A stretch of DNA of 64,000 nucleotides from Opitutia bacterium (GTDB lineage: Bacteria > Verrucomicrobiota > Verrucomicrobiia > Opitutales > Opitutaceae), in assembly GCA_947478395.1 (NCBI GenBank), contig CANJVR010000007.1:1-64000 (forward strand). Direction: 5' to 3'. The position numbers and the translations under genes were made by a program. The notes under the pieces were generated by a model. It had not been told where the DNA came from. It did no database searches and saw only the letters and a list, made by a program, of their open reading frames with translations. This document shows, piece after piece, positions 1 through 64,000 of the stretch (position 1 is its first letter; each line of letters starts with the position of its first letter).

Positions 1-148
1 CGTCGAGTTGCCCGAACTGCCGTTTCCAACGATGGAATGTGACCTCGGAGATGTTATGCTCCTTGCTCACTTCCACGATGCTCTTGCCGCCGTCGGCCTC
101 CCGCAAAATGCGGATCTTCTGTTCCGTCGTGTGTCTTTTGCCTTTCAT
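1..148 (-). CDS. IS3-family transposase OrfA, N-terminal part (runs off the window edge)
   Basis: Manual translation from ATG at 148: MKGKRHTTEQKIRILREADGGKSIVEVSKEHNISEVTFHRWKRQFGQLD, a typical HTH of IS3-family OrfA. Confidence 0.85.
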   Translation of the reverse strand, partial: MKGKRHTTEQKIRILREADGGKSIVEVSKEHNISEVTFHRWKRQFGQLD

Positions 149-215
149 AATCTGGGTACCTTTTAGAGCCGCAGACTAACATTACAAGTGGCCCGGATTT
201 CGGGGGATCACCGCA
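1..215 (-). mobile_element. IS3-family insertion sequence, left end with terminal IR (~176-215)
   Basis: Minus strand begins TGCGGTGATCCCCCGAAATCCGGGCCACTTGTAATGTTAG (5'-TG end typical of IS3 family), 67 bp upstream of the OrfA start; the partner IR is outside the window. Confidence 0.75.
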
Positions 216-221
216 CACCCA

Positions 222-269
222 TGACTGTTAATCACTTGGTCGTAGGTTCGATCCCTACCCGGGCAGCCA
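222..269 (+). tRNA. 3' half of tRNA-Asn(GTT); fragment only, probable att site
   Basis: TGA-CTGTTAA-TCA anticodon arm, GTAGG-TTCGATC-CCTAC T-arm and 3' GCCA; no D-arm or 5' acceptor strand upstream, and only 3 bp of the anticodon stem pair. Confidence 0.85.
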
Positions 270-279
270 TATTTAAATG

Positions 280-313
280 AAGCACTTGCGTAATAAACGG
301 AGGTGCTTTTTTT
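280..313 (+). terminator. Possible terminator-like hairpin after the tRNA fragment
   Basis: AAGCAC...GTGCTT followed by a T run; the loop is large. Confidence 0.4.
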
Positions 314-543
314 ATTGCACCTAGTCGCTTACGTGTTGCCCAAGCGGGTACCCTGCGCCGGCAAACAGGCGGGAGAGAACCTTTTGGCCCCGACCACGGG
401 ACCAACCGGTCGATCATTTGCTTAGTTCGGCGGATACTTTGCCGGTTTATCGCATATTTCTTTTTTTCTGCAGGTAGATTCCAAGCATCAAGCTTGTTTT
501 CTGCGGTATGTTTCAGCCAATACTAGGCAACGAGCTTTTCCCC

Positions 544-3500
544 ATGAAACGCCAGCTGCTTTCCCTTGTTTTTATCCTAGCCGGATCGATACCGTTGAGC
601 GTCAGCACTCGGGCCCAGGAGCCGCGCCTCGCGAATCTATCCACCCTAGCGCACGTAGGTATTGAGGCGAACCAGTTGTTTACCGGCTTTGTCATTGGTG
701 CAGGAGCTAACAAAACGGTTCTCATCCGCGCCGTCGGCCCAACGTTGGCGGCGGCTCCCTTTAATATCGCCGGTACGCTCGCAGATCCCTACCTGACCCT
801 CTATAACGGGGCCAACGTGCAAATTGCCGCCAACGATAACTGGGGCACCCCACTCAACGGTGCGACCGCGGTGTCGGCGGTTTCCTTTAGTTCGGTTGGG
901 GCCTTCGCGTTAGCTTCCGCTACCTCGCGGGATGCGGCCATCATCGCCACGTTGCCACCCGGCAGCTACTCGGCCGCGGTCAGCGGGGTTGGCAACACCT
1001 CGGGACTGGCCATCATCGAGGTGTACGAGATCGGCGCCACGGCGGGATCGACTCGGCTGACGAATATTTCTTCTCGTGCCCAGGTGGGGGGCAACGTGGC
1101 GGTGATGATTCCTGGGATCGTGATCGCGCCCGGTTCGGGCACCCGGCGGCTTTTGATCCGGGCTGCGGGTCCCGCGCTGACCGCGCTGGGTGTTCCCGGC
1201 GCCTTAGCCGATCCCACGATCACTCTGACTAATCCCGCTGACACGGTTACCTATGGCTCCAACAACGACTGGGGCACGCCTATCGGCGCGACGGCCGCCT
1301 CGGCCGCGACGCTCTCGGCGGCGTTTGCGGGCTACACGGGTTTTCCTTTTCCGGCCGGCAGTAAAGACGCTGCGCTTTTGGTGGATCTTGGGCCGGGTTC
1401 GTACACGGTCAAAACCAGTGGCGCCGGCAACACGACCGGGGTCGCCGTAGTCGAGGTTTACGATCTCACGCCCGATACGCCGCCCACCGTCACGCTCGTC
1501 GCCTCCAAAGCGACCAGTGATGAATCTGGCACAAACCCGGGGGAATTCACGGTGACGCGTACGGGAGGTCTTATTTTTCCGCTGACGGTTAACTATTCGG
1601 TCGGGGGCTCCGCGATTAACGGCTACGACTATCCGTACCTCGCTGGCTCCGTCGTCATCGCGGCCGGCGCGAGTTCAGTCAAAATTCCGCTCTCGCCCAA
1701 TCCCGATGTGCAGGTCGAGGGCATCGACACGGTGGTGCTCACCCTGAGTAGTGGCGCGGGCTATACCGTGGGTTTGGCCAACTCGGCTACGGTCAGTATC
1801 GCCGATAGTCCGGCGACGCTTTACATCGCGGGGGTGCGTCCCACCGGCGCCGCGCTCAGTGGCACAACGGCTTCTGGCACGGCCTCGATTTTGCTAAGCG
1901 CTAGCGGCACCCTTGCAGCGGTCAACGTCAGCTTCTCTAATTTGAGTTCACCTATTACCAACGCCTACTTGGTCCTGGGTCCTAACGAAGATTTTATCTT
2001 TAGTCTCGGCACCGGGGGCCAGATTAGCGGCGCGCAATGGAGTTTCACGCCCACGGCTCAATACAGCACCGCCCAGCTGCTGGATGCCTTGAAGAGTGGA
2101 AAGATCTCGGTGCGCATCGGCACTTCAAGATACCCCACCGGCGAGGTGAAGGGGACCTTTATCCAAGGATCGGGCACGCGCGCCTTCGTCGCGCCGGATG
2201 CGCCTCCGGCGGTCTCGCTCACGAACGTCACGGCGGCCGAGGCCGCGCGCTTACTCACTCAAGCCACCTTTGGGCCCACCAAGGCGGAGATCGACGCCCT
2301 CACCGGCGGCAGTATCGACACTTGGATTACTGCGCAGATGGCCCTGCCGTTTACCTCGCACCGCACGGCCACTGTCGCCGACCGCAACACCTATGGTGGC
2401 TCGCAGAGCTTTAGTAATTGGAATGCGCTTCATCTGCCCAATCGTCAGTCGGCATGGTTTAAGACGGTCCTGACCGCGCCCGACCAACTTCGTCAGCGCG
2501 TGGCCTATGCGCTCAGTCAGATCCTAGTGGTTTCCGATATTTCTTTAGGGGAGGATTCCCACACCGAGCCGCTTGCTCTGTACTACGACATGTTGGGGAA
2601 TGCGGCCTTCGGCAATTTTCGGACGCTCTTGGAGAATGTGACGCTGAGCCCGATGATGGGCATGTACCTTAGTGCCTTGCGGAACGCCAAGGCCGACCCG
2701 GTCACCGGGCAGACGCCCGATGAGAACTTCGCGCGCGAGATCATGCAGCTATTCACGATTGGTCTCAGCGAACTCAACCCCGATGGTACGCTCATGCTGG
2801 ACGCCAACGGCCTGCCGGTGGCCACTTATGATCAGACGACGATCACCGAAATGGCCAAGGTCTTTACCGGTTGGTCCTACGCGGGGACCACCAATTTTCG
2901 CACAGGCGGTGGCTATGGGACGAGTTTGGTCACGCCCATGATCTTATTTCCGGCGTACCACGACGACACGGTAAAAAAACTCGCTCCGGTCACGGCGACG
3001 GCGATACCCGCCGCGCAAGGCGGGGTCAAAGATCTGCAACTCGCGCTCGATGCCCTCTGCAACCACGCGAACACACCGCCCTTCATTTCGAAGCTATTGA
3101 TCCAGCGCCTGGTGACCAGTAACCCCAGCCCCGGCTACGTGTACCGCGTTGCCCAGAAATTCATCAACAATGGCAGTGGCACGCGCGGCGATTTAGGCGC
3201 GGTGGTGCGGGCGATCCTGACGGACTATGAGGCGCGCTCGCCCTCGGTGGTGAATAACGTTACGTACGGGAAACTAAAAGAGCCGCTCCTCCGCCTCACC
3301 GGACTCATGCGGGGGTTTGGTGCTTCCTCCACCAGTGGTCGTTTGATGGGCTATTGGATTGGGGTGAACGGGATGCCGATCGATGGCAATACCCCTAAGC
3401 CCGCGACGGAAGCGTCGATCTCGACCAACTACACCGCGATTAGCATCTTCGGTACATTGGGTAGCATCGGTCAGGCGGCGCTGCGCTCGACAACGGTCTT

Positions 3501-3894
3501 CAATTTTTATCACCCCGACTATGTCTTGCCTGGCCCGCTCGCCGCCGCGGGCCTAGTCGCACCCGAGTTTGAGATCACCGATGACAACTTTGCGATCAAT
3601 GTGCCGAATTATTATCGTACGTTTGTAAATTCGACGACCGCGGGTGCGACTGCAGCCAACCAGCCCTACATTATTACGCTGAACACCACGTATGAACAGA
3701 GCTTGGTGACGACCCCAGGGGCGCTGGTCGATCACCTGAATTTGGTGCTGTGCTCAGGCTCCTTATCGAGCGCCGCGCGCACGCGTATCCTTTCTGCCCT
3801 GACCGCTCTGTCTTCGAGTACGACCATCGAGGACCGCGCTAAAACCGCGATTTTACTTGTTCAGACAAGTCCGGCGGCGGCGATCCAGAAGTAA
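544..3894 (+). CDS. Secreted DUF1800-family protein with two N-terminal Opitutales-type repeat domains, a Calx-beta-like and a CHRD-like domain
   Basis: Signal peptide MKRQLLSLVFILAG...RAQ; AARLLTQATFGP, DQLRQRVAYALSQILVVS, PDENFAREIMQLFTIGL, LIQRLVTSNPSPGY, GKLKEPLLR motifs; alternative start at 508. Confidence 0.85.
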   Translation: MKRQLLSLVFILAGSIPLSVSTRAQEPRLANLSTLAHVGIEANQLFTGFVIGAGANKTVLIRAVGPTLAAAPFNIAGTLADPYLTLYNGANVQIAANDNWGTPLNGATAVSAVSFSSVGAFALASATSRDAAIIATLPPGSYSAAVSGVGNTSGLAIIEVYEIGATAGSTRLTNISSRAQVGGNVAVMIPGIVIAPGSGTRRLLIRAAGPALTALGVPGALADPTITLTNPADTVTYGSNNDWGTPIGATAASAATLSAAFAGYTGFPFPAGSKDAALLVDLGPGSYTVKTSGAGNTTGVAVVEVYDLTPDTPPTVTLVASKATSDESGTNPGEFTVTRTGGLIFPLTVNYSVGGSAINGYDYPYLAGSVVIAAGASSVKIPLSPNPDVQVEGIDTVVLTLSSGAGYTVGLANSATVSIADSPATLYIAGVRPTGAALSGTTASGTASILLSASGTLAAVNVSFSNLSSPITNAYLVLGPNEDFIFSLGTGGQISGAQWSFTPTAQYSTAQLLDALKSGKISVRIGTSRYPTGEVKGTFIQGSGTRAFVAPDAPPAVSLTNVTAAEAARLLTQATFGPTKAEIDALTGGSIDTWITAQMALPFTSHRTATVADRNTYGGSQSFSNWNALHLPNRQSAWFKTVLTAPDQLRQRVAYALSQILVVSDISLGEDSHTEPLALYYDMLGNAAFGNFRTLLENVTLSPMMGMYLSALRNAKADPVTGQTPDENFAREIMQLFTIGLSELNPDGTLMLDANGLPVATYDQTTITEMAKVFTGWSYAGTTNFRTGGGYGTSLVTPMILFPAYHDDTVKKLAPVTATAIPAAQGGVKDLQLALDALCNHANTPPFISKLLIQRLVTSNPSPGYVYRVAQKFINNGSGTRGDLGAVVRAILTDYEARSPSVVNNVTYGKLKEPLLRLTGLMRGFGASSTSGRLMGYWIGVNGMPIDGNTPKPATEASISTNYTAISIFGTLGSIGQAALRSTTVFNFYHPDYVLPGPLAAAGLVAPEFEITDDNFAINVPNYYRTFVNSTTAGATAANQPYIITLNTTYEQSLVTTPGALVDHLNLVLCSGSLSSAARTRILSALTALSSSTTIEDRAKTAILLVQTSPAAAIQK

Positions 3895-3921
3895 ACGGCT
3901 GAGCGTTTTAACCGTTATCCC

Positions 3922-5364
3922 ATGAGTAAAAAATCTGCCCCCGAAGTGTCCCGTCGTGAATTCCTGGGAAGCGCGTCTTGCGCGGCGGTCGGCGCCACGG
4001 GCCTGCTTTCTACGCTCGGTAGCCTCCGGCTGATGGGCGCTGTGGCCAGCTCCAGCAACGGGCCCCAGGTGCCGACAATCGCCGGAGCCACCATTGGCTC
4101 CGATTACAAGGCGCTCGTATGCCTGTTTCTTAACGGGGGTAACGATGCGAATAATCTGATTATCCCGACCGGGTCAGGCTACGCCGGATACGCCTCTGCG
4201 CGCTCCAACCTTGCAATTCCGCAAGCGAGTCTGCGCGCCATCTCACCGAAAATCTCCGACGGGCGCACCTGGGGGCTACACCCCAGTGTGGGCGAACTTC
4301 AAGCGCTGTTTAACTCCGGTCAAGCGGCGTTCCTCGCCAACGCAGGCACGCTCGTCTATCCCACGACCAAGGCGCAATACAGCGCCAGTTCTATCCCTCT
4401 GCCGCCTCAGCTTTTTTCCCACAGCGACCAACAGGTGCAATGGCAGCACAGTGTCCCCGACAAACCCACCACCACGGGCTGGGGCGGCCGGATCGCCGAT
4501 CTGGTTAATGCCTTCAACTCGAGCGACCAGATTTCGATGTCGATTAGTGTCGCTGGGAAAAACACCTTTCAGGTCGGCAACCAAGTGAGCCAATACGCGA
4601 TTGGCACCGGCGGGGCCACCACGCTGGCGGGCAGCACCACTTCACTCACCCCGACCAATCTCGATGGCATCCGATTCCGCGCGCAGAAAGATATTTTTGC
4701 GCAGAGCCAGTCCGCTCTGTTTGAGACGGCCTTTGCCTCGGCCTCCGGCGATGCGATTGTGAGTTCGGATTTGCTGAACGCGGTCCTCGCCGCCTCGACT
4801 ACGCTTAAAACTATTTTCCCCAACACGAGTGTTGGTAACCAGCTAAAGATGGCCGCGCGGATGATCTCGGCCTCGCCTGCGCTCGGCCTCAAGCGCCAGA
4901 TCTTTTTTGTCCAGCTCGGAGGTTGGGATCTTCACGCCGGGCAATTGACGAGCACCGACGCAGCCGCCGGCGCCCACGCCGATTTGCTCGCCCAGGTGAG
5001 CCAAGCCGTGAACGCCTTCTACAACGCCACCGTCGAGCTGGGAGTTTCCAACCAAGTTACCGCTTTTTCTGCCTCTGATTTCGGCCGCACGCTCCGCTCC
5101 AATGGTGATGGGTCCGATCACGGCTGGGGTAGCCACCACTTCATGGTCGGCGGAGCCGTGAAAGGCGGTGAGATCTATGGCAAGATGCCTACGCTCGCCG
5201 TTAACGGTCCCGATGATACAGGCCTAGGCCGCTGGATCCCTACGACGAGCGTCGATGAATACGCGGCCACCCTAGCGACCTGGTTTGGCGTCAGTCCGAT
5301 CGATCTACCGAAGGTCCTGCCCAACATTGGCCGCTTCGCCAAACCCAACTTGGGCTTCCTCTAA
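3922..5364 (+). CDS. DUF1501-family protein with Tat signal
   Basis: SRREFLG twin-arginine motif; DYKALVCLFLNGGNDANN, LFSHSDQQ, GGWDLH, SDFGRTL..NGDGSDHGWG; canonical neighbour of DUF1800. Confidence 0.9.
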   Translation: MSKKSAPEVSRREFLGSASCAAVGATGLLSTLGSLRLMGAVASSSNGPQVPTIAGATIGSDYKALVCLFLNGGNDANNLIIPTGSGYAGYASARSNLAIPQASLRAISPKISDGRTWGLHPSVGELQALFNSGQAAFLANAGTLVYPTTKAQYSASSIPLPPQLFSHSDQQVQWQHSVPDKPTTTGWGGRIADLVNAFNSSDQISMSISVAGKNTFQVGNQVSQYAIGTGGATTLAGSTTSLTPTNLDGIRFRAQKDIFAQSQSALFETAFASASGDAIVSSDLLNAVLAASTTLKTIFPNTSVGNQLKMAARMISASPALGLKRQIFFVQLGGWDLHAGQLTSTDAAAGAHADLLAQVSQAVNAFYNATVELGVSNQVTAFSASDFGRTLRSNGDGSDHGWGSHHFMVGGAVKGGEIYGKMPTLAVNGPDDTGLGRWIPTTSVDEYAATLATWFGVSPIDLPKVLPNIGRFAKPNLGFL

Positions 5365-5381
5365 AAGCCGCTGCGCCCGTC

Positions 5382-5894
5382 GTGCTCCGCCGAAACGCCC
5401 TCTCGCTCGCGCTGCTGGCCGGGATTCTGGCGCTTATTTTCTGGTCTTTCTGGCCCTTAAAGCCGGAGTCCGTACCGCTCGCCACCGCTTCGGTCTCCGC
5501 TAGGGTTGCGCCCCCGGCCGCCCGCGTGGAACCCGCCCCGCTGCCGGTGGAGCGTTCGGCCTTGGCGGATGAACTTAATTCCTCGCGGGGTGATATTGCT
5601 GCGGATCTGCACGTGGTGCTCGAATTGATCAGCGCCTTCCGCACCAATTTTCCGCGCGCCGGCAATCCGGTGGGCAGCAACGCCGAGATCACCGCCGCGC
5701 TTAGCGGTCGCAACGCTCTGCACGTGGCTTTCATCGCGCCGGATCACGCGGCGATTAACCGCGACGGTGAATTGTGTGACCGTTGGGGTACGCCTTTTTT
5801 CTTTCACGCCGAAAGCGGCACGCGCATGAGTATCCAGAGTGCCGGGCCGGATAAAAAGATGCACACCGCCGACGACAGCATGCTGGCGCCTTAG
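5382..5894 (+). CDS. Membrane-anchored protein with GspG/pseudopilin-like C-terminal motif
   Basis: N-terminal TM helix; DRWGTPF...SAGPDKKMHTADD resembles the T2SS GspG C-terminus; 17 bp after the DUF1501 stop. Confidence 0.6.
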   Translation: MLRRNALSLALLAGILALIFWSFWPLKPESVPLATASVSARVAPPAARVEPAPLPVERSALADELNSSRGDIAADLHVVLELISAFRTNFPRAGNPVGSNAEITAALSGRNALHVAFIAPDHAAINRDGELCDRWGTPFFFHAESGTRMSIQSAGPDKKMHTADDSMLAP

Positions 5895-6105
5895 TCACAG
5901 CCTGCGGTGTGGGGCGGGGCACTAGGTGCCCGGGCCGCCCGGTGCCGCCGACTAAACTGAAAGCAAAGAGGCGTTGCAGTCGGAAACGCCCGGCCCACCG
6001 GGTTAAGCTGACACAGCCCCGGCGCCCGGGAGCCTTATTCAATGGGAACGCCCCAAATTCGGATATCGATGGGGGATCACCGGCACGGGGCTACAAACTC
6101 GGCCG

Positions 6106-6137
6106 AAAAAAATCCCCGGCACAGGCCCGGGGATTTT
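6106..6137 (-). terminator. Intrinsic terminator (possibly bidirectional)
   Basis: AAAATCCCCGG...CCGGGGATTTT stem with A7 on the left, just downstream of the TonB receptor stop. Confidence 0.8.
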
Positions 6138-6169
6138 GAGAAGACGCGAGATGCCGGGAAGCAGCGGTC

Positions 6170-9100
6170 CTACAGGTCGAACGTCGTCGTGAAGATAAAT
6201 GTGCGAGGATCGATCACGCGGAAGGTGTGTGGCTGGCCGTTGGGATAGGCGCCGACCCCCTGCAGGTGGGCTTTGGACTCTTGGATATTTTTCACGTTGA
6301 GCTGGAAGCGGGCGCGAATCTTGTCGCGGAAAAGCCGGGTCGTGTAGGTCGCGAAGCCGTCGAAATACGCGTGCGACTTGTCCCAGATCGGGCGATTGGG
6401 ATCGAGCTCGGTCGCCTGGGTGATGTCGCCGTTGACGGGGACGCCGTAATAGCCGATGGCGCCCTTGTCCTCCCACCGCACCGCGCCACCGACACTCATC
6501 CGCTTCAAGTGTACATTCTCGAACATTCCCGCCAAGCGGTAGCTTGTATTCAGGTTGAAGTGCCACTCGCGGACTTGGGGGCGGGACTTGCCTTCAGTGA
6601 CCTGGGCGAGACGCAGCGGGTTGATCACGTTGCCAGTCAGGAAGGCGCGCGGCGTGCCGGAGCCCGCCTGGGGCACGTCGCCGTTGTAGCCCGTGTCGAG
6701 CCACTTGGTGCCCGTGCGCGGGTCGATGATTGTCTCCCAAGTCGGCAGGCGAAACGCGAGCCACTCGGGAATATTCGGGGAGAGATTGGCATCCATCGAC
6801 ACGGAGCGCGTGAGATTCGCGCGCAGGGTCAAGTTGTTGGTCGGGTTGAAGCTCAACTCGTATTCGTTACCCTGCGCCTTCACGTCGGAGGTCTCGGTGA
6901 CGGTGATGCCGTTCGCGGTGAGCGCGGTGAAATATCCTTCTGGCAGTTTCATAACGTTGGCCACCGCGGTGGTGATCTGGGCCGCCGTCAGCGTACCATC
7001 GGGATTCAGCCAGGCTCTCGCCTGCCGTTCCAGCGAGATGGCATCGGAGTTACCGCCGAAATTCTGGAAGTCCATGCGCCCGGCGCGCGTCGCGAGCACG
7101 GCGCTCTGGCCGGCGCGCGAATTGATTTGGCTGGTTTCATACTTGTTCGCGCGCAGGACAAACTTGTTTCCGAGGTTGATCGTGATCCCGTAGTCTTTGC
7201 CGACCGATGAGGGATTAGGGAGGTCCTTCAACGTGATGCTGATTGCCGGGGTCTCGGGCCGGAAGCTGTCGGACTTGTTGTAGTAACCGGTCAAACCGCT
7301 GAGCAATTCGCCGAACCAACGCCGGGCTCCGCTCGAGGAGCGCTGGCGCTCGACAAAGCTCCAACCCCGGAAAGGCTTCACCACGACGCCGGAAGTGTTG
7401 GTCTTGCCCGAGCGCAGCGCCCAATCGCCGCGCCAGCCGTTCATCAACGCTTCGTCGTAGTGCCAGCCGTCGGCCGTAAGCCGCGTGGGCGCGCCGTTCT
7501 TGTCGCGGTTTTCGTCCTCGCGCTTGCCGAACGTGAAAACGGCCCGGTCCTGAAACAGGTTGCTCTGGAGCATGGCGCCCTTGGTCTTGATCAGGTTCAG
7601 TCGGGAGCTGGTGCCCTCGCTGACCGCCGAATGGTCGAGGATGGCGGGGTCCGCGACCCAAGTGCCCGCGCCGCCATTGGCGAGCGGGTCGAACCAATTA
7701 AACGTATACCTGCCCAGGTTATACTGACTCGCGCCGTAATCCACGTTCTGGCCCTGATTGTCGCCCACGTAGAAGTGGTAGTAGGGGCGGGTCGAGATGG
7801 GCGCGACTGTGCCGCTTTGATTGGCCTTTGGCTGCCCGGCCGGCGCATAAATCGGGTTGTCCAGTACGTTCACGTCGCGGAAACGGCGCGTGAACGACTT
7901 TGTCTTGCGCTCTTCATAATAGCCGAGGACTTGCTGGCGCCCGATCCATTTGGTCCAGCCCGTGTCGTTGGAAAAATCGAGGATGTAGGCGCCCTGCCCA
8001 CGATAGCCGTCACGCTGGCTGGGATTCTCGCTGGTGGGCGGTTCGCCGGCGCCGATGTAGGGGCGCCCAAAATAGGGATTCGTCCGACCGTCCAGCAGTT
8101 TGAGGTTGGGGTCGATGTAAAGGTAGTAGCTCGCGCTGGTCGCGGACGCCTGGCCGATGATGTTGCGCGCGGTGCGATCGGCGTCTTCCCGCTGCCAGGC
8201 GAACTGCACCGCCAGGCGATTGTGCTCCGTGTTGAGCAGAAATTGTTCGAGTTCCACGGTCGAGGTTGCGACCACGTCCTTGATGGTGTTGTTGCCGCCG
8301 AGATTAATACTCGAATAATCGTAGACCGACTTGCTCGAAACGCCGGCGAGCGTGGAAAAGAGGGGCCGCCCCGTGCGCACCGGTTCCGCGATCGACTCAA
8401 GCATGCGGTCGTTGCCGGCGGTGTTGTTGGGTCCGTTCGTCGCGGTCGCGGCCGGCTTGCGACCGATCTGCCAGAGCTGGATGCCGTTGTCGACATAGAG
8501 GATCGGCTGGGCGAAGTTCTGGTTGCCGAGGCCGGCGGGATTGGTCGCGCCCAGCACGGTGGTGACGCCATTGACCGTCACGGAGCTGGCAATGGGATCC
8601 CACGCGGGGCTGCCCAGGGTTTTCCAATACGTGACGGCATCGCGCGGGGTGACGGCATTCGCGCGGGTGCCGACGCCGCTGTAGGAACTGAAGGCCGCGC
8701 GGAGACTGGTGCTTTGAAACGGCTGAAATCGGAGCATGGCGTTGAGCCGGCGGTTTTCGAAGCCGGACGGCTTCTGCCGATACTCGTCGTGCTGGTAGAC
8801 CGCGCTAACTCGGAGGGCGAGTTTGCTGCGGAATATGGGCCGATTGAGGTCGAGCGACGTGCGCCAGCCGCCGATGTCATCGAAGCGAAATTCTGCGCTC
8901 GTGGTTTCGCGCGAGACGTTCGCTGTAGACGCGACTAGATTGACTGTGCCGGAACCTTCGCCGAGGCCGAAGATGCTCGAATTGGGCCCGCGGCTGATTT
9001 CGACGGCGTCGATGTTGCTGGGGTCGATCGGGACGCGACCAGAGGTGGCGAAGCCGCTGAGCGAGATGTTGGCGGCCCCCATGCCGCGAATGCGATTTGC

Positions 9101-9631
9101 GCCCTGGGGGTTGTTTTGGATTTGGTCGGTGACCATGCCGTTGCGATCCACGTCGAACGCCGTGTAATTGCCCGTGCCCTCGGTGTTGGATTCGTAGGCG
9201 AAGATGTCGTTGATATCGAGCATCGCGAAGTCCTGCATCTGCGCCTTGGTGACGACGGAAATTGACGAGGCGATGTCCTCGAGCTTCGTGTTTAGCCGTG
9301 TGCCCGACATCGTGCTGGTGGCGTAGTAGCCAGTGTTGACTTCCTTCACCTCGAACGGCGAAAGCTGCACGGTGTCCTCACCGGTTTTCGGCCCGGCGGC
9401 CGTTGCGACCGCTGCGCTGGCGATTTTCGCCTCGTCCGCCCGCAGCGTGGCGACTTCGTCGGGATCGAGTTTACCATTTTTATTCTTGTCGTATCTCGCC
9501 AGATCGCGGGCCGCCTGGGTGGCGTCGGGCGAGGCATTGGTCAACTCGGCACGAAGTGAGATGGCTGCGGTCAGGGCGGACAACTGCAGCAGCACGAACA
9601 CGGTCTTGGAGACATGGGGGTATAGGTTCAT
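6170..9631 (-). CDS. TonB-dependent receptor (Opitutales type) with N-terminal EF-hand-like loop
   Basis: Start MNLYPHV with signal peptide; TVQLSPFEV, GYYATSTMSGTRLNT, plug motif NIDAVEISRGPNSSIFGLG; C-terminal PRTFIFTTTFDL. Confidence 0.9.
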   Translation of the reverse strand: MNLYPHVSKTVFVLLQLSALTAAISLRAELTNASPDATQAARDLARYDKNKNGKLDPDEVATLRADEAKIASAAVATAAGPKTGEDTVQLSPFEVKEVNTGYYATSTMSGTRLNTKLEDIASSISVVTKAQMQDFAMLDINDIFAYESNTEGTGNYTAFDVDRNGMVTDQIQNNPQGANRIRGMGAANISLSGFATSGRVPIDPSNIDAVEISRGPNSSIFGLGEGSGTVNLVASTANVSRETTSAEFRFDDIGGWRTSLDLNRPIFRSKLALRVSAVYQHDEYRQKPSGFENRRLNAMLRFQPFQSTSLRAAFSSYSGVGTRANAVTPRDAVTYWKTLGSPAWDPIASSVTVNGVTTVLGATNPAGLGNQNFAQPILYVDNGIQLWQIGRKPAATATNGPNNTAGNDRMLESIAEPVRTGRPLFSTLAGVSSKSVYDYSSINLGGNNTIKDVVATSTVELEQFLLNTEHNRLAVQFAWQREDADRTARNIIGQASATSASYYLYIDPNLKLLDGRTNPYFGRPYIGAGEPPTSENPSQRDGYRGQGAYILDFSNDTGWTKWIGRQQVLGYYEERKTKSFTRRFRDVNVLDNPIYAPAGQPKANQSGTVAPISTRPYYHFYVGDNQGQNVDYGASQYNLGRYTFNWFDPLANGGAGTWVADPAILDHSAVSEGTSSRLNLIKTKGAMLQSNLFQDRAVFTFGKREDENRDKNGAPTRLTADGWHYDEALMNGWRGDWALRSGKTNTSGVVVKPFRGWSFVERQRSSSGARRWFGELLSGLTGYYNKSDSFRPETPAISITLKDLPNPSSVGKDYGITINLGNKFVLRANKYETSQINSRAGQSAVLATRAGRMDFQNFGGNSDAISLERQARAWLNPDGTLTAAQITTAVANVMKLPEGYFTALTANGITVTETSDVKAQGNEYELSFNPTNNLTLRANLTRSVSMDANLSPNIPEWLAFRLPTWETIIDPRTGTKWLDTGYNGDVPQAGSGTPRAFLTGNVINPLRLAQVTEGKSRPQVREWHFNLNTSYRLAGMFENVHLKRMSVGGAVRWEDKGAIGYYGVPVNGDITQATELDPNRPIWDKSHAYFDGFATYTTRLFRDKIRARFQLNVKNIQESKAHLQGVGAYPNGQPHTFRVIDPRTFIFTTTFDL

Positions 9632-9732
9632 GGGAATGACTCTTGGGTTTGATCGGTTAGCAAAAAGAACGGCATGAGGTCGCTGCCAAAGGGCACACCC
9701 GTCGTTAGTGCGGCAGGCGGCAGGAGGAGGGG

Positions 9733-9920
9733 CAAAGGGGTCGGGTCTGGGGTGAGACGACGACCAACGTGGGGAAGGCAAAATACAAGACACGCGCTTT
9801 TCTGTCCCGCAACTATATTCACGGGCCCGCCGACGCAACCCTTCACGCGCACCGACCTTTCGTGGCCGAACCATCTGCACGCCGGAGTTGCACGGCGCAT
9901 AGTAAAACCCGACCCCTTTG
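9733..9920. repeat. Segment bounded by a 14-bp perfect inverted repeat CAAAGGGGTCGGGT / ACCCGACCCCTTTG
   Basis: IR arms at 9733-9746 and 9907-9920; the GGGGTC core is shared with the adjacent 190-bp unit. Confidence 0.7.
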
Positions 9921-9922
9921 GG

Positions 9923-9976
9923 GCGTTCGGAGGGGGTCAGGGCGTTCGGAGGGGGTCAAGCGTTCGGAGGGGGTCA
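9923..9976 (+). repeat. Three tandem copies of the 17-mer GCGTTCGGAGGGGGTCA
   Basis: Exact copies at 9923-9939, 9942-9958 and 9960-9976; the third begins the 190-bp unit. Confidence 0.95.
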
Positions 9977-10149
9977 GGTTGCCCATTTCCCACTCCCGAC
10001 CAACGACGGGCGGAGTGACCCCGAGGAAATTCTGCGTTGATGGGTCGCTTGAAAACCATTCGAAGACGCGGCCTAAACGTTCCGACCGCCGCTTCGCGGA
10101 GATTCTCCGGTCAATTGGGGAAATGGGCAACCTGACCCCTTTCTGGCTT
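9960..10149 (+). mobile_element. 190-bp non-coding MITE/REPIN-like unit, copy 1
   Basis: 22-bp perfect subterminal IR GGGGTCAGGTTGCCCATTTCCC (9970-9991 / 10118-10139); differs from 11919-12108 at one position seen (10045 T vs 12004 C). Confidence 0.85.
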
Positions 10150-10420
10150 TTCCGAGAAAGTGGGAACTATCAAGACGGCCAAGGGTTACGAGAACTATGA
10201 GCTTCTTTACACCGGAGTTTTTGCTACCGGCCTCAACTTAACCTATCGGGAGTTCAGCCCAGAGGGGTTGGTGCGAGTCGCGTTTTTTCAGAGCCTAACC
10301 TACGAGGTAGGGGCGAAGAGTATCACGTTCAAGAAATTTAGAATCTCCGTCGAAAAGGCCACGTCTGAATCAATCACCTTCACGGTTCTCTCCGACGGCT
10401 ACGATGTGAAAAAAGATTAG
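10150..10420 (+). pseudogene. 3' fragment of a hypothetical protein gene, truncated at the repeat
   Basis: Protein-like frame ..YELLYTGVFATGLNLTYREFSPEGLVRVAFFQSLTYE..ITFTVLSDGYDVKKD* runs open back into the repeat with no convincing start. Confidence 0.6.
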
Positions 10421-10540
10421 ACGGCCCTCGAACCCGAAAGGGTTTTGGCGAGTCCACGTCCCGATGAACACGTGCTGCCGCGTAAATTCCCCACACAGCA
10501 GGGACAGAAGGGACAGAACTCCGCCGGCGATTACGCCAAC

Positions 10541-10707
10541 GCGGCCCATCAACGCAGAATTTCCTCGGGGTCAGTCCGCCCGTCGTTGGTCGGAAGTGGG
10601 AAATGGGCAACCTGACCCCCTCCGAACGCCCTAAACGTTCCGACCGCCGCTTCGCGGAGATTCTCCGGTCAATTGGGGAAATGGGCAACCTGACCCCTTT
10701 CTGGCTT
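10541..10707. mobile_element. Rearranged copy of the 190-bp unit: inverted left arm fused to direct right arm
   Basis: 10541-10631 is the reverse complement of the left arm (2 substitutions relative to copy 2); 10630-10707 equals the right arm; the middle ~23 bp are absent. Confidence 0.9.
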
Positions 10708-10846
10708 TTTCCTTGTTTTACAAGCTGGCACTCGCCGACGTATCTAAACATTAACCACATTTGCCCGCTGTTCATTTTCCCGCACAGACAGCTGTCATTA
10801 TCAACCGTGGGTCTAAAGATCCTCGATGCTTTAACTGATAACCAAT

Positions 10847-11299
10847 ATGATCGACTCACGATTCACAGAAAAAATCGAAATGGAGATCAACTCCGAAGAC
10901 AGGCGTAAGATTTTTCGCCAAGGTTGCTGTTACCATTTCGCACTCAGAATCCATTTGGACAGACTTCCAACTTCGCGCGTAAAAAGGATTGTGGACCGGA
11001 TCAATGGTTCAACCCATGCTTGCCTACTTACCACGAGAGACGAATACGTCGACATCGATGGGGTTTACTCTGAAACAGATTTTATCTCATCGATTCAAAA
11101 AAGATTCGGGATGATCGAGTATGAAATCGAGGAATTGGAGATTCCTTGGCTGTTCGATAAAATTTCCGAGAGGGAAATGCCGGTAGAACTCACGAGGGAG
11201 GTATATCGACTGGCTCTTTCAGAGTTCGACACCCGTCACGAATTCGCATCGCTCAAGTTAGTTTCACCGTTACCTGTGACCGCTAAAGATCAGCTGTAA
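10847..11299 (+). CDS. Hypothetical protein, AT-richer than host, probably foreign
   Basis: 150-aa ORF with GCCYHFALRIH...HAC...YVDIDG motif; alternative start near 10880. Confidence 0.6.
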   Translation: MIDSRFTEKIEMEINSEDRRKIFRQGCCYHFALRIHLDRLPTSRVKRIVDRINGSTHACLLTTRDEYVDIDGVYSETDFISSIQKRFGMIEYEIEELEIPWLFDKISEREMPVELTREVYRLALSEFDTRHEFASLKLVSPLPVTAKDQL

Positions 11300-11500
11300 G
11301 TGAAAACGTGCCACCGCAAAGTCCTACATGCACCTAACGGAATAGTCTTCCGAGGACTCCCTTCACCATTACCAACAAAATCAAGAGTGTGCCCGCGATG
11401 AGTAACCATTGGGTAAGGTTGAAAGAGTGGAGGCCCAACGGAGTGAATTGGAGCAGGAGCAGAATGCCCCAGATAAGTCCGAGGAACATGCCGAACGCGA

Positions 11501-11915
11501 TCATATGTCATCCTCTTTCTTCGTTAACTCCGCCGTGACCGCAGAGTCTGGCTTTCGCCGGGGTTTTCTTGGTTTGGTCTCAATTGGTGGCTTTTCGAGA
11601 GGCTGCGCGGCTAGCATTTCACCGATACCCGACGTCAGGCGCCGTTGGTCGTCGGCGTAGTGGTCAGCGGTGATCTGGATATTCGCGTGCCTGAGCAGGC
11701 GGGAGGCCGCGTAGATGCCATATTTTTCCGTGATGAGACGGCCGTATTCCTTGCGGAGGGTATGCAGCGGTTTTCCCTTGGGCACACCATGCGAGCAAAG
11801 CCATTCATTGAGCTTCCAAAACTCCTTGGAAGCTCGGTAGTGGAAGTAGGTCGTGCCCATCCGAGGCGCCACCTTGGATTCAACAACAAATTCACCCGTC
11901 GCGGTCTTCTTGTAT
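11501..11915 (-). pseudogene. C-terminal fragment of a tyrosine recombinase (phage integrase family)
   Basis: LHTLRKEYG (HxLR) and LRHANIQITADHY (H...Y) catalytic motifs; the frame stays open upstream (YKKTATGEFVVESKVAPR) up to the repeat at 11916. Confidence 0.85.
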
Positions 11916-11918
11916 GGG

Positions 11919-12108
11919 GCGTTCGGAGGGGGTCAGGTTGCCCATTTCCCACTCCCGACCAACGACGGGCGGAGTGACCCCGAGGAAATTCTGCGTTGAT
12001 GGGCCGCTTGAAAACCATTCGAAGACGCGGCCTAAACGTTCCGACCGCCGCTTCGCGGAGATTCTCCGGTCAATTGGGGAAATGGGCAACCTGACCCCTT
12101 TCTGGCTT
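11919..12108 (+). mobile_element. 190-bp non-coding MITE/REPIN-like unit, copy 2
   Basis: Direct repeat of 9960-10149 with the same 22-bp IRs. Confidence 0.85.
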
Positions 12109-12168
12109 CCGTTCCCCAATGTGCGAACCAAAGTCGCGATACGCTGATTTCCGATTATGCCTTTACCT

Positions 12169-12597
12169 ATGAAAACCTGCCGATTCCTCCTCTGCTCCTT
12201 TATCGCGGCCTTCGCCTCCTTCGCGCATGCGCAGGAAAAGCGCGCCGCATTGTCGGACGAACAAAAGACCTTCCTCAGCCAATACGAAGCCGTGCGCGCC
12301 GGTTTGGCGGCGGACGATTTGACCGCCACCAAAAAAGCGGCGGCAGCGGTTACGGCCGTTCTGGCTACGGACAGCGCCAAGAAGATCGCCTCGGCGGACT
12401 CGATTACGGCGGCGCGCGAGGCATTCAAGGCGCTGAGCAAACAAGCCGTCACTACGGCGGCGGGCCAATCCGGCTACTACCACGCGCATTGCCCCATGGT
12501 GCCGAATGACGAGGGGAACTGGGTTCAGACTTCAAAGAAAATCAGCAACCCGTATTTTGGAAAATCGATGGCCACCTGCGGCAGCATCGAAAACTGA
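12169..12597 (+). CDS. Periplasmic DUF3347-like putative metal-binding protein
   Basis: Signal peptide; AREAFKALS, HCPMV...GNWVQ...ISNPYFGKSMATCG. Confidence 0.8.
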   Translation: MKTCRFLLCSFIAAFASFAHAQEKRAALSDEQKTFLSQYEAVRAGLAADDLTATKKAAAAVTAVLATDSAKKIASADSITAAREAFKALSKQAVTTAAGQSGYYHAHCPMVPNDEGNWVQTSKKISNPYFGKSMATCGSIEN

Positions 12598-12602
12598 CCG
12601 TC

Positions 12603-13670
12603 GTGAACCTGCGCCTCTGGCCCCTCCTCGCCGCACTCGCTCTCGCGGCGCTCCATTTCCCGGCATTAGCGGAAACCCGCATCGCGGGTGCCGCTCAGCC
12701 GCAGCTCGCTGCGGCGTCAGACGGCCGGGTTTGGCTCGTCTACGGCCAGGGGCATGACGTGGCGGTTGCCCGGTCTGATGACAGCGGCAACACCTTCCTG
12801 CCGCCGAGCACGGTGGCAACCTTGCCTCAGCTCATGCTCGGGATGCGGCGAGGACCGCGTATCGTGGCGCGCGGCGATACGATCACCGTCACGGTCGTCG
12901 CGCCCGAATTGCTCGCGTATCGTTCGACCGATGCGGGGCGGACGTGGATCGGACCGGTGACCGTCAACGATGTCGCGGAATGCACGCGGGAGGGTTTGCA
13001 CGACCTCGCCCTAAGTCCTAACGGCGAACTGTTCGCCACCTGGCTCGATCTCCGTAACGGCAAGATGGAACTGTGGGGCGCTTCGTCGCGGGACGGCGGA
13101 GCGACTTGGGCAAAAAACCAGCAAGTGTATAAATCCCCCGGGGTTTCGATTTGCGAATGCTGCCACCCGACGGCGCTCTTCGACGCGGATGGCAATCTTG
13201 CCGTGATGTGGCGGAACTCCATCGACGGATCGCGCGACATGTGGATGACCACGCGGGCGAAGGGCGCAACGCAGTTCGCCGCCGCGCACAAGGTCGGCCA
13301 AGGCACTTGGCAGCTGAACGCCTGCCCCATGGACGGCGGACGAATCGTAGCGCTCGGCGGCGGGAAGTTTGGTGCGATCTTTCAACGCGCGGGCGAAGTA
13401 TTCTACGTTTCCGATACCGGCGCGGAAATTTCCCTCGGCAAGGGCAAGCAGCCGATTGCGATGCTCGAAGATCGCGAGCCGCTTCTGCTGTGGCAGGACG
13501 GTTCCGACTTGGTTTCCGTCAAAGGGAGCGGGCATGCGCCAACCAAGCGCGCGACTGATGCGCGCTTCGCGGTAGTCGCGCTCATGCCGGGCGCTCGAGG
13601 CATCTTGCTCGCTTACGAACAAGGACCCGCGAAAGAGAAGCAGCCCGGAATCGTGGTCGAGCGCCTCTAG
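12603..13670 (+). CDS. Secreted BNR/Asp-box (sialidase-fold) protein
   Basis: Asp-boxes SDDSGNTF, STDAGRTW, SRDGGATW; CECCHP and CPMDGG motifs. Confidence 0.8.
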   Translation: MNLRLWPLLAALALAALHFPALAETRIAGAAQPQLAAASDGRVWLVYGQGHDVAVARSDDSGNTFLPPSTVATLPQLMLGMRRGPRIVARGDTITVTVVAPELLAYRSTDAGRTWIGPVTVNDVAECTREGLHDLALSPNGELFATWLDLRNGKMELWGASSRDGGATWAKNQQVYKSPGVSICECCHPTALFDADGNLAVMWRNSIDGSRDMWMTTRAKGATQFAAAHKVGQGTWQLNACPMDGGRIVALGGGKFGAIFQRAGEVFYVSDTGAEISLGKGKQPIAMLEDREPLLLWQDGSDLVSVKGSGHAPTKRATDARFAVVALMPGARGILLAYEQGPAKEKQPGIVVERL

Positions 13671-13745
13671 CCGGCGAACGGCAAACTGCTAGGCGCGATC
13701 GAACGGGGTCAGGCTGTACCTATTTCCCGCAGGATTCATCATTCG

Positions 13746-14924
13746 CTACGGGCCTGCGATCGACCGCAACCCGTGCGCGAGACGGCCGATGCCCTCGGCG
13801 GCGGTTTCCTTTTGCAGGGCACCGTAGGCGACGCGCAGGTGGCACCCGTGCTCCAGGCCGAAGGCGTTGCCCGGAATCACCGCGACGCCGTGCTCACGGA
13901 TCAAGCGCGTCGCCATTGTCAGCGGCGGATGCGGCGAGTCGACGCGGAGCAGAAAATAAAACGCGCCGTCGGCCGGAGGAATTTTCGCGATGCCCTCGGC
14001 CGCGAGCGCGGCGAGCTCGCGCTGGACCAGCGCGCGCACCTCGGCCAAGGCGCGGAGTTTTTCGCGCACGAAGGGCGTGCCAGCGGTGAGTGCACCGACC
14101 GCGGCGTGTTGGGACACGACGGGCGGACAGATCATCAAGGTGTCCTGAATTTTTCGCAGCGCGGCCTCGAGATTTTCCGGAAACACCATCCAGCCGATGC
14201 GCCAGCTCGCGAAACCGAACGCCTTTGACATCGAGTAGAGCGAGATGGTGTGCGGCGCACTCCCGGGAATCGAAGCGACGGAAAAATGCCGCGCGCCGTC
14301 GTAAGTGAACTGCTCGTAGGCTTCGTCGCTGAGATGAAACAAACCCCGCTCGGCGCAGAGGGCATTCACGGCGCGTAGCGCCGACTCCGGATAGACTGCG
14401 CCCGAGGGATTGTTGGGCGAAACGGTGACGATCGCCCGCGTGCGCGGTGTGATCGCGGCGCGCAGCGCGGCGAGGTCGAGCTGGTAGTCGGCGTCGGTCG
14501 GCACGAGCACGGGAACGCAGTTCGCCATCGTGACCGCCATCTCGTGGTTGAAATAATACGGTACCGGCAAAATCACTTCGTCGCCGGGATCGGCGATGGC
14601 GAGGAGCGCGGCCATGAAGGCGTTGTTGCCCCCGGCGGTGACCATGAGGCGGTTGCCGGACGCGGGGCCGGTGGTGATTTTATTTTCGGCGGCGAGCTTG
14701 CGCGCGAGCGCGTCGAGCAGCGCGGGGATGCCGGCGACCGGTTGGTATTTGTGATTCGCGGGATCGGCGGAGAAACCGGCGGCGGCGGCGAAAGCCTCGG
14801 GCGGCGGGGCGTAGTTAACCACGCCCTGCCCAAGCGAGATCGTGCCCGGATGCGCCCGAATGAGATCGGCGATGACTGGAATGATCGGCGACTGGACAGC
14901 GGAAAGGCGACGGGACTCGTGCAT
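13746..14924 (-). CDS. PLP-dependent aminotransferase, class I/II
   Basis: ISLGQG, SPNNPSG, SDEAY, SMSKAFGFASWRIG; start re-assigned to MHESRRL. Confidence 0.9.
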   Translation of the reverse strand: MHESRRLSAVQSPIIPVIADLIRAHPGTISLGQGVVNYAPPPEAFAAAAGFSADPANHKYQPVAGIPALLDALARKLAAENKITTGPASGNRLMVTAGGNNAFMAALLAIADPGDEVILPVPYYFNHEMAVTMANCVPVLVPTDADYQLDLAALRAAITPRTRAIVTVSPNNPSGAVYPESALRAVNALCAERGLFHLSDEAYEQFTYDGARHFSVASIPGSAPHTISLYSMSKAFGFASWRIGWMVFPENLEAALRKIQDTLMICPPVVSQHAAVGALTAGTPFVREKLRALAEVRALVQRELAALAAEGIAKIPPADGAFYFLLRVDSPHPPLTMATRLIREHGVAVIPGNAFGLEHGCHLRVAYGALQKETAAEGIGRLAHGLRSIAGP

Positions 14925-15218
14925 CGTGAGGGGCGCTCCAGCCCGGCAGGCGCGATTTCCGGCGTCAACCTCCCAAACCTCTCTAGCGCCCGGGCCGTAC
15001 GGAACGAATTGTCGGCCCGGAAGGCGGCGTGGATCGGCCTGACCCCATGGTGCGGCAAAGGCTGGAAACGGTGGCTGCGCTCCGTGGCGCCGTGCGATCG
15101 CTTGTCCGTCGTCGGGCAATCGGGCTCATTCTCGGGCTGGGCGGAACCTTGGCTTGGCGGGCGTGACCGATTAAGACCACATATGCTCCGCACCGCCCTC
15201 ACTACGATGAAACTAGCC

Positions 15219-17127
15219 ATGAACACCCGCGCTTGGATGCGTTTCTTGCTTGTTGGGTTAGCACTCGCGGCGCGGCCGTCTTTCGCGGCCGACGTCGTCG
15301 CGCCAGCGAATGCGGCCGCGACGGCCGAGCCCGGGGCCGCCAACCCCGCGGACACGATCGTTTCCACGGCTCCGATGGAAGTGGAGACCGAAGACTCCGG
15401 TGTGCATGGGCAGCTCGTCGTGGGCGCGCAGATTCTCGGCGCTGATTTGCGCGGCGATCTCGTTTATACGATTACGTCGGAGCCGCTTTATGGCCGGGTC
15501 GGTCTTTCTGGTGGCGGCGATGAGGCGGATTTTTTCAAGAACAAGACGTCGCGCCTCGGCTATTTCGCGTACCGGGCGCAGGACGATTACGCGGGCAACG
15601 ATTCCTTTGGTTACACCGTGCGCAATCAAACCACCGGCCTCACGTACAAGAGTACGGTCGTGATTACGGTCAAACCGCCAAAGGCCGTCGTGCTGCAAAA
15701 ATTTGAGGTCAGCGCGGCCCGTGAGCGCCCGATCGATGTGCGCGAGGTTGTGCTTACGACCCGCCCGAACCGGCCGGTGACGCAGAAGATTCCGAGTCAC
15801 GAAGATTTCATGACGGCGGCTGACCGGCAGCACCGTCGTGGCGCCGAAAGTTTTCTACGTGCTGGACGGGAAAGTAAAACCGCAGAACGGCACGGCGACG
15901 CTCGATCGTGCCACCGGCCAGCTGACCTACGCGCCCAACCCCGGCTTTATCGGTCAGGATCGTTTCAAGTACTACACATTCGACGAAAATAACTCGCAGC
16001 TCGGGGCGGATAATTTCGTGGCGGTCAGTGTCGAGCCGATCCGCAACTTGAAACATCTGGTCGCGGATCGCTCCCTCAGCCGGCAGGTCGACCTCGTATT
16101 CGTCATCAATAATTCGCCTTCGATGGCCGCGCACCAGGGCCAGATTGCGGCCAACCTGAGTCGTTTTCGGCAGCTCTTTCACGCGCGCGATCTCGACTAC
16201 CGGATCGGAGTACTCACGACTGATTTTGTGAATTCAGACCCGAATCGCCGGAGTGGCGATCAGGCCTATTACAAGGAGGTGAAGTCCGTTCAGTTTGATA
16301 AGGCGGGCAATCCCGTGGTCGATGGGCGGGGTCGGCCACAGTCGACTACCAAGCGGGTCGCGAGCAACGGCGCCCTCGTGACTTTGCCGGCCATGGCGCA
16401 GCCTTGGATCACGCCCAAGACGCCCGACTCCGTTTTTGCGGAGCTCGTGAAAGTCGGCACGAACGGCGACAGCAACCGCACGGCGTTCACCTCGGTCTAT
16501 AATTTCGTCTCGGGCTACTACAACAAGCAGCACACCTTTTTGCGCCCCGATGCCACCACGATCGTGGTCTTCTTCATGGACGAAGAGGAAACGCGCATGG
16601 CGTTGTGGAAGGAGCAAAAGAACGGACCCTCGCAGGCGGAGTGGATCGAGAACGGCAAACTCCCCGATCTTCTTAACCAGTTCAACGCGCGCAACCCCGA
16701 CAAACGCCAGACCCTCGACGGCTACATCAACTATTGGGTGTTGCGGCCCTTTATCATCGTGAAGGGCAACAGGCGCGGAAAAATCGAGATGCACGCGGTG
16801 GTATCACCGAACAACATTTCCCACCGGCGTGCGGCTGAGCTGACCGGCGGCACCGTGTTGAACATCGAGAGCGATTTTTCGGAGCCGCTGGCGGCGCTCG
16901 GCGACCGCATCGCCGACACCGTCGCGGTCGCGCTCGACCCGGTGGAAAATAATTCCGTCTTCTACAAAAAGAGTCTGCGCGTGCAGGTCGACGGCCATGA
17001 GGTAGCACCTGATCCCGTGAACGGCTACGTCTACGACGAGCTCACGCACAGCATCCGCTTCCAAGGCACCGCCAAGAAGCAAGCGTTCGCCGCGAAGATC
17101 GATATCGCGTACGAAGAACACCTCTGA
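15219..17127 (+). pseudogene. Secreted Ig-like (cadherin/Big_9-type) repeats plus vWA-like domain protein, split by a frameshift near 15828
   Basis: Frame 1: signal peptide and YRAQDDYAGNDSFGYTV; frame 2: YAPNPGFIGQDRFKYYT, VDLVFVINNSPSM, YRIGVLTTD; frames join at GAC CGG C AGC ACC GTC. Confidence 0.75.
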
Positions 17128-17336
17128 GCGGTCGTCTAAATTTATCGAATTCGAATTCCCGCGCAGCAGAACGCGGGTCCGTTTTTTATGGAAAGCGCAG
17201 ATTGTCTTTCTGCCCGAAATAAAGAATTTAGCCGAAAGCCGCCAAAAGTCGCAGCGCAAATCCAATTGGATCCGGCGCTAGGCCAAGGTTGATCGGCTCG
17301 TTTTTAGGCGTCCGCTGTTCATCCCGCACCCATGCC

Positions 17337-18083
17337 ATGAAATACCTCCTCCGTCGTCTTCGTTGCCCGCTCGCCCTCGCGGCGGTCCTGTCGCTTTTTT
17401 TCCTGCCGGGCGGCATCGCCGCCGCCGACTCCAACTCTACGTCGCCACCCAACCAACTCACTGCTGCGGAGAAAGCGGCGGACTGGCAGTTGCTCTTTGA
17501 CGGGAAAAGTTTCGCGGGCTGGCACGGCTACGGCACCCCGGGAATGCCGGCGGCTGGTTGGGAAGTTGCCGACGGCATGATTCACGTCATTGGCAAATCG
17601 AAGAGTAACGACCTGATTACGGAGCGGAAATTCACCGACTTCGAACTCAGTTGGGAATGGCGCATCGCCGAGGTCGGCAACAACGGGGTGAAATATTTTG
17701 TGAACGAGAAACGGCCGGACGCCCGCGGGCACGAATATCAGATGCTCGATGACGATCGGCATCCTGACGGCAAACTCGGCGCCAACCGCCAGACCGCGGC
17801 GTTTTACGACGTGCTTCCTGCTGCAGCCGACAAACCCGTGCGCACTCCCGGCGAATGGAATGTCTCGCGCATCATTGTCCGCGGCGGCCACGTCGAACAC
17901 TGGCTCAACGGCAAGAATGTCCTCACGTACGAACTCGGCAGCCCCGAGGTGAAGGCCGGCCTGGCCAAAAGCAAATTCAAGAATGCGCCGGGCTTCGGCG
18001 ATAAGATCACCGGTCCCATTTTGCTCACCTACCACGAAACCGATTGCTGGTTTCGCAGCGTGAAGATTCGGGAACTGAAGTAG
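17337..18083 (+). CDS. DUF1080 (3-keto-disaccharide hydrolase-like) secreted protein
   Basis: WQLLFDGKSFAGW, FTDFELSWEW, GNNGVKY, HEYQMLDD, GEWN, VEHWLNG. Confidence 0.9.
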   Translation: MKYLLRRLRCPLALAAVLSLFFLPGGIAAADSNSTSPPNQLTAAEKAADWQLLFDGKSFAGWHGYGTPGMPAAGWEVADGMIHVIGKSKSNDLITERKFTDFELSWEWRIAEVGNNGVKYFVNEKRPDARGHEYQMLDDDRHPDGKLGANRQTAAFYDVLPAAADKPVRTPGEWNVSRIIVRGGHVEHWLNGKNVLTYELGSPEVKAGLAKSKFKNAPGFGDKITGPILLTYHETDCWFRSVKIRELK

Positions 18084-18123
18084 TGCGCGGCTAGCCGTAT
18101 AAATTTTCCTGGGGCGGTTTGGG

Positions 18124-18193
18124 GTGGCGGCACGCGTCGCTGCCTGCCGGGTGCGGCGTCATCGTTTCGGCAGGCAGGGACGCCTGCCGCTAC
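18124..18193. repeat. REP doublet (GTAG-type), family GTAGCGGCAGGCGTCCCTGCCTGCC
   Basis: Inverted pair between convergent genes; same family as 39948-40017. Confidence 0.8.
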
Positions 18194-18395
18194 ACCTTGC
18201 CGGCGTTGAACCGCGCTTTAGCTCCAGAAGGGTGGCTCACGAAGAGGAATAAAGAATTCCTCCTCCTGCGTCTGAATCGCCCGCGCGCAATTTGGCGCAT
18301 GGCGACTTCGCGGTAGGCCGCGAAACCCTCGTGCTTTTTGGGGCAAAATTCTGATCCCTTTTCCCCTTCCGGCCAAGCGTGGCGCCGCCCGGCGC

Positions 18396-20183
<1,788 letters not shown>

Positions 20184-20329
20184 GGGCGTGAAGAAAAGGG
20201 CGAACGGAAGAAGAAGCCGTCGCCGGCCCGGTGGGGCAACCAGATTTTCGGGGAGCGCGCAATACACCCCGTCGCGTCGCGCCACCGCTCTCAACAGAGG
20301 TGGTGACCGAAAGAGCGGGGTGGGGCGCT

Positions 20330-21898
20330 TTACGGCGCCGGCGAAATCTCCAGCCGTGGAATTAGCGCGGCGATCAGGGCGTGGATTTCCGGATGCACGA
20401 AGGGCGAATTCATCAACGTGGTGCTGACTGTGCGGGCCGACACCAATTCGCCCACGCGCCACAAGGCGATCGCCAGCGCGGCGCCGACCTGGTCCTGGCG
20501 GCCGGGCGGGCGAATATTGCGAAAATGCTCGAGGATCGCCTCGACGTCTTGGCGGTCGCAGTGGGGCGCGAGTGCGCTGTTCCAGGCGAGCACTTCGCGG
20601 GCTTCATTAAAGTTCGGTTCCAGCTTGAGCGCCCGACGGGCCCAAGCGTTGAGCTCGTCGATTTCAGACGCCTTCAATCGCGTGTCGGGCGAAACCGCGG
20701 ACATGATCTCGCTCAACCGCAACCGCGCGGCGGTGGCGAAAGCGGCCGGATTTTCGGGATTGGTCGCGAGGAATTCACGCAATTGCTCGAGGGCCGGACC
20801 CAGTCGGTTTTTGTCGAGACAGGCGGAAATCAAGAGCCCGCGGAGCGAGGGGGTCCTCAATCCGTGCGCCAAAATGTAGTCGAGCGCCTGTTCGCTCGCG
20901 GGGGTGGATTGGTTGAGAATCTGCACGAGCACGAAAAGATCGCGCATCTCGCGCGTGCGTAGATCGAGGGGCTCTGGCTCGCCGCCGAGTTGCTCGTCCG
21001 TGAAATGAAAGACGGTGGTATTGGAGGACGTGCGGGCGAGGTGCGCCTCCATCGTTGCCTGCCACTGCTTCCAGTCTTGGCCGATGTCGGCTTTGAAGTC
21101 CTCGGACGTTGGCACGTAATCGCGCTTGAACCGGGTCCGCCAAAGATTCAAGCGCGACAGCCAGACGGGATCTTTTTCCGTGAAGAAAAAGTGGAGGAAA
21201 GCGGCGCTCTGTCCGTCGTAGCGCCCGATCAGGTTCTCTCTGAAAAACTCCGGCGATTTGACGGTAACTTGAAAAAATGTCCCCCAGGCGAGCCAGCCGC
21301 GCCGCGTCACCTCCCGCGTTCGGTTTTGGTTGAGGTCGCCGAGGGTCAAGTCCGTGCCCTTGAGGTTTGCTGTTTCAAAAAACGTCCCGATGCCGCGGGT
21401 AAACCACAGGGGACCGCCGAGCCCGAGCAGCGGAAGATGGGACGTGGCGAGCGCGCCCTGCAGGATGCCCAAGCCGTGATCCTGCCAGTCGTATTGGGCG
21501 ACGCCCAGCGTGGCCAGCGGCTGGCCGCAAGTGGAGACGGCGACCGGCCACTCGACGTTGGCGGTCGACTGCAATTTTTTCCAAACCGAGCTGGCCGTGG
21601 GCAGCACGATCACGCACGGCGGCGCGGATAAAAACTCGCGGCCCAGAAATTTAGCCTCGGCCAGCCTCTGGCCCTCGAGCCGACGGAGTACGCCCTGGGC
21701 TTCGCGGACGCTCGCGTCGGTGTAGAGCAGATAATGCGGTGAACTAAGTTTGATCCAGTGCTCGAACTCCGAGGTGAGGCTCGCGACTTCGAAGGCGGGC
21801 ATCACGGTGACTTTGTCGGGCTGGTCCGCGGTGACGGCGGCAACCGCAGATGTCCGTAACAGCGTGGCGGCCAGAATAAGGGGTATCCATCGCATCAC
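20330..21898 (-). CDS. Secreted hypothetical protein, DUF1570/zincin-like N-terminus with helical (TPR-like) C-terminus
   Basis: Signal peptide; WIKLSSPHYLLYTD, PLWFTRGIGTFFE. Confidence 0.6.
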   Translation of the reverse strand: MMRWIPLILAATLLRTSAVAAVTADQPDKVTVMPAFEVASLTSEFEHWIKLSSPHYLLYTDASVREAQGVLRRLEGQRLAEAKFLGREFLSAPPCVIVLPTASSVWKKLQSTANVEWPVAVSTCGQPLATLGVAQYDWQDHGLGILQGALATSHLPLLGLGGPLWFTRGIGTFFETANLKGTDLTLGDLNQNRTREVTRRGWLAWGTFFQVTVKSPEFFRENLIGRYDGQSAAFLHFFFTEKDPVWLSRLNLWRTRFKRDYVPTSEDFKADIGQDWKQWQATMEAHLARTSSNTTVFHFTDEQLGGEPEPLDLRTREMRDLFVLVQILNQSTPASEQALDYILAHGLRTPSLRGLLISACLDKNRLGPALEQLREFLATNPENPAAFATAARLRLSEIMSAVSPDTRLKASEIDELNAWARRALKLEPNFNEAREVLAWNSALAPHCDRQDVEAILEHFRNIRPPGRQDQVGAALAIALWRVGELVSARTVSTTLMNSPFVHPEIHALIAALIPRLEISPAP

Positions 21899-22084
21899 CT
21901 CGACCGTGGTCTCGATTTATCACGGGGCAACCCAGCAATCGACGGCGCCCGGCCAGCGCGTATCTGAATAATCCGGCGCCCGTCGGTCAGCGCACTCGCG
22001 CGCGGAGCGACGGGTGAGGGCCCGGGGCCTCCATTATAGGCGAATCGCCCTGCAAATTGAGGCGGGGTGTCCTCGCCCCGCGGT

Positions 22085-23677
22085 TCAACCGATCACTAAA
22101 CTCTCGCCGGTCATTTCGGCGGGTTTCGGCAGACCCATCAGCGCGAGGATGGTCGGCGCGATGTCGGCGAGACGGCCGCCGGTGCGCATCTTGGTTTTGC
22201 CCGCGACGAGCCCGTCGCCGATTGCGAACACTTCGACGAGATTCAGCGTGTGCGAGGTGTGCGGTGAATTGTGAATCGGGTCCCACATCTGCTCGCAATT
22301 GCCGTGGTCGGCGCACACGACGGCTTTGCCGCCCACTTGGGCGATCGCCGCCAGCAATTCGCCCACGCCGGCATCGGTCGCCTCGACGGCCTTGATCGCC
22401 GCGGGCAACGATCCCGTGTGCCCGACCATGTCGGGATTAGCATAGTTCACCGCGACAAAACCGTACTTGCCTGAAAGTATCGCCGCCTTCGCCGCGGCGG
22501 TCACGGCGGTCGCCGACATCTCCGGCTGCATATCGTAGGTCGGCACCTTCGGGCTCGGCGGACACGCGCGATCTTCACCGGGAAACGGTTCGCCGCGGTA
22601 GTTGTTGAAGAAAAAAGTCACGTGCGGATTTTTCTCCGTCTCCGCGCAGCGGAACTGCCCGAGACCGGCGTTGCTCACCACTTCGCCGAGGATGTTTTTC
22701 AACCGCTCGGGTTTGCCGGAGATGATGTGCACGGGCAGGCCTTCCTCGTACTCGGTCATCGTCGCATAGTAGAGATCGAGCTTCGCGCCGCGGTCGAATT
22801 CCTTGAAACCATCGAGGACAAACGCCTTCGTGATTTCGCGGGGTCGGTCGCCGCGATAATTGTAGAAGAGGACGGCGTCGCCGTTCGCGAATGTGGCGAC
22901 GGGCTTGCCGTCCGCGTCCACGATCCACGTCGCCGGCACAAATTCGTCGCCCTTCTGGGTCTCGCTGAGCGGATGATCGTAGTAATTTTGAATCGCTTGC
23001 TGCGCGTTCGTGGCCGTCGCGACCGCCGCGCGGCCGGTCAGCATATCGTAGGCTTTTTTCACGCGTTCCCAGCGGTTGTCGCGGTCCATCGCCCAGAAAC
23101 GCCCGCAGACCGTGGCGATTTTCCCGACGCCGATCTTCGCGCACTCGGCCTCGACCTGCTTGATGTAGGTTAACGCGCTGGTCGGCGGCGTGTCGCGGCC
23201 GTCGGTGAAGCCATGGATGAAAACTTTATTGGGGCCCAAGCCGTCGGCCTGCGCCTGACGCAGAATGCCGTACAGGTGTTCGAGCATGCCGTGGACGCCT
23301 CCGTCGGACACGATGCCCATGAGATGAAGTTTGGCGGTGGGCGTGGCTTTGAGGCGGGCGAGGATGGCGAGCCACACCGGATTGCGCGCGAGTTGCTTTT
23401 CGGAAAACAGTTTATTGAGCCGCACGAGCTCCTGGTCGACGACGCGGCCGGCGCCGATGTTTTCGTGCCCGACCTCGCTGTTGCCCATCTGGCCGTCGGG
23501 TAGCCCGACATCGAGACCGCTGGCCGAGATGAGCGTGTGCGGATATTTCGCCTGCAAGCCTTCGTCGCAGGCCTTCTTCGCGAGGTAGACGGCGTTGCAG
23601 GAATTTTGCTCAGGACGGGGATTCTTGCCCCAACCATCGCGGATCACGAGCAACACGGGCGGACGGAAATTTTTCAT
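22085..23677 (-). CDS. gpmI: 2,3-bisphosphoglycerate-independent phosphoglycerate mutase
   Basis: GLPDGQMGNSEVGHENIGAGR, SDGGVH, TDGRDT, AMDRDNRW, NPDMVGHTG, ADHGNCE. Confidence 0.97.
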   Translation of the reverse strand: MKNFRPPVLLVIRDGWGKNPRPEQNSCNAVYLAKKACDEGLQAKYPHTLISASGLDVGLPDGQMGNSEVGHENIGAGRVVDQELVRLNKLFSEKQLARNPVWLAILARLKATPTAKLHLMGIVSDGGVHGMLEHLYGILRQAQADGLGPNKVFIHGFTDGRDTPPTSALTYIKQVEAECAKIGVGKIATVCGRFWAMDRDNRWERVKKAYDMLTGRAAVATATNAQQAIQNYYDHPLSETQKGDEFVPATWIVDADGKPVATFANGDAVLFYNYRGDRPREITKAFVLDGFKEFDRGAKLDLYYATMTEYEEGLPVHIISGKPERLKNILGEVVSNAGLGQFRCAETEKNPHVTFFFNNYRGEPFPGEDRACPPSPKVPTYDMQPEMSATAVTAAAKAAILSGKYGFVAVNYANPDMVGHTGSLPAAIKAVEATDAGVGELLAAIAQVGGKAVVCADHGNCEQMWDPIHNSPHTSHTLNLVEVFAIGDGLVAGKTKMRTGGRLADIAPTILALMGLPKPAEMTGESLVIG

Positions 23678-23932
23678 AGAAATGGTTCCGCCAATGACAC
23701 AGATGAGCCCCCGGATAACAAGCCGCGGTTTGCCTTAACGACTCCATTCCTTGTCGGCGACAATGGCACCGGATTGGTGGCCTAAAAAAGGCGGGATGAA
23801 GACTAGGCCGCAGGAGAAAAAATATTTGGGCCTCCTCGGGGCCAACCCGGCGGAAGTTTCCGCGTGGGCGAGAGCTCGATCGCTCGTTCAGTTCTTCGTT
23901 GCTTTGCCGTTCAACAAAATCGGAGAGAACTA

Positions 23933-24940
23933 TTAAGCAGGAAAAGAGCGAAGGGCGGAGGCGGGAGGCATAACATGAAACGAAGATTCCCTGGGCCAAT
24001 TCGGCTCCGGCAGCATTTTTTCCCAGCGGGCGTTTTCGATGTCGATGTTGACGACTATGCCCACGAGCGCGGCGGTCGGCGGATCGCGCCGAAGGTGGAG
24101 CGCGTGGAAAAACGCCTGACGCGCGACCGTCTGATCCGGGAAGTCGCGGGGATCGCGCAGAAATGTTGCAAGATGGTGGCGGCACCAGGCGCGGGCTCCG
24201 AGGGGAACGAGCGTCTCGCGCCAGTGTTGCACGAGGCGGCGGGTGTTGGCTTCGTCGCGAAGCTTGCGGCCCGGAGACGAACTCACGTGATGCAAGACAA
24301 TGCTGTGGTTCGCGACGGCGTTGACGAAGCCCGCGGCGCGGGCGCGGAGACATAAGTCGACGTCTTCGCACCCGTTCACGAAGGCTTCGTCAAACCCGCC
24401 GAGCTGGGTCCAAAGTTCGCGGCGGACCAAGACACACGCGCCGGTGACGGCGACCACCTCTTGGCGTGAAAATCGCAGGAGGCGGGAGAAAATCGATCGC
24501 TGGCGGATGTGTTCGGGTTTGCCTTGGTGGTTGATGGCGATTCCCGCGTGATCGAGGGCACGCGTGGCAACGTCGCTTTGGAGATTGCCGACCAATCCGG
24601 CGCTCGCCCCGAGCGCGCGATGAACCGCGAGCATGGGCTCCAGCCAGCGGGGGGTGAGCAGAAGGTCGTTGTTCAGCAGGACGAGGAGTTCACCGGTGGC
24701 GAGGGCGGCGCCGTGATTGTTGGCGGCGGCGTAGCCGAGATTACGTTCGTGGAGTACAATGCGGATCGACGGATCGCCGCGCAGCGTTTCCAACCAGGCC
24801 CGCGTGCCGTCGGTGCTGCCGTCGTCGACGAAAATAATTTCCGACGCGAGACCGGCTGGCAGCGTGGCGCGCAGCGAGGCCAGCATCGCTTGCGTCAGAG
24901 GCAGACAGTTGAAGAGGGGGATGATGAAGCTGACCGACAC
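23933..24940 (-). CDS. Glycosyltransferase family 2 (rhamnosyltransferase-like)
   Basis: VSFIIPLFN, VDDGSTDGT, LLNND, AVTGAC, GFDEAFVNGCEDVDLC; GTG start. Confidence 0.9.
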   Translation of the reverse strand: MSVSFIIPLFNCLPLTQAMLASLRATLPAGLASEIIFVDDGSTDGTRAWLETLRGDPSIRIVLHERNLGYAAANNHGAALATGELLVLLNNDLLLTPRWLEPMLAVHRALGASAGLVGNLQSDVATRALDHAGIAINHQGKPEHIRQRSIFSRLLRFSRQEVVAVTGACVLVRRELWTQLGGFDEAFVNGCEDVDLCLRARAAGFVNAVANHSIVLHHVSSSPGRKLRDEANTRRLVQHWRETLVPLGARAWCRHHLATFLRDPRDFPDQTVARQAFFHALHLRRDPPTAALVGIVVNIDIENARWEKMLPEPNWPRESSFHVMPPASALRSFPA

Positions 24941-25020
24941 GGGCAACAGTTGAACTACGAAGAAGCGAAGAACGAAAGCCCAGAGGGGCGAATGAAAAGG
25001 GTCTGTTATCGTGAGACCTT

Positions 25021-25080
25021 TGGGAGCGCGGCCGCCTCCGGCCGCTTTACGAAAATGCGGCCGAGGGCGGCCGCGCTCCA
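25021..25080. repeat. REP-like palindrome GGAGCGCGGCCGCC...GGCGGCCGCGCTCC
   Basis: Long imperfect hairpin in the GT2-rmlA gap. Confidence 0.7.
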
Positions 25081-25206
25081 AAGCGGGGTCAGGGCACCCC
25101 AGCGCCGTCGATCAGCCCGCGTGCTCGGAACGACAAACAAGAAACTCCATTGATACGCCCTCTGGGCTGAATCGGGTTCTTTGTTTCTTCGCAGGTTACC
25201 TCGCCG

Positions 25207-26073
25207 TCAAATCAGCTTTTTCAGGTAGGCGCCGTAGTTCGATTTGCCGAGTCTCGCGATTGAGGCTTCGAGGCCGGCGCGGCTGAGCCAACCTTGACGG
25301 AAGGCGATTTCCTCGAGGCACGCGATTTTCAGACCCTGGCGGTTTTCAATCACGGAAACGAATTGCGCGGCTTCGAGCAACGAGTCGTGCGTGCCGGTGT
25401 CGAGCCATGCGGTGCCGCGTCCGAGCAGTTCCACGCGCAGGGCGCCGCGTTCGAGGTAAAGGCGATTGAGGTCGGTGATCTCCAGTTCGCCGCGCTTTGA
25501 CGGTTTGAGTGAGCGAGCTAGGGCCACAACCTGATCGTCGTAGAAGTAGAGACCCGGCACGGCGTAGTTGGATTTCGGCGCGGCGGGTTTTTCCTCGAGG
25601 GATAGCACGCGGCCGTCGGGAGCAAATTCGACGACGCCGTAGGCTTTCGGTTCCGCGACGTGATATCCAAAAATCGTCGCGCCGCTGGGGCGCGCGCTGG
25701 CGGCTAGCACGGAGCTCGCAAAATCGTGGCCGTAAAAAAGATTGTCGCCGAGCACCAGGGCCGAGGGCGCGCCGGCGAGGAAATCGGCGCCGATGAGAAA
25801 CGCCTGCGCGAGACCGTCCGGGCTAGGCTGCTCGGCGTAGCTGAGTGTCACGCCGAATTGCGAACCATCACCGAGCAGACGGCGGAAAAGCGGGAGATCG
25901 GTCGGCGTGGAGATAACGAGGATTTCCCGGATGCCCGCGAGCATAAGCACGGACAGCGGGTAATAGATCATCGGCTTGTCGTAAACCGGCATCAGCTGTT
26001 TGCTGACGGCGATCGTGAGCGGGAACAGACGTGTGCCGGAGCCGCCGGCGAGAATGATGCCTTTGCGTTGCAT
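25207..26073 (-). CDS. rfbA: Glucose-1-phosphate thymidylyltransferase
   Basis: [51 protein letters not shown] (RmlA). Confidence 0.97.
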
Positions 26074-26171
26074 GGATAAAAAAGGTAGGGGGAGCGGCGG
26101 AGAAAAAAGAAACGAAGGGGAACCGGGGTGGGAGGTAACTTGGCCTACGAGGTTTCTTAGCAGTTCAAAAA

Positions 26172-27239
26172 TCAGATCTTCGTGCCTAAACGTTCGCGGG
26201 CATATGTCCCCGAGGTGATCGCCGCGGCCCAACTCCGGTGACTGAGATACCAGTCCACGGTTTTCTCGATGCCGGTGTCGAAATTTTCCTTCGGCTGCCA
26301 GCCGAGCTCTTGCCGGATTTTGGCGCTGTCGATGGCGTAACGCCGGTCGTGGCCGGGACGGTCGGCGACGTACGTGATTTGCGCCACGTAAGGCTTTCCG
26401 TCGGCGCGCGGGGACTTTTTATCGAGCAACGCGCAGATGCGGTGCACGATTTCCAAATTCGGCCGCTCGTTGAGTCCACCGACGTTGTACGTTTCGCCGA
26501 CGCGGCCTTGGGTGAGGACGAGCCAGATCGCCGACGCGTGGTCTTCGACGTAAAGCCAGTCGCGGATCTGCTGGCCGTCACCGTAAACGGGCAGCGGTTT
26601 GCCCTCGAGCGCGTTGAGAATCATCAGCGGAATCAACTTCTCCGGGAAATGGTACGGCCCGTAATTGTTGGAGCAGTTGGTCGTGAGCGTCGGGAGTTTG
26701 TAGGTGTGCTGGAACGAGCGCACGAGATGGTCGCTCGAAGCCTTCGACGCGGCGTACGGCGAGTTGGGCTCATACGGGCATTCCTCGTTCCAGGGCGCGT
26801 CGCCTGCGGCGAGCGTGCCGTAGACTTCATCGGTCGAAACGTGGAGAAAACGGAACGCAGATTTTTTGGGCTCGGTGAGTTTTGACCAATGCTGGCGGAC
26901 GCAGTTGAGCAGGCGCAGCGTGCCGACGACGTTTGTCTGGATGAACGGCTCGGGTGAATCGATCGAGCGGTCGACATGCGATTCCGCGGCGAAATTGGCC
27001 ACCGCGTCGATGGCGTGTTCGGCGAGCAGTTTTGCGACCAGGGCGGGGTCGCCGATATCGCCGTGAACGAAAACGTAGCGCGGGTCGCCCGCGAGATCCG
27101 CGAGGTTGGCCGGATTGCCGGCGTAGGTGAGCGCGTCGAGATTAACGAGTTTCTTCAGCGGGGAATTTTTTTCCAGCAGGCGCTGGCGAATGAAATTGGA
27201 GCCGATGAAGCCGGCGCCGCCGGTGACGAGGAGGTTCAT
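26172..27239 (-). CDS. rfbB: dTDP-glucose 4,6-dehydratase
   Basis: [46 protein letters not shown] (RmlB). Confidence 0.97.
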
Positions 27240-27339
27240 GATTGGAACGGCGAAGAAACGAAGAAGTTGAGGTCGGAAATCACGGTTCGATTTTTTGGTT
27301 CCTTGCAGTTAAAAACGACCGCATGGAACTGCGAGGAAA

Positions 27340-27775
27340 CTAAGAATTTCGGAGGAGGGACGGATGAAGGAAACGATGCAATCCGTCTTTGAGCAGTGGC
27401 ACGGTGAAATTGATGAGGAGACCCAGCGGCAGGCGGGTGAGTTTGAGGTACGTGATAATCTGGGCCTTATGGACCGGCAGGACGAATTCGACTGCTTTGA
27501 GCTCGAGGAGCAAGGACTCGTTGACGATGAGGTCGGCCCGAAAGCCTGTTTCAAGCTGCAAGCTGTGGTAGTGCACCGGCACTGGGATTTTAGCCCTGAC
27601 GGATACGCCGCGGGAGGGCGAGCTCATGCGCGAAGCACGGTTAATAGACACTTTCGAGTCGGCCTGGTCCCAATTCCCGGTGGACTGCGATGGCTCCATC
27701 AACTGCAGCGGAGGCAAGCGTTTCGACCGCCGGGGTGAGTGGAATCTTCGGGTTCTTGGCTTCTTCGTAGTTCAA
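27340..27775 (-). pseudogene. GxxExxY family (PD-(D/E)XK-like) protein pseudogene
   Basis: Manual translation from TTG 27775: ..AIAVHRELGPGRLESVY*PCFAHELAL, then a +1 frameshift into RGVSVRAKIPVPVHY..FRADLIVNESLLLELKAV..HKAQIITYLKLT..GLLINF. Confidence 0.9.
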
Positions 27776-28641
27776 CTTCTCTTCCAGTTCTTCAGATCCC
27801 GTTCAATCGCCTCGTTCACTTCGGTCATCTGGATTCCAACTGACGCCAGTTTCGCGGAGCTCATCACGCAGTTTGACCGCGGCGTCTTCGCGGCGACTTG
27901 CATGAACTCATCCTCGTTCTTGAAGAAAACATAGTTCTTCGGACACACCCCGCTCTTCAAAATGTGATCGACCACCTGGTGGGTGGTTACTTGGCCGGGG
28001 TTGGTGACATTGTAGGTGCCGAAGGGCACGTGCTTTTCCCAGCAGGCAAACGTGGCGGCGACAAACTCGTGGAGCTGCGAGATCGAGTTGCTCGCTTCCA
28101 GCAGTCGCGTGTAACGCATCAGTTTTGTAAGGTAATTGCGCGGGCTTTCCCGGTGATCGAAGGGAATCCGCAGGCGCCAGATATAAACGTTCGGCGTGCC
28201 GGCGAGGGTTTCCTCCCCGAGCGCCTTCGTGCCGCTGTAGAAGGAGCAGTTGTTTTGGCGAAACGTGAAATTGGGGGCGTCGGCCTCGGTGAAGCCCGTG
28301 CCGTCCGCCCTCGCACCCGTGAAGATACAACCGGAGGAAACGTGGCCCCACGGCACGCCGGCCGCCGTGCAGGCTTGTGCGATGTGACCCGGGAGGACGG
28401 CGTTGCCGAAGAGGCAGTTTGCCTTGTCGAGTTCGCACGCGTCGACGTTCGGTTTGCCGGTGTAGCCCGCAGCGTTGATGAGAAACGCCGGTTTATCGGC
28501 CTTGAGTGCGGCGGTGAGTTTGACCGGATCGGTGTAATCGAGCTCGGCCCGGCGCAGGTTGCGGAAAGGAATACCCTTCTGCGCCAGAAGTTGTTGGTAG
28601 GCCTGACCCACATAGCCGGAACCGCCGAGGAGATAGATCAT
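27772..28641 (-). CDS. RmlD-like sugar-nucleotide reductase (SDR)
   Basis: LGGSGYVG, INAAGYTGKPNVDACE, HVSSGC, YSGTK, RLRIPF; position in the rml operon. Confidence 0.8.
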   Translation of the reverse strand: MIYLLGGSGYVGQAYQQLLAQKGIPFRNLRRAELDYTDPVKLTAALKADKPAFLINAAGYTGKPNVDACELDKANCLFGNAVLPGHIAQACTAAGVPWGHVSSGCIFTGARADGTGFTEADAPNFTFRQNNCSFYSGTKALGEETLAGTPNVYIWRLRIPFDHRESPRNYLTKLMRYTRLLEASNSISQLHEFVAATFACWEKHVPFGTYNVTNPGQVTTHQVVDHILKSGVCPKNYVFFKNEDEFMQVAAKTPRSNCVMSSAKLASVGIQMTEVNEAIERDLKNWKRS

Positions 28642-28700
28642 AAGGAAAGAATGGTCAGGAAATGGCGCGGCGCATCTTGGAACAAGGCTTTTTCCACCGA

Positions 28701-28731
28701 CAAAAAAGCCGCCGGTGGAGAACCGGCGGCT
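28701..28731 (-). terminator. Intrinsic terminator after alkaline phosphatase
   Basis: AGCCGCCGGT...ACCGGCGGCT stem followed by a U run on the minus strand. Confidence 0.75.
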
Positions 28732-28811
28732 GATGAGGGTCGCGTAGCGAGGTGCTTCCCCCTAGAGCGGTATAAAATTTCCCCTGCGGGCGGCTGCGCG
28801 CCCAAAAGAGC

Positions 28812-30785
28812 TCACCGCTCGGATAGCGTTGTCGACGTGCCCACGAGCAGCCCGCTCATCATTTTGAAAAACACATCCGTGTTATCCATCGTGCCCGTGA
28901 AAGCCACCGCGCCGCGGCCGTAAGCCGAGATGGGGATGTCCGAAGCGGTGTGCACCGCCGACGAACCGGGAACTTGTCCGGCGAGGAAGAAGCCGCCCGT
29001 GACGTCGCGCTGTGTCGGATCGTTGGGATAGCCGTTCAGCGGCGCCGTGTTGTTGAACGGCTGCTGGCTGTCACGGAGCGGACGCGGATAACTCAGCCAA
29101 TCTTCGTAGCGATCGGAGTTGGCCGCATAGCCGATGAGCAGTTTGCGGTTGGGATTCATCGTCGCGGGAAAACCGTCGGGCATGATGCCGTAGAGCGGGA
29201 AGCCCGCGAGATCGTAGGTGCCCACGACTTGATCGCGCAGGCCGGTCACGCCGCTGTTGGTGAGCGAGCGCTGGCCGAGGCTGTCGGCGGAAACAACGGA
29301 CGCGCCGATGATGTTGACGCCCGCGCATTCGTGGTCGGCCGTGACGACGACCAGCGTATCCGGATTCGCCGCGGCAAACGCCTTGGCGCGCCCGATCGCG
29401 CGGTCGAACTCGATGGTCTCAAGAATCCAGCGGTCGCTGTCCATATTGTGCGCCTGCTTGTCGATGCTCGCGCCTTCGACCATGAGCACGAAGCCGTTTG
29501 GATTTTTCGCCAACACGCTGAGCGCGGCCTGCGTCATCTCGTCCAGCATCGGCTGGTCGGGGAAGCCGTAATCGTTGACGACCGAGCCGGAACCGCGGCG
29601 TCCGTCGATCTTGTCCAGGGCCACGTTCATGTTCGAAAATGCATAGAGCCCGAGGAGCTTCGTCGTCGACGCAGGCAGAGCTTTTAACTGGGAGTTGTTG
29701 GCGGTGTAGGTGAAACCGGCCGTTTGGAAGTCGGCGAGGAGATCGCGATTTTTGTCGAGCGTGCCCTTGGCCACGCCCCAGCCGGCGACGAGTTCGTCGG
29801 GCAGCACATAGTCCGTCGCGTCCGCGCGGGCCGAGCCGGCGGTGGTCGAGGGCAGGAACCATTTCCGTCCGCCACCGAGGAGCACGGTGAGGTTGGCGGT
29901 CTTGGTGGCTTCATCCAGGTATTGATCGCAGATGCCGGTGCCGGCCCCGCGGTTCTGCGTGTGAATGCCCCAGGCGGCGGGCGTGGCGTCGAAGACATCC
30001 GCCGTGGTCACGATCCCGAGCGATTTACCCTGCGTGCGCGCGAGATATTCTCCGATCAGCTCGGTGCGCGGATTGTCGAAGTCGGCCGTGGTGTCGTCCG
30101 GAAAAACACCTTCCTGGTTGTTGTTGTTCTTATTACCCGACGAATAGCAGGAGGCGCCCGGGGCCGAGTCCGTGATGATCGAGTTCAACGAACACGTTTG
30201 CAAAAGGCCCGTGATGGGAAACGAGTCCATGGCGAGCGGCGCGAGGGCCTTGCCTTGCGAAACGCCGTTGAGCACGAGCCGCGCCGCGGTGCGGTGGGCG
30301 ATGCCCATGCCGTCCCCGATCATGAAGATGATGTTTTTGATTTTCGGTCCGGTCGCACTGCCCATTGAAACGACCTCGAAATTGCCGGAGGCGGCGGAGG
30401 ACACGCCCTTGTTGTCGGTCGTACGTACCGCGAAATTGTGCGTGCCGGGGGTCGGATTGCTATAGGCGCGCAACGTGGCCACGACGGTGTTCACAGGCAG
30501 GCCGGCGACGGTTGCTAGGACGAGCGTAACCGAGCCGGGGACGTCGGCGCCATCGACTACAAATTTTACGCCGACGATGAAGGAGCCGGCGTCGGGTTGG
30601 ATGGTCGCTTGGAAATCGAAACGCTGGTCGGGCAGGAAACGCGCGATCACCGGGGGATTCGGATCGCCGAAGGAAAAGAGGCCGCTCGGCGGAGTAAGCC
30701 GGGAGATCTTGGGGGCGGAAAACGCGGTGGTCGCGAGTACGCCGCAAAGCGCGGCGAACGGAAGAAGACGGGAGGTTAATTTCAT
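28812..30785 (-). CDS. Alkaline phosphatase (PhoA family) with extra N-terminal beta domain
   Basis: Signal peptide MKLTSRLL; IGDGMG, TDSAPG (catalytic Ser), DATPAA, EGASIDKQAH, TADHE, HTASD. Confidence 0.9.
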   Translation of the reverse strand: MKLTSRLLPFAALCGVLATTAFSAPKISRLTPPSGLFSFGDPNPPVIARFLPDQRFDFQATIQPDAGSFIVGVKFVVDGADVPGSVTLVLATVAGLPVNTVVATLRAYSNPTPGTHNFAVRTTDNKGVSSAASGNFEVVSMGSATGPKIKNIIFMIGDGMGIAHRTAARLVLNGVSQGKALAPLAMDSFPITGLLQTCSLNSIITDSAPGASCYSSGNKNNNNQEGVFPDDTTADFDNPRTELIGEYLARTQGKSLGIVTTADVFDATPAAWGIHTQNRGAGTGICDQYLDEATKTANLTVLLGGGRKWFLPSTTAGSARADATDYVLPDELVAGWGVAKGTLDKNRDLLADFQTAGFTYTANNSQLKALPASTTKLLGLYAFSNMNVALDKIDGRRGSGSVVNDYGFPDQPMLDEMTQAALSVLAKNPNGFVLMVEGASIDKQAHNMDSDRWILETIEFDRAIGRAKAFAAANPDTLVVVTADHECAGVNIIGASVVSADSLGQRSLTNSGVTGLRDQVVGTYDLAGFPLYGIMPDGFPATMNPNRKLLIGYAANSDRYEDWLSYPRPLRDSQQPFNNTAPLNGYPNDPTQRDVTGGFFLAGQVPGSSAVHTASDIPISAYGRGAVAFTGTMDNTDVFFKMMSGLLVGTSTTLSER

Positions 30786-31408
30786 GGCTGGGAGGAAAGG
30801 GTGGCGGGTGGTTGCGGACTTTGAGCGGAAGGGCCGGGGTGGGAGGGGAGGAGCGGGGGCAGCTCGGGGCCGTCGAGCCGGAGGCGGATGAACGAATTGC
30901 GTCCGTCGGGTTCGGCGCGCGTGCCGAGTTCGAGCCGGCCGGTGAGGAGGAGCGGTCCCGGAGTGAGTAGCACCGGCGCGCTGGTCGGGAGCGGCACAAA
31001 CACGCGCACCACCTGCGGGGGCAAATCGTCGCAAGCGCCGTATTCAATTTCGTCGACCTGCGTCGGCTGAGGCGCGAGCAGCAGCACGCCTGGCGTCGGC
31101 AGTGACTGCCGCACCATGAACCCGACGATGCGAACGCGCCGGCCTTCCAGGGCGCGGAGTTTTTCAGAAAGCTCCAGTCCGCGGTCACCGATCGGGCCGA
31201 AAAATTCTGGAAAATCCAAATCGGTCACGCCTTCAGGTAACGCGGGCCGGGGCGGAAGAAACGCGCGCGCATCGCGCCGGAGCAGATCCCATTGGGCGGT
31301 GACGCGTGCCCAGGCGATCTCGGCGGGAGTCGGCGGGGCGTGACGGATGTGGCCGGACGCGGAGGAGGTGATCAACGCGGCCGCGAGAGCGACGAGGACA
31401 AGACGCAT
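30782..31408 (-). CDS. Secreted hypothetical protein, DUF3299-like
   Basis: Signal peptide; LRALEGRRVRIVGFM, LTGRLELG; ATGA overlap with the phosphatase start. Confidence 0.65.
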   Translation of the reverse strand: MRLVLVALAAALITSSASGHIRHAPPTPAEIAWARVTAQWDLLRRDARAFLPPRPALPEGVTDLDFPEFFGPIGDRGLELSEKLRALEGRRVRIVGFMVRQSLPTPGVLLLAPQPTQVDEIEYGACDDLPPQVVRVFVPLPTSAPVLLTPGPLLLTGRLELGTRAEPDGRNSFIRLRLDGPELPPLLPSHPGPSAQSPQPPATLSSQP

Positions 31409-31542
31409 TAACGGACAATACGCCCGGAATGTGGCGTTGCGGCGGAGGAACAGCGACGAGTGCGTGACAACGACTCAGGCGAGCGGGCGGATTTTAACGG
31501 AATAAAGTTTCCTGCCGCCGCGAAGCCAGTTTCCTGCCGGGG

Positions 31543-33561
31543 GTGAGCGCATCTAAGCCAAGTTCAAATCCGGCCAAGCAGGGCGCGGGCCGGCTCTTCA
31601 TCGGCATTGGTTTGGTGGCGATTTCATTCTTGGTTTACGGCGCGAGCCTGCGCGTTCCGCTGCTGTTCGATGACCATCCGGCAATCGAGCGCAACGCGAC
31701 CATCCGTCAGCTTTGGCCACTGACCGACGTGCTTTTACCTCCTACGTCAGGGGCCGGGGCGACCGGCCGTCCGCTGGTGAATCTTTCGCTGGCCCTGAAT
31801 TATGCGTGGGGTGGGTTGGATGTAACGGGGTATCATCTATTCAACGTGTTGGTTCATGCCCTCGCGACCCTTGTGCTCTGGGGGCTGGTCCGGCGAACGC
31901 TGCGGAATTTTGTCCCAGCATACTCCGACGCCAGCCGCGCCGAAGCCATCGCCGCGTGGTCGGCATTGCTTTGGGCGCTGCATCCGCTGAACACGGAGGC
32001 GGTGGTTTGTATCGTCCAGCGCAACGAACTCCTCGCGGGACTTTTCTATCTTCTCACCCTTTATGCTTTCGCTCTTTCCCTGCAGGGGACGTCGCCGAAT
32101 CGATGGCGCGTGGCGGCGTTTGCGGCGTGCCTGGCTGGCGTCCTGAGTAAGGAGGTCGTGGCCACAGCGCCGCTCGTGGTGCTGCTCTATGACCGAACGT
32201 TTGGGGCGGATTCGTGGCGCGAAGTTTGGCGACGGCGGGGACGATTTCACCTCGTACTCGTTGCGACCTGGCTGCCGCTCGCGTGGTTGATGTTCGGGAC
32301 TCATGGCCGGGCCGGAACCGTGGGATTCGGTTTAGGCATGAGTGCGTGGAGTTATCTGCTCACGCAGTGTCGCGCGCTGGTGATTTATCTGAAGCTATCG
32401 GTCTGCCCTTATCCTTTAGTCCTCGATTATGGCGCGGAAGTCGTCTCTGGACCGGGAGAGGTTTGGTCCCAGGCAATTGTGATCATTGGGCTTCTCGGCG
32501 TGACCATCTGGGCGCTTTGGCGGCGTCCGCTTGGGGGATTTCTAGGGGCCGTTTTTTTTCTAATTCTCGCGCCCAGCTCCAGCATCGTACCGCTCACCAC
32601 CCAAACAATCGCTGAGCACCGCATGTATTTACCATTGGCGGCGCTAATGGTGCTGGCCGTTGTGGCGAGTGAGCGTCTGGCCTGGCGCGGCTTCCTGCGC
32701 GGCGCAGTCGCGGTGGGTTTGGGCACTCTGACTTATTTCCGCACTTTGGACTACAGCAGTGAGGCTAAAATTTGGCGAGATACGGTGAACCATGCGCCCG
32801 GCAACGCGCGGGCGCATTCGAGCCTAGGGCATGTGTGGGCACTTGAGAAGCGGTGGAACGAAGCGGCCGAGAGTTACGCAACCGCGGTTCGGCTGCGGCC
32901 TGATTACGCCGATGCCCAAAACGACTACGCCAATGTACTCGCGCAGCTCGGACGCAAGATCGAGGCCCTGGCGCATTATGAAGCGGCGTGGAGGTTAAAA
33001 CCCGACGACCTTGATATTGGTTTCAACTTTGGTCGGGCATTGGTGGCTGAAGGCCGCATGGCCGAAGGCATTGACCGGCTCACTAAAGTCGTGCGCAGCG
33101 ACCCTACTCGGTTCGCGGCGTGGCTTGCCATCGGTGAGGCCAATTCGCTGATCGGCCAAAAAGAGGCCGCGGCCGCGGCCCTAACGCGAGCAGTGCAGCT
33201 GCGTCCTGACGTCGCCGAGCTGCAGTACAATCTCGGCAATGTGGAACTCGAACTCAACCGACTGCCTGCGGCCGTGTCGGCGCTTGCCGAAGCCGTGCGC
33301 TTGCAGCCCACGTGGCCAGCGGCCCGCAACAATCTTGCGCTCGCTTTGGTCCGCGCGGGCCGGCCCGCGGACGCGGTCTCGCACTACGAGGCGGCGCTTC
33401 GGGTGGAGCCAAACAACGCTCAGGTTCATCAGAATTTGGCTTTGGCGCTCGGGCAACTCGGACGGGTGGAGGAAGCGATCGTTCACGACGAGGCGGTGCT
33501 CCGATTGGACCCCGCGAATCGCGAGGCCCGCGATCACCTTTTGCGGCTGCGCCGACGTTGA
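31543..33561 (+). CDS. TMTC-like GT-C membrane protein with C-terminal TPR repeats
   Basis: LFDD, RPLVNLSLALNY, YHLFNVLVH, LHPLNTEAV, SKE, AEHRMYLP, then multiple TPRs. Confidence 0.85.
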   Translation: MSASKPSSNPAKQGAGRLFIGIGLVAISFLVYGASLRVPLLFDDHPAIERNATIRQLWPLTDVLLPPTSGAGATGRPLVNLSLALNYAWGGLDVTGYHLFNVLVHALATLVLWGLVRRTLRNFVPAYSDASRAEAIAAWSALLWALHPLNTEAVVCIVQRNELLAGLFYLLTLYAFALSLQGTSPNRWRVAAFAACLAGVLSKEVVATAPLVVLLYDRTFGADSWREVWRRRGRFHLVLVATWLPLAWLMFGTHGRAGTVGFGLGMSAWSYLLTQCRALVIYLKLSVCPYPLVLDYGAEVVSGPGEVWSQAIVIIGLLGVTIWALWRRPLGGFLGAVFFLILAPSSSIVPLTTQTIAEHRMYLPLAALMVLAVVASERLAWRGFLRGAVAVGLGTLTYFRTLDYSSEAKIWRDTVNHAPGNARAHSSLGHVWALEKRWNEAAESYATAVRLRPDYADAQNDYANVLAQLGRKIEALAHYEAAWRLKPDDLDIGFNFGRALVAEGRMAEGIDRLTKVVRSDPTRFAAWLAIGEANSLIGQKEAAAAALTRAVQLRPDVAELQYNLGNVELELNRLPAAVSALAEAVRLQPTWPAARNNLALALVRAGRPADAVSHYEAALRVEPNNAQVHQNLALALGQLGRVEEAIVHDEAVLRLDPANREARDHLLRLRRR

Positions 33562-33706
33562 GGGGGTAATCTTCCCGGTTGTTGGTAGTGGGAAAAACGG
33601 TCGCCGGTTAGGGAGTTTGCCAAAAACCATTTCGCGGTGATCGCGACGGCGGGCCCCATTTCCGCACTCGGAAATTCGCAACGTAATGGGTGCGCTGCGG
33701 TTGGCC

Positions 33707-33739
33707 AAAAAAAAGCGGCTGCCCGTGAAGGGCAGCCGC
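33707..33739 (-). terminator. Intrinsic terminator
   Basis: GCGGCTGCCC-GTGAA-GGGCAGCCGC stem with A8 on the + strand. Confidence 0.85.
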
Positions 33740-33766
33740 CGAAGGAGTCGGTTTGATGGACTGGAA

Positions 33767-36700
33767 TTAGAACTTGAGGCGCATGCCCATCTGGATCTGC
33801 CAGCGTGACACCGGGGTGTCGTTCGCGACGACCGGGACGCCGTCAAGCGTTCCGCCGTTGAACGTGTAGTTCCACTGTCCCGCACCGCCGTTAGCGGTCG
33901 GGTTCAAGGTGGCACCTGCAACGGCGCGACGATAGGAGAACGGCACTTCTTCGAGCTGACCCCAACCCTTGTGGATCAGACCGCCGAAGTTCAGGAAGTT
34001 CGCGAACAGTTCAGCGCGCAGGGAGCGGAAGAGCGGAATTTGCTGCGTGAGCTTGATGTCGAGGTTCTGCGTCCACGGGGAAGTCTCGCTGTTGCGGGGC
34101 GCGTGCGAGCCCGCGTATTTCATGAGACCATTAGCATCGGCGAACGCGAAGAAGGCGTCGCGCTCTGACGTGACGGCCCACGCCACTTTGGAATCGGTCG
34201 GACCGGTTGGAATATAAAGCAAGTCGTTGAACGCGTAACCGTCGCCGTTGGCGTCGCCGCGGAACACCCAAGAATAGGGGTGACCGGTGCGACTTTGGTA
34301 GATCGCCGCGATCGTCGTCTTGGTGTCCTTCATCTTGAGGAAGTCGAATTCGCGAGCGAGAGTGACGACAAAGCGATCACGGATGTTCGTATTCGAGGTT
34401 GAGGCGATGTCCTCGTTGGGATCGAACACCGCGCGGTTTGAGTAGTTGGAACTCGCGGTCGAGGAGGTGATCGGGCTGACCTCGGTCGCGTGCGCGCGGG
34501 TCCAATCGAAGCCCCACGCCCAGTGGTTCTTCATCGCGCGTTTCAGACCGAGGGTTAGGCCGTTGCTATAACCTTTGTCCGTGTTGGTGAGATATAATAC
34601 ATCGGCGAAGCCGGTACCCACGGGGCCGCCAGTGGTGACGCGGCGACGGCCGTTGACGCTCGTCGACGTGCCGCTCGTGATCGTGCCGTTGTAGTGTTGG
34701 CGACCGTCGGGCATCGTGGTCGCGCCGTTGGCGGCCGTAGACAGAAGATAATTCAAGAACAGCGTGTTAGGCATCTTGTAGTTCTTCGTGTAGTAACCTT
34801 CAACCGTGAGCGTGGCGTCCAGAAACGGCAGGCGATGATCAAGTGCGACGTTGGCCTTCCAGATCGCGGGCTGTTTGAAGTCAGGATCGGTGATATTGAT
34901 GTTCGGTGCAGAGAGCGTGCCGGAGGGCACGGGCTGGTTGTTAACATCAGAACTAAATGCGATGCCGGGCAGCTGAGCGGACGTCGCCGTCACGTTGGCC
35001 ACCGAGCCGGCGTTCGAGTAGGCGTTGGAGATCCAAACGGCTGGGTTCTTACCTTGGAACAGGCCGACACCACCGCGGAGCTGGGTCTTGCGCTCGGTCT
35101 TGAATTGGTAGGTAAATCCGACGCGGGGCGCCGCGGTGCCGTTGCCACTATTCGTGGTATCATTTGCGGTGACGGCCCGACCGCTGTCGGTCGTGAAACC
35201 AGCCGCTGCGAAGCCGCCAGCAGCCGGCGGCTTTTGGGGAACGTAAGGATAGTCATAGCGAACACCTGCGAGCAGGGTGAGCTGCGAATTCGGGTGCCAT
35301 GAATCTTGGATGAATCCGGCGTAGGCATCGTAGCGCCACCGGGCAACGGCATCATTTACGGTGAAACCGGGGTACGGCTTCGCGAGTTGGAACGCGCTTG
35401 GCGGCGTGCCGGCTATCCAGTTGGCGATATTGGCGAAGGTATAGTAACCGTCCGTGTACTGGATGAAGGCATTCACGTATTTCGTGGAAATATCCTCTAC
35501 CCCGAACGTCAAATTGTGGTCACCGAGCGAATATTCGCCGGAAACTTTACCGTTGGTTTCTTTCGACGTGATGGCGTTCAGCTGACGGGAAGATTCTGTC
35601 CCGAAGAAAATCGCGCCGTTCGTGATCGTAGCGCCGGTATCGAGGCGGGTGCCGCCGATCGACTGAACCTGCACTTGAGGAAAGGGTTTGCCGTTGTTTT
35701 GGGGCGACCCGTCGTACTTCGTGTATGAGAGATCAACTTCCGTACGGAAGTCAGGCGTCCACTGACTGAAGAGCTGCGCGGTGTAGCTGTCGGTGTTGCG
35801 GGGTTGGGCGTACCAATAATTGCTCAACGAAGTGTTCGTGGATCCCGTGTAGCTGGGGAATGCGACATCCTGACCGTAAACGCGGCGATACGTGACCGTC
35901 AGACGGTGATTGGCCGAGATATTCCAGTCGATTTTGCCGATCGTAGATTTTTGGGAGGCTAAGTTGTTGGCGGAGAGGTCACCCGTATCGTACCCGAGGG
36001 CCTTGGCGCGCGCGACTACCGCGGCGAGGTCGGTGGCATTCGGAATGAAGTTGGCCTGAGGCGGCGCCGCTTCACGACGGAAGTCTTCGTAGGCGATGAA
36101 GAAGAAGAGTTTGTCCTTGATGATGGGGCCACCGACCGTGGCGCCAAAGGTGCGCTCCTTGAACGTTTCCTTAAGCAAGGTGACGGGATTCTTGTCACGC
36201 CAGTCTTGGTTGGTGTACTCGTAGTAGGCCGAGCCGTGAAAATTGTTAGTGCCGGACTTGATGACGGCGTTGAGATAGGCGCCGGTTGCGCCCGCGCGAC
36301 GGACGTCGTAGGGCGCGAGGTCGACGCTAAAGCTCTGGATTGCATCAAGCGGGATCGGGCTGCGGAGCGACGAAAAGCCGTTGCTGTTCAGGCCGAATGG
36401 GTCGGTCGCTTGCACACCGTCAACCGTGAAAGAATTGAAACGGAAATTTTGGCCTTGAGCGCTGAGCTGACCGCCTTGGTCGAGCGACATCAGAGCGAGG
36501 CGCGAGTCCGTCACTGCAAGGTCCTGAACGTTGCGGCGCACGCTCGCGATGTTGTTGGCGATTTCTTCGTCGGTGAGGTTCGTTCCCGTCCCCATCTTAC
36601 CATTGCCGAAGGTCGTGTCACGGTCGGCTCCGACCGTGAATTTTTCAAGCTGTACGACGTCCGAGTTGAGGCCGAAATTTCTTGTGGTGGAGTCACCGGG

Positions 36701-37030
36701 CTCGATGAAGATCCCCTTCGCGGGTTGAAGCGCGAGGCCGGGGGCCTTGGCGGTGACGGTGTAGGGACCGCCGACGCGCAGATTGGAAAGGTTGTACTGA
36801 CCGTTAGCGCGCGTCGTGGTTGTGGCGACGGTACCCGACGGTTCGTGGAGCGCCGTCACGGTGGTGCCGGCGAGAGGTTTGCCTTGGGCATCAGAGACGG
36901 TGCCGGTGATTTCTGCGGAGGTAAGACCTTGCCCGAATACAGCGGGCGCCAGGGCGAACCCAATAAACAGAAAAGCCGCACGCAGGAAGCGAAGCGGCGC
37001 GACACACTTGGTGGTTAGGATGGTGTTCAT
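33767..37030 (-). CDS. TonB-dependent receptor, Oar-like, with carboxypeptidase-regulatory-like N-domain
   Basis: ITGTVSD..NLRVGGPYTVT, NAVIKSGTNNFHGS, GGPIIKDKLFFF, C-terminal WQIQMGMRLKF. Confidence 0.92.
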   Translation of the reverse strand: MNTILTTKCVAPLRFLRAAFLFIGFALAPAVFGQGLTSAEITGTVSDAQGKPLAGTTVTALHEPSGTVATTTTRANGQYNLSNLRVGGPYTVTAKAPGLALQPAKGIFIEPGDSTTRNFGLNSDVVQLEKFTVGADRDTTFGNGKMGTGTNLTDEEIANNIASVRRNVQDLAVTDSRLALMSLDQGGQLSAQGQNFRFNSFTVDGVQATDPFGLNSNGFSSLRSPIPLDAIQSFSVDLAPYDVRRAGATGAYLNAVIKSGTNNFHGSAYYEYTNQDWRDKNPVTLLKETFKERTFGATVGGPIIKDKLFFFIAYEDFRREAAPPQANFIPNATDLAAVVARAKALGYDTGDLSANNLASQKSTIGKIDWNISANHRLTVTYRRVYGQDVAFPSYTGSTNTSLSNYWYAQPRNTDSYTAQLFSQWTPDFRTEVDLSYTKYDGSPQNNGKPFPQVQVQSIGGTRLDTGATITNGAIFFGTESSRQLNAITSKETNGKVSGEYSLGDHNLTFGVEDISTKYVNAFIQYTDGYYTFANIANWIAGTPPSAFQLAKPYPGFTVNDAVARWRYDAYAGFIQDSWHPNSQLTLLAGVRYDYPYVPQKPPAAGGFAAAGFTTDSGRAVTANDTTNSGNGTAAPRVGFTYQFKTERKTQLRGGVGLFQGKNPAVWISNAYSNAGSVANVTATSAQLPGIAFSSDVNNQPVPSGTLSAPNINITDPDFKQPAIWKANVALDHRLPFLDATLTVEGYYTKNYKMPNTLFLNYLLSTAANGATTMPDGRQHYNGTITSGTSTSVNGRRRVTTGGPVGTGFADVLYLTNTDKGYSNGLTLGLKRAMKNHWAWGFDWTRAHATEVSPITSSTASSNYSNRAVFDPNEDIASTSNTNIRDRFVVTLAREFDFLKMKDTKTTIAAIYQSRTGHPYSWVFRGDANGDGYAFNDLLYIPTGPTDSKVAWAVTSERDAFFAFADANGLMKYAGSHAPRNSETSPWTQNLDIKLTQQIPLFRSLRAELFANFLNFGGLIHKGWGQLEEVPFSYRRAVAGATLNPTANGGAGQWNYTFNGGTLDGVPVVANDTPVSRWQIQMGMRLKF

Positions 37031-37126
37031 AGTTTGATCGAGACTTGAGGACGTAGATTTTTAAGACATGCGATGCATGTCGAGTGCCGAATCCTTGATT
37101 TACCTGAAATTCAGGTGACGAAATCG

Positions 37127-37876
37127 TTATGGCCGCCGGCGGTAGTCGCCGCGGCTAAAATATTTCTCGAGCCAAATGTAGGCGCAGATAAAGAAGTAGC
37201 GGCTACCCATCTCTTTGATCTTCAACTTCGCTTCGCCAAATTTCCGGTTTCGCCATGAGATCGGGGTGAGCGCGAAACTGTACCCGCGGACGATCGCCTT
37301 CAGCGGGATCTCCACTGTCAGATTAAAATGCGGCGCCAGAAACGGACGGCAGCCATTGATGACCGTACGGCGATAGGCCTTGAAGGCGTTGGTGATGTCG
37401 TTGAGCGGAATGTTGAACCCAATCCTAACCAAGAAATTGGCGAGCCGGTTGACGAAAAGTTTGACCCGCGGGTAGTCGTACACGGCGCCGCCTTTGATGA
37501 AGCGGCTCCCAAACGCGCAGTCGTGGCCCTCGTTCAGCAGCCGCCAGTATTTAATCGCATCGGCCGGAGCGTCGGAGGCATCGGCCATCATGATCACGAC
37601 GGCGTCGCCGACCGAATGATCGAGGCCCCACACCACGGCGCGGCCAAAGCCGTGTTGTCCGAGATTTTGCGTGGGCGCCAAAGTGAGGACAGACGCGCGG
37701 AGTTCCTGCAGTACGCTCCACGTGCGATCTTTGCTGCCGTCGTCCACGACCACGATCTCGTGGGGAATCCCCTCCGCTGTGAAAGCGGCGTAGATCGCAG
37801 CGAGGGTGGACGGCAGCGACTCCGCTTCGTCGCGGGCGGGAATGATGACGGAAAAAAGTTTTAACGGCTCAGGCAT
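37127..37876 (-). CDS. GT2 glycosyltransferase, polyprenol-phosphate (DPM1/GtrB-like) type
   Basis: SVIIPARDE, VVDDGSKD, MMADASD, FGSRF, NAFKAYRR; start MPEPLKL. Confidence 0.88.
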   Translation of the reverse strand: MPEPLKLFSVIIPARDEAESLPSTLAAIYAAFTAEGIPHEIVVVDDGSKDRTWSVLQELRASVLTLAPTQNLGQHGFGRAVVWGLDHSVGDAVVIMMADASDAPADAIKYWRLLNEGHDCAFGSRFIKGGAVYDYPRVKLFVNRLANFLVRIGFNIPLNDITNAFKAYRRTVINGCRPFLAPHFNLTVEIPLKAIVRGYSFALTPISWRNRKFGEAKLKIKEMGSRYFFICAYIWLEKYFSRGDYRRRP

Positions 37877-37926
37877 GGAACGTTGGTGAAAGGGCGAAAT
37901 GAGGACGGCTTTATATCGGCGTTGGA

Positions 37927-39000
37927 TTACAGCGGCGCGGAGGTTTCGAGCCAGTTTGGGTGGGCGTGGGCGTGGGCGGCGATTTCGTCGAGTATTTCGT
38001 TCGTCGTCGTTCGCGGCTGCCACGACCACAGGCGCTGCGCGCGGGCGGAATCGAGTACGACCCAAGGCAGGTCAAAGGGTCTCGGGGTGGAATCGCTGGC
38101 GATCGGATGCCGGCCGAATTTTTCGTCGCACCAGGCCGTCAGTTGGCAGAGCGAGCGCGCGGAGGCGGCGCCTCCGGCGACGTTGGCCAGCCGGTCGGCG
38201 GCGGCAAACTTCGGCGCGGAGAATTGCTTGTCCAACAGGGAAACGAGGTCGCGGGGGTGCAGGCAGTCGCGGACTTGATGGCCGTGGCCGCCGAACCCGA
38301 TATATTTTAGCGGGCGGCGCCGCAGATGGGAGTTGAGCCAGTACGAAAAGATTCCTTGGTCGGCGCGGCCAAATTGCCCGGCGCCGGCGAGTACGCCGCA
38401 GCGATTGATCCAGACCGGCAGGCCGAAGGTCTCGCCGTATTCGAGGGCGAGCGCTTCGCTGCCGAGCTTGGTGGCGCCGTAAAGCGATACGGGCGCGGCG
38501 GTGGAAAATTCCTCCGTGATGCCGGCGGGACTCACGCCCAGCGGGTGCTTCGCGGCGGGCGCGGGACGATAGGCGTCAGATTCAACCGTCACCGCGAGAC
38601 TGGCCAGCGGCGGGATTGAATAGACCCGACTGGTGCTCAGCAGGATAAAGCCCGCGCGGTGCCGCTTGCAAAATTCAAGCAGGTTCAGGGTGCCGAAGAG
38701 GTTGTGCTCAACCAGCTGACGCGAGCTGGTCTGGCCGTCGACTCCGGCCAGTACGCTGGGATTGGCCGCGGCGTCGATCACCCAATCCACCGCCGGGAGC
38801 GATTCCAGGTCGCTCGGCGCGCGGAGGTCGGCGTGAAAAATTTTCACCCCCAGCTTTTTCAATTCGTCGCGATTCGTCTCGCTGCCCGGGCGGATGAAAT
38901 TGTCGAAGCCGTACAACGTGTGACCGGCGCCGGTATGCGCGAAGGCCCGGGCGAGCGTGCCGCCTACGAAACCGCAAACGCCGGAGATGAGAATGCGCAT
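37927..39000 (-). CDS. NAD-dependent epimerase/dehydratase (CDP-paratose 2-epimerase-like)
   Basis: ISGVCGFVG, AANPSV, STSRVY, YGATK, GHQVRD. Confidence 0.85.
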   Translation of the reverse strand: MRILISGVCGFVGGTLARAFAHTGAGHTLYGFDNFIRPGSETNRDELKKLGVKIFHADLRAPSDLESLPAVDWVIDAAANPSVLAGVDGQTSSRQLVEHNLFGTLNLLEFCKRHRAGFILLSTSRVYSIPPLASLAVTVESDAYRPAPAAKHPLGVSPAGITEEFSTAAPVSLYGATKLGSEALALEYGETFGLPVWINRCGVLAGAGQFGRADQGIFSYWLNSHLRRRPLKYIGFGGHGHQVRDCLHPRDLVSLLDKQFSAPKFAAADRLANVAGGAASARSLCQLTAWCDEKFGRHPIASDSTPRPFDLPWVVLDSARAQRLWSWQPRTTTNEILDEIAAHAHAHPNWLETSAPL

Positions 39001-39118
39001 CTCAGCAGGTTTGCGGGGAATGGGCCGGTCGGGAAGTGCGTTTTTTGGCCGACCGGACCGAGCGGGTGGGCCGGTTGCACCGCAATGCCGGGTTTGACGC
39101 GGGCGGCACGGCGGCGTT

Positions 39119-39799
39119 GTGTCGGCGTCGATGAGCCAGTTGCGCGCCGATTACAAATCCGTCTGGACCTCGCTTTCGACGTCGAAAGAGGACGCGTTCA
39201 TGGTGGTTTCGGGGTACACCGATGAGGAGCAGTTCCACGCGGACGCCGAGGACACGCTCGATATTTTGCGGGCGACGACCGGGATTCGGCCGGACGATAT
39301 CTTTTTGGAAATCGGCTGCGGCGTTGGGCGTGTCGGGCGCGTGCTCGCGCCGTTTGTGCGCGAATGGATCGGCTGCGACGTTTCGCCGAACATGATCGAG
39401 CTGGCGCGCCGTCGGCTGATCGGCCTCGAAAATACGCGACTGCAGGAAATTTCCGGCTATGACCTCGAACCGATTCCCGATGCCTCGGTGGACGTAGTGT
39501 ATTCGACCGTCGTTTTCATGCACCTCGAAGAGTGGGACCGCTACACCTACGTGTTGGAAGCGATGCGGGTGCTGAAGCCCGGCGGACGTTTTTATTGCGA
39601 CAACGCCGATATCGCATCTGACGCGGGCTGGGCGATGTTCGAGGAAAGTCGGAAAATTTCGCCTAAGGCGCGGCCGCCGCAGATTTCAAAATGTTCGTCG
39701 GTGCCCGAGATCCACGCCTTTCTCAAGCGCGCGGGTTTTGACCAGATCAACGTGGCGACCCGGCCGATGTGGGTCTACGGCTGGGGCACGAAGCCGTAA
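39119..39799 (+). CDS. Class I SAM-dependent methyltransferase
   Basis: LEIGCGVGR, CDVSPNM, SVDVVYS, RVLKPGG. Confidence 0.9.
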   Translation: MSASMSQLRADYKSVWTSLSTSKEDAFMVVSGYTDEEQFHADAEDTLDILRATTGIRPDDIFLEIGCGVGRVGRVLAPFVREWIGCDVSPNMIELARRRLIGLENTRLQEISGYDLEPIPDASVDVVYSTVVFMHLEEWDRYTYVLEAMRVLKPGGRFYCDNADIASDAGWAMFEESRKISPKARPPQISKCSSVPEIHAFLKRAGFDQINVATRPMWVYGWGTKP

Positions 39800-39947
39800 G
39801 GATTGGCTTCGGAATACCCGGAGAATTTTGACTGCTGATGAGATTCGCGATCGGGCGAATCCACGCGCACCCCCTGCGGCTAATCGCCTTCGGCCCCTCG
39901 GCCTGAAGCGGGTGACCCCGGCCACGATTAGTTTAGCCGCTTAAGAC

Positions 39948-40017
39948 GTAGCGGCAGGCGTCCCTGCCTGCCCGACCGAACCCGCCGAACCCGGCAGGCA
40001 GAGACGCCTGCCGCTAC
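39948..40017. repeat. REP doublet (GTAG-type)
   Basis: GTAGCGGCAGGCGTCCCTGCCTGCC...GGCAGGCAGAGACGCCTGCCGCTAC. Confidence 0.85.
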
Positions 40018-40225
40018 CCACAACGGTCATGGAAAAAATTAAACCGCTCTGGTCGCGGTGAATTCCTCCGCCGATGAGGGGACGCGACGCCTTCAATGCG
40101 CAGGCGATCCGTCGAAGCCACCGATCAAAGATTTTCTCCCATCGGTAAAATCCGATTCGCGGTTCACTCCCGGTTCCGGGGTTTCGTTTTTCCGAACCCG
40201 CGCCCAAACGACCCGCCGCGTTGCC

Positions 40226-40822
40226 TCAGGATTTCTTCTTCTCTTCCTCTGCTTTTTTCTGCGCCTCTTCGTAGGCCTTGCGTTGCTGCATTCCGATTTC
40301 CAGCAGGTCACTGACGAGCATCCGGGCTTCGGTTTCCTGATGAGCGATGGAGCCGGGAACGGGCGGTGGCTGGGGCGTGCCTTGCGTCGGGGTGGGCAAG
40401 CGCGCACCGACCGACGCCGGGGCGGGGGTGGCAAAACCGTTGTTCACTGTTCCAGGTGTGGCGCCGGCGTTGGCGACGGCCGAGGAACGCAATGTGAGCA
40501 CACGTTCTTTGCCACCGAGCGAGATCACCGCCTGATCGCGGGCGAGATCGTAGCTCAGGACTTTGATGCCCTCGATCGTCGTCCCGACGGGAATCCAATA
40601 CACGTGTTTATTCTGGGTATCGACGATGCACACCTGCGCCGTCTTGCCGCTGCCGCTTACCCCGGTGAGGGCCAGCATTTCCTTGCCCTCGGACGGGGCG
40701 TCCGTCGAGCCGCCTAAGGGGAGAAAAGGCGATTCCTTCGAAAGAGGTACCTGCGCCGTTACGGACACCGTGAAAACCGCGAGCACAGCGGTGGAAGCGG
40801 CAAGGTGAAAAACGCGGCGCAT
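40226..40822 (-). CDS. Secreted hypothetical protein (GspC/PilP-like beta domain, Pro-rich linker, charged tail)
   Basis: Signal peptide; SPFLP..LALTGV..WIPVGTTIEGIKVLSYD. Confidence 0.55.
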   Translation of the reverse strand: MRRVFHLAASTAVLAVFTVSVTAQVPLSKESPFLPLGGSTDAPSEGKEMLALTGVSGSGKTAQVCIVDTQNKHVYWIPVGTTIEGIKVLSYDLARDQAVISLGGKERVLTLRSSAVANAGATPGTVNNGFATPAPASVGARLPTPTQGTPQPPPVPGSIAHQETEARMLVSDLLEIGMQQRKAYEEAQKKAEEEKKKS

Positions 40823-40938
40823 GACGGGGCGGAAGATCGGGACGGAGCAGCGTGGCGTCAAACGCGGAGACGAGGGAAGCCCGCGTTCTGCGCTTCGTTC
40901 GGAGGGCGTTTTTGCGTTTAAGCCAGCTTGATTTCGCC

Positions 40939-41754
40939 CTACCTGCGGGCGGCGAGCATGAGCGCGCTGCCGTGGATGTTGGGATGTTGCTCCACTCTAA
41001 AATCCGTGAAGCCGAATTTCTCCAACGCGCCGATGATTTCTGATTTTTCCATCCAGTAACTGTAGACTTCGCCGCCGCCGCAAAATCCTTTCCAGTCGAG
41101 CGAAGGCCCGTAGTTGAAACGGTGCACGGTGTGCGCGTAGCCGGCATGGTTCATCGGCAGCGCGTCAGAAAACTTCGCGCCGGGCACGGGGTTTTTCCCC
41201 ACAAATTCGGCGTCGTAAAAAACCGTCCACAGGAAAATCGCCCGACTGCGGCGAGCGAGCAGTTCCAGCAGTTCGACGGGATTCGTGAGATGATAAAGAA
41301 TGCCGCACGCGATCGTGATGTCGAAGGTGCGCTCGGTCGTGTGCAAATAGCTGAGCGCATCGCCGAGCAGAAAGCGCGTCCGGCTACTCATGCCGAAGGT
41401 TTCCTTGGCGATCAGACATTTCAAGTAGGCGCGGGCGTTGGCCTCGACCGCGGTAACGCTCGCGGCGCCGAGGCGGTCGACGAGATAGGTGTGGGCGCCT
41501 TCGAGCGGCCCGAGTTCAAGGACATCGCGTCCCGCAAAACCGCCGGTGAGGCCCATCTCGTTGAAACGATCGTGGGCCCATTGCATGCGGGGGTCATCGA
41601 AGAGCGGCGTAGCGCCCGCTTTCAGCTCAGGCCGGTTCGCGGGCGGGGCCGACGACCATTCTCCCGCGAAGAGATCGAGCGCGTTTTGGTCGGAGGGCGG
41701 GACACCAAAAAAATGTTTATAGTCGGACACGAGAAAGGCGGCACGCTTCAGCAA
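40939..41754 (-). CDS. Class I SAM-dependent methyltransferase
   Basis: VLELGPLEG, VTAVEAN, FDITIACGILYHL; start uncertain. Confidence 0.85.
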   Translation of the reverse strand: MLKRAAFLVSDYKHFFGVPPSDQNALDLFAGEWSSAPPANRPELKAGATPLFDDPRMQWAHDRFNEMGLTGGFAGRDVLELGPLEGAHTYLVDRLGAASVTAVEANARAYLKCLIAKETFGMSSRTRFLLGDALSYLHTTERTFDITIACGILYHLTNPVELLELLARRSRAIFLWTVFYDAEFVGKNPVPGAKFSDALPMNHAGYAHTVHRFNYGPSLDWKGFCGGGEVYSYWMEKSEIIGALEKFGFTDFRVEQHPNIHGSALMLAARR

Positions 41755-41862
41755 AGGACAGGAAAGCTCAAGGCCGGAGCGGACATGGCGCGAACGTGGC
41801 GTGCCCTCATTCTGGTCAGCGCCAAACGCCGAACTCTGAAACCGAATAAGCGCCGCCGTCGC

Positions 41863-43686
41863 TTAATTCGGCACTTCGTAGACCTCGATGAGTCCGATGC
41901 CGGTGACGTCTTCGAAGCCGCTCATCTGCGCGCTGTAGCTGCCGGGTGGCAGGGTGAGCAACATCACAGCGTCCAAGCCGGAGTTGTTTCGGATTTCGCG
42001 CAGCGGGAACGCGCCGACCTTGGTCGCGGCGACCCGGATCGCATTCTGCAACGAAGCCGGTGCATCCCAATCGTCGTTTTCTCGAAGTAAGGTGCCATCA
42101 CCGCGGTAGATTCTCAGGTAGGGATCGATCAGCGCGCCGGAGAGCTTGAACGGCGCGTCGAGCAGAGTGGGACCGACGGCGCGGATCAGGTAGGTCTTGG
42201 GGCCTGGGCCGCTGACGACGAAACCTGCGATGATGATGTCGCCACCGGTGCCGACGAAACCGCGGGTCGATAGGTTGGAGAGTTTGATCGCGGGATCGAG
42301 GGGGTCGTCCGCGTCGTAGGCTTCAAGCAAAACGACGCCACTTGCGCCCGTCGGACTGCTGACCAGAGCCGTGTATAGACCCGGATTTAGGGTGGTGAGG
42401 ATCACCGCGTCCTTCGAACCGGCGGCGAGGGCGAAGGCGCCCACGCGAGCCGAGGTTGCACGAATGTCGGCGGCGGTGGACGAAGGGTTTGTTGGCTGTT
42501 CCCAATCGTTGTTTGACGCGACATCGGCGGCGCTGGAGTTTTTAAGCGACAGGATCGGATCGGCAAGCACGCCGGGCACTTGAAAGTTTGCGAGCGTCGG
42601 GCCGATGGCCCGAAGTAGAATTTTCTTCGGCTTGTTGCCGTTGATCACGAAGCCGACGATCATCGATTTTGCGCCTGAGCCCGCGACACCGCGGGTGGCA
42701 ACGTTGGCGAGTTGGGTCGTCGTTGAGAGAGTGGCGGGATTGACCGTGAGGGTTACGGCGTTGCTGGTGACGGTGTGGTCCGCTGTGATGGCGGTGAAGA
42801 GGTAGCGTCCGGCGTCGCTGCTTTGCACCAGTGGCAGGTCGAGTTTCGTGCTGCTCTGGATCGGTGAAATCTCGGTGAAGGAGGTGCTGTTTGCCGGCGC
42901 GAAATACCACGAATATCCGTGCAGCGCATCGTTGGTCACGGCGGTCTGTCCGTCGACGGTCACGGAGAAACTGACCGATCCTGTGGCCGTGACGGTTCTA
43001 TCGGAGGGTTGCGTCGTGATGATGGGCTTGGCCGCGGCGGCCGCATAAAGAAATTTCGCGCCGTTGGCGTCGTCGAGCTGCAGGGTCTCGGTGTTACTCA
43101 CCACGCTGTTCATGATCGCGGTGACGGACTGCGCTGGCTTGGCTTGGTCCGGGTGGTCGAGACCCAAGACGTGACCGAATTCATGCAGTAGGACGCGCCG
43201 CAGATCCACCACTCCCGTGGTGCGCAGGGCACCGCGGTAGGAGTTCCAGGTAAAGGCGGTCTTATTCACGACGACGTCGGACCGGTCTTTTCGGACCGGA
43301 GAACTCGAGGAGAGCGTGATGGCGAGGACGCCGAACGGAAACACATCGCCGTCGACCAAGGTATCGAAGAGGACGCTGTTGGTGGTATCCCCAAAGGCGG
43401 AGGTCTTGGCGGTGCTTGTTGTAGAGGTGAACTTGGTGCGGCTGAGATTGGCGTTCCAGTCCGCCAAAATCGTCGCGACCATCGCATTCCAACTTACCGA
43501 TCCGTCGCTGAGGGGCAGCGTCACGTCGGGCGCCGTGGCATCGAGCTGCAACGTCATCGGAATCGTGCCCGATGCCCAGGAATTGCCGTCGAGCAAAAAG
43601 GCTTTCGCGGGTACTGAGAATACGGCCAGCCCGACCACGAACGTGGCGAGTCGGAGCGCAGGGACGGAAAAAAAATCGAAGCGCAT
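41863..43686 (-). CDS. Matrixin-like (metzincin) metalloprotease with Ig domain and two Opitutales-type repeat domains
   Basis: HEFGHVLGLDH zinc motif and AIMNS Met-turn; PIITTQP..SDAGRY Ig domain; NVATRG and NLSTRG repeats. Confidence 0.9.
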   Translation of the reverse strand: MRFDFFSVPALRLATFVVGLAVFSVPAKAFLLDGNSWASGTIPMTLQLDATAPDVTLPLSDGSVSWNAMVATILADWNANLSRTKFTSTTSTAKTSAFGDTTNSVLFDTLVDGDVFPFGVLAITLSSSSPVRKDRSDVVVNKTAFTWNSYRGALRTTGVVDLRRVLLHEFGHVLGLDHPDQAKPAQSVTAIMNSVVSNTETLQLDDANGAKFLYAAAAAKPIITTQPSDRTVTATGSVSFSVTVDGQTAVTNDALHGYSWYFAPANSTSFTEISPIQSSTKLDLPLVQSSDAGRYLFTAITADHTVTSNAVTLTVNPATLSTTTQLANVATRGVAGSGAKSMIVGFVINGNKPKKILLRAIGPTLANFQVPGVLADPILSLKNSSAADVASNNDWEQPTNPSSTAADIRATSARVGAFALAAGSKDAVILTTLNPGLYTALVSSPTGASGVVLLEAYDADDPLDPAIKLSNLSTRGFVGTGGDIIIAGFVVSGPGPKTYLIRAVGPTLLDAPFKLSGALIDPYLRIYRGDGTLLRENDDWDAPASLQNAIRVAATKVGAFPLREIRNNSGLDAVMLLTLPPGSYSAQMSGFEDVTGIGLIEVYEVPN

Positions 43687-43692
43687 GCGGGG

Positions 43693-44310
43693 TCAGTTCT
43701 GCGTTTTGACGGCGGGCGGCGATAGGCGGGCGACCGCTTCGACGATGCGCGTTTCAAAATCCCCGGGCGAAAGGGCGCGCGCGGCCGACTTCAAACGATT
43801 CCCGGGCGCCGCAGTTTCGAGTGGGAGGACGATATCGGCCGTCGATTCGAGCGGCGTGAGATTGTCGCGCGCGACGAAATCACGATCGGTGGCCGCATCG
43901 TGCAGCAGGTGATACCGTCCGTGGCCGGCGGCAACCAGCGGGCAAAACGTGCGGCCGTTGGCTCCGACGAAAACAATTTCGCGATCGCCGGCGTGAAAGG
44001 CCGGCATGCCTGATACCTCCAGCGAATCGCTGCCGACGGTGCCGCCGAGGAAGGAGAGCACGAGCGTATCGGTCGGTGCCGCCGGACCCTTCAGGGTGCG
44101 TTCAACGTGAATCGTCACGAATGTCCGGATGACCCGGCCGGAAGGTCGGTCGACGTAGGCGGAGCGGACGGACGTGACTTCACCGCGGACGACATTGTCG
44201 GCCACGGCGACGAGCTCGTCGAAGCTCGGCGGCACGACCGACATGGCGTGAGCCGAAAGCGCGGCGCCGAGCCAGGCGAGAGTAAGAAAGGCAACGCGGA
44301 GGCTAGGCAT
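43693..44310 (-). CDS. Secreted hypothetical protein co-transcribed with the protease
   Basis: Signal peptide; ELVAVADNVVRGEV..VERTLKG..GGTVG..GMPAFHAG; 6 bp from the protease start. Confidence 0.75.
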   Translation of the reverse strand: MPSLRVAFLTLAWLGAALSAHAMSVVPPSFDELVAVADNVVRGEVTSVRSAYVDRPSGRVIRTFVTIHVERTLKGPAAPTDTLVLSFLGGTVGSDSLEVSGMPAFHAGDREIVFVGANGRTFCPLVAAGHGRYHLLHDAATDRDFVARDNLTPLESTADIVLPLETAAPGNRLKSAARALSPGDFETRIVEAVARLSPPAVKTQN

Positions 44311-44508
44311 GGGTTTTGTAAGATGACACCGGTTCGAGAGCCGACTCGGAGTTTTCGAGGCGGAGTGGGGAAGGGCCGGAAAGGCAGCGGTCGCTAGATC
44401 GATCAGGAAAAAAATCCCTGAACGTTCGTGATTGAATTCAAGACGGGGAACGGGACGGATTTAACGGCGAGGGCAAAATCGCGCGAAGGGAGGTTGCGAC
44501 CAAAACGC

Positions 44509-45570
44509 TCACGCGGCGTTCCTTTTTTTCCACGACTCGACGATCTGGCGGATGGTTTCTTCCAGTGACTGCGTGATGTCCCAGCTCGGATAATGCGCCC
44601 GCATTTTCCGGAGGTCGCTGTAGTAGCAGATGTGGTCCCCGGCGCGGTTCTGATCGACGTAGGTGTGCACCTGCGGCTTGCCCGAAAATTTTTCGACGAT
44701 CTTGAAGGCTTCGAGGATGGAAGTGCTGTTGGCCTTGCCCCCGCCGAGATTGTAGACTTCGCCGGCGCGCGGGGCTGCGACGAAGGCCGCCATGAAACGC
44801 GCGACGTCGAGCGAGTGGATGTTGTCGCGCACTTGTTTTCCCTTGTAGCCGAACACGCGGTATTCGCGGCCCTCGAGGTTACATTTTACGAGGTAGCTCA
44901 GGAAACCGTGGAGCTCGACGCCGGTGTGATTCGGCCCGGTGAGACAGCCGCCGCGCAGGGCGCAGGTGGGCAGATTAAAATAGCGGCCATATTCCTGGAC
45001 CATCACATCGGCGGCAACTTTGCTCGCGCCGAAGAGGGAATGTTTCGACTGGTCGATGGTGAACGTCTCGGCGATGCCCTCGGCGTAGGCGGGATCGGCG
45101 TAATCCCAGCGCGTGGCATGTTCCGTCAGGGCGATGCGATTGGGGGCGTCACCGTACACTTTGTTCGTGCTCATGTGCACGAACGGCGATTCGGGGGCGG
45201 CTTGGCGGGCGGCTTCGAGGAGGTTGAGCGTGCCGACGGCGTTGGTGTCGAAATCGTCGAAGGGAATCGCGGCGGCGCGATCGTGCGAAGGTTGGGCGGC
45301 GGTGTGAACGATGACGTCAGGCTTCACCGTTTTCACGAGGGCGAGGACGCCGGCGCGGTCGCGGATGTCGAGTTCGTGATGGACGAAGCCCGGCAGTTCG
45401 GCCGCGAGGCGGCTTTGATTCCAGCGGGTGTCACCGGAAGGCCCGAAGAAGACGGCGCGCTGGTTGTTGTCCACGCCGTGAATCGTGTAGCCGAGTTCCC
45501 GAGCGAAATAGACGCAGACTTCGGAGCCGATAAGGCCGGAGGAGCCGGTAACGAGGAGGGTTTTTTTCAT
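44509..45570 (-). CDS. NAD-dependent epimerase/dehydratase (CDP-paratose 2-epimerase-like)
   Basis: [40 protein letters not shown]; start MKKTLL. Confidence 0.88.
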
Positions 45571-45831
45571 GCCGATGCCGTGAGGAATAAACGTGGGAGC
45601 AGGCCCCAATCCGGGGTGGGTTTCAAGCGTTTGAAATTGTTTTCCGCGTGTCGGGCATCGAGGCGCCCATTCGGATGACCCTAACCCGTAGTGCAGCGCG
45701 CGGGCCCGCGGGGGCGGCATCGATCGTTTTTGGCTCGAGGATCTTCATTTTTGGAGCGGCTCGCTGATCGCCAGCCGGCCGTCGGGCGTCGTTGCCCCAT
45801 CGATCGTCGTGAGCAGGATCGGCTGGCCTCG

Positions 45832-47400
45832 CTAGGTCTCGGGCACCGGGAATTCAAGCAATTGCCATTGCGCGCCGGGATTAGCGGGACGCGCGTCGAT
45901 CCGGTCGTGGGTGGCGACGAGCTCGATAAAAAGGTGGTTGCCCGGCTCGCGCGGAAATCCGCCGACGGCGAAATACAGTCGTTCCGGCGCCGCAAATGGC
46001 CCGAAGATAAGCGAGCCGGTCGAACGACCGGTGCGGTCCCACGAGCTCCACGTGCGGATCGGTGCGGCCGTGCGCAGCGCGCGGCCCGGGAAAATTCCGT
46101 CCGCTAGATATTTATCGCGGACGTCGCCGGCGACGTCGGGAACGGCGGGCCGGTAGCTCGCGGCGGCTGAGGCGGGGAGCATCCGTGCCGGCCGGCCCGG
46201 ATATTGAATCACCCAGGGAACGGGCAAAATGGGGATTTGCACCGGCACACCGCGACGGATCGCATCACAGTAGTTCTCCCAGTGGAGATCGGCAGGGGCG
46301 GGTTTTACGTGATTTGGCAGTTCGAGCACGACGGCGAGCAAGCAAAGCCCGCGGGCGGCCCACGCTACCACGCGCGGTCGCGCATCGAATTCCCAAATTA
46401 ACAGCCACGCGAGCAGGAGGCGTGGAATGAAGAAATAGGAATCGGCGTTGACGAGATCCGGCTGAGCCCACGAGTCGGGTCGCGTGCGGTACAGCACGAC
46501 GGTGGTGAAAAGCCCAAACGCGACGACGAGTTGGGCCCGTAACCACCGCCGGGGATGAGGTCGCAACGCCCCGACCAGGAGCAACGCGACGAAGCCGGTG
46601 CCGATGACGCGCTGCGCGGTCCAGGAAAGCGTGCTGGCGACGTGGGCGCCGAAGAGCGGCCAGACGACGAGCCGGCTGCTCGCGATTGTCAGCATCTTGG
46701 TGAGGCTAAATGGCTCCGGGGGTTGGGCAAAGAAGCCCGCCCCGGTCGTCTTGACGAAGTAACCTTGGATCGCCGCGCACGCGCCGGCGACGAGCAGCGC
46801 GGCGAGCGTATCGGCGTTCCGCTCACGGAGAAACCGCCAGGCAAAGAGCGGTAGAAAAAGGATGACAAAAGGCCCGCTGAGCCCGACGAGAAAAACGATC
46901 GCGAGATCGCCGAGACGTTGCGGCCACGTCGTTGGCCGGGGTAGCAAGGCTTGCAGCAAAAGGAAAAACGCGGTGATCCAGTGCAGATTGGTGATATTGA
47001 AAAAAACTTCGCCGGTGTGCGCGACGAGCGCGAAGGACAGGACGAGCCAATGCTTTCCGGGCAGGTCGCAGCGTGGCGACGCCAGGCGGAGGAAAAGCAG
47101 AAAAGTGACGAGCAGCGCTGCGCCGTTGTAGAAGGCGGGCCAGTACGCGATATCGACCGTGTGGCTTGCGAGCCAGGCGATGAGTCGCGGCAGGGTGTGC
47201 AGATAGCCGCGATAGGGCGTGAGCAACGCCCGCAGCCCGAGTTGTTCGTTTTCGAGGAGATGGACACACCCATCCTCGGCCCAGAGTTGGGGGCTGGTCA
47301 GCGCCCAGGGTTTGTGAGCGACGAGCAGCGCGATCGCGACCAAGGCAACGGCCCAGGCTGCTTTCGTCGACGCCGCGGCCGGACCGACGCTGGACCTCAA
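45832..47400 (-). CDS. Multi-pass membrane protein (WAEDG motif; putative GT-C) with truncated C-terminal soluble domain
   Basis: LWAEDG, YRGYLHTLPRLIA, EVFFNITNLHW, GLSGPF; TTG start overlaps the stop of a GT2 fragment. Confidence 0.7.
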   Translation of the reverse strand: MRSSVGPAAASTKAAWAVALVAIALLVAHKPWALTSPQLWAEDGCVHLLENEQLGLRALLTPYRGYLHTLPRLIAWLASHTVDIAYWPAFYNGAALLVTFLLFLRLASPRCDLPGKHWLVLSFALVAHTGEVFFNITNLHWITAFFLLLQALLPRPTTWPQRLGDLAIVFLVGLSGPFVILFLPLFAWRFLRERNADTLAALLVAGACAAIQGYFVKTTGAGFFAQPPEPFSLTKMLTIASSRLVVWPLFGAHVASTLSWTAQRVIGTGFVALLLVGALRPHPRRWLRAQLVVAFGLFTTVVLYRTRPDSWAQPDLVNADSYFFIPRLLLAWLLIWEFDARPRVVAWAARGLCLLAVVLELPNHVKPAPADLHWENYCDAIRRGVPVQIPILPVPWVIQYPGRPARMLPASAAASYRPAVPDVAGDVRDKYLADGIFPGRALRTAAPIRTWSSWDRTGRSTGSLIFGPFAAPERLYFAVGGFPREPGNHLFIELVATHDRIDARPANPGAQWQLLEFPVPET

Positions 47401-47634
47401 AGCGGACCGAAGCGCGCCTTGGCCCAGGCTCCGATCCAATTGATGGAATCGCGGATCATGCGTATTTTTGTTTTCTCGCTTTGCCGAACACGCGGTATCC
47501 GCGGCCTTCGATATTCCACTTTACGAGGTAGCTCAGGAAACTGTGCAGCTCGACGCCGGTGGGATTCGCTCCTTTGCGACCGCCGCCGCCCAAGGTGCAG
47601 TTGGGCAGATTGAAATAACGGCTAAGGTCTTGGA
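47397..47634 (-). pseudogene. Chimeric scar: internal epimerase fragment fused to a GT2 3' end
   Basis: 47397-47467 closely copies 48938-49008; 47468-47634 is a diverged copy of 44833-44999. Confidence 0.9.
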
Positions 47635-47688
47635 TATAAGAGAAGATTTCCGGGATATGAGGCGTTGTCGCTAGCGGCGCCAAGGGAA

Positions 47689-48909
47689 TTACAGCTTTCG
47701 CGCTGAGTCGATGGCCGGCCGTGCAGGCAATGGGATGGTCCAACCGGCCGGGTTGATCGGGATGACGACGGCTTCTCCCTTGCTGATTTTTGGGGCGTAA
47801 GCACCCCAATGGAGATCAGGGAATGCAGGCTCGCGCAGTCGGGGGACGTTGGTCGCGAAAGCTAGGATTAGGAGCGCAATGGCCGATCCTCGCCAGACGC
47901 GCTGCGAATCGCCGAGGAAGGAGAAAAGCAGCCAAAGCAGCGCAAGCTGAAGTGGAAAAAAATAACGGGCACCGTAGCCGGCGTGCCGCAGCTCCGGCAA
48001 ATTCCAGCGGCAGCGGTATAAGCTGGCGGCGAGCAGCGCGAGAAAAGCGCCGGCGAGGAGGCCGCGAATCAGTTGTTCGGGGCCGCGCCGAAAACCCGCT
48101 ACTCCGACGAGCACGACGGTGAAGAGCGCCAGAATCCATAATACCGCCATGGGCGATTCCTGGGTCATTCGGCCTCCGGTAAAAAGCGAGCCCGCCAGAC
48201 GAGAGCCGATCGCACTCACGCCGTCGCCAAGTTGAATGCGGGCATTCGCTGGAACGGTTTCTTTTGCGCGCAAGATAAACGTAGTTTGAACGGCGGCCGT
48301 TAGAGCGACGAGTCCGGCAAGGATCCGGCTGGCGGAGCTTTTTCGGACCAGCGCTCGAATGAAAAAGAACGGCGCGAGCATGATACTGAAAGGGCCGGTC
48401 ACACCCATAATCAGAGCGGCACTCAGGTCGTGGATTGTGCCGGCCGCGGTCTCGGGATCGCGCGAAAGCAGAAGCAGAATCAGGCCGGCGGCGACCAGCC
48501 ATTGAAGGTTCACGACGTTCAGCAGCACTTCGAAGGCATCGGGCACGAGTACCACGCTGAGTGCGAGAAGGGGCCGGGGAGAAAAAGCCTGACGGGACGA
48601 GAGCGCCCGAGAGGCGACGTAGAGTGTGGCGAGGGCGGAGCAACCGACAAACCAGGCCGGCGCGAAAATCGGATTCCACCACCACGCCGTGCCGGCGATC
48701 AGGCGGGGCAGCGTGTGGAGATAGCCGGCGTAGGATTCAACGAGCGTGTGCCAGCCGTTCGCCAGATGGCGTTCATAGAAGAAACCATCCTCCGCCCAGA
48801 ACTGCGGATGGTGGAACTGGTCGGGCCGGCGGAGAAAAAGAATCAAGCCGCAGCCGATAAGAATCAGGGGCGCGGAACCGAGAGCACGGCGGAGATGGGC
48901 AGAGATCAC
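47689..48909 (-). CDS. Multi-pass membrane protein (WAEDG motif; putative GT-C), homolog of 45832-47400
   Basis: FWAEDG, YAGYLHTLPRLIA, EVLLNVVNLQW, GVTGPF, DLHW, IPINPAGW. Confidence 0.75.
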   Translation of the reverse strand: MISAHLRRALGSAPLILIGCGLILFLRRPDQFHHPQFWAEDGFFYERHLANGWHTLVESYAGYLHTLPRLIAGTAWWWNPIFAPAWFVGCSALATLYVASRALSSRQAFSPRPLLALSVVLVPDAFEVLLNVVNLQWLVAAGLILLLLSRDPETAAGTIHDLSAALIMGVTGPFSIMLAPFFFIRALVRKSSASRILAGLVALTAAVQTTFILRAKETVPANARIQLGDGVSAIGSRLAGSLFTGGRMTQESPMAVLWILALFTVVLVGVAGFRRGPEQLIRGLLAGAFLALLAASLYRCRWNLPELRHAGYGARYFFPLQLALLWLLFSFLGDSQRVWRGSAIALLILAFATNVPRLREPAFPDLHWGAYAPKISKGEAVVIPINPAGWTIPLPARPAIDSARKL

Positions 48910-48937
48910 AGTGGAAACGCTCCGGCCGCTCCGCGAT

Positions 48938-49693
48938 TCACAGGGGCCCGAAGCGGGCCTTGGCCCAGGCTCCGATCCAATTGATGGGATCGCGGATCAT
49001 GCGTACTTTTTTCCCCTCTTTGAACGAGCGGGAATTGTAGCTGATGGGAATTTCCAGCGGATGATGGCCGGTGCGGATGAGTTTCATCAACAACTCCCAA
49101 TCCAAATCAAACCGGTTGCTCGTGAGATGAATTCCATCGAGGCACTCGCGCCGGAAGACCTTGTACATCGTGAAAGGATCTTTGAGCCAGATGCCGAGCG
49201 ACGCGTTGATGAGGAAGGTGAAGCCCCAGTGCGCGCAATTGAGGACGAAAGCCTGCACGGGTTGATCATCAAATTTGCGCATCGCGAAGCCATCGCCCGG
49301 AGTGTGCCGCGATCCGAGGACAAACGTGCGTTCTCCGGCGGCCAGCGGCGCGAGCAATTTGGCGTAATCGTCGAGCGAGTATTCTAGATCCGCGTCCTGA
49401 ATGAGAAAAACATCCCCGGTGGCCCGGGCGAAGCCGGCTCGCACCGCATGGCCTTTACCGCGCGGTTTATCCTCGAGGATCAACGTGACGCGGGGGCAGT
49501 CGCGATAGGTTTCAACGATGGCGCGGGATCCGTCGGTGGAATTGCTCTCGATGAAGATGATTTCCAGTTCCCAGCCCGGCACTTGCTTGGCGACGATCGC
49601 ATCAAGGGCGATACGGAGCGTCGCCGCCTCGTTGTAGATGGGGACAACGACGGAGAGTTTTAACGGACCGGTTCGAGGGGCGGGCACACTCAT
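48938..49693 (-). CDS. GT2 glycosyltransferase, polyprenol-phosphate (DPM1/GtrB-like) type
   Basis: SVVVPIYNE, GKGHAVRAG, IQDADLEY, VLGSR, RSFKEGKK; ATGA overlap with the YfhO-like gene. Confidence 0.9.
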   Translation of the reverse strand: MSVPAPRTGPLKLSVVVPIYNEAATLRIALDAIVAKQVPGWELEIIFIESNSTDGSRAIVETYRDCPRVTLILEDKPRGKGHAVRAGFARATGDVFLIQDADLEYSLDDYAKLLAPLAAGERTFVLGSRHTPGDGFAMRKFDDQPVQAFVLNCAHWGFTFLINASLGIWLKDPFTMYKVFRRECLDGIHLTSNRFDLDWELLMKLIRTGHHPLEIPISYNSRSFKEGKKVRMIRDPINWIGAWAKARFGPL

Positions 49694-52600
49694 ACGTTGG
49701 ATGGGCGGGAGACGAGTTGGCTATGCCTTTTTTCGATGCGCCGCAGAACTCCGATCGAGCTCCCGAGCAGCACGATACCCACGGCCGAGAAGACGAGGGA
49801 AAGGGTGAAGCGGGCGGGGCGGTAAGTGAACTCGACGTGGTGGCGTCCGCTGGTGGGAATCAGGACGCCCTTGAACGCATGATTGATGCGCAAGCAGGGC
49901 ACGCGCGCGCCGTCGAGCGTCGCGATGAAATCGTGGGCGAGCCAGGCCTCACTGAGGACCGCGAGGCCGGGGCCGCTGGCTTCGATATCGAACGCGGTGG
50001 TGTTGGTCGTCAGGCGATAGTTGCGCGCGGGCGCGACGGCGCGATCGGATAAAGCCGAAGGGACATTGGCGGGAATGGCGCGATCGCCGATTTGCATCGC
50101 GGCAAACGGACGGCGGTCACCGCCTTTAACGAGTTGCGCGAAATCGGCCGGCTTTGCGTAGGTGGCCACGCGGTCGGTGAAGAAAGCACGGGGCCACGCC
50201 GTTTCGCTGCGATACACATCCAAGTCGCCGTCGAACACCGGGGTGAGCACCGATCCCTGCCGGCCATGATCGCTTTTATAATCGAGATAGTGGCGGACGT
50301 TCAGAAAATCGTAGACCGGCCGGAGAGCGGCAAAGGTGGGAAATTCAACGTAGATCCGCCAATCCCAGATCCGGTTGAGCCCGCACGCATCGAGGAGTTC
50401 GCGGTACTTCGGATTCATGAGTGCGTCGGGTCCGCAGATGCCTTCGAGGTGGTACACGTCGTTCCAACCGGGGAACAGGTTGCCATGAAAACCCGCGGCG
50501 CGTCCTGGCTCGCCTTTCTGATCCGCCTGCAACGCCGCGATCGCCGGCGACTTCGCCTGAAAGTCTGCTCGCAACATCGGGGTTACGACTCGTCCTCCGA
50601 AGCCCATGGACCGGTGCCAGCCGTGACGCCACAACATCACGATCATACACGTCACAGCGACCAGAATGACGGCTGTGGTCGGTCCCCGCGTTGCGATGCG
50701 TCGCATCGCGAGTGCAAAACCGATCAGTGCCAGCAGCAAAACGATCAGGCTGACCCAGACAAACGCGCTATAGGGCAGCGTCTCGCCCCAGTGGAGATAG
50801 GAATACGAACTGCGTTGGACAACCTGGGTGAACGCGATGTAGGGGAAAACCAGAGCGAACAGCAGGAGTCCGCCGGTCGCGAGATCGCCCCGGCTTTCGG
50901 GTTGGCCGAGGCGGGGGGCGGCGGTCGCAAAACCCACGCCCGCGAGTACGGCGAGGATGAGCACGAGGCCGCAGCCGAAGGAATTGTCGAGGTGGGCGAC
51001 GTTCCTGAGAAAGGGAATTTGCACAATCCACTGCGGCGGAATTAGCCCGAAAACCATTGCGAGCGGCAGCAGTGCCGCCAGCGCAAGCCCGCGGATGAGC
51101 CGCGGTGCGGTCGCGGTGCGGAGCTGCACCAAAAATGCCAGCACGCCTCCGAGTAGGAAAAAATTAAGCGACGGGTTGTAAACGCGTTCTCCTTCCCAAA
51201 ACGGCCGGAGCAAAATTTCGTCGAAGAAGCCGAGGGCCAGGCTGGGTTGCAGCTGGTACGCGGTCGGCGCGTTGTAGCTCGTGTAGGATTGCGTGAGCGC
51301 GTCGAGAAACGTCAGCCAAACCGGAGCGGCAAGCAGCACCATGATCAGACCGGCCCACGCCGTCAGGCCGAAGCGCACCAGCCGTTCGTGCACCGGCAGC
51401 GGAGCGAACAGCAACATGACGGCTCCCGCAAAATTGAGCGTGAGGAGCAGCATGTAGGCCTCCTTCGCCGTGCCGCTGTTCAGCATCGTCCAATTCACCA
51501 GCAATAATGCGCCAGCGGCCCAAGCCGCGCCCGTCCATCGCTGGGCCGTGGCGATCCGCAGCCAGCAATAGAGCATCCACGGCGCGTAGCAGAAACTGAA
51601 GAAAGCCGGATGATTTACGCGGAAGGGAAAAAATCCGACGAAGTCCGCGGCGAACGCGACGAGCAGCGCCGCCGGCAGCGAGCGCGTGAGGGTGAGCACG
51701 CACAGCCCGAGTCCGCAGGCCAGCAGCCATTTCGCGGTGAGATATTTCAAATCCCAGGCCCAAGCTGCGCCATTGGCCAGAATTACAAAACAATGAAGCG
51801 GATCGCCGAACATCGACTGGCCCTGACCCAGCAGCGGGGTACCGGCGGAATTGTAGCGATTCCACAGCGGCAGCTCGCCATCACGCAGGACCGCGTCGTG
51901 TTCCAGCATCGAGAGCGGAATATGCGCCCACATGATCGCCCCGATATCGGCCCCTTTGACGTCGCTGGTTTCGTTACCCTGATAGCCCGGTAGCGTCGGG
52001 TAGTCTTCGTAAAGTAAAATGGTGCCGATGTTGGGTGAGACGATGCTCTTGCCCATGAACACAACCGGATAACTACTGATCACCACGGCAGCGACCGCGC
52101 CGAGCATGATCGCCCGCACAGGGCGCAAGGTCAGCCACGCCCAAACGGCGGCCCTGCGCGAACGTTGTGATCGAGCCCACCATACCAGGCCCAAAACCAG
52201 CAAAAAAACAGGGCCGCCGCGCATCGCGGCCGCGCGGAGATTTTCCGCGAGGCCAATTGAAAGCGTGAACGGAGCGTCGAGCCGGATTTGCAGGTTGGGA
52301 TCATTGGCGTCGGGCTGGGTCACGATTTCCAGTTTTTCTCCGGCGATGCTCAGCCGCGTGATTTGATTTTCTGCGATGAAATCAACCGGAGCGAAACGGC
52401 GGACGATGTGTCCGTCCGGCGCGCGGATGACGGCATCGGAAAACGTGAACGTGGTTTCGCGATTGAGAGGATCGAAACGCAGGGCTTTAAACGTGCCCAA
52501 GGGGAGCGCCAATCTCAGACGGGTGGGCGTACCGGCCACCACCGCGGCGGTGGCGGAATCGCCTTCGTTTAGTCCGTGGCCGACGTCGTAGTAGATCTGG

Positions 52601-52743
52601 GCCGTACCCGCGGCCGACGATTGGACCGTGAGTTCAAAATGGAACTGCTCAACTTTCCAGCCGGCAAAGGGCAGGAAAGGGATGGTCGTCAGCGCGCTGA
52701 GAAGCGCGGCAGCGAGGAGGGTGGGCAGCGAAAAAAACTTCAT
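49690..52743 (-). CDS. YfhO-like GT-C membrane protein with extra N-terminal soluble domain
   Basis: GELPLWNRYNSAGTPLLG, many TM helices, C-terminal AWPRAF..INHAFKGVLIPTSGRHHVEFTYRP. Confidence 0.85.
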   Translation of the reverse strand: MKFFSLPTLLAAALLSALTTIPFLPFAGWKVEQFHFELTVQSSAAGTAQIYYDVGHGLNEGDSATAAVVAGTPTRLRLALPLGTFKALRFDPLNRETTFTFSDAVIRAPDGHIVRRFAPVDFIAENQITRLSIAGEKLEIVTQPDANDPNLQIRLDAPFTLSIGLAENLRAAAMRGGPVFLLVLGLVWWARSQRSRRAAVWAWLTLRPVRAIMLGAVAAVVISSYPVVFMGKSIVSPNIGTILLYEDYPTLPGYQGNETSDVKGADIGAIMWAHIPLSMLEHDAVLRDGELPLWNRYNSAGTPLLGQGQSMFGDPLHCFVILANGAAWAWDLKYLTAKWLLACGLGLCVLTLTRSLPAALLVAFAADFVGFFPFRVNHPAFFSFCYAPWMLYCWLRIATAQRWTGAAWAAGALLLVNWTMLNSGTAKEAYMLLLTLNFAGAVMLLFAPLPVHERLVRFGLTAWAGLIMVLLAAPVWLTFLDALTQSYTSYNAPTAYQLQPSLALGFFDEILLRPFWEGERVYNPSLNFFLLGGVLAFLVQLRTATAPRLIRGLALAALLPLAMVFGLIPPQWIVQIPFLRNVAHLDNSFGCGLVLILAVLAGVGFATAAPRLGQPESRGDLATGGLLLFALVFPYIAFTQVVQRSSYSYLHWGETLPYSAFVWVSLIVLLLALIGFALAMRRIATRGPTTAVILVAVTCMIVMLWRHGWHRSMGFGGRVVTPMLRADFQAKSPAIAALQADQKGEPGRAAGFHGNLFPGWNDVYHLEGICGPDALMNPKYRELLDACGLNRIWDWRIYVEFPTFAALRPVYDFLNVRHYLDYKSDHGRQGSVLTPVFDGDLDVYRSETAWPRAFFTDRVATYAKPADFAQLVKGGDRRPFAAMQIGDRAIPANVPSALSDRAVAPARNYRLTTNTTAFDIEASGPGLAVLSEAWLAHDFIATLDGARVPCLRINHAFKGVLIPTSGRHHVEFTYRPARFTLSLVFSAVGIVLLGSSIGVLRRIEKRHSQLVSRPSNV

Positions 52744-52898
52744 GCGCGACCCGCAGTCTCGGAGAGGCGGTAGCTGCCTGACAAGGGATTATCTACTTTC
52801 TGCGAAGTCGCGCGGGCCCGCGAAACGGAACGACCGTGGTAAAGCCCGCGGCGTGCGAGCCTCGGACAGCAGCTCGCACCTCACGGAATCGCAGCCAC

Positions 52899-52929
52899 AA
52901 AAAAGGCCGCCCCGAAGGGCGGCCTTTTG
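52899..52929. terminator. Bidirectional intrinsic terminator
   Basis: AAAAGGCCGCCC-CGAA-GGGCGGCCTTTT. Confidence 0.9.
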
Positions 52930-52968
52930 TACCAATTTTAGAACCCGAGGGGCTCTAATGCGATTCGC

Positions 52969-55428
52969 TTAGAATTTGTAGCTGATCGTGAGCTCGGCGT
53001 GGAATGGCAGTTCGGCGTTGATCGAGCCATCACCGTAACCGGGATTAGGCGCCGACCAGTTTTTCTGGTCGGTGACGTTCATGAGCGAGAGCCGGGCGTC
53101 CCACTTGCCCAACCGGTAGGCGAGCGTCACATCCGTCGTGTACTGCCACGGAATCTTGTTGGCCGAGAGCACGACGGGCGTGCCGAAACCCGAGATGCCG
53201 TTGCCCACCTGGCTGGTGACGATCTCGCCGGTGAAAACGGTGCCGATCGAGGCGGAAAATTCCGGCGTGAATTTATAATTCACGAGGAAATTCAGCAGGT
53301 TCCGCGGCATGCCCGGCTGCTGGAATTCAGCGCTGATGGACGGAAAGTCCGGGGTCACCGGCACGCTCGAACCGATGCGCTTGTCGTACACGATCGAATC
53401 CGCGAGGAAGCCAGTGTAGCGCTGCTTCGAGTCGAAGAAGCTATAAGACACGGTGGCGAACAGCTTTTTGTTCGGTTGATAGTTGGCCTCGATTTCGAAC
53501 CCCTTGGATTTGATCGTGCGGTGTTTGCCATCGAGGGTGTTCCACGTCTGCTCCTGATCGTAAACGGCCGTGCCCACGAAGATTTTGCCGCCGGCGAGCG
53601 AGGATTTCAGACCGACTTCGTTCAGGTAGTTTTTCTTTTGGAACTGGAATTTGTAGAAATGCCGGGCATCGCCGCCGTAGCTCGAGTCGAGAAACGCGTA
53701 GCCGCCGCCGAGGGCGCCTTCCGCCGAGGTGGCAAAAGAGTAGGTGTAGTACGCGCTGACCTGGTCGGTGATTTTGTACACGGCGCTGGCATTGTAGCTG
53801 GGCAGCCAGACGGCGATCTCATCACTGACGGCGGTGAAGCCGGGAGGCGGCACAGGGTCGGTGTTCTTCACCTTCATGTAGTCATCGCGCGCGCCAGCCA
53901 GCAGGCTGAAGCTTTTGCTGAAGACGAAGTCATGCTGATAAAACGGCCCGAATTGCGACAGCTTTGAATCGTTGCTGCTGCCACCCCCGTTGTACTGGGT
54001 GAAAACGCCGCCGGGGAAAACCACCGGATAGTTGGCGCCAGGGGTTGCATAAACGCCCGGCAGCACGCCACGCGGACCGAAACCGGGCACCAGCACGGAG
54101 GCGTTGTAACCGCCGAAAGACGCGGCGGGCACGCGGTTCAAATTACCGTCGCGGGTGATATCCCAGGAGTTGATCGGCTCGTGATAAAAATCGTCCGCGG
54201 CCCACACCGATTGGTAGCGCGCGGAAAAACCGGCGGCAAAATTACCGGTGACGCCGCCAACGTCGATCTTATCGACGTACTGCAGGCGGTTTTCGAGGCC
54301 GTAGTTGTCCTTGTGTACGGACGCGTAGTAGTAGGATGAAAACGTGTCGCGGTTGATGTAGTTGAAGAACGTGTTGTTCACGATCTTCGCGTCGCCGCCG
54401 AGGGCGAACGTCTGGATCGCCTGCGCGGTGTAGTTGACGCCGTAGCTGTCATCGCCGGGCGACAAAAGGCGTTTGCGGCGGTCGAGTTTCACCGGCGTGC
54501 CGTAAGCCTGCACGGGGTTGAAGGCGCCGCCGACGGTCCGGGCGTACGTCGCATATTGGGCGTTGGTTTGCGCGTCGGGGATGTAGTAGCCGGTGTCGAT
54601 CAGCTGCTGCGTGACGCGGTTGATGCCCCAGTTCTCGGTGAAATCGGCCACGTAGAATTCACTGTTCAGCTCGAGCGTGTAATTCTGGCTCGGATGCCAC
54701 TCGATCGCTCCATAGATCGCCTGGGTCTTTTTTTTGCCGCCGTAGTAATAGCTACCGGAATCTTCGCCCGAATAGCTCACGCGATAGGCGAGTTGCTGGG
54801 AAACGGGGCCGCCGAGATCGACGGTCCAGCGGCGTTGATCGAACATTCCGACCGTGCCGGCGACAGAGCCTTTGAATTTATCGAAGTAGGGCTTTTTCGT
54901 GATGAAGTCCGCGTAGCCGCCCGTGTAGCTGGTCGCTCCGTAGATCACGCTGGCGGTGCCCTTGACGATGTTGGCCGACTCCACGGAATTAAAATTCACC
55001 GGCATGCCGTTGCCGTTGACGGTGAGGCCGCGGCGCATGCCGTTGATGAGCACGTCGGCGGTTTGCCCGCGGATCGACGGATTCGAAGGCAGACCGAAAT
55101 TGGTCTGGGTGTAGCTCGAAGCCGTGAGCTTGGAGAAGTCGCGCGTCTCCTGAATGCCGATGACATTCATTTGTTCGCGCGAGATGATCGTCACGTTACG
55201 GGGCGTATCGAGAATGCTCAGCTCGGTTCCGAAGACCGAATTGAACGGCCGCGACGTCGGCAGAATCTGCTGCTCGATCGGAACGGAGTTCACTTCGAAC
55301 TTCTCCATTTTTACGGTTTCATCCGCGGTGGCGGGGGCGTTTTGGGCGCCCACAAGGGGAGCAAACATGGCGGCGGTGAGCGCCGCACATAGTGCGCGAA
55401 GAGATGTTTGGTTGGTGGTTAGGTTCAT
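52969..55428 (-). CDS. TonB-dependent receptor
   Basis: Signal peptide; DTPRNVTIISRE, SIRGQ, VESANIVKG plug motifs; C-terminal LTISYKF. Confidence 0.92.
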   Translation of the reverse strand: MNLTTNQTSLRALCAALTAAMFAPLVGAQNAPATADETVKMEKFEVNSVPIEQQILPTSRPFNSVFGTELSILDTPRNVTIISREQMNVIGIQETRDFSKLTASSYTQTNFGLPSNPSIRGQTADVLINGMRRGLTVNGNGMPVNFNSVESANIVKGTASVIYGATSYTGGYADFITKKPYFDKFKGSVAGTVGMFDQRRWTVDLGGPVSQQLAYRVSYSGEDSGSYYYGGKKKTQAIYGAIEWHPSQNYTLELNSEFYVADFTENWGINRVTQQLIDTGYYIPDAQTNAQYATYARTVGGAFNPVQAYGTPVKLDRRKRLLSPGDDSYGVNYTAQAIQTFALGGDAKIVNNTFFNYINRDTFSSYYYASVHKDNYGLENRLQYVDKIDVGGVTGNFAAGFSARYQSVWAADDFYHEPINSWDITRDGNLNRVPAASFGGYNASVLVPGFGPRGVLPGVYATPGANYPVVFPGGVFTQYNGGGSSNDSKLSQFGPFYQHDFVFSKSFSLLAGARDDYMKVKNTDPVPPPGFTAVSDEIAVWLPSYNASAVYKITDQVSAYYTYSFATSAEGALGGGYAFLDSSYGGDARHFYKFQFQKKNYLNEVGLKSSLAGGKIFVGTAVYDQEQTWNTLDGKHRTIKSKGFEIEANYQPNKKLFATVSYSFFDSKQRYTGFLADSIVYDKRIGSSVPVTPDFPSISAEFQQPGMPRNLLNFLVNYKFTPEFSASIGTVFTGEIVTSQVGNGISGFGTPVVLSANKIPWQYTTDVTLAYRLGKWDARLSLMNVTDQKNWSAPNPGYGDGSINAELPFHAELTISYKF

Positions 55429-55447
55429 GCTTTGTCAGGACGTCATG

Positions 55448-55463
55448 AGCACGGCATGTGCCA
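55448..55463 (-). promoter_or_regulatory. Candidate sigma-54 promoter
   Basis: Minus strand TGGCAC-ATGCC-GTGCT (GG-N10-GC), ~20 bp upstream of the receptor ATG. Confidence 0.5.
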
Positions 55464-55560
55464 CCGTCGGACTCCATATAAAAAGAGAAACCCTGAAAAT
55501 TCAGCGGCGGGTCGTCGTCCGCGGCCGGAAAGGCCAAGAGCCAAACCGTAAACGCTCTTT

Positions 55561-56115
55561 TCAGTCGCACCGGCTCAAAATTGCGTCGGCCGCCGCCGTG
55601 AAGTCCCGCACCGAAATATCCGGCGCGGCGCGCAGCTCTTCCGCGTAGCCGAAATCGATGAAAACCGTGCGCACGCCCGCTCGCTGACCGCAGTCGATGT
55701 CCCGCCAGCGATCTCCGATCATCCACGAACGTCCGAGGTCGAGACCCAGGCGGCGAGCCGCGTCGAGCAACATGCCCGCCTCGGGCTTGCGCCGATAGTC
55801 GTCAGGGTGGGCGATCCCCTGGCCGGGCGCATAGCAGACTTCGATTTGCGCGATCGTGGGGACAAGTTCGCGCAACCGGTCATGCATGGCCTCGACAACA
55901 GATTGGTCCTGATCGCCGCGACCGACGTCGGGCTGATTGGTCGCCACGATCAGTACATAGCCGGCCGCGGCGAGGCGGGCGCATGCCTCGGGCACGCCGG
56001 GGAACAGTTTGAACTCAGCGAGCGTTTGCGGCGGATAAGGTTTGCCGTCGCGGATGACCTGAACGTTCAACGTCCCGTCGCGATCGAGGAAGACAGCGGG
56101 GCGGAGGGTAGGCAT
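55561..56115 (-). CDS. gmhB: D-glycero-D-manno-heptose bisphosphate phosphatase (HAD IIIA)
   Basis: AVFLDRDGTLN, ATNQPD, RRKPEAGM, WMIGDRWRD. Confidence 0.85.
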   Translation of the reverse strand: MPTLRPAVFLDRDGTLNVQVIRDGKPYPPQTLAEFKLFPGVPEACARLAAAGYVLIVATNQPDVGRGDQDQSVVEAMHDRLRELVPTIAQIEVCYAPGQGIAHPDDYRRKPEAGMLLDAARRLGLDLGRSWMIGDRWRDIDCGQRAGVRTVFIDFGYAEELRAAPDISVRDFTAAADAILSRCD

Positions 56116-56154
56116 ATGACTCCTGACTGCGACTGATGCCTGGCGTGGGCGGAT

Positions 56155-56183
56155 AAAAAAAGGGCCGGTCGCAGACCGGCCCT
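56155..56183 (-). terminator. Intrinsic terminator between gmhA and gmhB
   Basis: Minus strand AGGGCCGGTC-TGC-GACCGGCCCT followed by a U run. Confidence 0.75.
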
Positions 56184-56195
56184 GCGGAAGGAGCG

Positions 56196-56801
56196 TCAGG
56201 GTTTCCCGACAACGCTTTCCCACTTCGTCTGATTCACCTTGATGTCCGGATGCGAAACCCAGAGGTGCCAGATCACGGCCTGAAACGCTTCGCTGTGGGG
56301 CGTGATGTTATTCGCGTTGACGGTTGGGACGATCACGCACGCGTCAGCCTGGGTGGCGGTGTACCCGCCGTCCTTGCCCACGATGCCGATGACGCGGGCG
56401 CCGACCTGTTTCGCCAGCTGGATCGCGGAGATAAAACCGGGTGACACATTTTTCTCCAAGTTGCCGCCGCCGACGGAAAGAATCAGGATCGCGTCCTTGC
56501 TGTTCAGCCGGGAGCCGCGGAGCCACTCGACGAACACGCTGGCCCAGCCGTCGTCGTTAGTGCGGGCGGTGAGTTCCGAGACGTTGTCGGTCGGAGCGTA
56601 AACTTCGAGGCCGGCGATTTTGCGAAAATCGTTCACGGCGTGGGAGGCGTTGGCCGCGCTGCCGCCGACACCCAAGATGAAAAGTCGTCCACCGCGAGTG
56701 CGAACGCCGACGAGCTCGCGCACGCATTTTTCGCAATCCTCGGGGTTGATTTTTGCAACGATCTCGGCGGTTTCCTTGAGGTGTTGGATGGAGTAGGACA
56801 T
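56196..56801 (-). CDS. gmhA: Sedoheptulose-7-phosphate isomerase (SIS domain)
   Basis: GVGGSAANASHAVND, LTARTND, HSEAFQ; context with kinase and phosphatase. Confidence 0.8.
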   Translation of the reverse strand: MSYSIQHLKETAEIVAKINPEDCEKCVRELVGVRTRGGRLFILGVGGSAANASHAVNDFRKIAGLEVYAPTDNVSELTARTNDDGWASVFVEWLRGSRLNSKDAILILSVGGGNLEKNVSPGFISAIQLAKQVGARVIGIVGKDGGYTATQADACVIVPTVNANNITPHSEAFQAVIWHLWVSHPDIKVNQTKWESVVGKP

Positions 56802-57168
56802 GAGAAAATTTCTGCGAGGGTGCGGCGTGAAGCGCGGATATTTGGTTTCAAGCCCGCGTTGACAATCCCATTCCTACCTCAACGCGGAACCGACCTGACC
56901 CGGCGGGCGGGAATTTTTTCGATGACGTGGCTGCAACCGCAGATCGTGTTTCTCGCCGTCCCTGAAAATACGCGCACGGCCGATGGGGCTGGCGATCGGT
57001 TCGGGCTGGTTGCCTGCGTAGTCTATCTCGCTTTTGCGTTGCTGGTGCCACGTGCCGGCGATGAGCCGCCGCCAACGATCAAAGGTTTTACCATCGGGAA
57101 AATCCGACTAACGACTCCCGCTCGATTTTTCGTTTCGTTTCGAAGTCACGACCGAAGTCGCGGTGGCT

Positions 57169-57879
57169 TTAGTTTGGCGCGGCGCGCAGAAGGGCGTCGA
57201 GTTCCTTGAGGCCTTCATGCGAACCGATTTCGTAGAAGCGCTCCGGGATTTCGTAGCCGGCCAGTTGGCGGCGGGCGACGAGCGCGCTTTGCACGGCAGC
57301 GAGGTCCACGACCGCATCGCGGGGAAAGCCATCGAACGCCGCGGCGCGAAAAACGCCAAGGCCGTAGTCGATGTGATGCATGGCCGGCGTCTTGTTTTTC
57401 TTGTCGTAAACTTTGATTTCTCCTTCGGCGAATTCGACGTTGCTGACGTCGTAGCGCTCGTGATTTTCGAATACCGTCATCAACCCGAGGTGACCGGAGC
57501 GCGCGAAGTGATCGCCGACCGCGAGGTAGTCGATGGGCAGGTAGCTATCGCCGTAGAGCACGTAAAACGCGTCGCCGAGTTTGGGCAGGGCCTGAATGAG
57601 CGCGCCGCCGGTGCCGAGCAGTTTTGGGCCGTCGAACGAATACTCGATCTGAATGCCCCACTGGGAACCGTCGCCGTACAGCTCGACGATTTTTTCCCCG
57701 AGATAGCCGACACACAGTACGATTTTCGTGAGCCCCGCTTTTTTCAGCAGGCGAATCTGGTGCGAGAAAAACGGTTCACCCGCGACTTCGATGAGCAGTT
57801 TGGGGACTTTCTCCGTGATCGGACGCAGCCGGGTGGCGAGGCCGCCGGCGAGAAGAGCCACTGGAAAATTGGAAGACAT
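57169..57879 (-). CDS. Sugar-phosphate nucleotidyltransferase (HddC-like)
   Basis: LLAGGLATRLRP, PKLL, LGTGGAL, LYGDSY. Confidence 0.85.
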   Translation of the reverse strand: MSSNFPVALLAGGLATRLRPITEKVPKLLIEVAGEPFFSHQIRLLKKAGLTKIVLCVGYLGEKIVELYGDGSQWGIQIEYSFDGPKLLGTGGALIQALPKLGDAFYVLYGDSYLPIDYLAVGDHFARSGHLGLMTVFENHERYDVSNVEFAEGEIKVYDKKNKTPAMHHIDYGLGVFRAAAFDGFPRDAVVDLAAVQSALVARRQLAGYEIPERFYEIGSHEGLKELDALLRAAPN

Positions 57880-57948
57880 GGGAAAGTGGGAAGTGGACGT
57901 GAAAGCGGGAAGAGCTGAGCGGCCTTTGGCTAAACGGGCGTTAATGGG

Positions 57949-58037
57949 GTAGGGCGCGTTATCCTTAACGCGCCGGTTCGGCGTCGCTCTTTCGGTGAGC
58001 CGAGTCGCAGCGGCGGGTTAGGGATAACCCGCCCTAC
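57949..58037. repeat. REP doublet (GTAG-type, second family)
   Basis: GTAGGGCGCGTTATCCTTAACGCGCC...GGCGGGTTAGGGATAACCCGCCCTAC. Confidence 0.85.
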
Positions 58038-58073
58038 CTTCAGAACGACCCTTTTCGCCGCCCTCCTGGATTT

Positions 58074-59057
58074 TCAGTCCTGCGTCACCACCTTGCTCCC
58101 TTCGAAATCGAAACGGAAGCGCACCTCGGTGAGACCCTTTTCGCGCATCGCGTGGCGAAGTTTCTTTTTGTCGCCGGCGTAGAACATCAGGAAGCCGCCG
58201 CCGCCCGCGCCGATGAGCTTGCCGCCGAGCGCGCCGTTTTGCATCGCGTGATCGTACCAATCGTTGATCACCGCGTTGCTCATGCCGGCGCTGCGCGCTT
58301 TTTTGCGCTGCCAGTGCACATCCATCAGCCGCGCGAACTCCTCAAGATTGCCGCCCTCCAGGCACTCGAGCGATTTGTAGCCGAGCTCCTTCGTGAAATG
58401 CAAATTGTCGAGCATAGCCTGGTCGTTGCTCTTCGATTTGTCGTTTTGGTCCTTCAAGATCGCCGAGGCGCTGCGCGAGTAGCCGGTGAAAAAGAGCAGC
58501 AGGTTGTCCTCGAGGTTGAAGAGCGTCTCCTCGGAGATTTTGCACGGCCGGTATTCGACGCGGCCATCCTTGTGAAACGTGAACGCCGTAATGCCGCCCA
58601 CCGCCGCGATATACTGGTCCTGTTTGCCGATGGGCTCGCCGAGTTTGTTGATCTCGATGTCGCACGCCTGCTCCGCGAGATCGGCCGGGTGGATGATGTT
58701 CTTTTTATAGGTGTGAAGCGCCTTGAGCAGTGCGGTGGTAAAACTCCCGGATGAACCCAGTCCGGTCCCGCCCGGAATGTCCGCCATCGAGGTGAGTTCT
58801 AGGTTCGGTGCGCCCACACCCACGAATTTCATCGCTTCGCGAATGATCGGGTGCTCGAGCTGGTCGACCGATGCGACGCGTTCGAGTTTCGAGTACTTCA
58901 CGATCAGTTCGTTGACGAATGTGCGGTGCAACGTGAGGTAAACATATTTATCGATCGCCGCCGCGACGAGAAAGCCGCCGTGCTCGCGATAATAGGAGGG
59001 GAGGTCGGTGCCGCCGCCGCCGAGGGAAATGCGAAGAGGAGAACGCGTGATGATCAT
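58074..59057 (-). CDS. hddA: GHMP kinase, D-glycero-alpha-D-manno-heptose-7-phosphate kinase-like
   Basis: RSPLRISLGGGGTD, PGGTGLGSSG, GKQDQY, GKLIGAGGGGF. Confidence 0.85.
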   Translation of the reverse strand: MIITRSPLRISLGGGGTDLPSYYREHGGFLVAAAIDKYVYLTLHRTFVNELIVKYSKLERVASVDQLEHPIIREAMKFVGVGAPNLELTSMADIPGGTGLGSSGSFTTALLKALHTYKKNIIHPADLAEQACDIEINKLGEPIGKQDQYIAAVGGITAFTFHKDGRVEYRPCKISEETLFNLEDNLLLFFTGYSRSASAILKDQNDKSKSNDQAMLDNLHFTKELGYKSLECLEGGNLEEFARLMDVHWQRKKARSAGMSNAVINDWYDHAMQNGALGGKLIGAGGGGFLMFYAGDKKKLRHAMREKGLTEVRFRFDFEGSKVVTQD

Positions 59058-59072
59058 GCGAGGGATTTAAAG

Positions 59073-59405
59073 TTATGTGGAGTGCACGGGGTTGGCGCGA
59101 CGGGCAAGCCAGCTTTGTATGAACATCCACGCGGCCCAACCCGCTACGGCGATCCAGCTGAAGGCGCTGACCCAAAACGCGGCCCGCACGAGTGGCGGTC
59201 CCACGTAGTCGAGTCGCACCTCGTTCCGTCCGGAATCCAGCGGCAACATCGCGAGGTGCCCCGGCGACTCGGTGACCGGCGCCGAAAGGGTGGCACCAGT
59301 ACCGAGCGGAATTTTCGGCCAGACGTGGCCGACGAAAATCAAAACGACCAGCACCACCGCCAGATCGATCAGCCGCTGGCGCCAGTGCGGACTACGACTT
59401 AGCAT
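59073..59405 (-). pseudogene. Short ORF resembling an internally deleted YfhO-like membrane gene
   Basis: N-terminal TM segment joined directly to ..LPLDSGRNEVRLDYVGPPLVRAAFWVS+TM, similar to YfhO C-termini. Confidence 0.5.
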
Positions 59406-59437
59406 GACGGGATCGACGTAGGTTGGCGTCTCACGCC

Positions 59438-60454
59438 TCAGGCGCCAGCGACTGGATAGCCGCAGCGCCGGTAAATCGTCTCGACTGTCTGCAAGGTCGC
59501 GATGCCTTCGCGTAATCCGGGCGTCGGTTCGCGACCCAAGCGGATGTCCGCGATGAACGTATCCGTCTCCAGACGCCACGAATCGTCGCCGCCGGGAAAT
59601 TCCCAGATCGTCGTCTCGGGCGGACCCATTTGCGGTAGCATCTTATAGTACGCGAGGCGTTCGACGCCGTAGCTTCCGCCCAAGCCATCGATGGCGAGCT
59701 TTGCGTCGCGACCGTAGATCTCGAGCGAGAAAAGATTTTTCCACTCCGTGCAGCTCACGTGCAGCCAGGCCGTTTGCCCGCCGGCGGTGCGTAAATTGAG
59801 GAACGCGTTATCGTCGACTTTCATGTCCCAGAAGTAAGTCGCTGCGTGGCCTTCGACGCTCGTGAAGTCGCCGAGAAACCAACCGGCGAGATCGATCACG
59901 TGCACGCCCTGGTCGATCAGTTCCCCGCCCCCGGAAAGTTTTGGATCGGCGCGCCATTCGCGATCGTAGCCTTTGCGTCCGCCGTGACCGTAGCGGGCGC
60001 GGAGAAACATCAACGGCCCGAGCGCACCGCTGTCGAATAAAGCGCGGGCTTTTTGGAACGCGGGATGAAACCGGTGATTATAGCCGATGCGGACGCGTGC
60101 GCCGGTCTTCGCGGCTGCGGCTTGGATTTCTTCGAGTTGGGCGGCACCGAGTGCGCCGGGTTTTTCGACGAGCACGTGTTTGCCGGCGCGCACGGCGTCG
60201 AGTGTGACGGGCGCAAGGGCGGAGTTGAGCGTGGCGACGATGACGGCGTCGATCGACGGGTCGGCCAGCGCGATCTTGTAGTCTGTGATCGCCTGGGTGC
60301 CAGGGACCAATTTGGCCGCGTCGGCCGCGCGGGCTGCGTCGAGGTCGCACGCGTAGACGAGTTGGGCCGACTTGAGCGCGCCGGCGCGTTTTTTCCCAAT
60401 CAATCCGCAACCGATGATGGCGAAGCGGAGAGGGGTTTGAGACTTGTCACCCAT
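59438..60454 (-). CDS. Gfo/Idh/MocA oxidoreductase
   Basis: AIIGCGLIG, HVLVEKP, GYNHRF, GGGELIDQGVH. Confidence 0.92.
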   Translation of the reverse strand: MGDKSQTPLRFAIIGCGLIGKKRAGALKSAQLVYACDLDAARAADAAKLVPGTQAITDYKIALADPSIDAVIVATLNSALAPVTLDAVRAGKHVLVEKPGALGAAQLEEIQAAAAKTGARVRIGYNHRFHPAFQKARALFDSGALGPLMFLRARYGHGGRKGYDREWRADPKLSGGGELIDQGVHVIDLAGWFLGDFTSVEGHAATYFWDMKVDDNAFLNLRTAGGQTAWLHVSCTEWKNLFSLEIYGRDAKLAIDGLGGSYGVERLAYYKMLPQMGPPETTIWEFPGGDDSWRLETDTFIADIRLGREPTPGLREGIATLQTVETIYRRCGYPVAGA

Positions 60455-60480
60455 AAAGGGCGAGCCTCTGCTAACGCCCA

Positions 60481-60882
60481 ATGTTCAAGCAAGAGTTAAT
60501 CCTTCGGCTGCTCCGCTTCGGTCTGGCGGGCGGCGGAGTGACGCTGGTTTTCATGGGGCTCAACTGGGCGTTTGCGCCGCGACTCGGCCCGGACCTCGCT
60601 TACCTGGCGGCTTACCCGCTGGCGGTTGCGCTGCATTTTTGCCTGAACAAATGGTGGACGTTTGGCGATCAGGGCTCCGTCAAAACGCGGCAGATCTCAG
60701 AATATCTGGCGATGATGCTGGTGGCGTTTCTCATTCAGACCGCGGTGTTCAAAGCGCTGATTCATTTCACGCCGATGGCGCCGTGGATCGCGTCGGGCGT
60801 GGCAACCGTCGCGCAAATGGCGCTTTCGTTTTTATTCATGCAGCGCCGCGTGTTCGCGCCGGCGCGGCCGGCGGCGCAGTGA
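60481..60882 (+). CDS. GtrA-family protein (putative lipid-linked sugar flippase)
   Basis: LLRFGLAG, four TM helices, FCLNKWWTF, QRRVF. Confidence 0.88.
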   Translation: MFKQELILRLLRFGLAGGGVTLVFMGLNWAFAPRLGPDLAYLAAYPLAVALHFCLNKWWTFGDQGSVKTRQISEYLAMMLVAFLIQTAVFKALIHFTPMAPWIASGVATVAQMALSFLFMQRRVFAPARPAAQ

Positions 60883-60889
60883 GTTTTTG

Positions 60890-60963
60890 GTACAGGCGGG
60901 GTGCCCTCACCCTGCAAATGCTCTTCGGCCGCGCTCCCCGCGGAGTGAGCGCACCCCGCCCAC
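60890..60963. repeat. Degenerate REP doublet
   Basis: GGCGGGGTGCCCTCAC...GTGAGCGCACCCCGCC inverted pair. Confidence 0.65.
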
Positions 60964-61048
60964 AATTTTCTTCTACGGCCTGTCGCCGCGTAATCGCTTG
61001 CCTCGGCTGGAGCTTTTCCTTCCTCGTAACCATTTTCCTCCCGCAAAC

Positions 61049-62056
61049 ATGAAAGGCATCTGCATCGTCGGCTACGGCTATTGGGGCCCCAAGCTTGTGC
61101 GCAATTTCCTCGCCGTCGCGGCCGGGCGCGCCGTCGCCGTGTGCGACGAGAGTGCGGAGCGACTGCAACGCGCGCAGAAAGATTTTCCGGGATTGAAAAC
61201 CTTTGCGTCGTTCGACGCCGTTCTGGCCGACGCCGCTTTCGACGCCGTAGCCTTGGCCACGCCCGTCTCGACGCACTATCCCCTCGCGAAACGCGCCCTT
61301 GAGGCCGGTCGCCACGTGCTGGTGGAAAAACCCATGACCGACTCGCTCGCCACCGCGCGCGAACTCATCGCACTCGCCGCCCGTGAGCGCCGCGTTCTGA
61401 TGGTCGATCACACGTTTGTCTACCATCCGGCCGTCCGGAAAATCAAAGCGCTCGTCGCAGCCGGCGACCTCGGTCAGTTGCGTTACATCGACTCGACCCG
61501 GATCAATCTCGGGCTTTTTCAACACGACGTGAACGTGCTCTGGGATTTGGCGGTGCATGATCTTTCGATCGTCAATTTTCTTACGCCCGAGCGCCCGCTC
61601 GCGGTGAGTGCCGTCGCCACCGCGCACACGCCCGGCGCGCCGGAAAACATCGGGTTCATCGTTCTGCGCTACGCTTCCGGCCTCGTCGTGCATCTCAACT
61701 GTTCTTGGGTCTCGCCGGTAAAAATTCGTCACATCCTCATCGGTGGTGACAAAAAGATGGTTCTCTATAACGACCTCGACGCGAACGAGCCGCTCAAGGT
61801 TTACGACTCCGGCTACCAGGCGCGCACCGATGAGGAACGCAATCGTCTGCTGTTCGACTACCGCGTGGGCGATGTTTATTCGCCGAAGATTCCCGCGGGT
61901 GAAGCGCTCGCGGCGCTGGCGGCGGACTTTGTGCGTGCGACGACCGATGGCGTGGCGCCGATCTCCGACGGCCGTTTCGGCGCGGATGTCGTCGCCATCC
62001 TCGAAGCGGCGCAACGCTCGGTCCGCCAGCGCGGGCAGGAGGTTTTACTCGGATGA
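61049..62056 (+). CDS. Gfo/Idh/MocA oxidoreductase (sugar-nucleotide dehydrogenase-like)
   Basis: IVGYGYWG, HVLVEKPM, NVLWDLAVHD. Confidence 0.92.
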   Translation: MKGICIVGYGYWGPKLVRNFLAVAAGRAVAVCDESAERLQRAQKDFPGLKTFASFDAVLADAAFDAVALATPVSTHYPLAKRALEAGRHVLVEKPMTDSLATARELIALAARERRVLMVDHTFVYHPAVRKIKALVAAGDLGQLRYIDSTRINLGLFQHDVNVLWDLAVHDLSIVNFLTPERPLAVSAVATAHTPGAPENIGFIVLRYASGLVVHLNCSWVSPVKIRHILIGGDKKMVLYNDLDANEPLKVYDSGYQARTDEERNRLLFDYRVGDVYSPKIPAGEALAALAADFVRATTDGVAPISDGRFGADVVAILEAAQRSVRQRGQEVLLG

Positions 62057-63156
62057 AAGTTCCCTATTTTGATTTGCCCGCCCAAATCCGCTCGGTCCGG
62101 CCTGAGCTCGACGCAGCGATCGCGCGGACTTTGGACAACTGCTCATTTTGCCTCGGGCCGGATGTGGCCGCTTTCGAGCGCGACTTCGCGGCGTTCTGCG
62201 GCGCGCCGCACGCGGTGGGTTTCAATAGCGGCACCTCGGCGCTGCATGTCGCGCTTCTGTTGCTCGGCGTGGGGCCGGGCGACGAAGTGATCACGACGCC
62301 ATTCACGTTTGTCGCAACCAGCTGGGCGATTTCCTACGTCGGGGCACGGCCGGTCTACGTCGATATCGACGACGCGACCTGCAATCTCGATCCCGCTTTG
62401 GTCGAGCGGGCGATCACGCCGCGCACGAAGGCGATCATGCCGGTGCACCTTTACGGACAGCCCTGCGATCTCGATGCGATCGGCGCGATCGCGCAGAAAC
62501 ACGGTCTTCCACTCGTGGAGGACGCGGCGCAGGCGCACGGCGCGCTCTGGCGCGGCCGGCCGGTCGGCACGTTTGGCGCGATCAGCGGGTTTAGTTTTTA
62601 TCCGGGAAAAAATCTCGGCGCGTGCGGTGAAGCCGGGGCGTTGGTGACGACCGATGCGGCGCTTGCCGAGCGCGCCCGTTCGTTGCGTGAACACGGCGCC
62701 CGCGTCCGCTATTACCACGACGAGGTCGGCTACAATTATCGCATGGAGGGAATCCAGGGCGCAGTACTTGGCGTGAAATTGAAATACCTCGCCGCTTGGA
62801 CCGCCGCCCGTCGCCGCATTGCGCGACGCTACGCGGAGCTGCTGCGCGACACGCCGTTGAAACTTCAGACCGAACTGGCCGGCAGCGAGAGCGCCCGGCA
62901 CGTCTTCGTCGTGCGGCATCCGCGGCGCGATGAATTGAAGGCGCACCTCGAGAAAAACGGGGTCGGCGCGGCGCTGCACTATCCGGTGCCGCTGCATTTG
63001 CAGAAATGTTATGCGCCGCTTGGCTACAAAGCGGGTGATTTCCCTGTGGCGGAAGCGGCGGCGCGCGAGTGTCTGAGCCTGCCGATGTTCGCCGAGCTCA
63101 CGGATGACCAGCTCGCGTATGTGGCCGCACAAGTGCGGACGTTTTTCAAAACATGA
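62053..63156 (+). CDS. DegT/DnrJ/EryC1/StrS aminotransferase
   Basis: NSGTSAL, PVHLYGQ, EDAAQAHGA, SFYPGKNLGA; ATGA overlap. Confidence 0.95.
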   Translation: MKVPYFDLPAQIRSVRPELDAAIARTLDNCSFCLGPDVAAFERDFAAFCGAPHAVGFNSGTSALHVALLLLGVGPGDEVITTPFTFVATSWAISYVGARPVYVDIDDATCNLDPALVERAITPRTKAIMPVHLYGQPCDLDAIGAIAQKHGLPLVEDAAQAHGALWRGRPVGTFGAISGFSFYPGKNLGACGEAGALVTTDAALAERARSLREHGARVRYYHDEVGYNYRMEGIQGAVLGVKLKYLAAWTAARRRIARRYAELLRDTPLKLQTELAGSESARHVFVVRHPRRDELKAHLEKNGVGAALHYPVPLHLQKCYAPLGYKAGDFPVAEAAARECLSLPMFAELTDDQLAYVAAQVRTFFKT

Positions 63157-64000
63157 GTACGGATGGCGGCGGAAAAGTCCTCGTGACGGGCGGTGCCGGT
63201 TTCATCGGCTCGCATCTGTGCGAACATCTCGTGGCGCTCGGTGCGCGCGTGGTGGTGCTGGATAATTTTCGCAACGGTAAGCGCGAGAATCTCGCGTTTC
63301 CGGGTGCGGAGACGCTGGAGATTATCGACGGCGATATCGTGGATCCGACGACGTGCCGGCGGGCGATGCAGGGGGTCGAGGTGGTTTATCACCTCGCCTG
63401 TCTCGGGGTGCGGCACTCGCTCCACAGCCCAGTCGAGAATCATCAGGTGAACGCGCTCGGTTCGCTGAACGTACTCGAAGCGGCGCGGGCGGAAAAAGTG
63501 CGGCGGTTCGTTTACGTTTCCACCTCGGAGATTTACGGTCGGGCGCGGGAGTTTCCGATCACAGAGAATTGCACGCCTTGGCCGCTGACGGTTTACGGCA
63601 GCAGCAAACTCGCGGGCGAGCACTACGCGCGCTCGTATTTTGAATGCTGGCAGTTGCCGGTCGTGTGCGTGCGGCCTTTCAATAACTACGGTCCCCGTTC
63701 GCACTTCGAGGGTGATTCGGGCGAAGTAATTCCACGCTTTTTACTGCGCGCGCTGGCCGGACAGCCACCGGTGGTGTTCGGCGACGGCAGCCACACGCGG
63801 GATTTTCTCTACGTGAAAGATTGCGCCGAGACGCTCGTGAAGATCGCGGGCTGCGCGGCGCTGGTCGGCGACGTGGTGAATCTCGGTTTCGGCGAGGAAC
63901 TGCGGATCGACGTACTCGCGCGGACGGTGTTGGAAGCCGTCGGCCGACCGGATTTGAAAACTGTGTTTGAGGCGCCGCGGCCGGCGGACGTGCCCAAGCT
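63153..64000 (+). CDS. NAD-dependent epimerase/dehydratase (runs off the window edge; absent from the ORF track)
   Basis: Manual translation [22 protein letters not shown]..., STSEIYG, YGSSK, RPFNNYGP. Confidence 0.92.
   Translation, partial: MSTDGGGKVLVTGGAGFIGSHLCEHLVALGARVVVLDNFRNGKRENLAFPGAETLEIIDGDIVDPTTCRRAMQGVEVVYHLACLGVRHSLHSPVENHQVNALGSLNVLEAARAEKVRRFVYVSTSEIYGRAREFPITENCTPWPLTVYGSSKLAGEHYARSYFECWQLPVVCVRPFNNYGPRSHFEGDSGEVIPRFLLRALAGQPPVVFGDGSHTRDFLYVKDCAETLVKIAGCAALVGDVVNLGFGEELRIDVLARTVLEAVGRPDLKTVFEAPRPADVPK

Follow-up and report, generated by a model that had tools for sequence, protein, structure and literature searches.

The described systems closest to the locus reported here are the TIRtrons and their TIRYT proteins, named by Di Nocera, De Gregorio and Rocco (2013; PMC3733652). 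According to the available text of the relevant papers, the TIRYTs correspond to subclass 2.1 of the TnpA-Y1 proteins (Quentin et al., 2018; PMC6006769) and to group 1 of the RAYTs (Bertels et al., 2017; PMC5581495), and subclass 2.1 is the second largest group, present in 14.9% of strains (PMC6006769). The same text gives the repeat consensus at the outer end as GGGG[AT][CG]A[CG] (GGGGWSAS; PMC3733652; PMC6006769) and the motifs of subclass 2.1 as NH[YF]H, FQ and Y[IV]HLNP (Table 1 of PMC6006769); as far as it goes, it reports no mobility, cut site, junction or cargo for these elements. In the literature searched we found no TIRYT activity, no biochemistry for subclass 2.1 and no description of its junction rule; the supplements of PMC3733652 and PMC6006769 could show repeat flanks.

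Several other systems share individual traits with the locus. The one-ended capture of IS91 and ISCR elements and the fragment capture of Helitrons involve an HUH enzyme, one fixed and one arbitrary end and truncated passengers, and these elements are characterized by ori/ter ends, rolling-circle copying and larger enzymes. Integron cassette arrays display a repeat-cargo-repeat layout of foreign DNA. The REP/BIME sequences of Escherichia coli and their enzyme TnpA-REP, in the available text of the study, offer Y1 chemistry, cutting away from the bound repeat, modest sequence requirements, repeat pairs amplified in tandem and an enzyme acting in trans (Ton-Hoang et al., 2012; PMC3333891). As described there, Y1 enzymes form a 5'-phosphotyrosine and carry out strand transfer (PMC3333891). 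Members of the IS200/IS605 family (IS608, ISDra2) likewise combine the Y1 fold with recognition sites set back from the ends and no target duplication, according to the accessible text (PMC3333891; PMC6006769).

The window, meaning the whole stretch of 64,000 nucleotides of DNA that was analysed, holds a mosaic of repeat units and foreign gene pieces at 9733-12110. Its parts, the host genes on either side and one nearby motif are as follows:

6170-9631, minus strand: host flank, TonB-dependent receptor gene (Plug domain)
9733-9920, no strand assigned: second GGGGTC-type inverted pair (arms 9733-9746 and 9907-9920), adjoining the unit, upstream of the TonB-dependent receptor gene
9921-9969, plus strand: left-end stutter, three tandem copies of the outer flank (10-12 nt) plus GGGGTCA
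9970-10139, plus strand: unit copy 1, with arm 9970-9991, a 126-nt non-coding spacer and inverted arm 10118-10139
10140-10153, plus strand: part of the right flank kept here, with 10 nt matching that of the site exactly, then two additional T and the CC of the site's flank
10154-10540, plus strand: cargo A, 3' end of a lipoprotein-like gene (final ~88 codons, stop 10418-10420) plus 120 nt downstream
10541-10631, minus strand: left half-unit in inverted orientation (arm 10598-10619), carrying 12 nt of the left flank at 10620-10631
10632-10712, plus strand: right half-unit (arm 10676-10697), which keeps 10 identical nt of the right flank and runs on with three additional T and CC
10713-11914, no strand assigned: cargo B, with the following three open reading frames (ORFs)
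10847-11299, plus strand: ORF of 150 aa in cargo B
11334-11504, minus strand: small hydrophobic ORF in cargo B
11501-11914, minus strand: tyrosine integrase piece in cargo B, the 3' 137 codons
11915-12110, plus strand: unit copy 3, with arms 11929-11950 and 12077-12098 and the original right flank of the site (12099-12110)
12157-12597, plus strand: host flank, DUF3347-like gene (the Pfam match is weak and under the cut-off)
13705-13728, plus strand: solo degenerate arm-like motif, 1.6 kb downstream of the mosaic

Two 190-nt direct copies of the unit (9960-10149 and 11919-12108) are 99% identical. In a third copy the left half (10541-10629) is inverted and the right half (10627-10709), in direct orientation, comes after it. 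An earlier, sequence-only reading of this DNA had already recognized the two direct copies and a rearranged third. The 22-nt arm, which starts GGGGTCAG, occurs six times in the window against none expected from 100 shuffles, and the 190-mer folds by pairing arm to arm across the unit. The same reading held that the right flanks diverge within a few bases, which proved too short: copies 1 and 2 continue with an extended T run and then CC, matching the chromosomal flank of copy 3. The left flank of copy 3 lies at 11917-11928, and 14 nt are common with the flank of the site when 11915-11916 are counted. Because all copies at the window site keep that site's own flanks, the unit seems to have multiplied where it stands and not to have moved; other units in the same genome are 79-87% identical and have different flanks.

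Both cargo blocks are AT-richer than their host and both carry genes cut mid-gene, as had been noticed from the letters. Their GC content is 0.525 in block A (0.487 in the gene piece) and 0.497 in block B, whereas the genome averages 0.614 per kb. Of a lipoprotein-like protein of ~270 aa (range ~250-280 aa), block A keeps 89 aa, which align only to residues 194-282 of a 282-aa relative (91%). A full-length copy of its gene is absent from the host genome, one weak match was obtained among 400 other genomes of the family, and its look-alike protein clusters are commonest in Pseudomonadota. The donor DNA was found neither among plasmids nor among genomes of the phylum (0/400), and the seam of block A is therefore uncertain by 2-4 nt. 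In block B, the integrase piece represents the final 137 of ~450 aa, integrases of this kind measuring 400-480 aa, is 90% identical to one of 474 aa and belongs to a family of verrucomicrobial islands. Searches with the 150-aa ORF returned no relative beyond its own record and no match in viral contigs, and the donor of block B was likewise not found as DNA. That block B has relatives and block A no good one in the family and phylum samples points to two donors.

The 190-mer is non-coding, and the sole Y1_Tnp gene (PF01797) of the genome lies elsewhere, on contig C1 (346488-347462, intact, 325 aa, P0001). It is located between arms at C1:346481 and 347559, and its last codons fall inside an arm. 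The non-autonomous unit and the HUH/Y1 partner flanked by the same arm, both postulated beforehand, have thus been located; what had been cast as an element joining its ends to arbitrary DNA belongs to a family already named TIRtron/TIRYT in the available literature (PMC3733652; PMC6006769). The C1 gene belongs to the TIRYTs of subclass 2.1, the 190-mer is made up of two TIRYT-type inverted ends without coding sequence, and the 22-bp arm is almost certainly the TIRYT end. P0001 contains the motifs NHYH, FQ and YIHLNP, and H60, H62 and Y119 are at least 90% conserved in the 104 rows compared. In its predicted model, the N-terminal part matches TnpA-REP (Z 16.5) and residues 239-325 match DnaA domain IV (Z 9.7/9.5, rmsd 2.8-3.0, 86-87 aligned). 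Pfam detected no such C-terminal domain in 104 TIRYT members, the Atlas places Bac_DnaA_C on 12% of a cluster (a weak lead), a sequence search of solved structures returned TnpA-REP only, and weakly, and Foldseek returned the Y1 domain only.

Genome-wide, 14 arms occur within two mismatches, on C1, C2, C4 and C7, with dimers on C2, C4 and C7. Derivation of the 190-mer spacer by deletion from the C1 element was rejected, BLASTN having matched the arms only. On C4 the same layout recurs, with two direct ends that share 13 nt and enclose 3.9 kb at GC 0.433, and the flank there holds an integrase lacking about 55 N-terminal residues. With one mismatch allowed, the arm is present in 2/401 genomes of the family, namely the host (G000) and G125, which carries the closest TIRYT (77%). 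The same arm also occurs at a metagenome locus that carries a TIRYT at 74%, five metagenome stretches contain it exactly, and with one ambiguous base it had no match in viral contigs.

Compared with the available descriptions of TIRtrons, the likeness comprises a Y1/HUH gene between inverted repeats, the GGGGWSAS consensus, the NHYH, FQ and YIHLNP motifs, the DnaA-like C-terminal domain predicted here, gene-free repeats elsewhere, some dimers and a low copy number. As far as those descriptions extend, the present case differs from them by its stuttered ends, by cut foreign genes at the ends and by differing alleles between populations, and its repeats are subterminal because the edge of rearrangement lies 10-13 nt outside the repeat. 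In contrast to the REP/REPIN sequences of RAYT groups 2 and 3, as outlined in the accessible literature, the arm lacks a GT[AG]G-footed hairpin and a single arm is not a palindrome. Relative to the available account of REP/BIME, the present system adds a DnaA-like domain, has a fixed offset in place of any CT, counts about 14 arms where REP sequences run to hundreds, and joins to non-repeat DNA. The ends of IS200/IS605 are described in the accessible text as two different hairpins, left and right, on the same strand, whereas here they are inverted and symmetric, the gene is present in a single copy and no clean excision-insertion pair was seen. From the general description of IS91/ISCR and Helitrons the locus departs in its two equivalent ends and its Y1 enzyme, and from integrons in its cargo cut mid-gene, its seams outside the repeat and a genome search for IntI in which TIGR02249 scored at best 76.7 bits against a cut-off of 265. 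Spacings of 558 and 1401 nt and mixed orientation distinguish the mosaic from a CRISPR array, in which short repeats alternate with regular spacers of 30-40 nt, and Rfam returned no match at E up to 1 over 9500-14000, CRISPR repeats included, in agreement with what had been concluded at first sight.

In the window, 6/7 seams lie 10-14 nt outside an arm (shared flank 10, 10, 10, 12, 12 and 14 nt), and the two right-hand seams match exactly over no more than 10 nt, so that reaching 12 requires a later change of the T run. The sole seam away from any arm is 10540/10541, the inner edge of the inverted half-unit. At other sites the shared flank is 11 nt (C1, which carries a 201-bp duplication) and 13 and 10 nt (C4). 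Among relatives, of which 68/126 loci gave no arm pair by the criteria used, stutters affect 16/113 arms against 66/21,469 random positions and 0/116 inner sides, contrasts whose significance, like that of the other offset contrasts, is overstated because the relatives are kin picked as best hits. Left out were L062 (a duplicate of L030) and three arms that were duplicates or had less than 60 nt of flank. Tandem duplications occur at 47/363 arm motifs in relatives; with two set aside for an overlap of more than 4 nt, the compatible cut position among the 45 kept is -12 in 31, -11 in 23, -13 in 15 and -10 in 12. Blunt duplications have a fixed edge 10-13 nt outside the arm in 12/13 cases, and the partner side of the 13 blunt joints shows no base preference (A4 C3 T3 G3). 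End pairs sharing 10-13 nt number 14/351 within a genome and 2/4,500 between genomes; one match was excluded, and so were a few ends lying 40 nt or less from the edge of a contig.

Purines occupy -12/-11 in 42/45 duplications (GG 17, AG 12, AA 8, GA 5), and by locus they stand at both positions in 25/25, against 153 and 144 of 237 other motifs; this bias may partly be a record of earlier stutters. The breakpoint is conserved, as the sequence-only reading had anticipated, although about 12 nt outside the arm and not at the arm itself, and its position is very probably set by the enzyme.

Lake populations carry further alleles of the site. Allele contigs were examined for 4/20 listed runs, and two of these, X9 and X14, from two other studies (other lake populations), hold cargo-free single-unit alleles. 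In X9, 9918 is joined to 11915 (depth 23.1), and in X14, 9939 is joined to 11918 (depth 14.6). The natural series thus comprises one unit, one unit with extra stutters, and three units with two foreign blocks, with one copy of the left-end stutter in X9, two in X14 and three in the window. At the single variable site, T is found in copy 1, X14 and the C4 relative, and C in copy 2, copy 3 (at 12004) and X9; comparison with the C4 relative suggests that the C of copy 3 is the derived state. Since X9 combines this putatively derived C with a joint inside a 23-nt repeat, it may have arisen by deletion from an allele like that of the window, whereas X14, with the T of copy 1, a two-copy stutter and a joint to the window overlapping by 2 nt, is not a simple deletion product. 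We infer the direction of change at the window site (gain versus loss), and cargo was probably gained there. In 40 relatives the 190-mer yielded a single arm-like match of 32 nt and nothing else; searches for an empty site in an outgroup gave none, and the DUF3347-like gene was closely matched in 1/17 congeners, in a different gene context.

We consider it rather probable that the mosaic grew in place, with the C1 TIRYT acting in trans, which would repeatedly cut about 12 bases beyond one of its ends and join this to an arbitrary free DNA end. In this process, the C-terminal domain, predicted to fold like DnaA domain IV, would bind the double-stranded arm and thereby fix the distance. The nick would fall on the strand reading flank-GGGGTCAG, in most cases just ahead of two purines and roughly 10-13 nt to the 5' side of the G run; by analogy with HUH chemistry it would leave a 5'-phosphotyrosine on the arm side, which any free 3'-OH could resolve. 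A nascent strand stalled in or just beyond the arm would yield the short stutters and the C1 duplication, a free end inside the unit the inverted half-copy, and a free end of foreign DNA cargo A and B. A fragment linked to the two ends of one unit copy would then become established at the resident unit, either through another end-joining or through homologous recombination across the 190 bp, and the order unit-cargo-unit would result. In its canonical form, Y1 strand transfer links two sites that the enzyme has cut, and joining to an uncut free 3'-OH would extrapolate from it. As the cargo genes are broken, capture is at least a by-product of the enzyme, and useful capture goes beyond the evidence of the locus; the same holds for the cassette-array-like accumulation proposed at the outset, given two broken blocks, an inferred direction and one seam off the arms.

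Whether the TIRYT ligates directly or leaves the joining to host repair we hold to be evenly balanced. In its strict form, the host version has the enzyme nick only, with template switching or microhomology joining from the 3' end on the CTGACCCC strand making the junctions; the fixed offset would be the enzyme's doing and the capture the host's, a division of labour which we regard as unlikely. Mean microhomology, which includes two multi-copy arrays, is 1.53 nt and exceeds the 0.86 nt of simulated blunt joins, as repair-assisted joining would have it, and T-run changes and 1-nt extras at several seams, together with the seam away from any arm, fit as well; yet microhomology is 0 nt in 20/45 duplications and 1 nt in 15/45. 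The pyrimidine pair on the opposite strand resembles the CT cut by TnpA-REP of E. coli in the available text (PMC3333891), but the dinucleotides listed above do not always correspond to CT there, and a strict CT rule on that strand was rejected. The same enzyme could also have worked on a reverse history, in which an adjacent integrative island was eroded to two scraps by local hops and neighbouring deletions starting from the arms and the cargo-free alleles are the end stage. Block B, as the tail of an island integrase, could be a remnant of such an island, on C4 a unit borders an integrase of that family, truncated at its 5' end, within an identifiable island, and X9 fits a deletion that retained copy 3. 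Against this, the cargo-free alleles hold no island scrap between the host genes, X14 resists explanation by simple deletion, and the blocks point to two donors; we regard erosion as improbable.

Growth in place also has to be set against explanations without a TIRYT. No contig of the examined runs spans the whole stretch and unitigs enter the repeats by at most about 30 nt, as might result from an assembly artefact or from a separate cargo circle placed between collapsed repeats. However, 8/20 listed runs, from two studies and three years, contain 92-94% of the words, block B is as deep in X2 (17.8) as the flanks (17.7-18) and nearly so in X3 (23.3, flanks 18.1-22.3), the copies differ at a site polymorphic between populations, and the seams keep to an offset seen across the family, of which an assembler has no knowledge, which makes an artefact highly improbable. 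The ends of Tn3 begin with GGGG. The unit ends share this start, which would suit a MITE of a DDE transposon whose target duplications have eroded; we give this the least credence. No Tn3-family transposase (PF01526) was matched in the genome, which is 98.8% complete, inspection of all arm contexts in it revealed Y1 as the only transposase between arms, and the arm flanks the Y1 gene in host and relatives. Abutting target duplications of at least 3 nt were found in 0/57 related elements, matches 9-14 nt out equal those of shuffles, and none is visible by eye at the window ends. The absence of target duplication noted from the sequence is thereby upheld, and the DDE insertion sequence with ordinary duplications that had been named as the counter-case did not appear in the Tn3-family search or among the arm contexts.

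For growth by TIRYT cutting and joining, the locus provides a precise prediction of the enzyme, its cognate 22-bp arm, the strand, a cut 10-13 nt outside before a purine pair, and the product. Should direct joining to free ends be true, it would constitute a route of gene gain without homology or a site on the incoming DNA, and possibly a tool for end-specific ligation; should only the nick be true, it would be the first TIRYT cut site and would explain a class of island hot spots. Only tentatively can TIRYTs be viewed as widespread sequence-blind DNA-capture enzymes, with a DnaA-like anchor, an HUH nick 12 bases outside and any 3' end as partner, and it is equally speculative that the repeat pair serves as a landing pad accreting foreign DNA without an attachment site on the cargo. 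If so, this would account for TIRYT ends at accessory-gene seams and give a function to a gene present in 192/300 sampled genomes of the host's family. The second GGGGTC-type pair at 9733-9920 is also present in the cargo-free contigs of X9 and X14; it is older than the cargo or independent of it.

The locus, flanked by a TonB-dependent receptor gene on one side and a DUF3347-like gene on the other in a host assembly of 3.3 Mb (9 contigs, 98.8% complete), is a real, locally amplified repeat dimer of the TIRYT type (Y1/HUH transposase genes between inverted repeats) with two broken foreign blocks. The two 190-nt direct copies and the rearranged third of the sequence-only reading are borne out, the left half of the third being inverted and its right half direct:

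9960-10149: direct copy of the 190-nt unit
10154-10540: cargo block A
10541-10712: rearranged copy
10713-11914: cargo block B
11919-12108: direct copy of the 190-nt unit

The 22-nt arm forming the inverted ends occurs six times in the window and not once in 100 shuffles; across the host genome, 11 exact arms and 14 with at most two mismatches are present. Since all three window copies keep the site's own flanks and units elsewhere in the genome are just 79-87% identical to the window unit, the unit appears to have multiplied in place. Back to back with it, 16 nt apart, a second inverted pair of GGGGTC type (9733-9920) sits where the receptor promoter is expected, and no cognate gene for this pair was found in the host genome. 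A lone degenerate arm lies between convergent genes at 13705-13728.

Two arms on contig C1 flank the only intact Y1_Tnp gene of the genome, whose last codons lie inside an arm, in agreement with the earlier proposal of a Y1/RAYT-like enzyme acting in trans. Its product (325 aa; motifs NHYH, FQ and YIHLNP) has its closest relatives, among named records, in Verrucomicrobiota and Opitutales assemblies, and the predicted model (pLDDT 86.7) matches E. coli TnpA-REP with a Z of 16.5 and, over residues 239-325, DnaA domain IV with a Z of 9.7. The hallmarks of subclass 2.1 (RAYT group 1) are those of this enzyme, and the subclass is equated with TIRYTs in its description (PMC6006769); TIRYTs are in turn described as genes between inverted repeats with GGGGWSAS, the gene-free repeats also occurring as dimers or clusters (PMC3733652). 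Relatives are common, with 192 of 300 other family genomes holding one (E 1e-40). The arm is restricted, among 401 genomes, to the host and G125, which also holds the closest enzyme (77%), so that arm and enzyme co-occur. The arm flanks a Y1 gene with subclass 2.1 marks and tracks the enzyme, which makes the 190-mer a TIRYT repeat dimer without a gene of its own, a known kind of element.

As had been read from the sequence, both cargo genes are cut short, which alignment to longer relatives confirms. Block A (GC 0.525) opens with the 3' end (88-89 codons) of a gene for a 250-280-aa protein whose full-length relatives have a lipoprotein-like N-terminus, and the piece is 85-92% identical to relatives (best 12 of 67 hits). 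What remains of a tyrosine integrase at the end of block B (GC 0.497) is its final 137 codons, with 90% identity to a 474-aa protein. The block A family has one weak match in 400 other family genomes and none in 400 phylum genomes, its look-alike clusters being commonest in Pseudomonadota, and the integrase family has named verrucomicrobial members; the two blocks thus probably came from different donors. Downstream of the block A gene, a short tandem repeat with a GGGACAG core (10499-10520) may be the remnant of a further TIRYT-type end of the donor.

Seams, the joints of the mosaic, were read from outside inward and measured by how much flank they have in common with the original site; stutters are tandem copies of outer flank and arm start at a unit end.

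Flank shared at the joints of the window
Two stutter joints: 12 and 10 nt
Inverted half: 12 nt
Integrase seam: 14 nt
Both right-hand seams: 10 nt

At the integrase seam, the 90% relative has Ala and the window Pro, which places the cut 12-14 nt outside the arm. All 10 aligned relatives have Arg at the block A seam, where the window has Ser, and this difference, an extra T run and the subsequent CC suggest that 12 original bases were retained and the T run then lengthened. No arm lies at the seventh seam (10540/10541). Outside the window, a 201-bp tandem duplication in the C1 element begins 11 nt beyond the upstream arm, two direct-orientation ends on C4 share 13 nt, with 3.9 kb at GC 0.433 between them, and a degenerate arm elsewhere on C4 (G000:C4:236438-236508; L004:4439-4509) has a 10-nt stutter. 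The integrase at the C4 flank is without about 55 N-terminal residues and 51% identical to the block B piece.

In relatives, 126 TIRYT loci were searched by our own criteria, yielding an arm pair in 58, none in 68, and 113 non-redundant arms. Immediate tandem stutters occur at 16/113 arms vs 66/21,469 random positions and 0/116 inner sides, and base -2 is A in 108/113. No target duplication of at least 3 nt abuts any of 57 relatives' elements, which extends the earlier reading that none is visible, and flank matches 9-14 nt out in these elements equal those in shuffles. With the motif AxGGGG[TA][CG]A as a wider set, tandem duplications accompany 36/273 motifs, or 47/363 once genome-wide copies are added. 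For the 45 kept duplications, a fixed edge at -12 fits 31, at -11 fits 23, at -13 fits 15 and at -10 fits 12, and the opposite edge falls anywhere from 1 to 375 nt inside; blunt cases are cut at 10-13 in 12/13. Purines occupy -12 and -11 in 25/25 loci vs 153/237 and 144/237 other motifs, and both positions in 42/45 duplications. Pairs sharing 10-13 nt number 14/351 within genomes, mostly local (three G057 pairs are unlinked), vs 2/4,500 between genomes (99 ends, 17 genomes), and all these offset statistics overstate independence, since the genomes are kin and were picked as best hits. A miniature of the window in G314 has two repeat dimers 179 bp apart, with about 50 nt between, sharing 13-14 nt of flank at both ends.

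The stretch is carried by lake and freshwater metagenomes; 8 of 20 listed runs, sampled by two studies in three different years, contain 92-94% of sampled words, and one of them may be the source sample. Alleles were read from contigs of four runs. One contig each in X2 and X3 extends over 10680-11946, at depths of 17.8 and 23.3 (flanks 17.7-18 and 18.1-22.3); the block order rests on assembly, since no listed piece spans the whole stretch. A cargo-free site, which the sequence-only reading had proposed to seek in related genomes, was found in X9 and X14, in the same species, as their flanks differ from the window at just 3-6 listed sites. A 3,848-nt X9 contig joins 9918 to 11915 with one unit and one left-flank copy, and an X14 contig joins 9939 to 11918 with one unit and two; X14 also has a 15-nt duplication at the right end and a loose end with C1-type flank three times repeated. 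A short X9 contig of depth 2.6 matches part of block A exactly, so cargo and cargo-free alleles may coexist there.

Stutter numbers of 1, 2 and 3 (X9, X14, window) and the absence of any island scrap from X9 and X14 make it likely, but not proven, that cargo was gained at the site rather than lost. The second rival keeps the same enzyme and reverses this history, with an island trimmed down to scraps; X9 could indeed be a deletion product, since it carries the C of copy 3, where the C4 relative suggests T as the older state, and its joint lies within a 23-nt repeat. As for chemistry, Y1 enzymes are described as cutting a single strand via a 5'-phosphotyrosine some distance from the bound repeat, leaving a 3'-OH, with strand transfer by E. 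coli TnpA-REP in vitro (PMC3333891). One fixed and one free edge are consistent with nicking some 12 nt to the 5' side of the G run, after which the enzyme would stay on the arm-side end and any 3'-OH could resolve it: stutters would come from a stalled nascent strand, the inverted half from an end inside the unit, and the cargo from an end of foreign DNA. The lack of partner-side base preference in 13 blunt joints is a weak point in favor of such joining. On its two sides block B meets opposite unit ends, one right and one left; a unit copy may have circularised it before recombination with the resident unit, or two successive end-joinings may have occurred. The chief rival, a nick by the enzyme with joining by host repair, draws on a mean microhomology of 1.53 vs 0.86 in simulated blunt joins, but 20/45 cases are without microhomology. 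Nick and joining are both inferred.

Both the element family and its repeat dimers have been published, their activity undocumented; the window adds cargo seams that obey the offset, together with alleles of this site that lack cargo. Among RAYTs, group 1 has the highest rate of duplication (PMC5581495), and a recent report calls RAYT function unknown (10.1101/2024.07.17.603846). A preprint proposed diversifying recombination by subclass 2.1 at lanthipeptide genes, where no inverted repeats were found, the causal claim being withdrawn in a note (10.1101/2020.03.09.984088). The literature searched, which included few subscription papers, nowhere describes an offset cut at TIRYT ends, nor stutters or cargo there. 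The locus makes the function of a large enzyme group directly testable; its cargo is non-functional.

Several further observations concern these repeats. The complete C1 TIRtron (G000:C1:346481-347760; L001:5482-6761), whose duplication includes the gene start as a dead copy of 34 codons, is directly adjoined by low-GC genes (0.469 over the next kb). On C4, an integrative island (G000:C4:164000-173500; L003) has an integrase 5' end cut by a repeat dimer, an HTH_17 gene and, by eye, a tRNA-like end; the 3.9-kb stretch after it holds PliI and DUF4116 genes, and beyond this stretch lie a partial second unit and next a Fic/DOC gene. The arm at C4:236438-236508 lies, by eye, between the end of a Clp-type ATPase-like gene and a DNA methyltransferase-like gene. 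Direct TIRYT-end duplicates lie 0.2-3.3 kb apart, with lower-GC DNA between, in three relatives at L279 (G094), L280 (G314) and L281 (G285), and in one TIRYT lineage (L035-L038), apparently at the same chromosomal site in four genomes, repeat dimers, both back-to-back and facing, stand on either side of the gene. A longer dimer of 271 bp on C2 (G000:C2:83357-83627; L002:5358-5628), with a diverged left arm and without cargo, adjoins a short hairpin repeat also present at window 39948-40017. An inverted pair in the window (18093-18198 / 39943-40048; 106 nt, 78%), including a 25-bp hairpin repeat, represents another small repeat family of the host genome, and a sugar-modification-like gene cluster contains direct repeats of 167 nt (44833-44999 / 47468-47634; 81%) and 73 nt (47397-47469 / 48938-49010; 92%).
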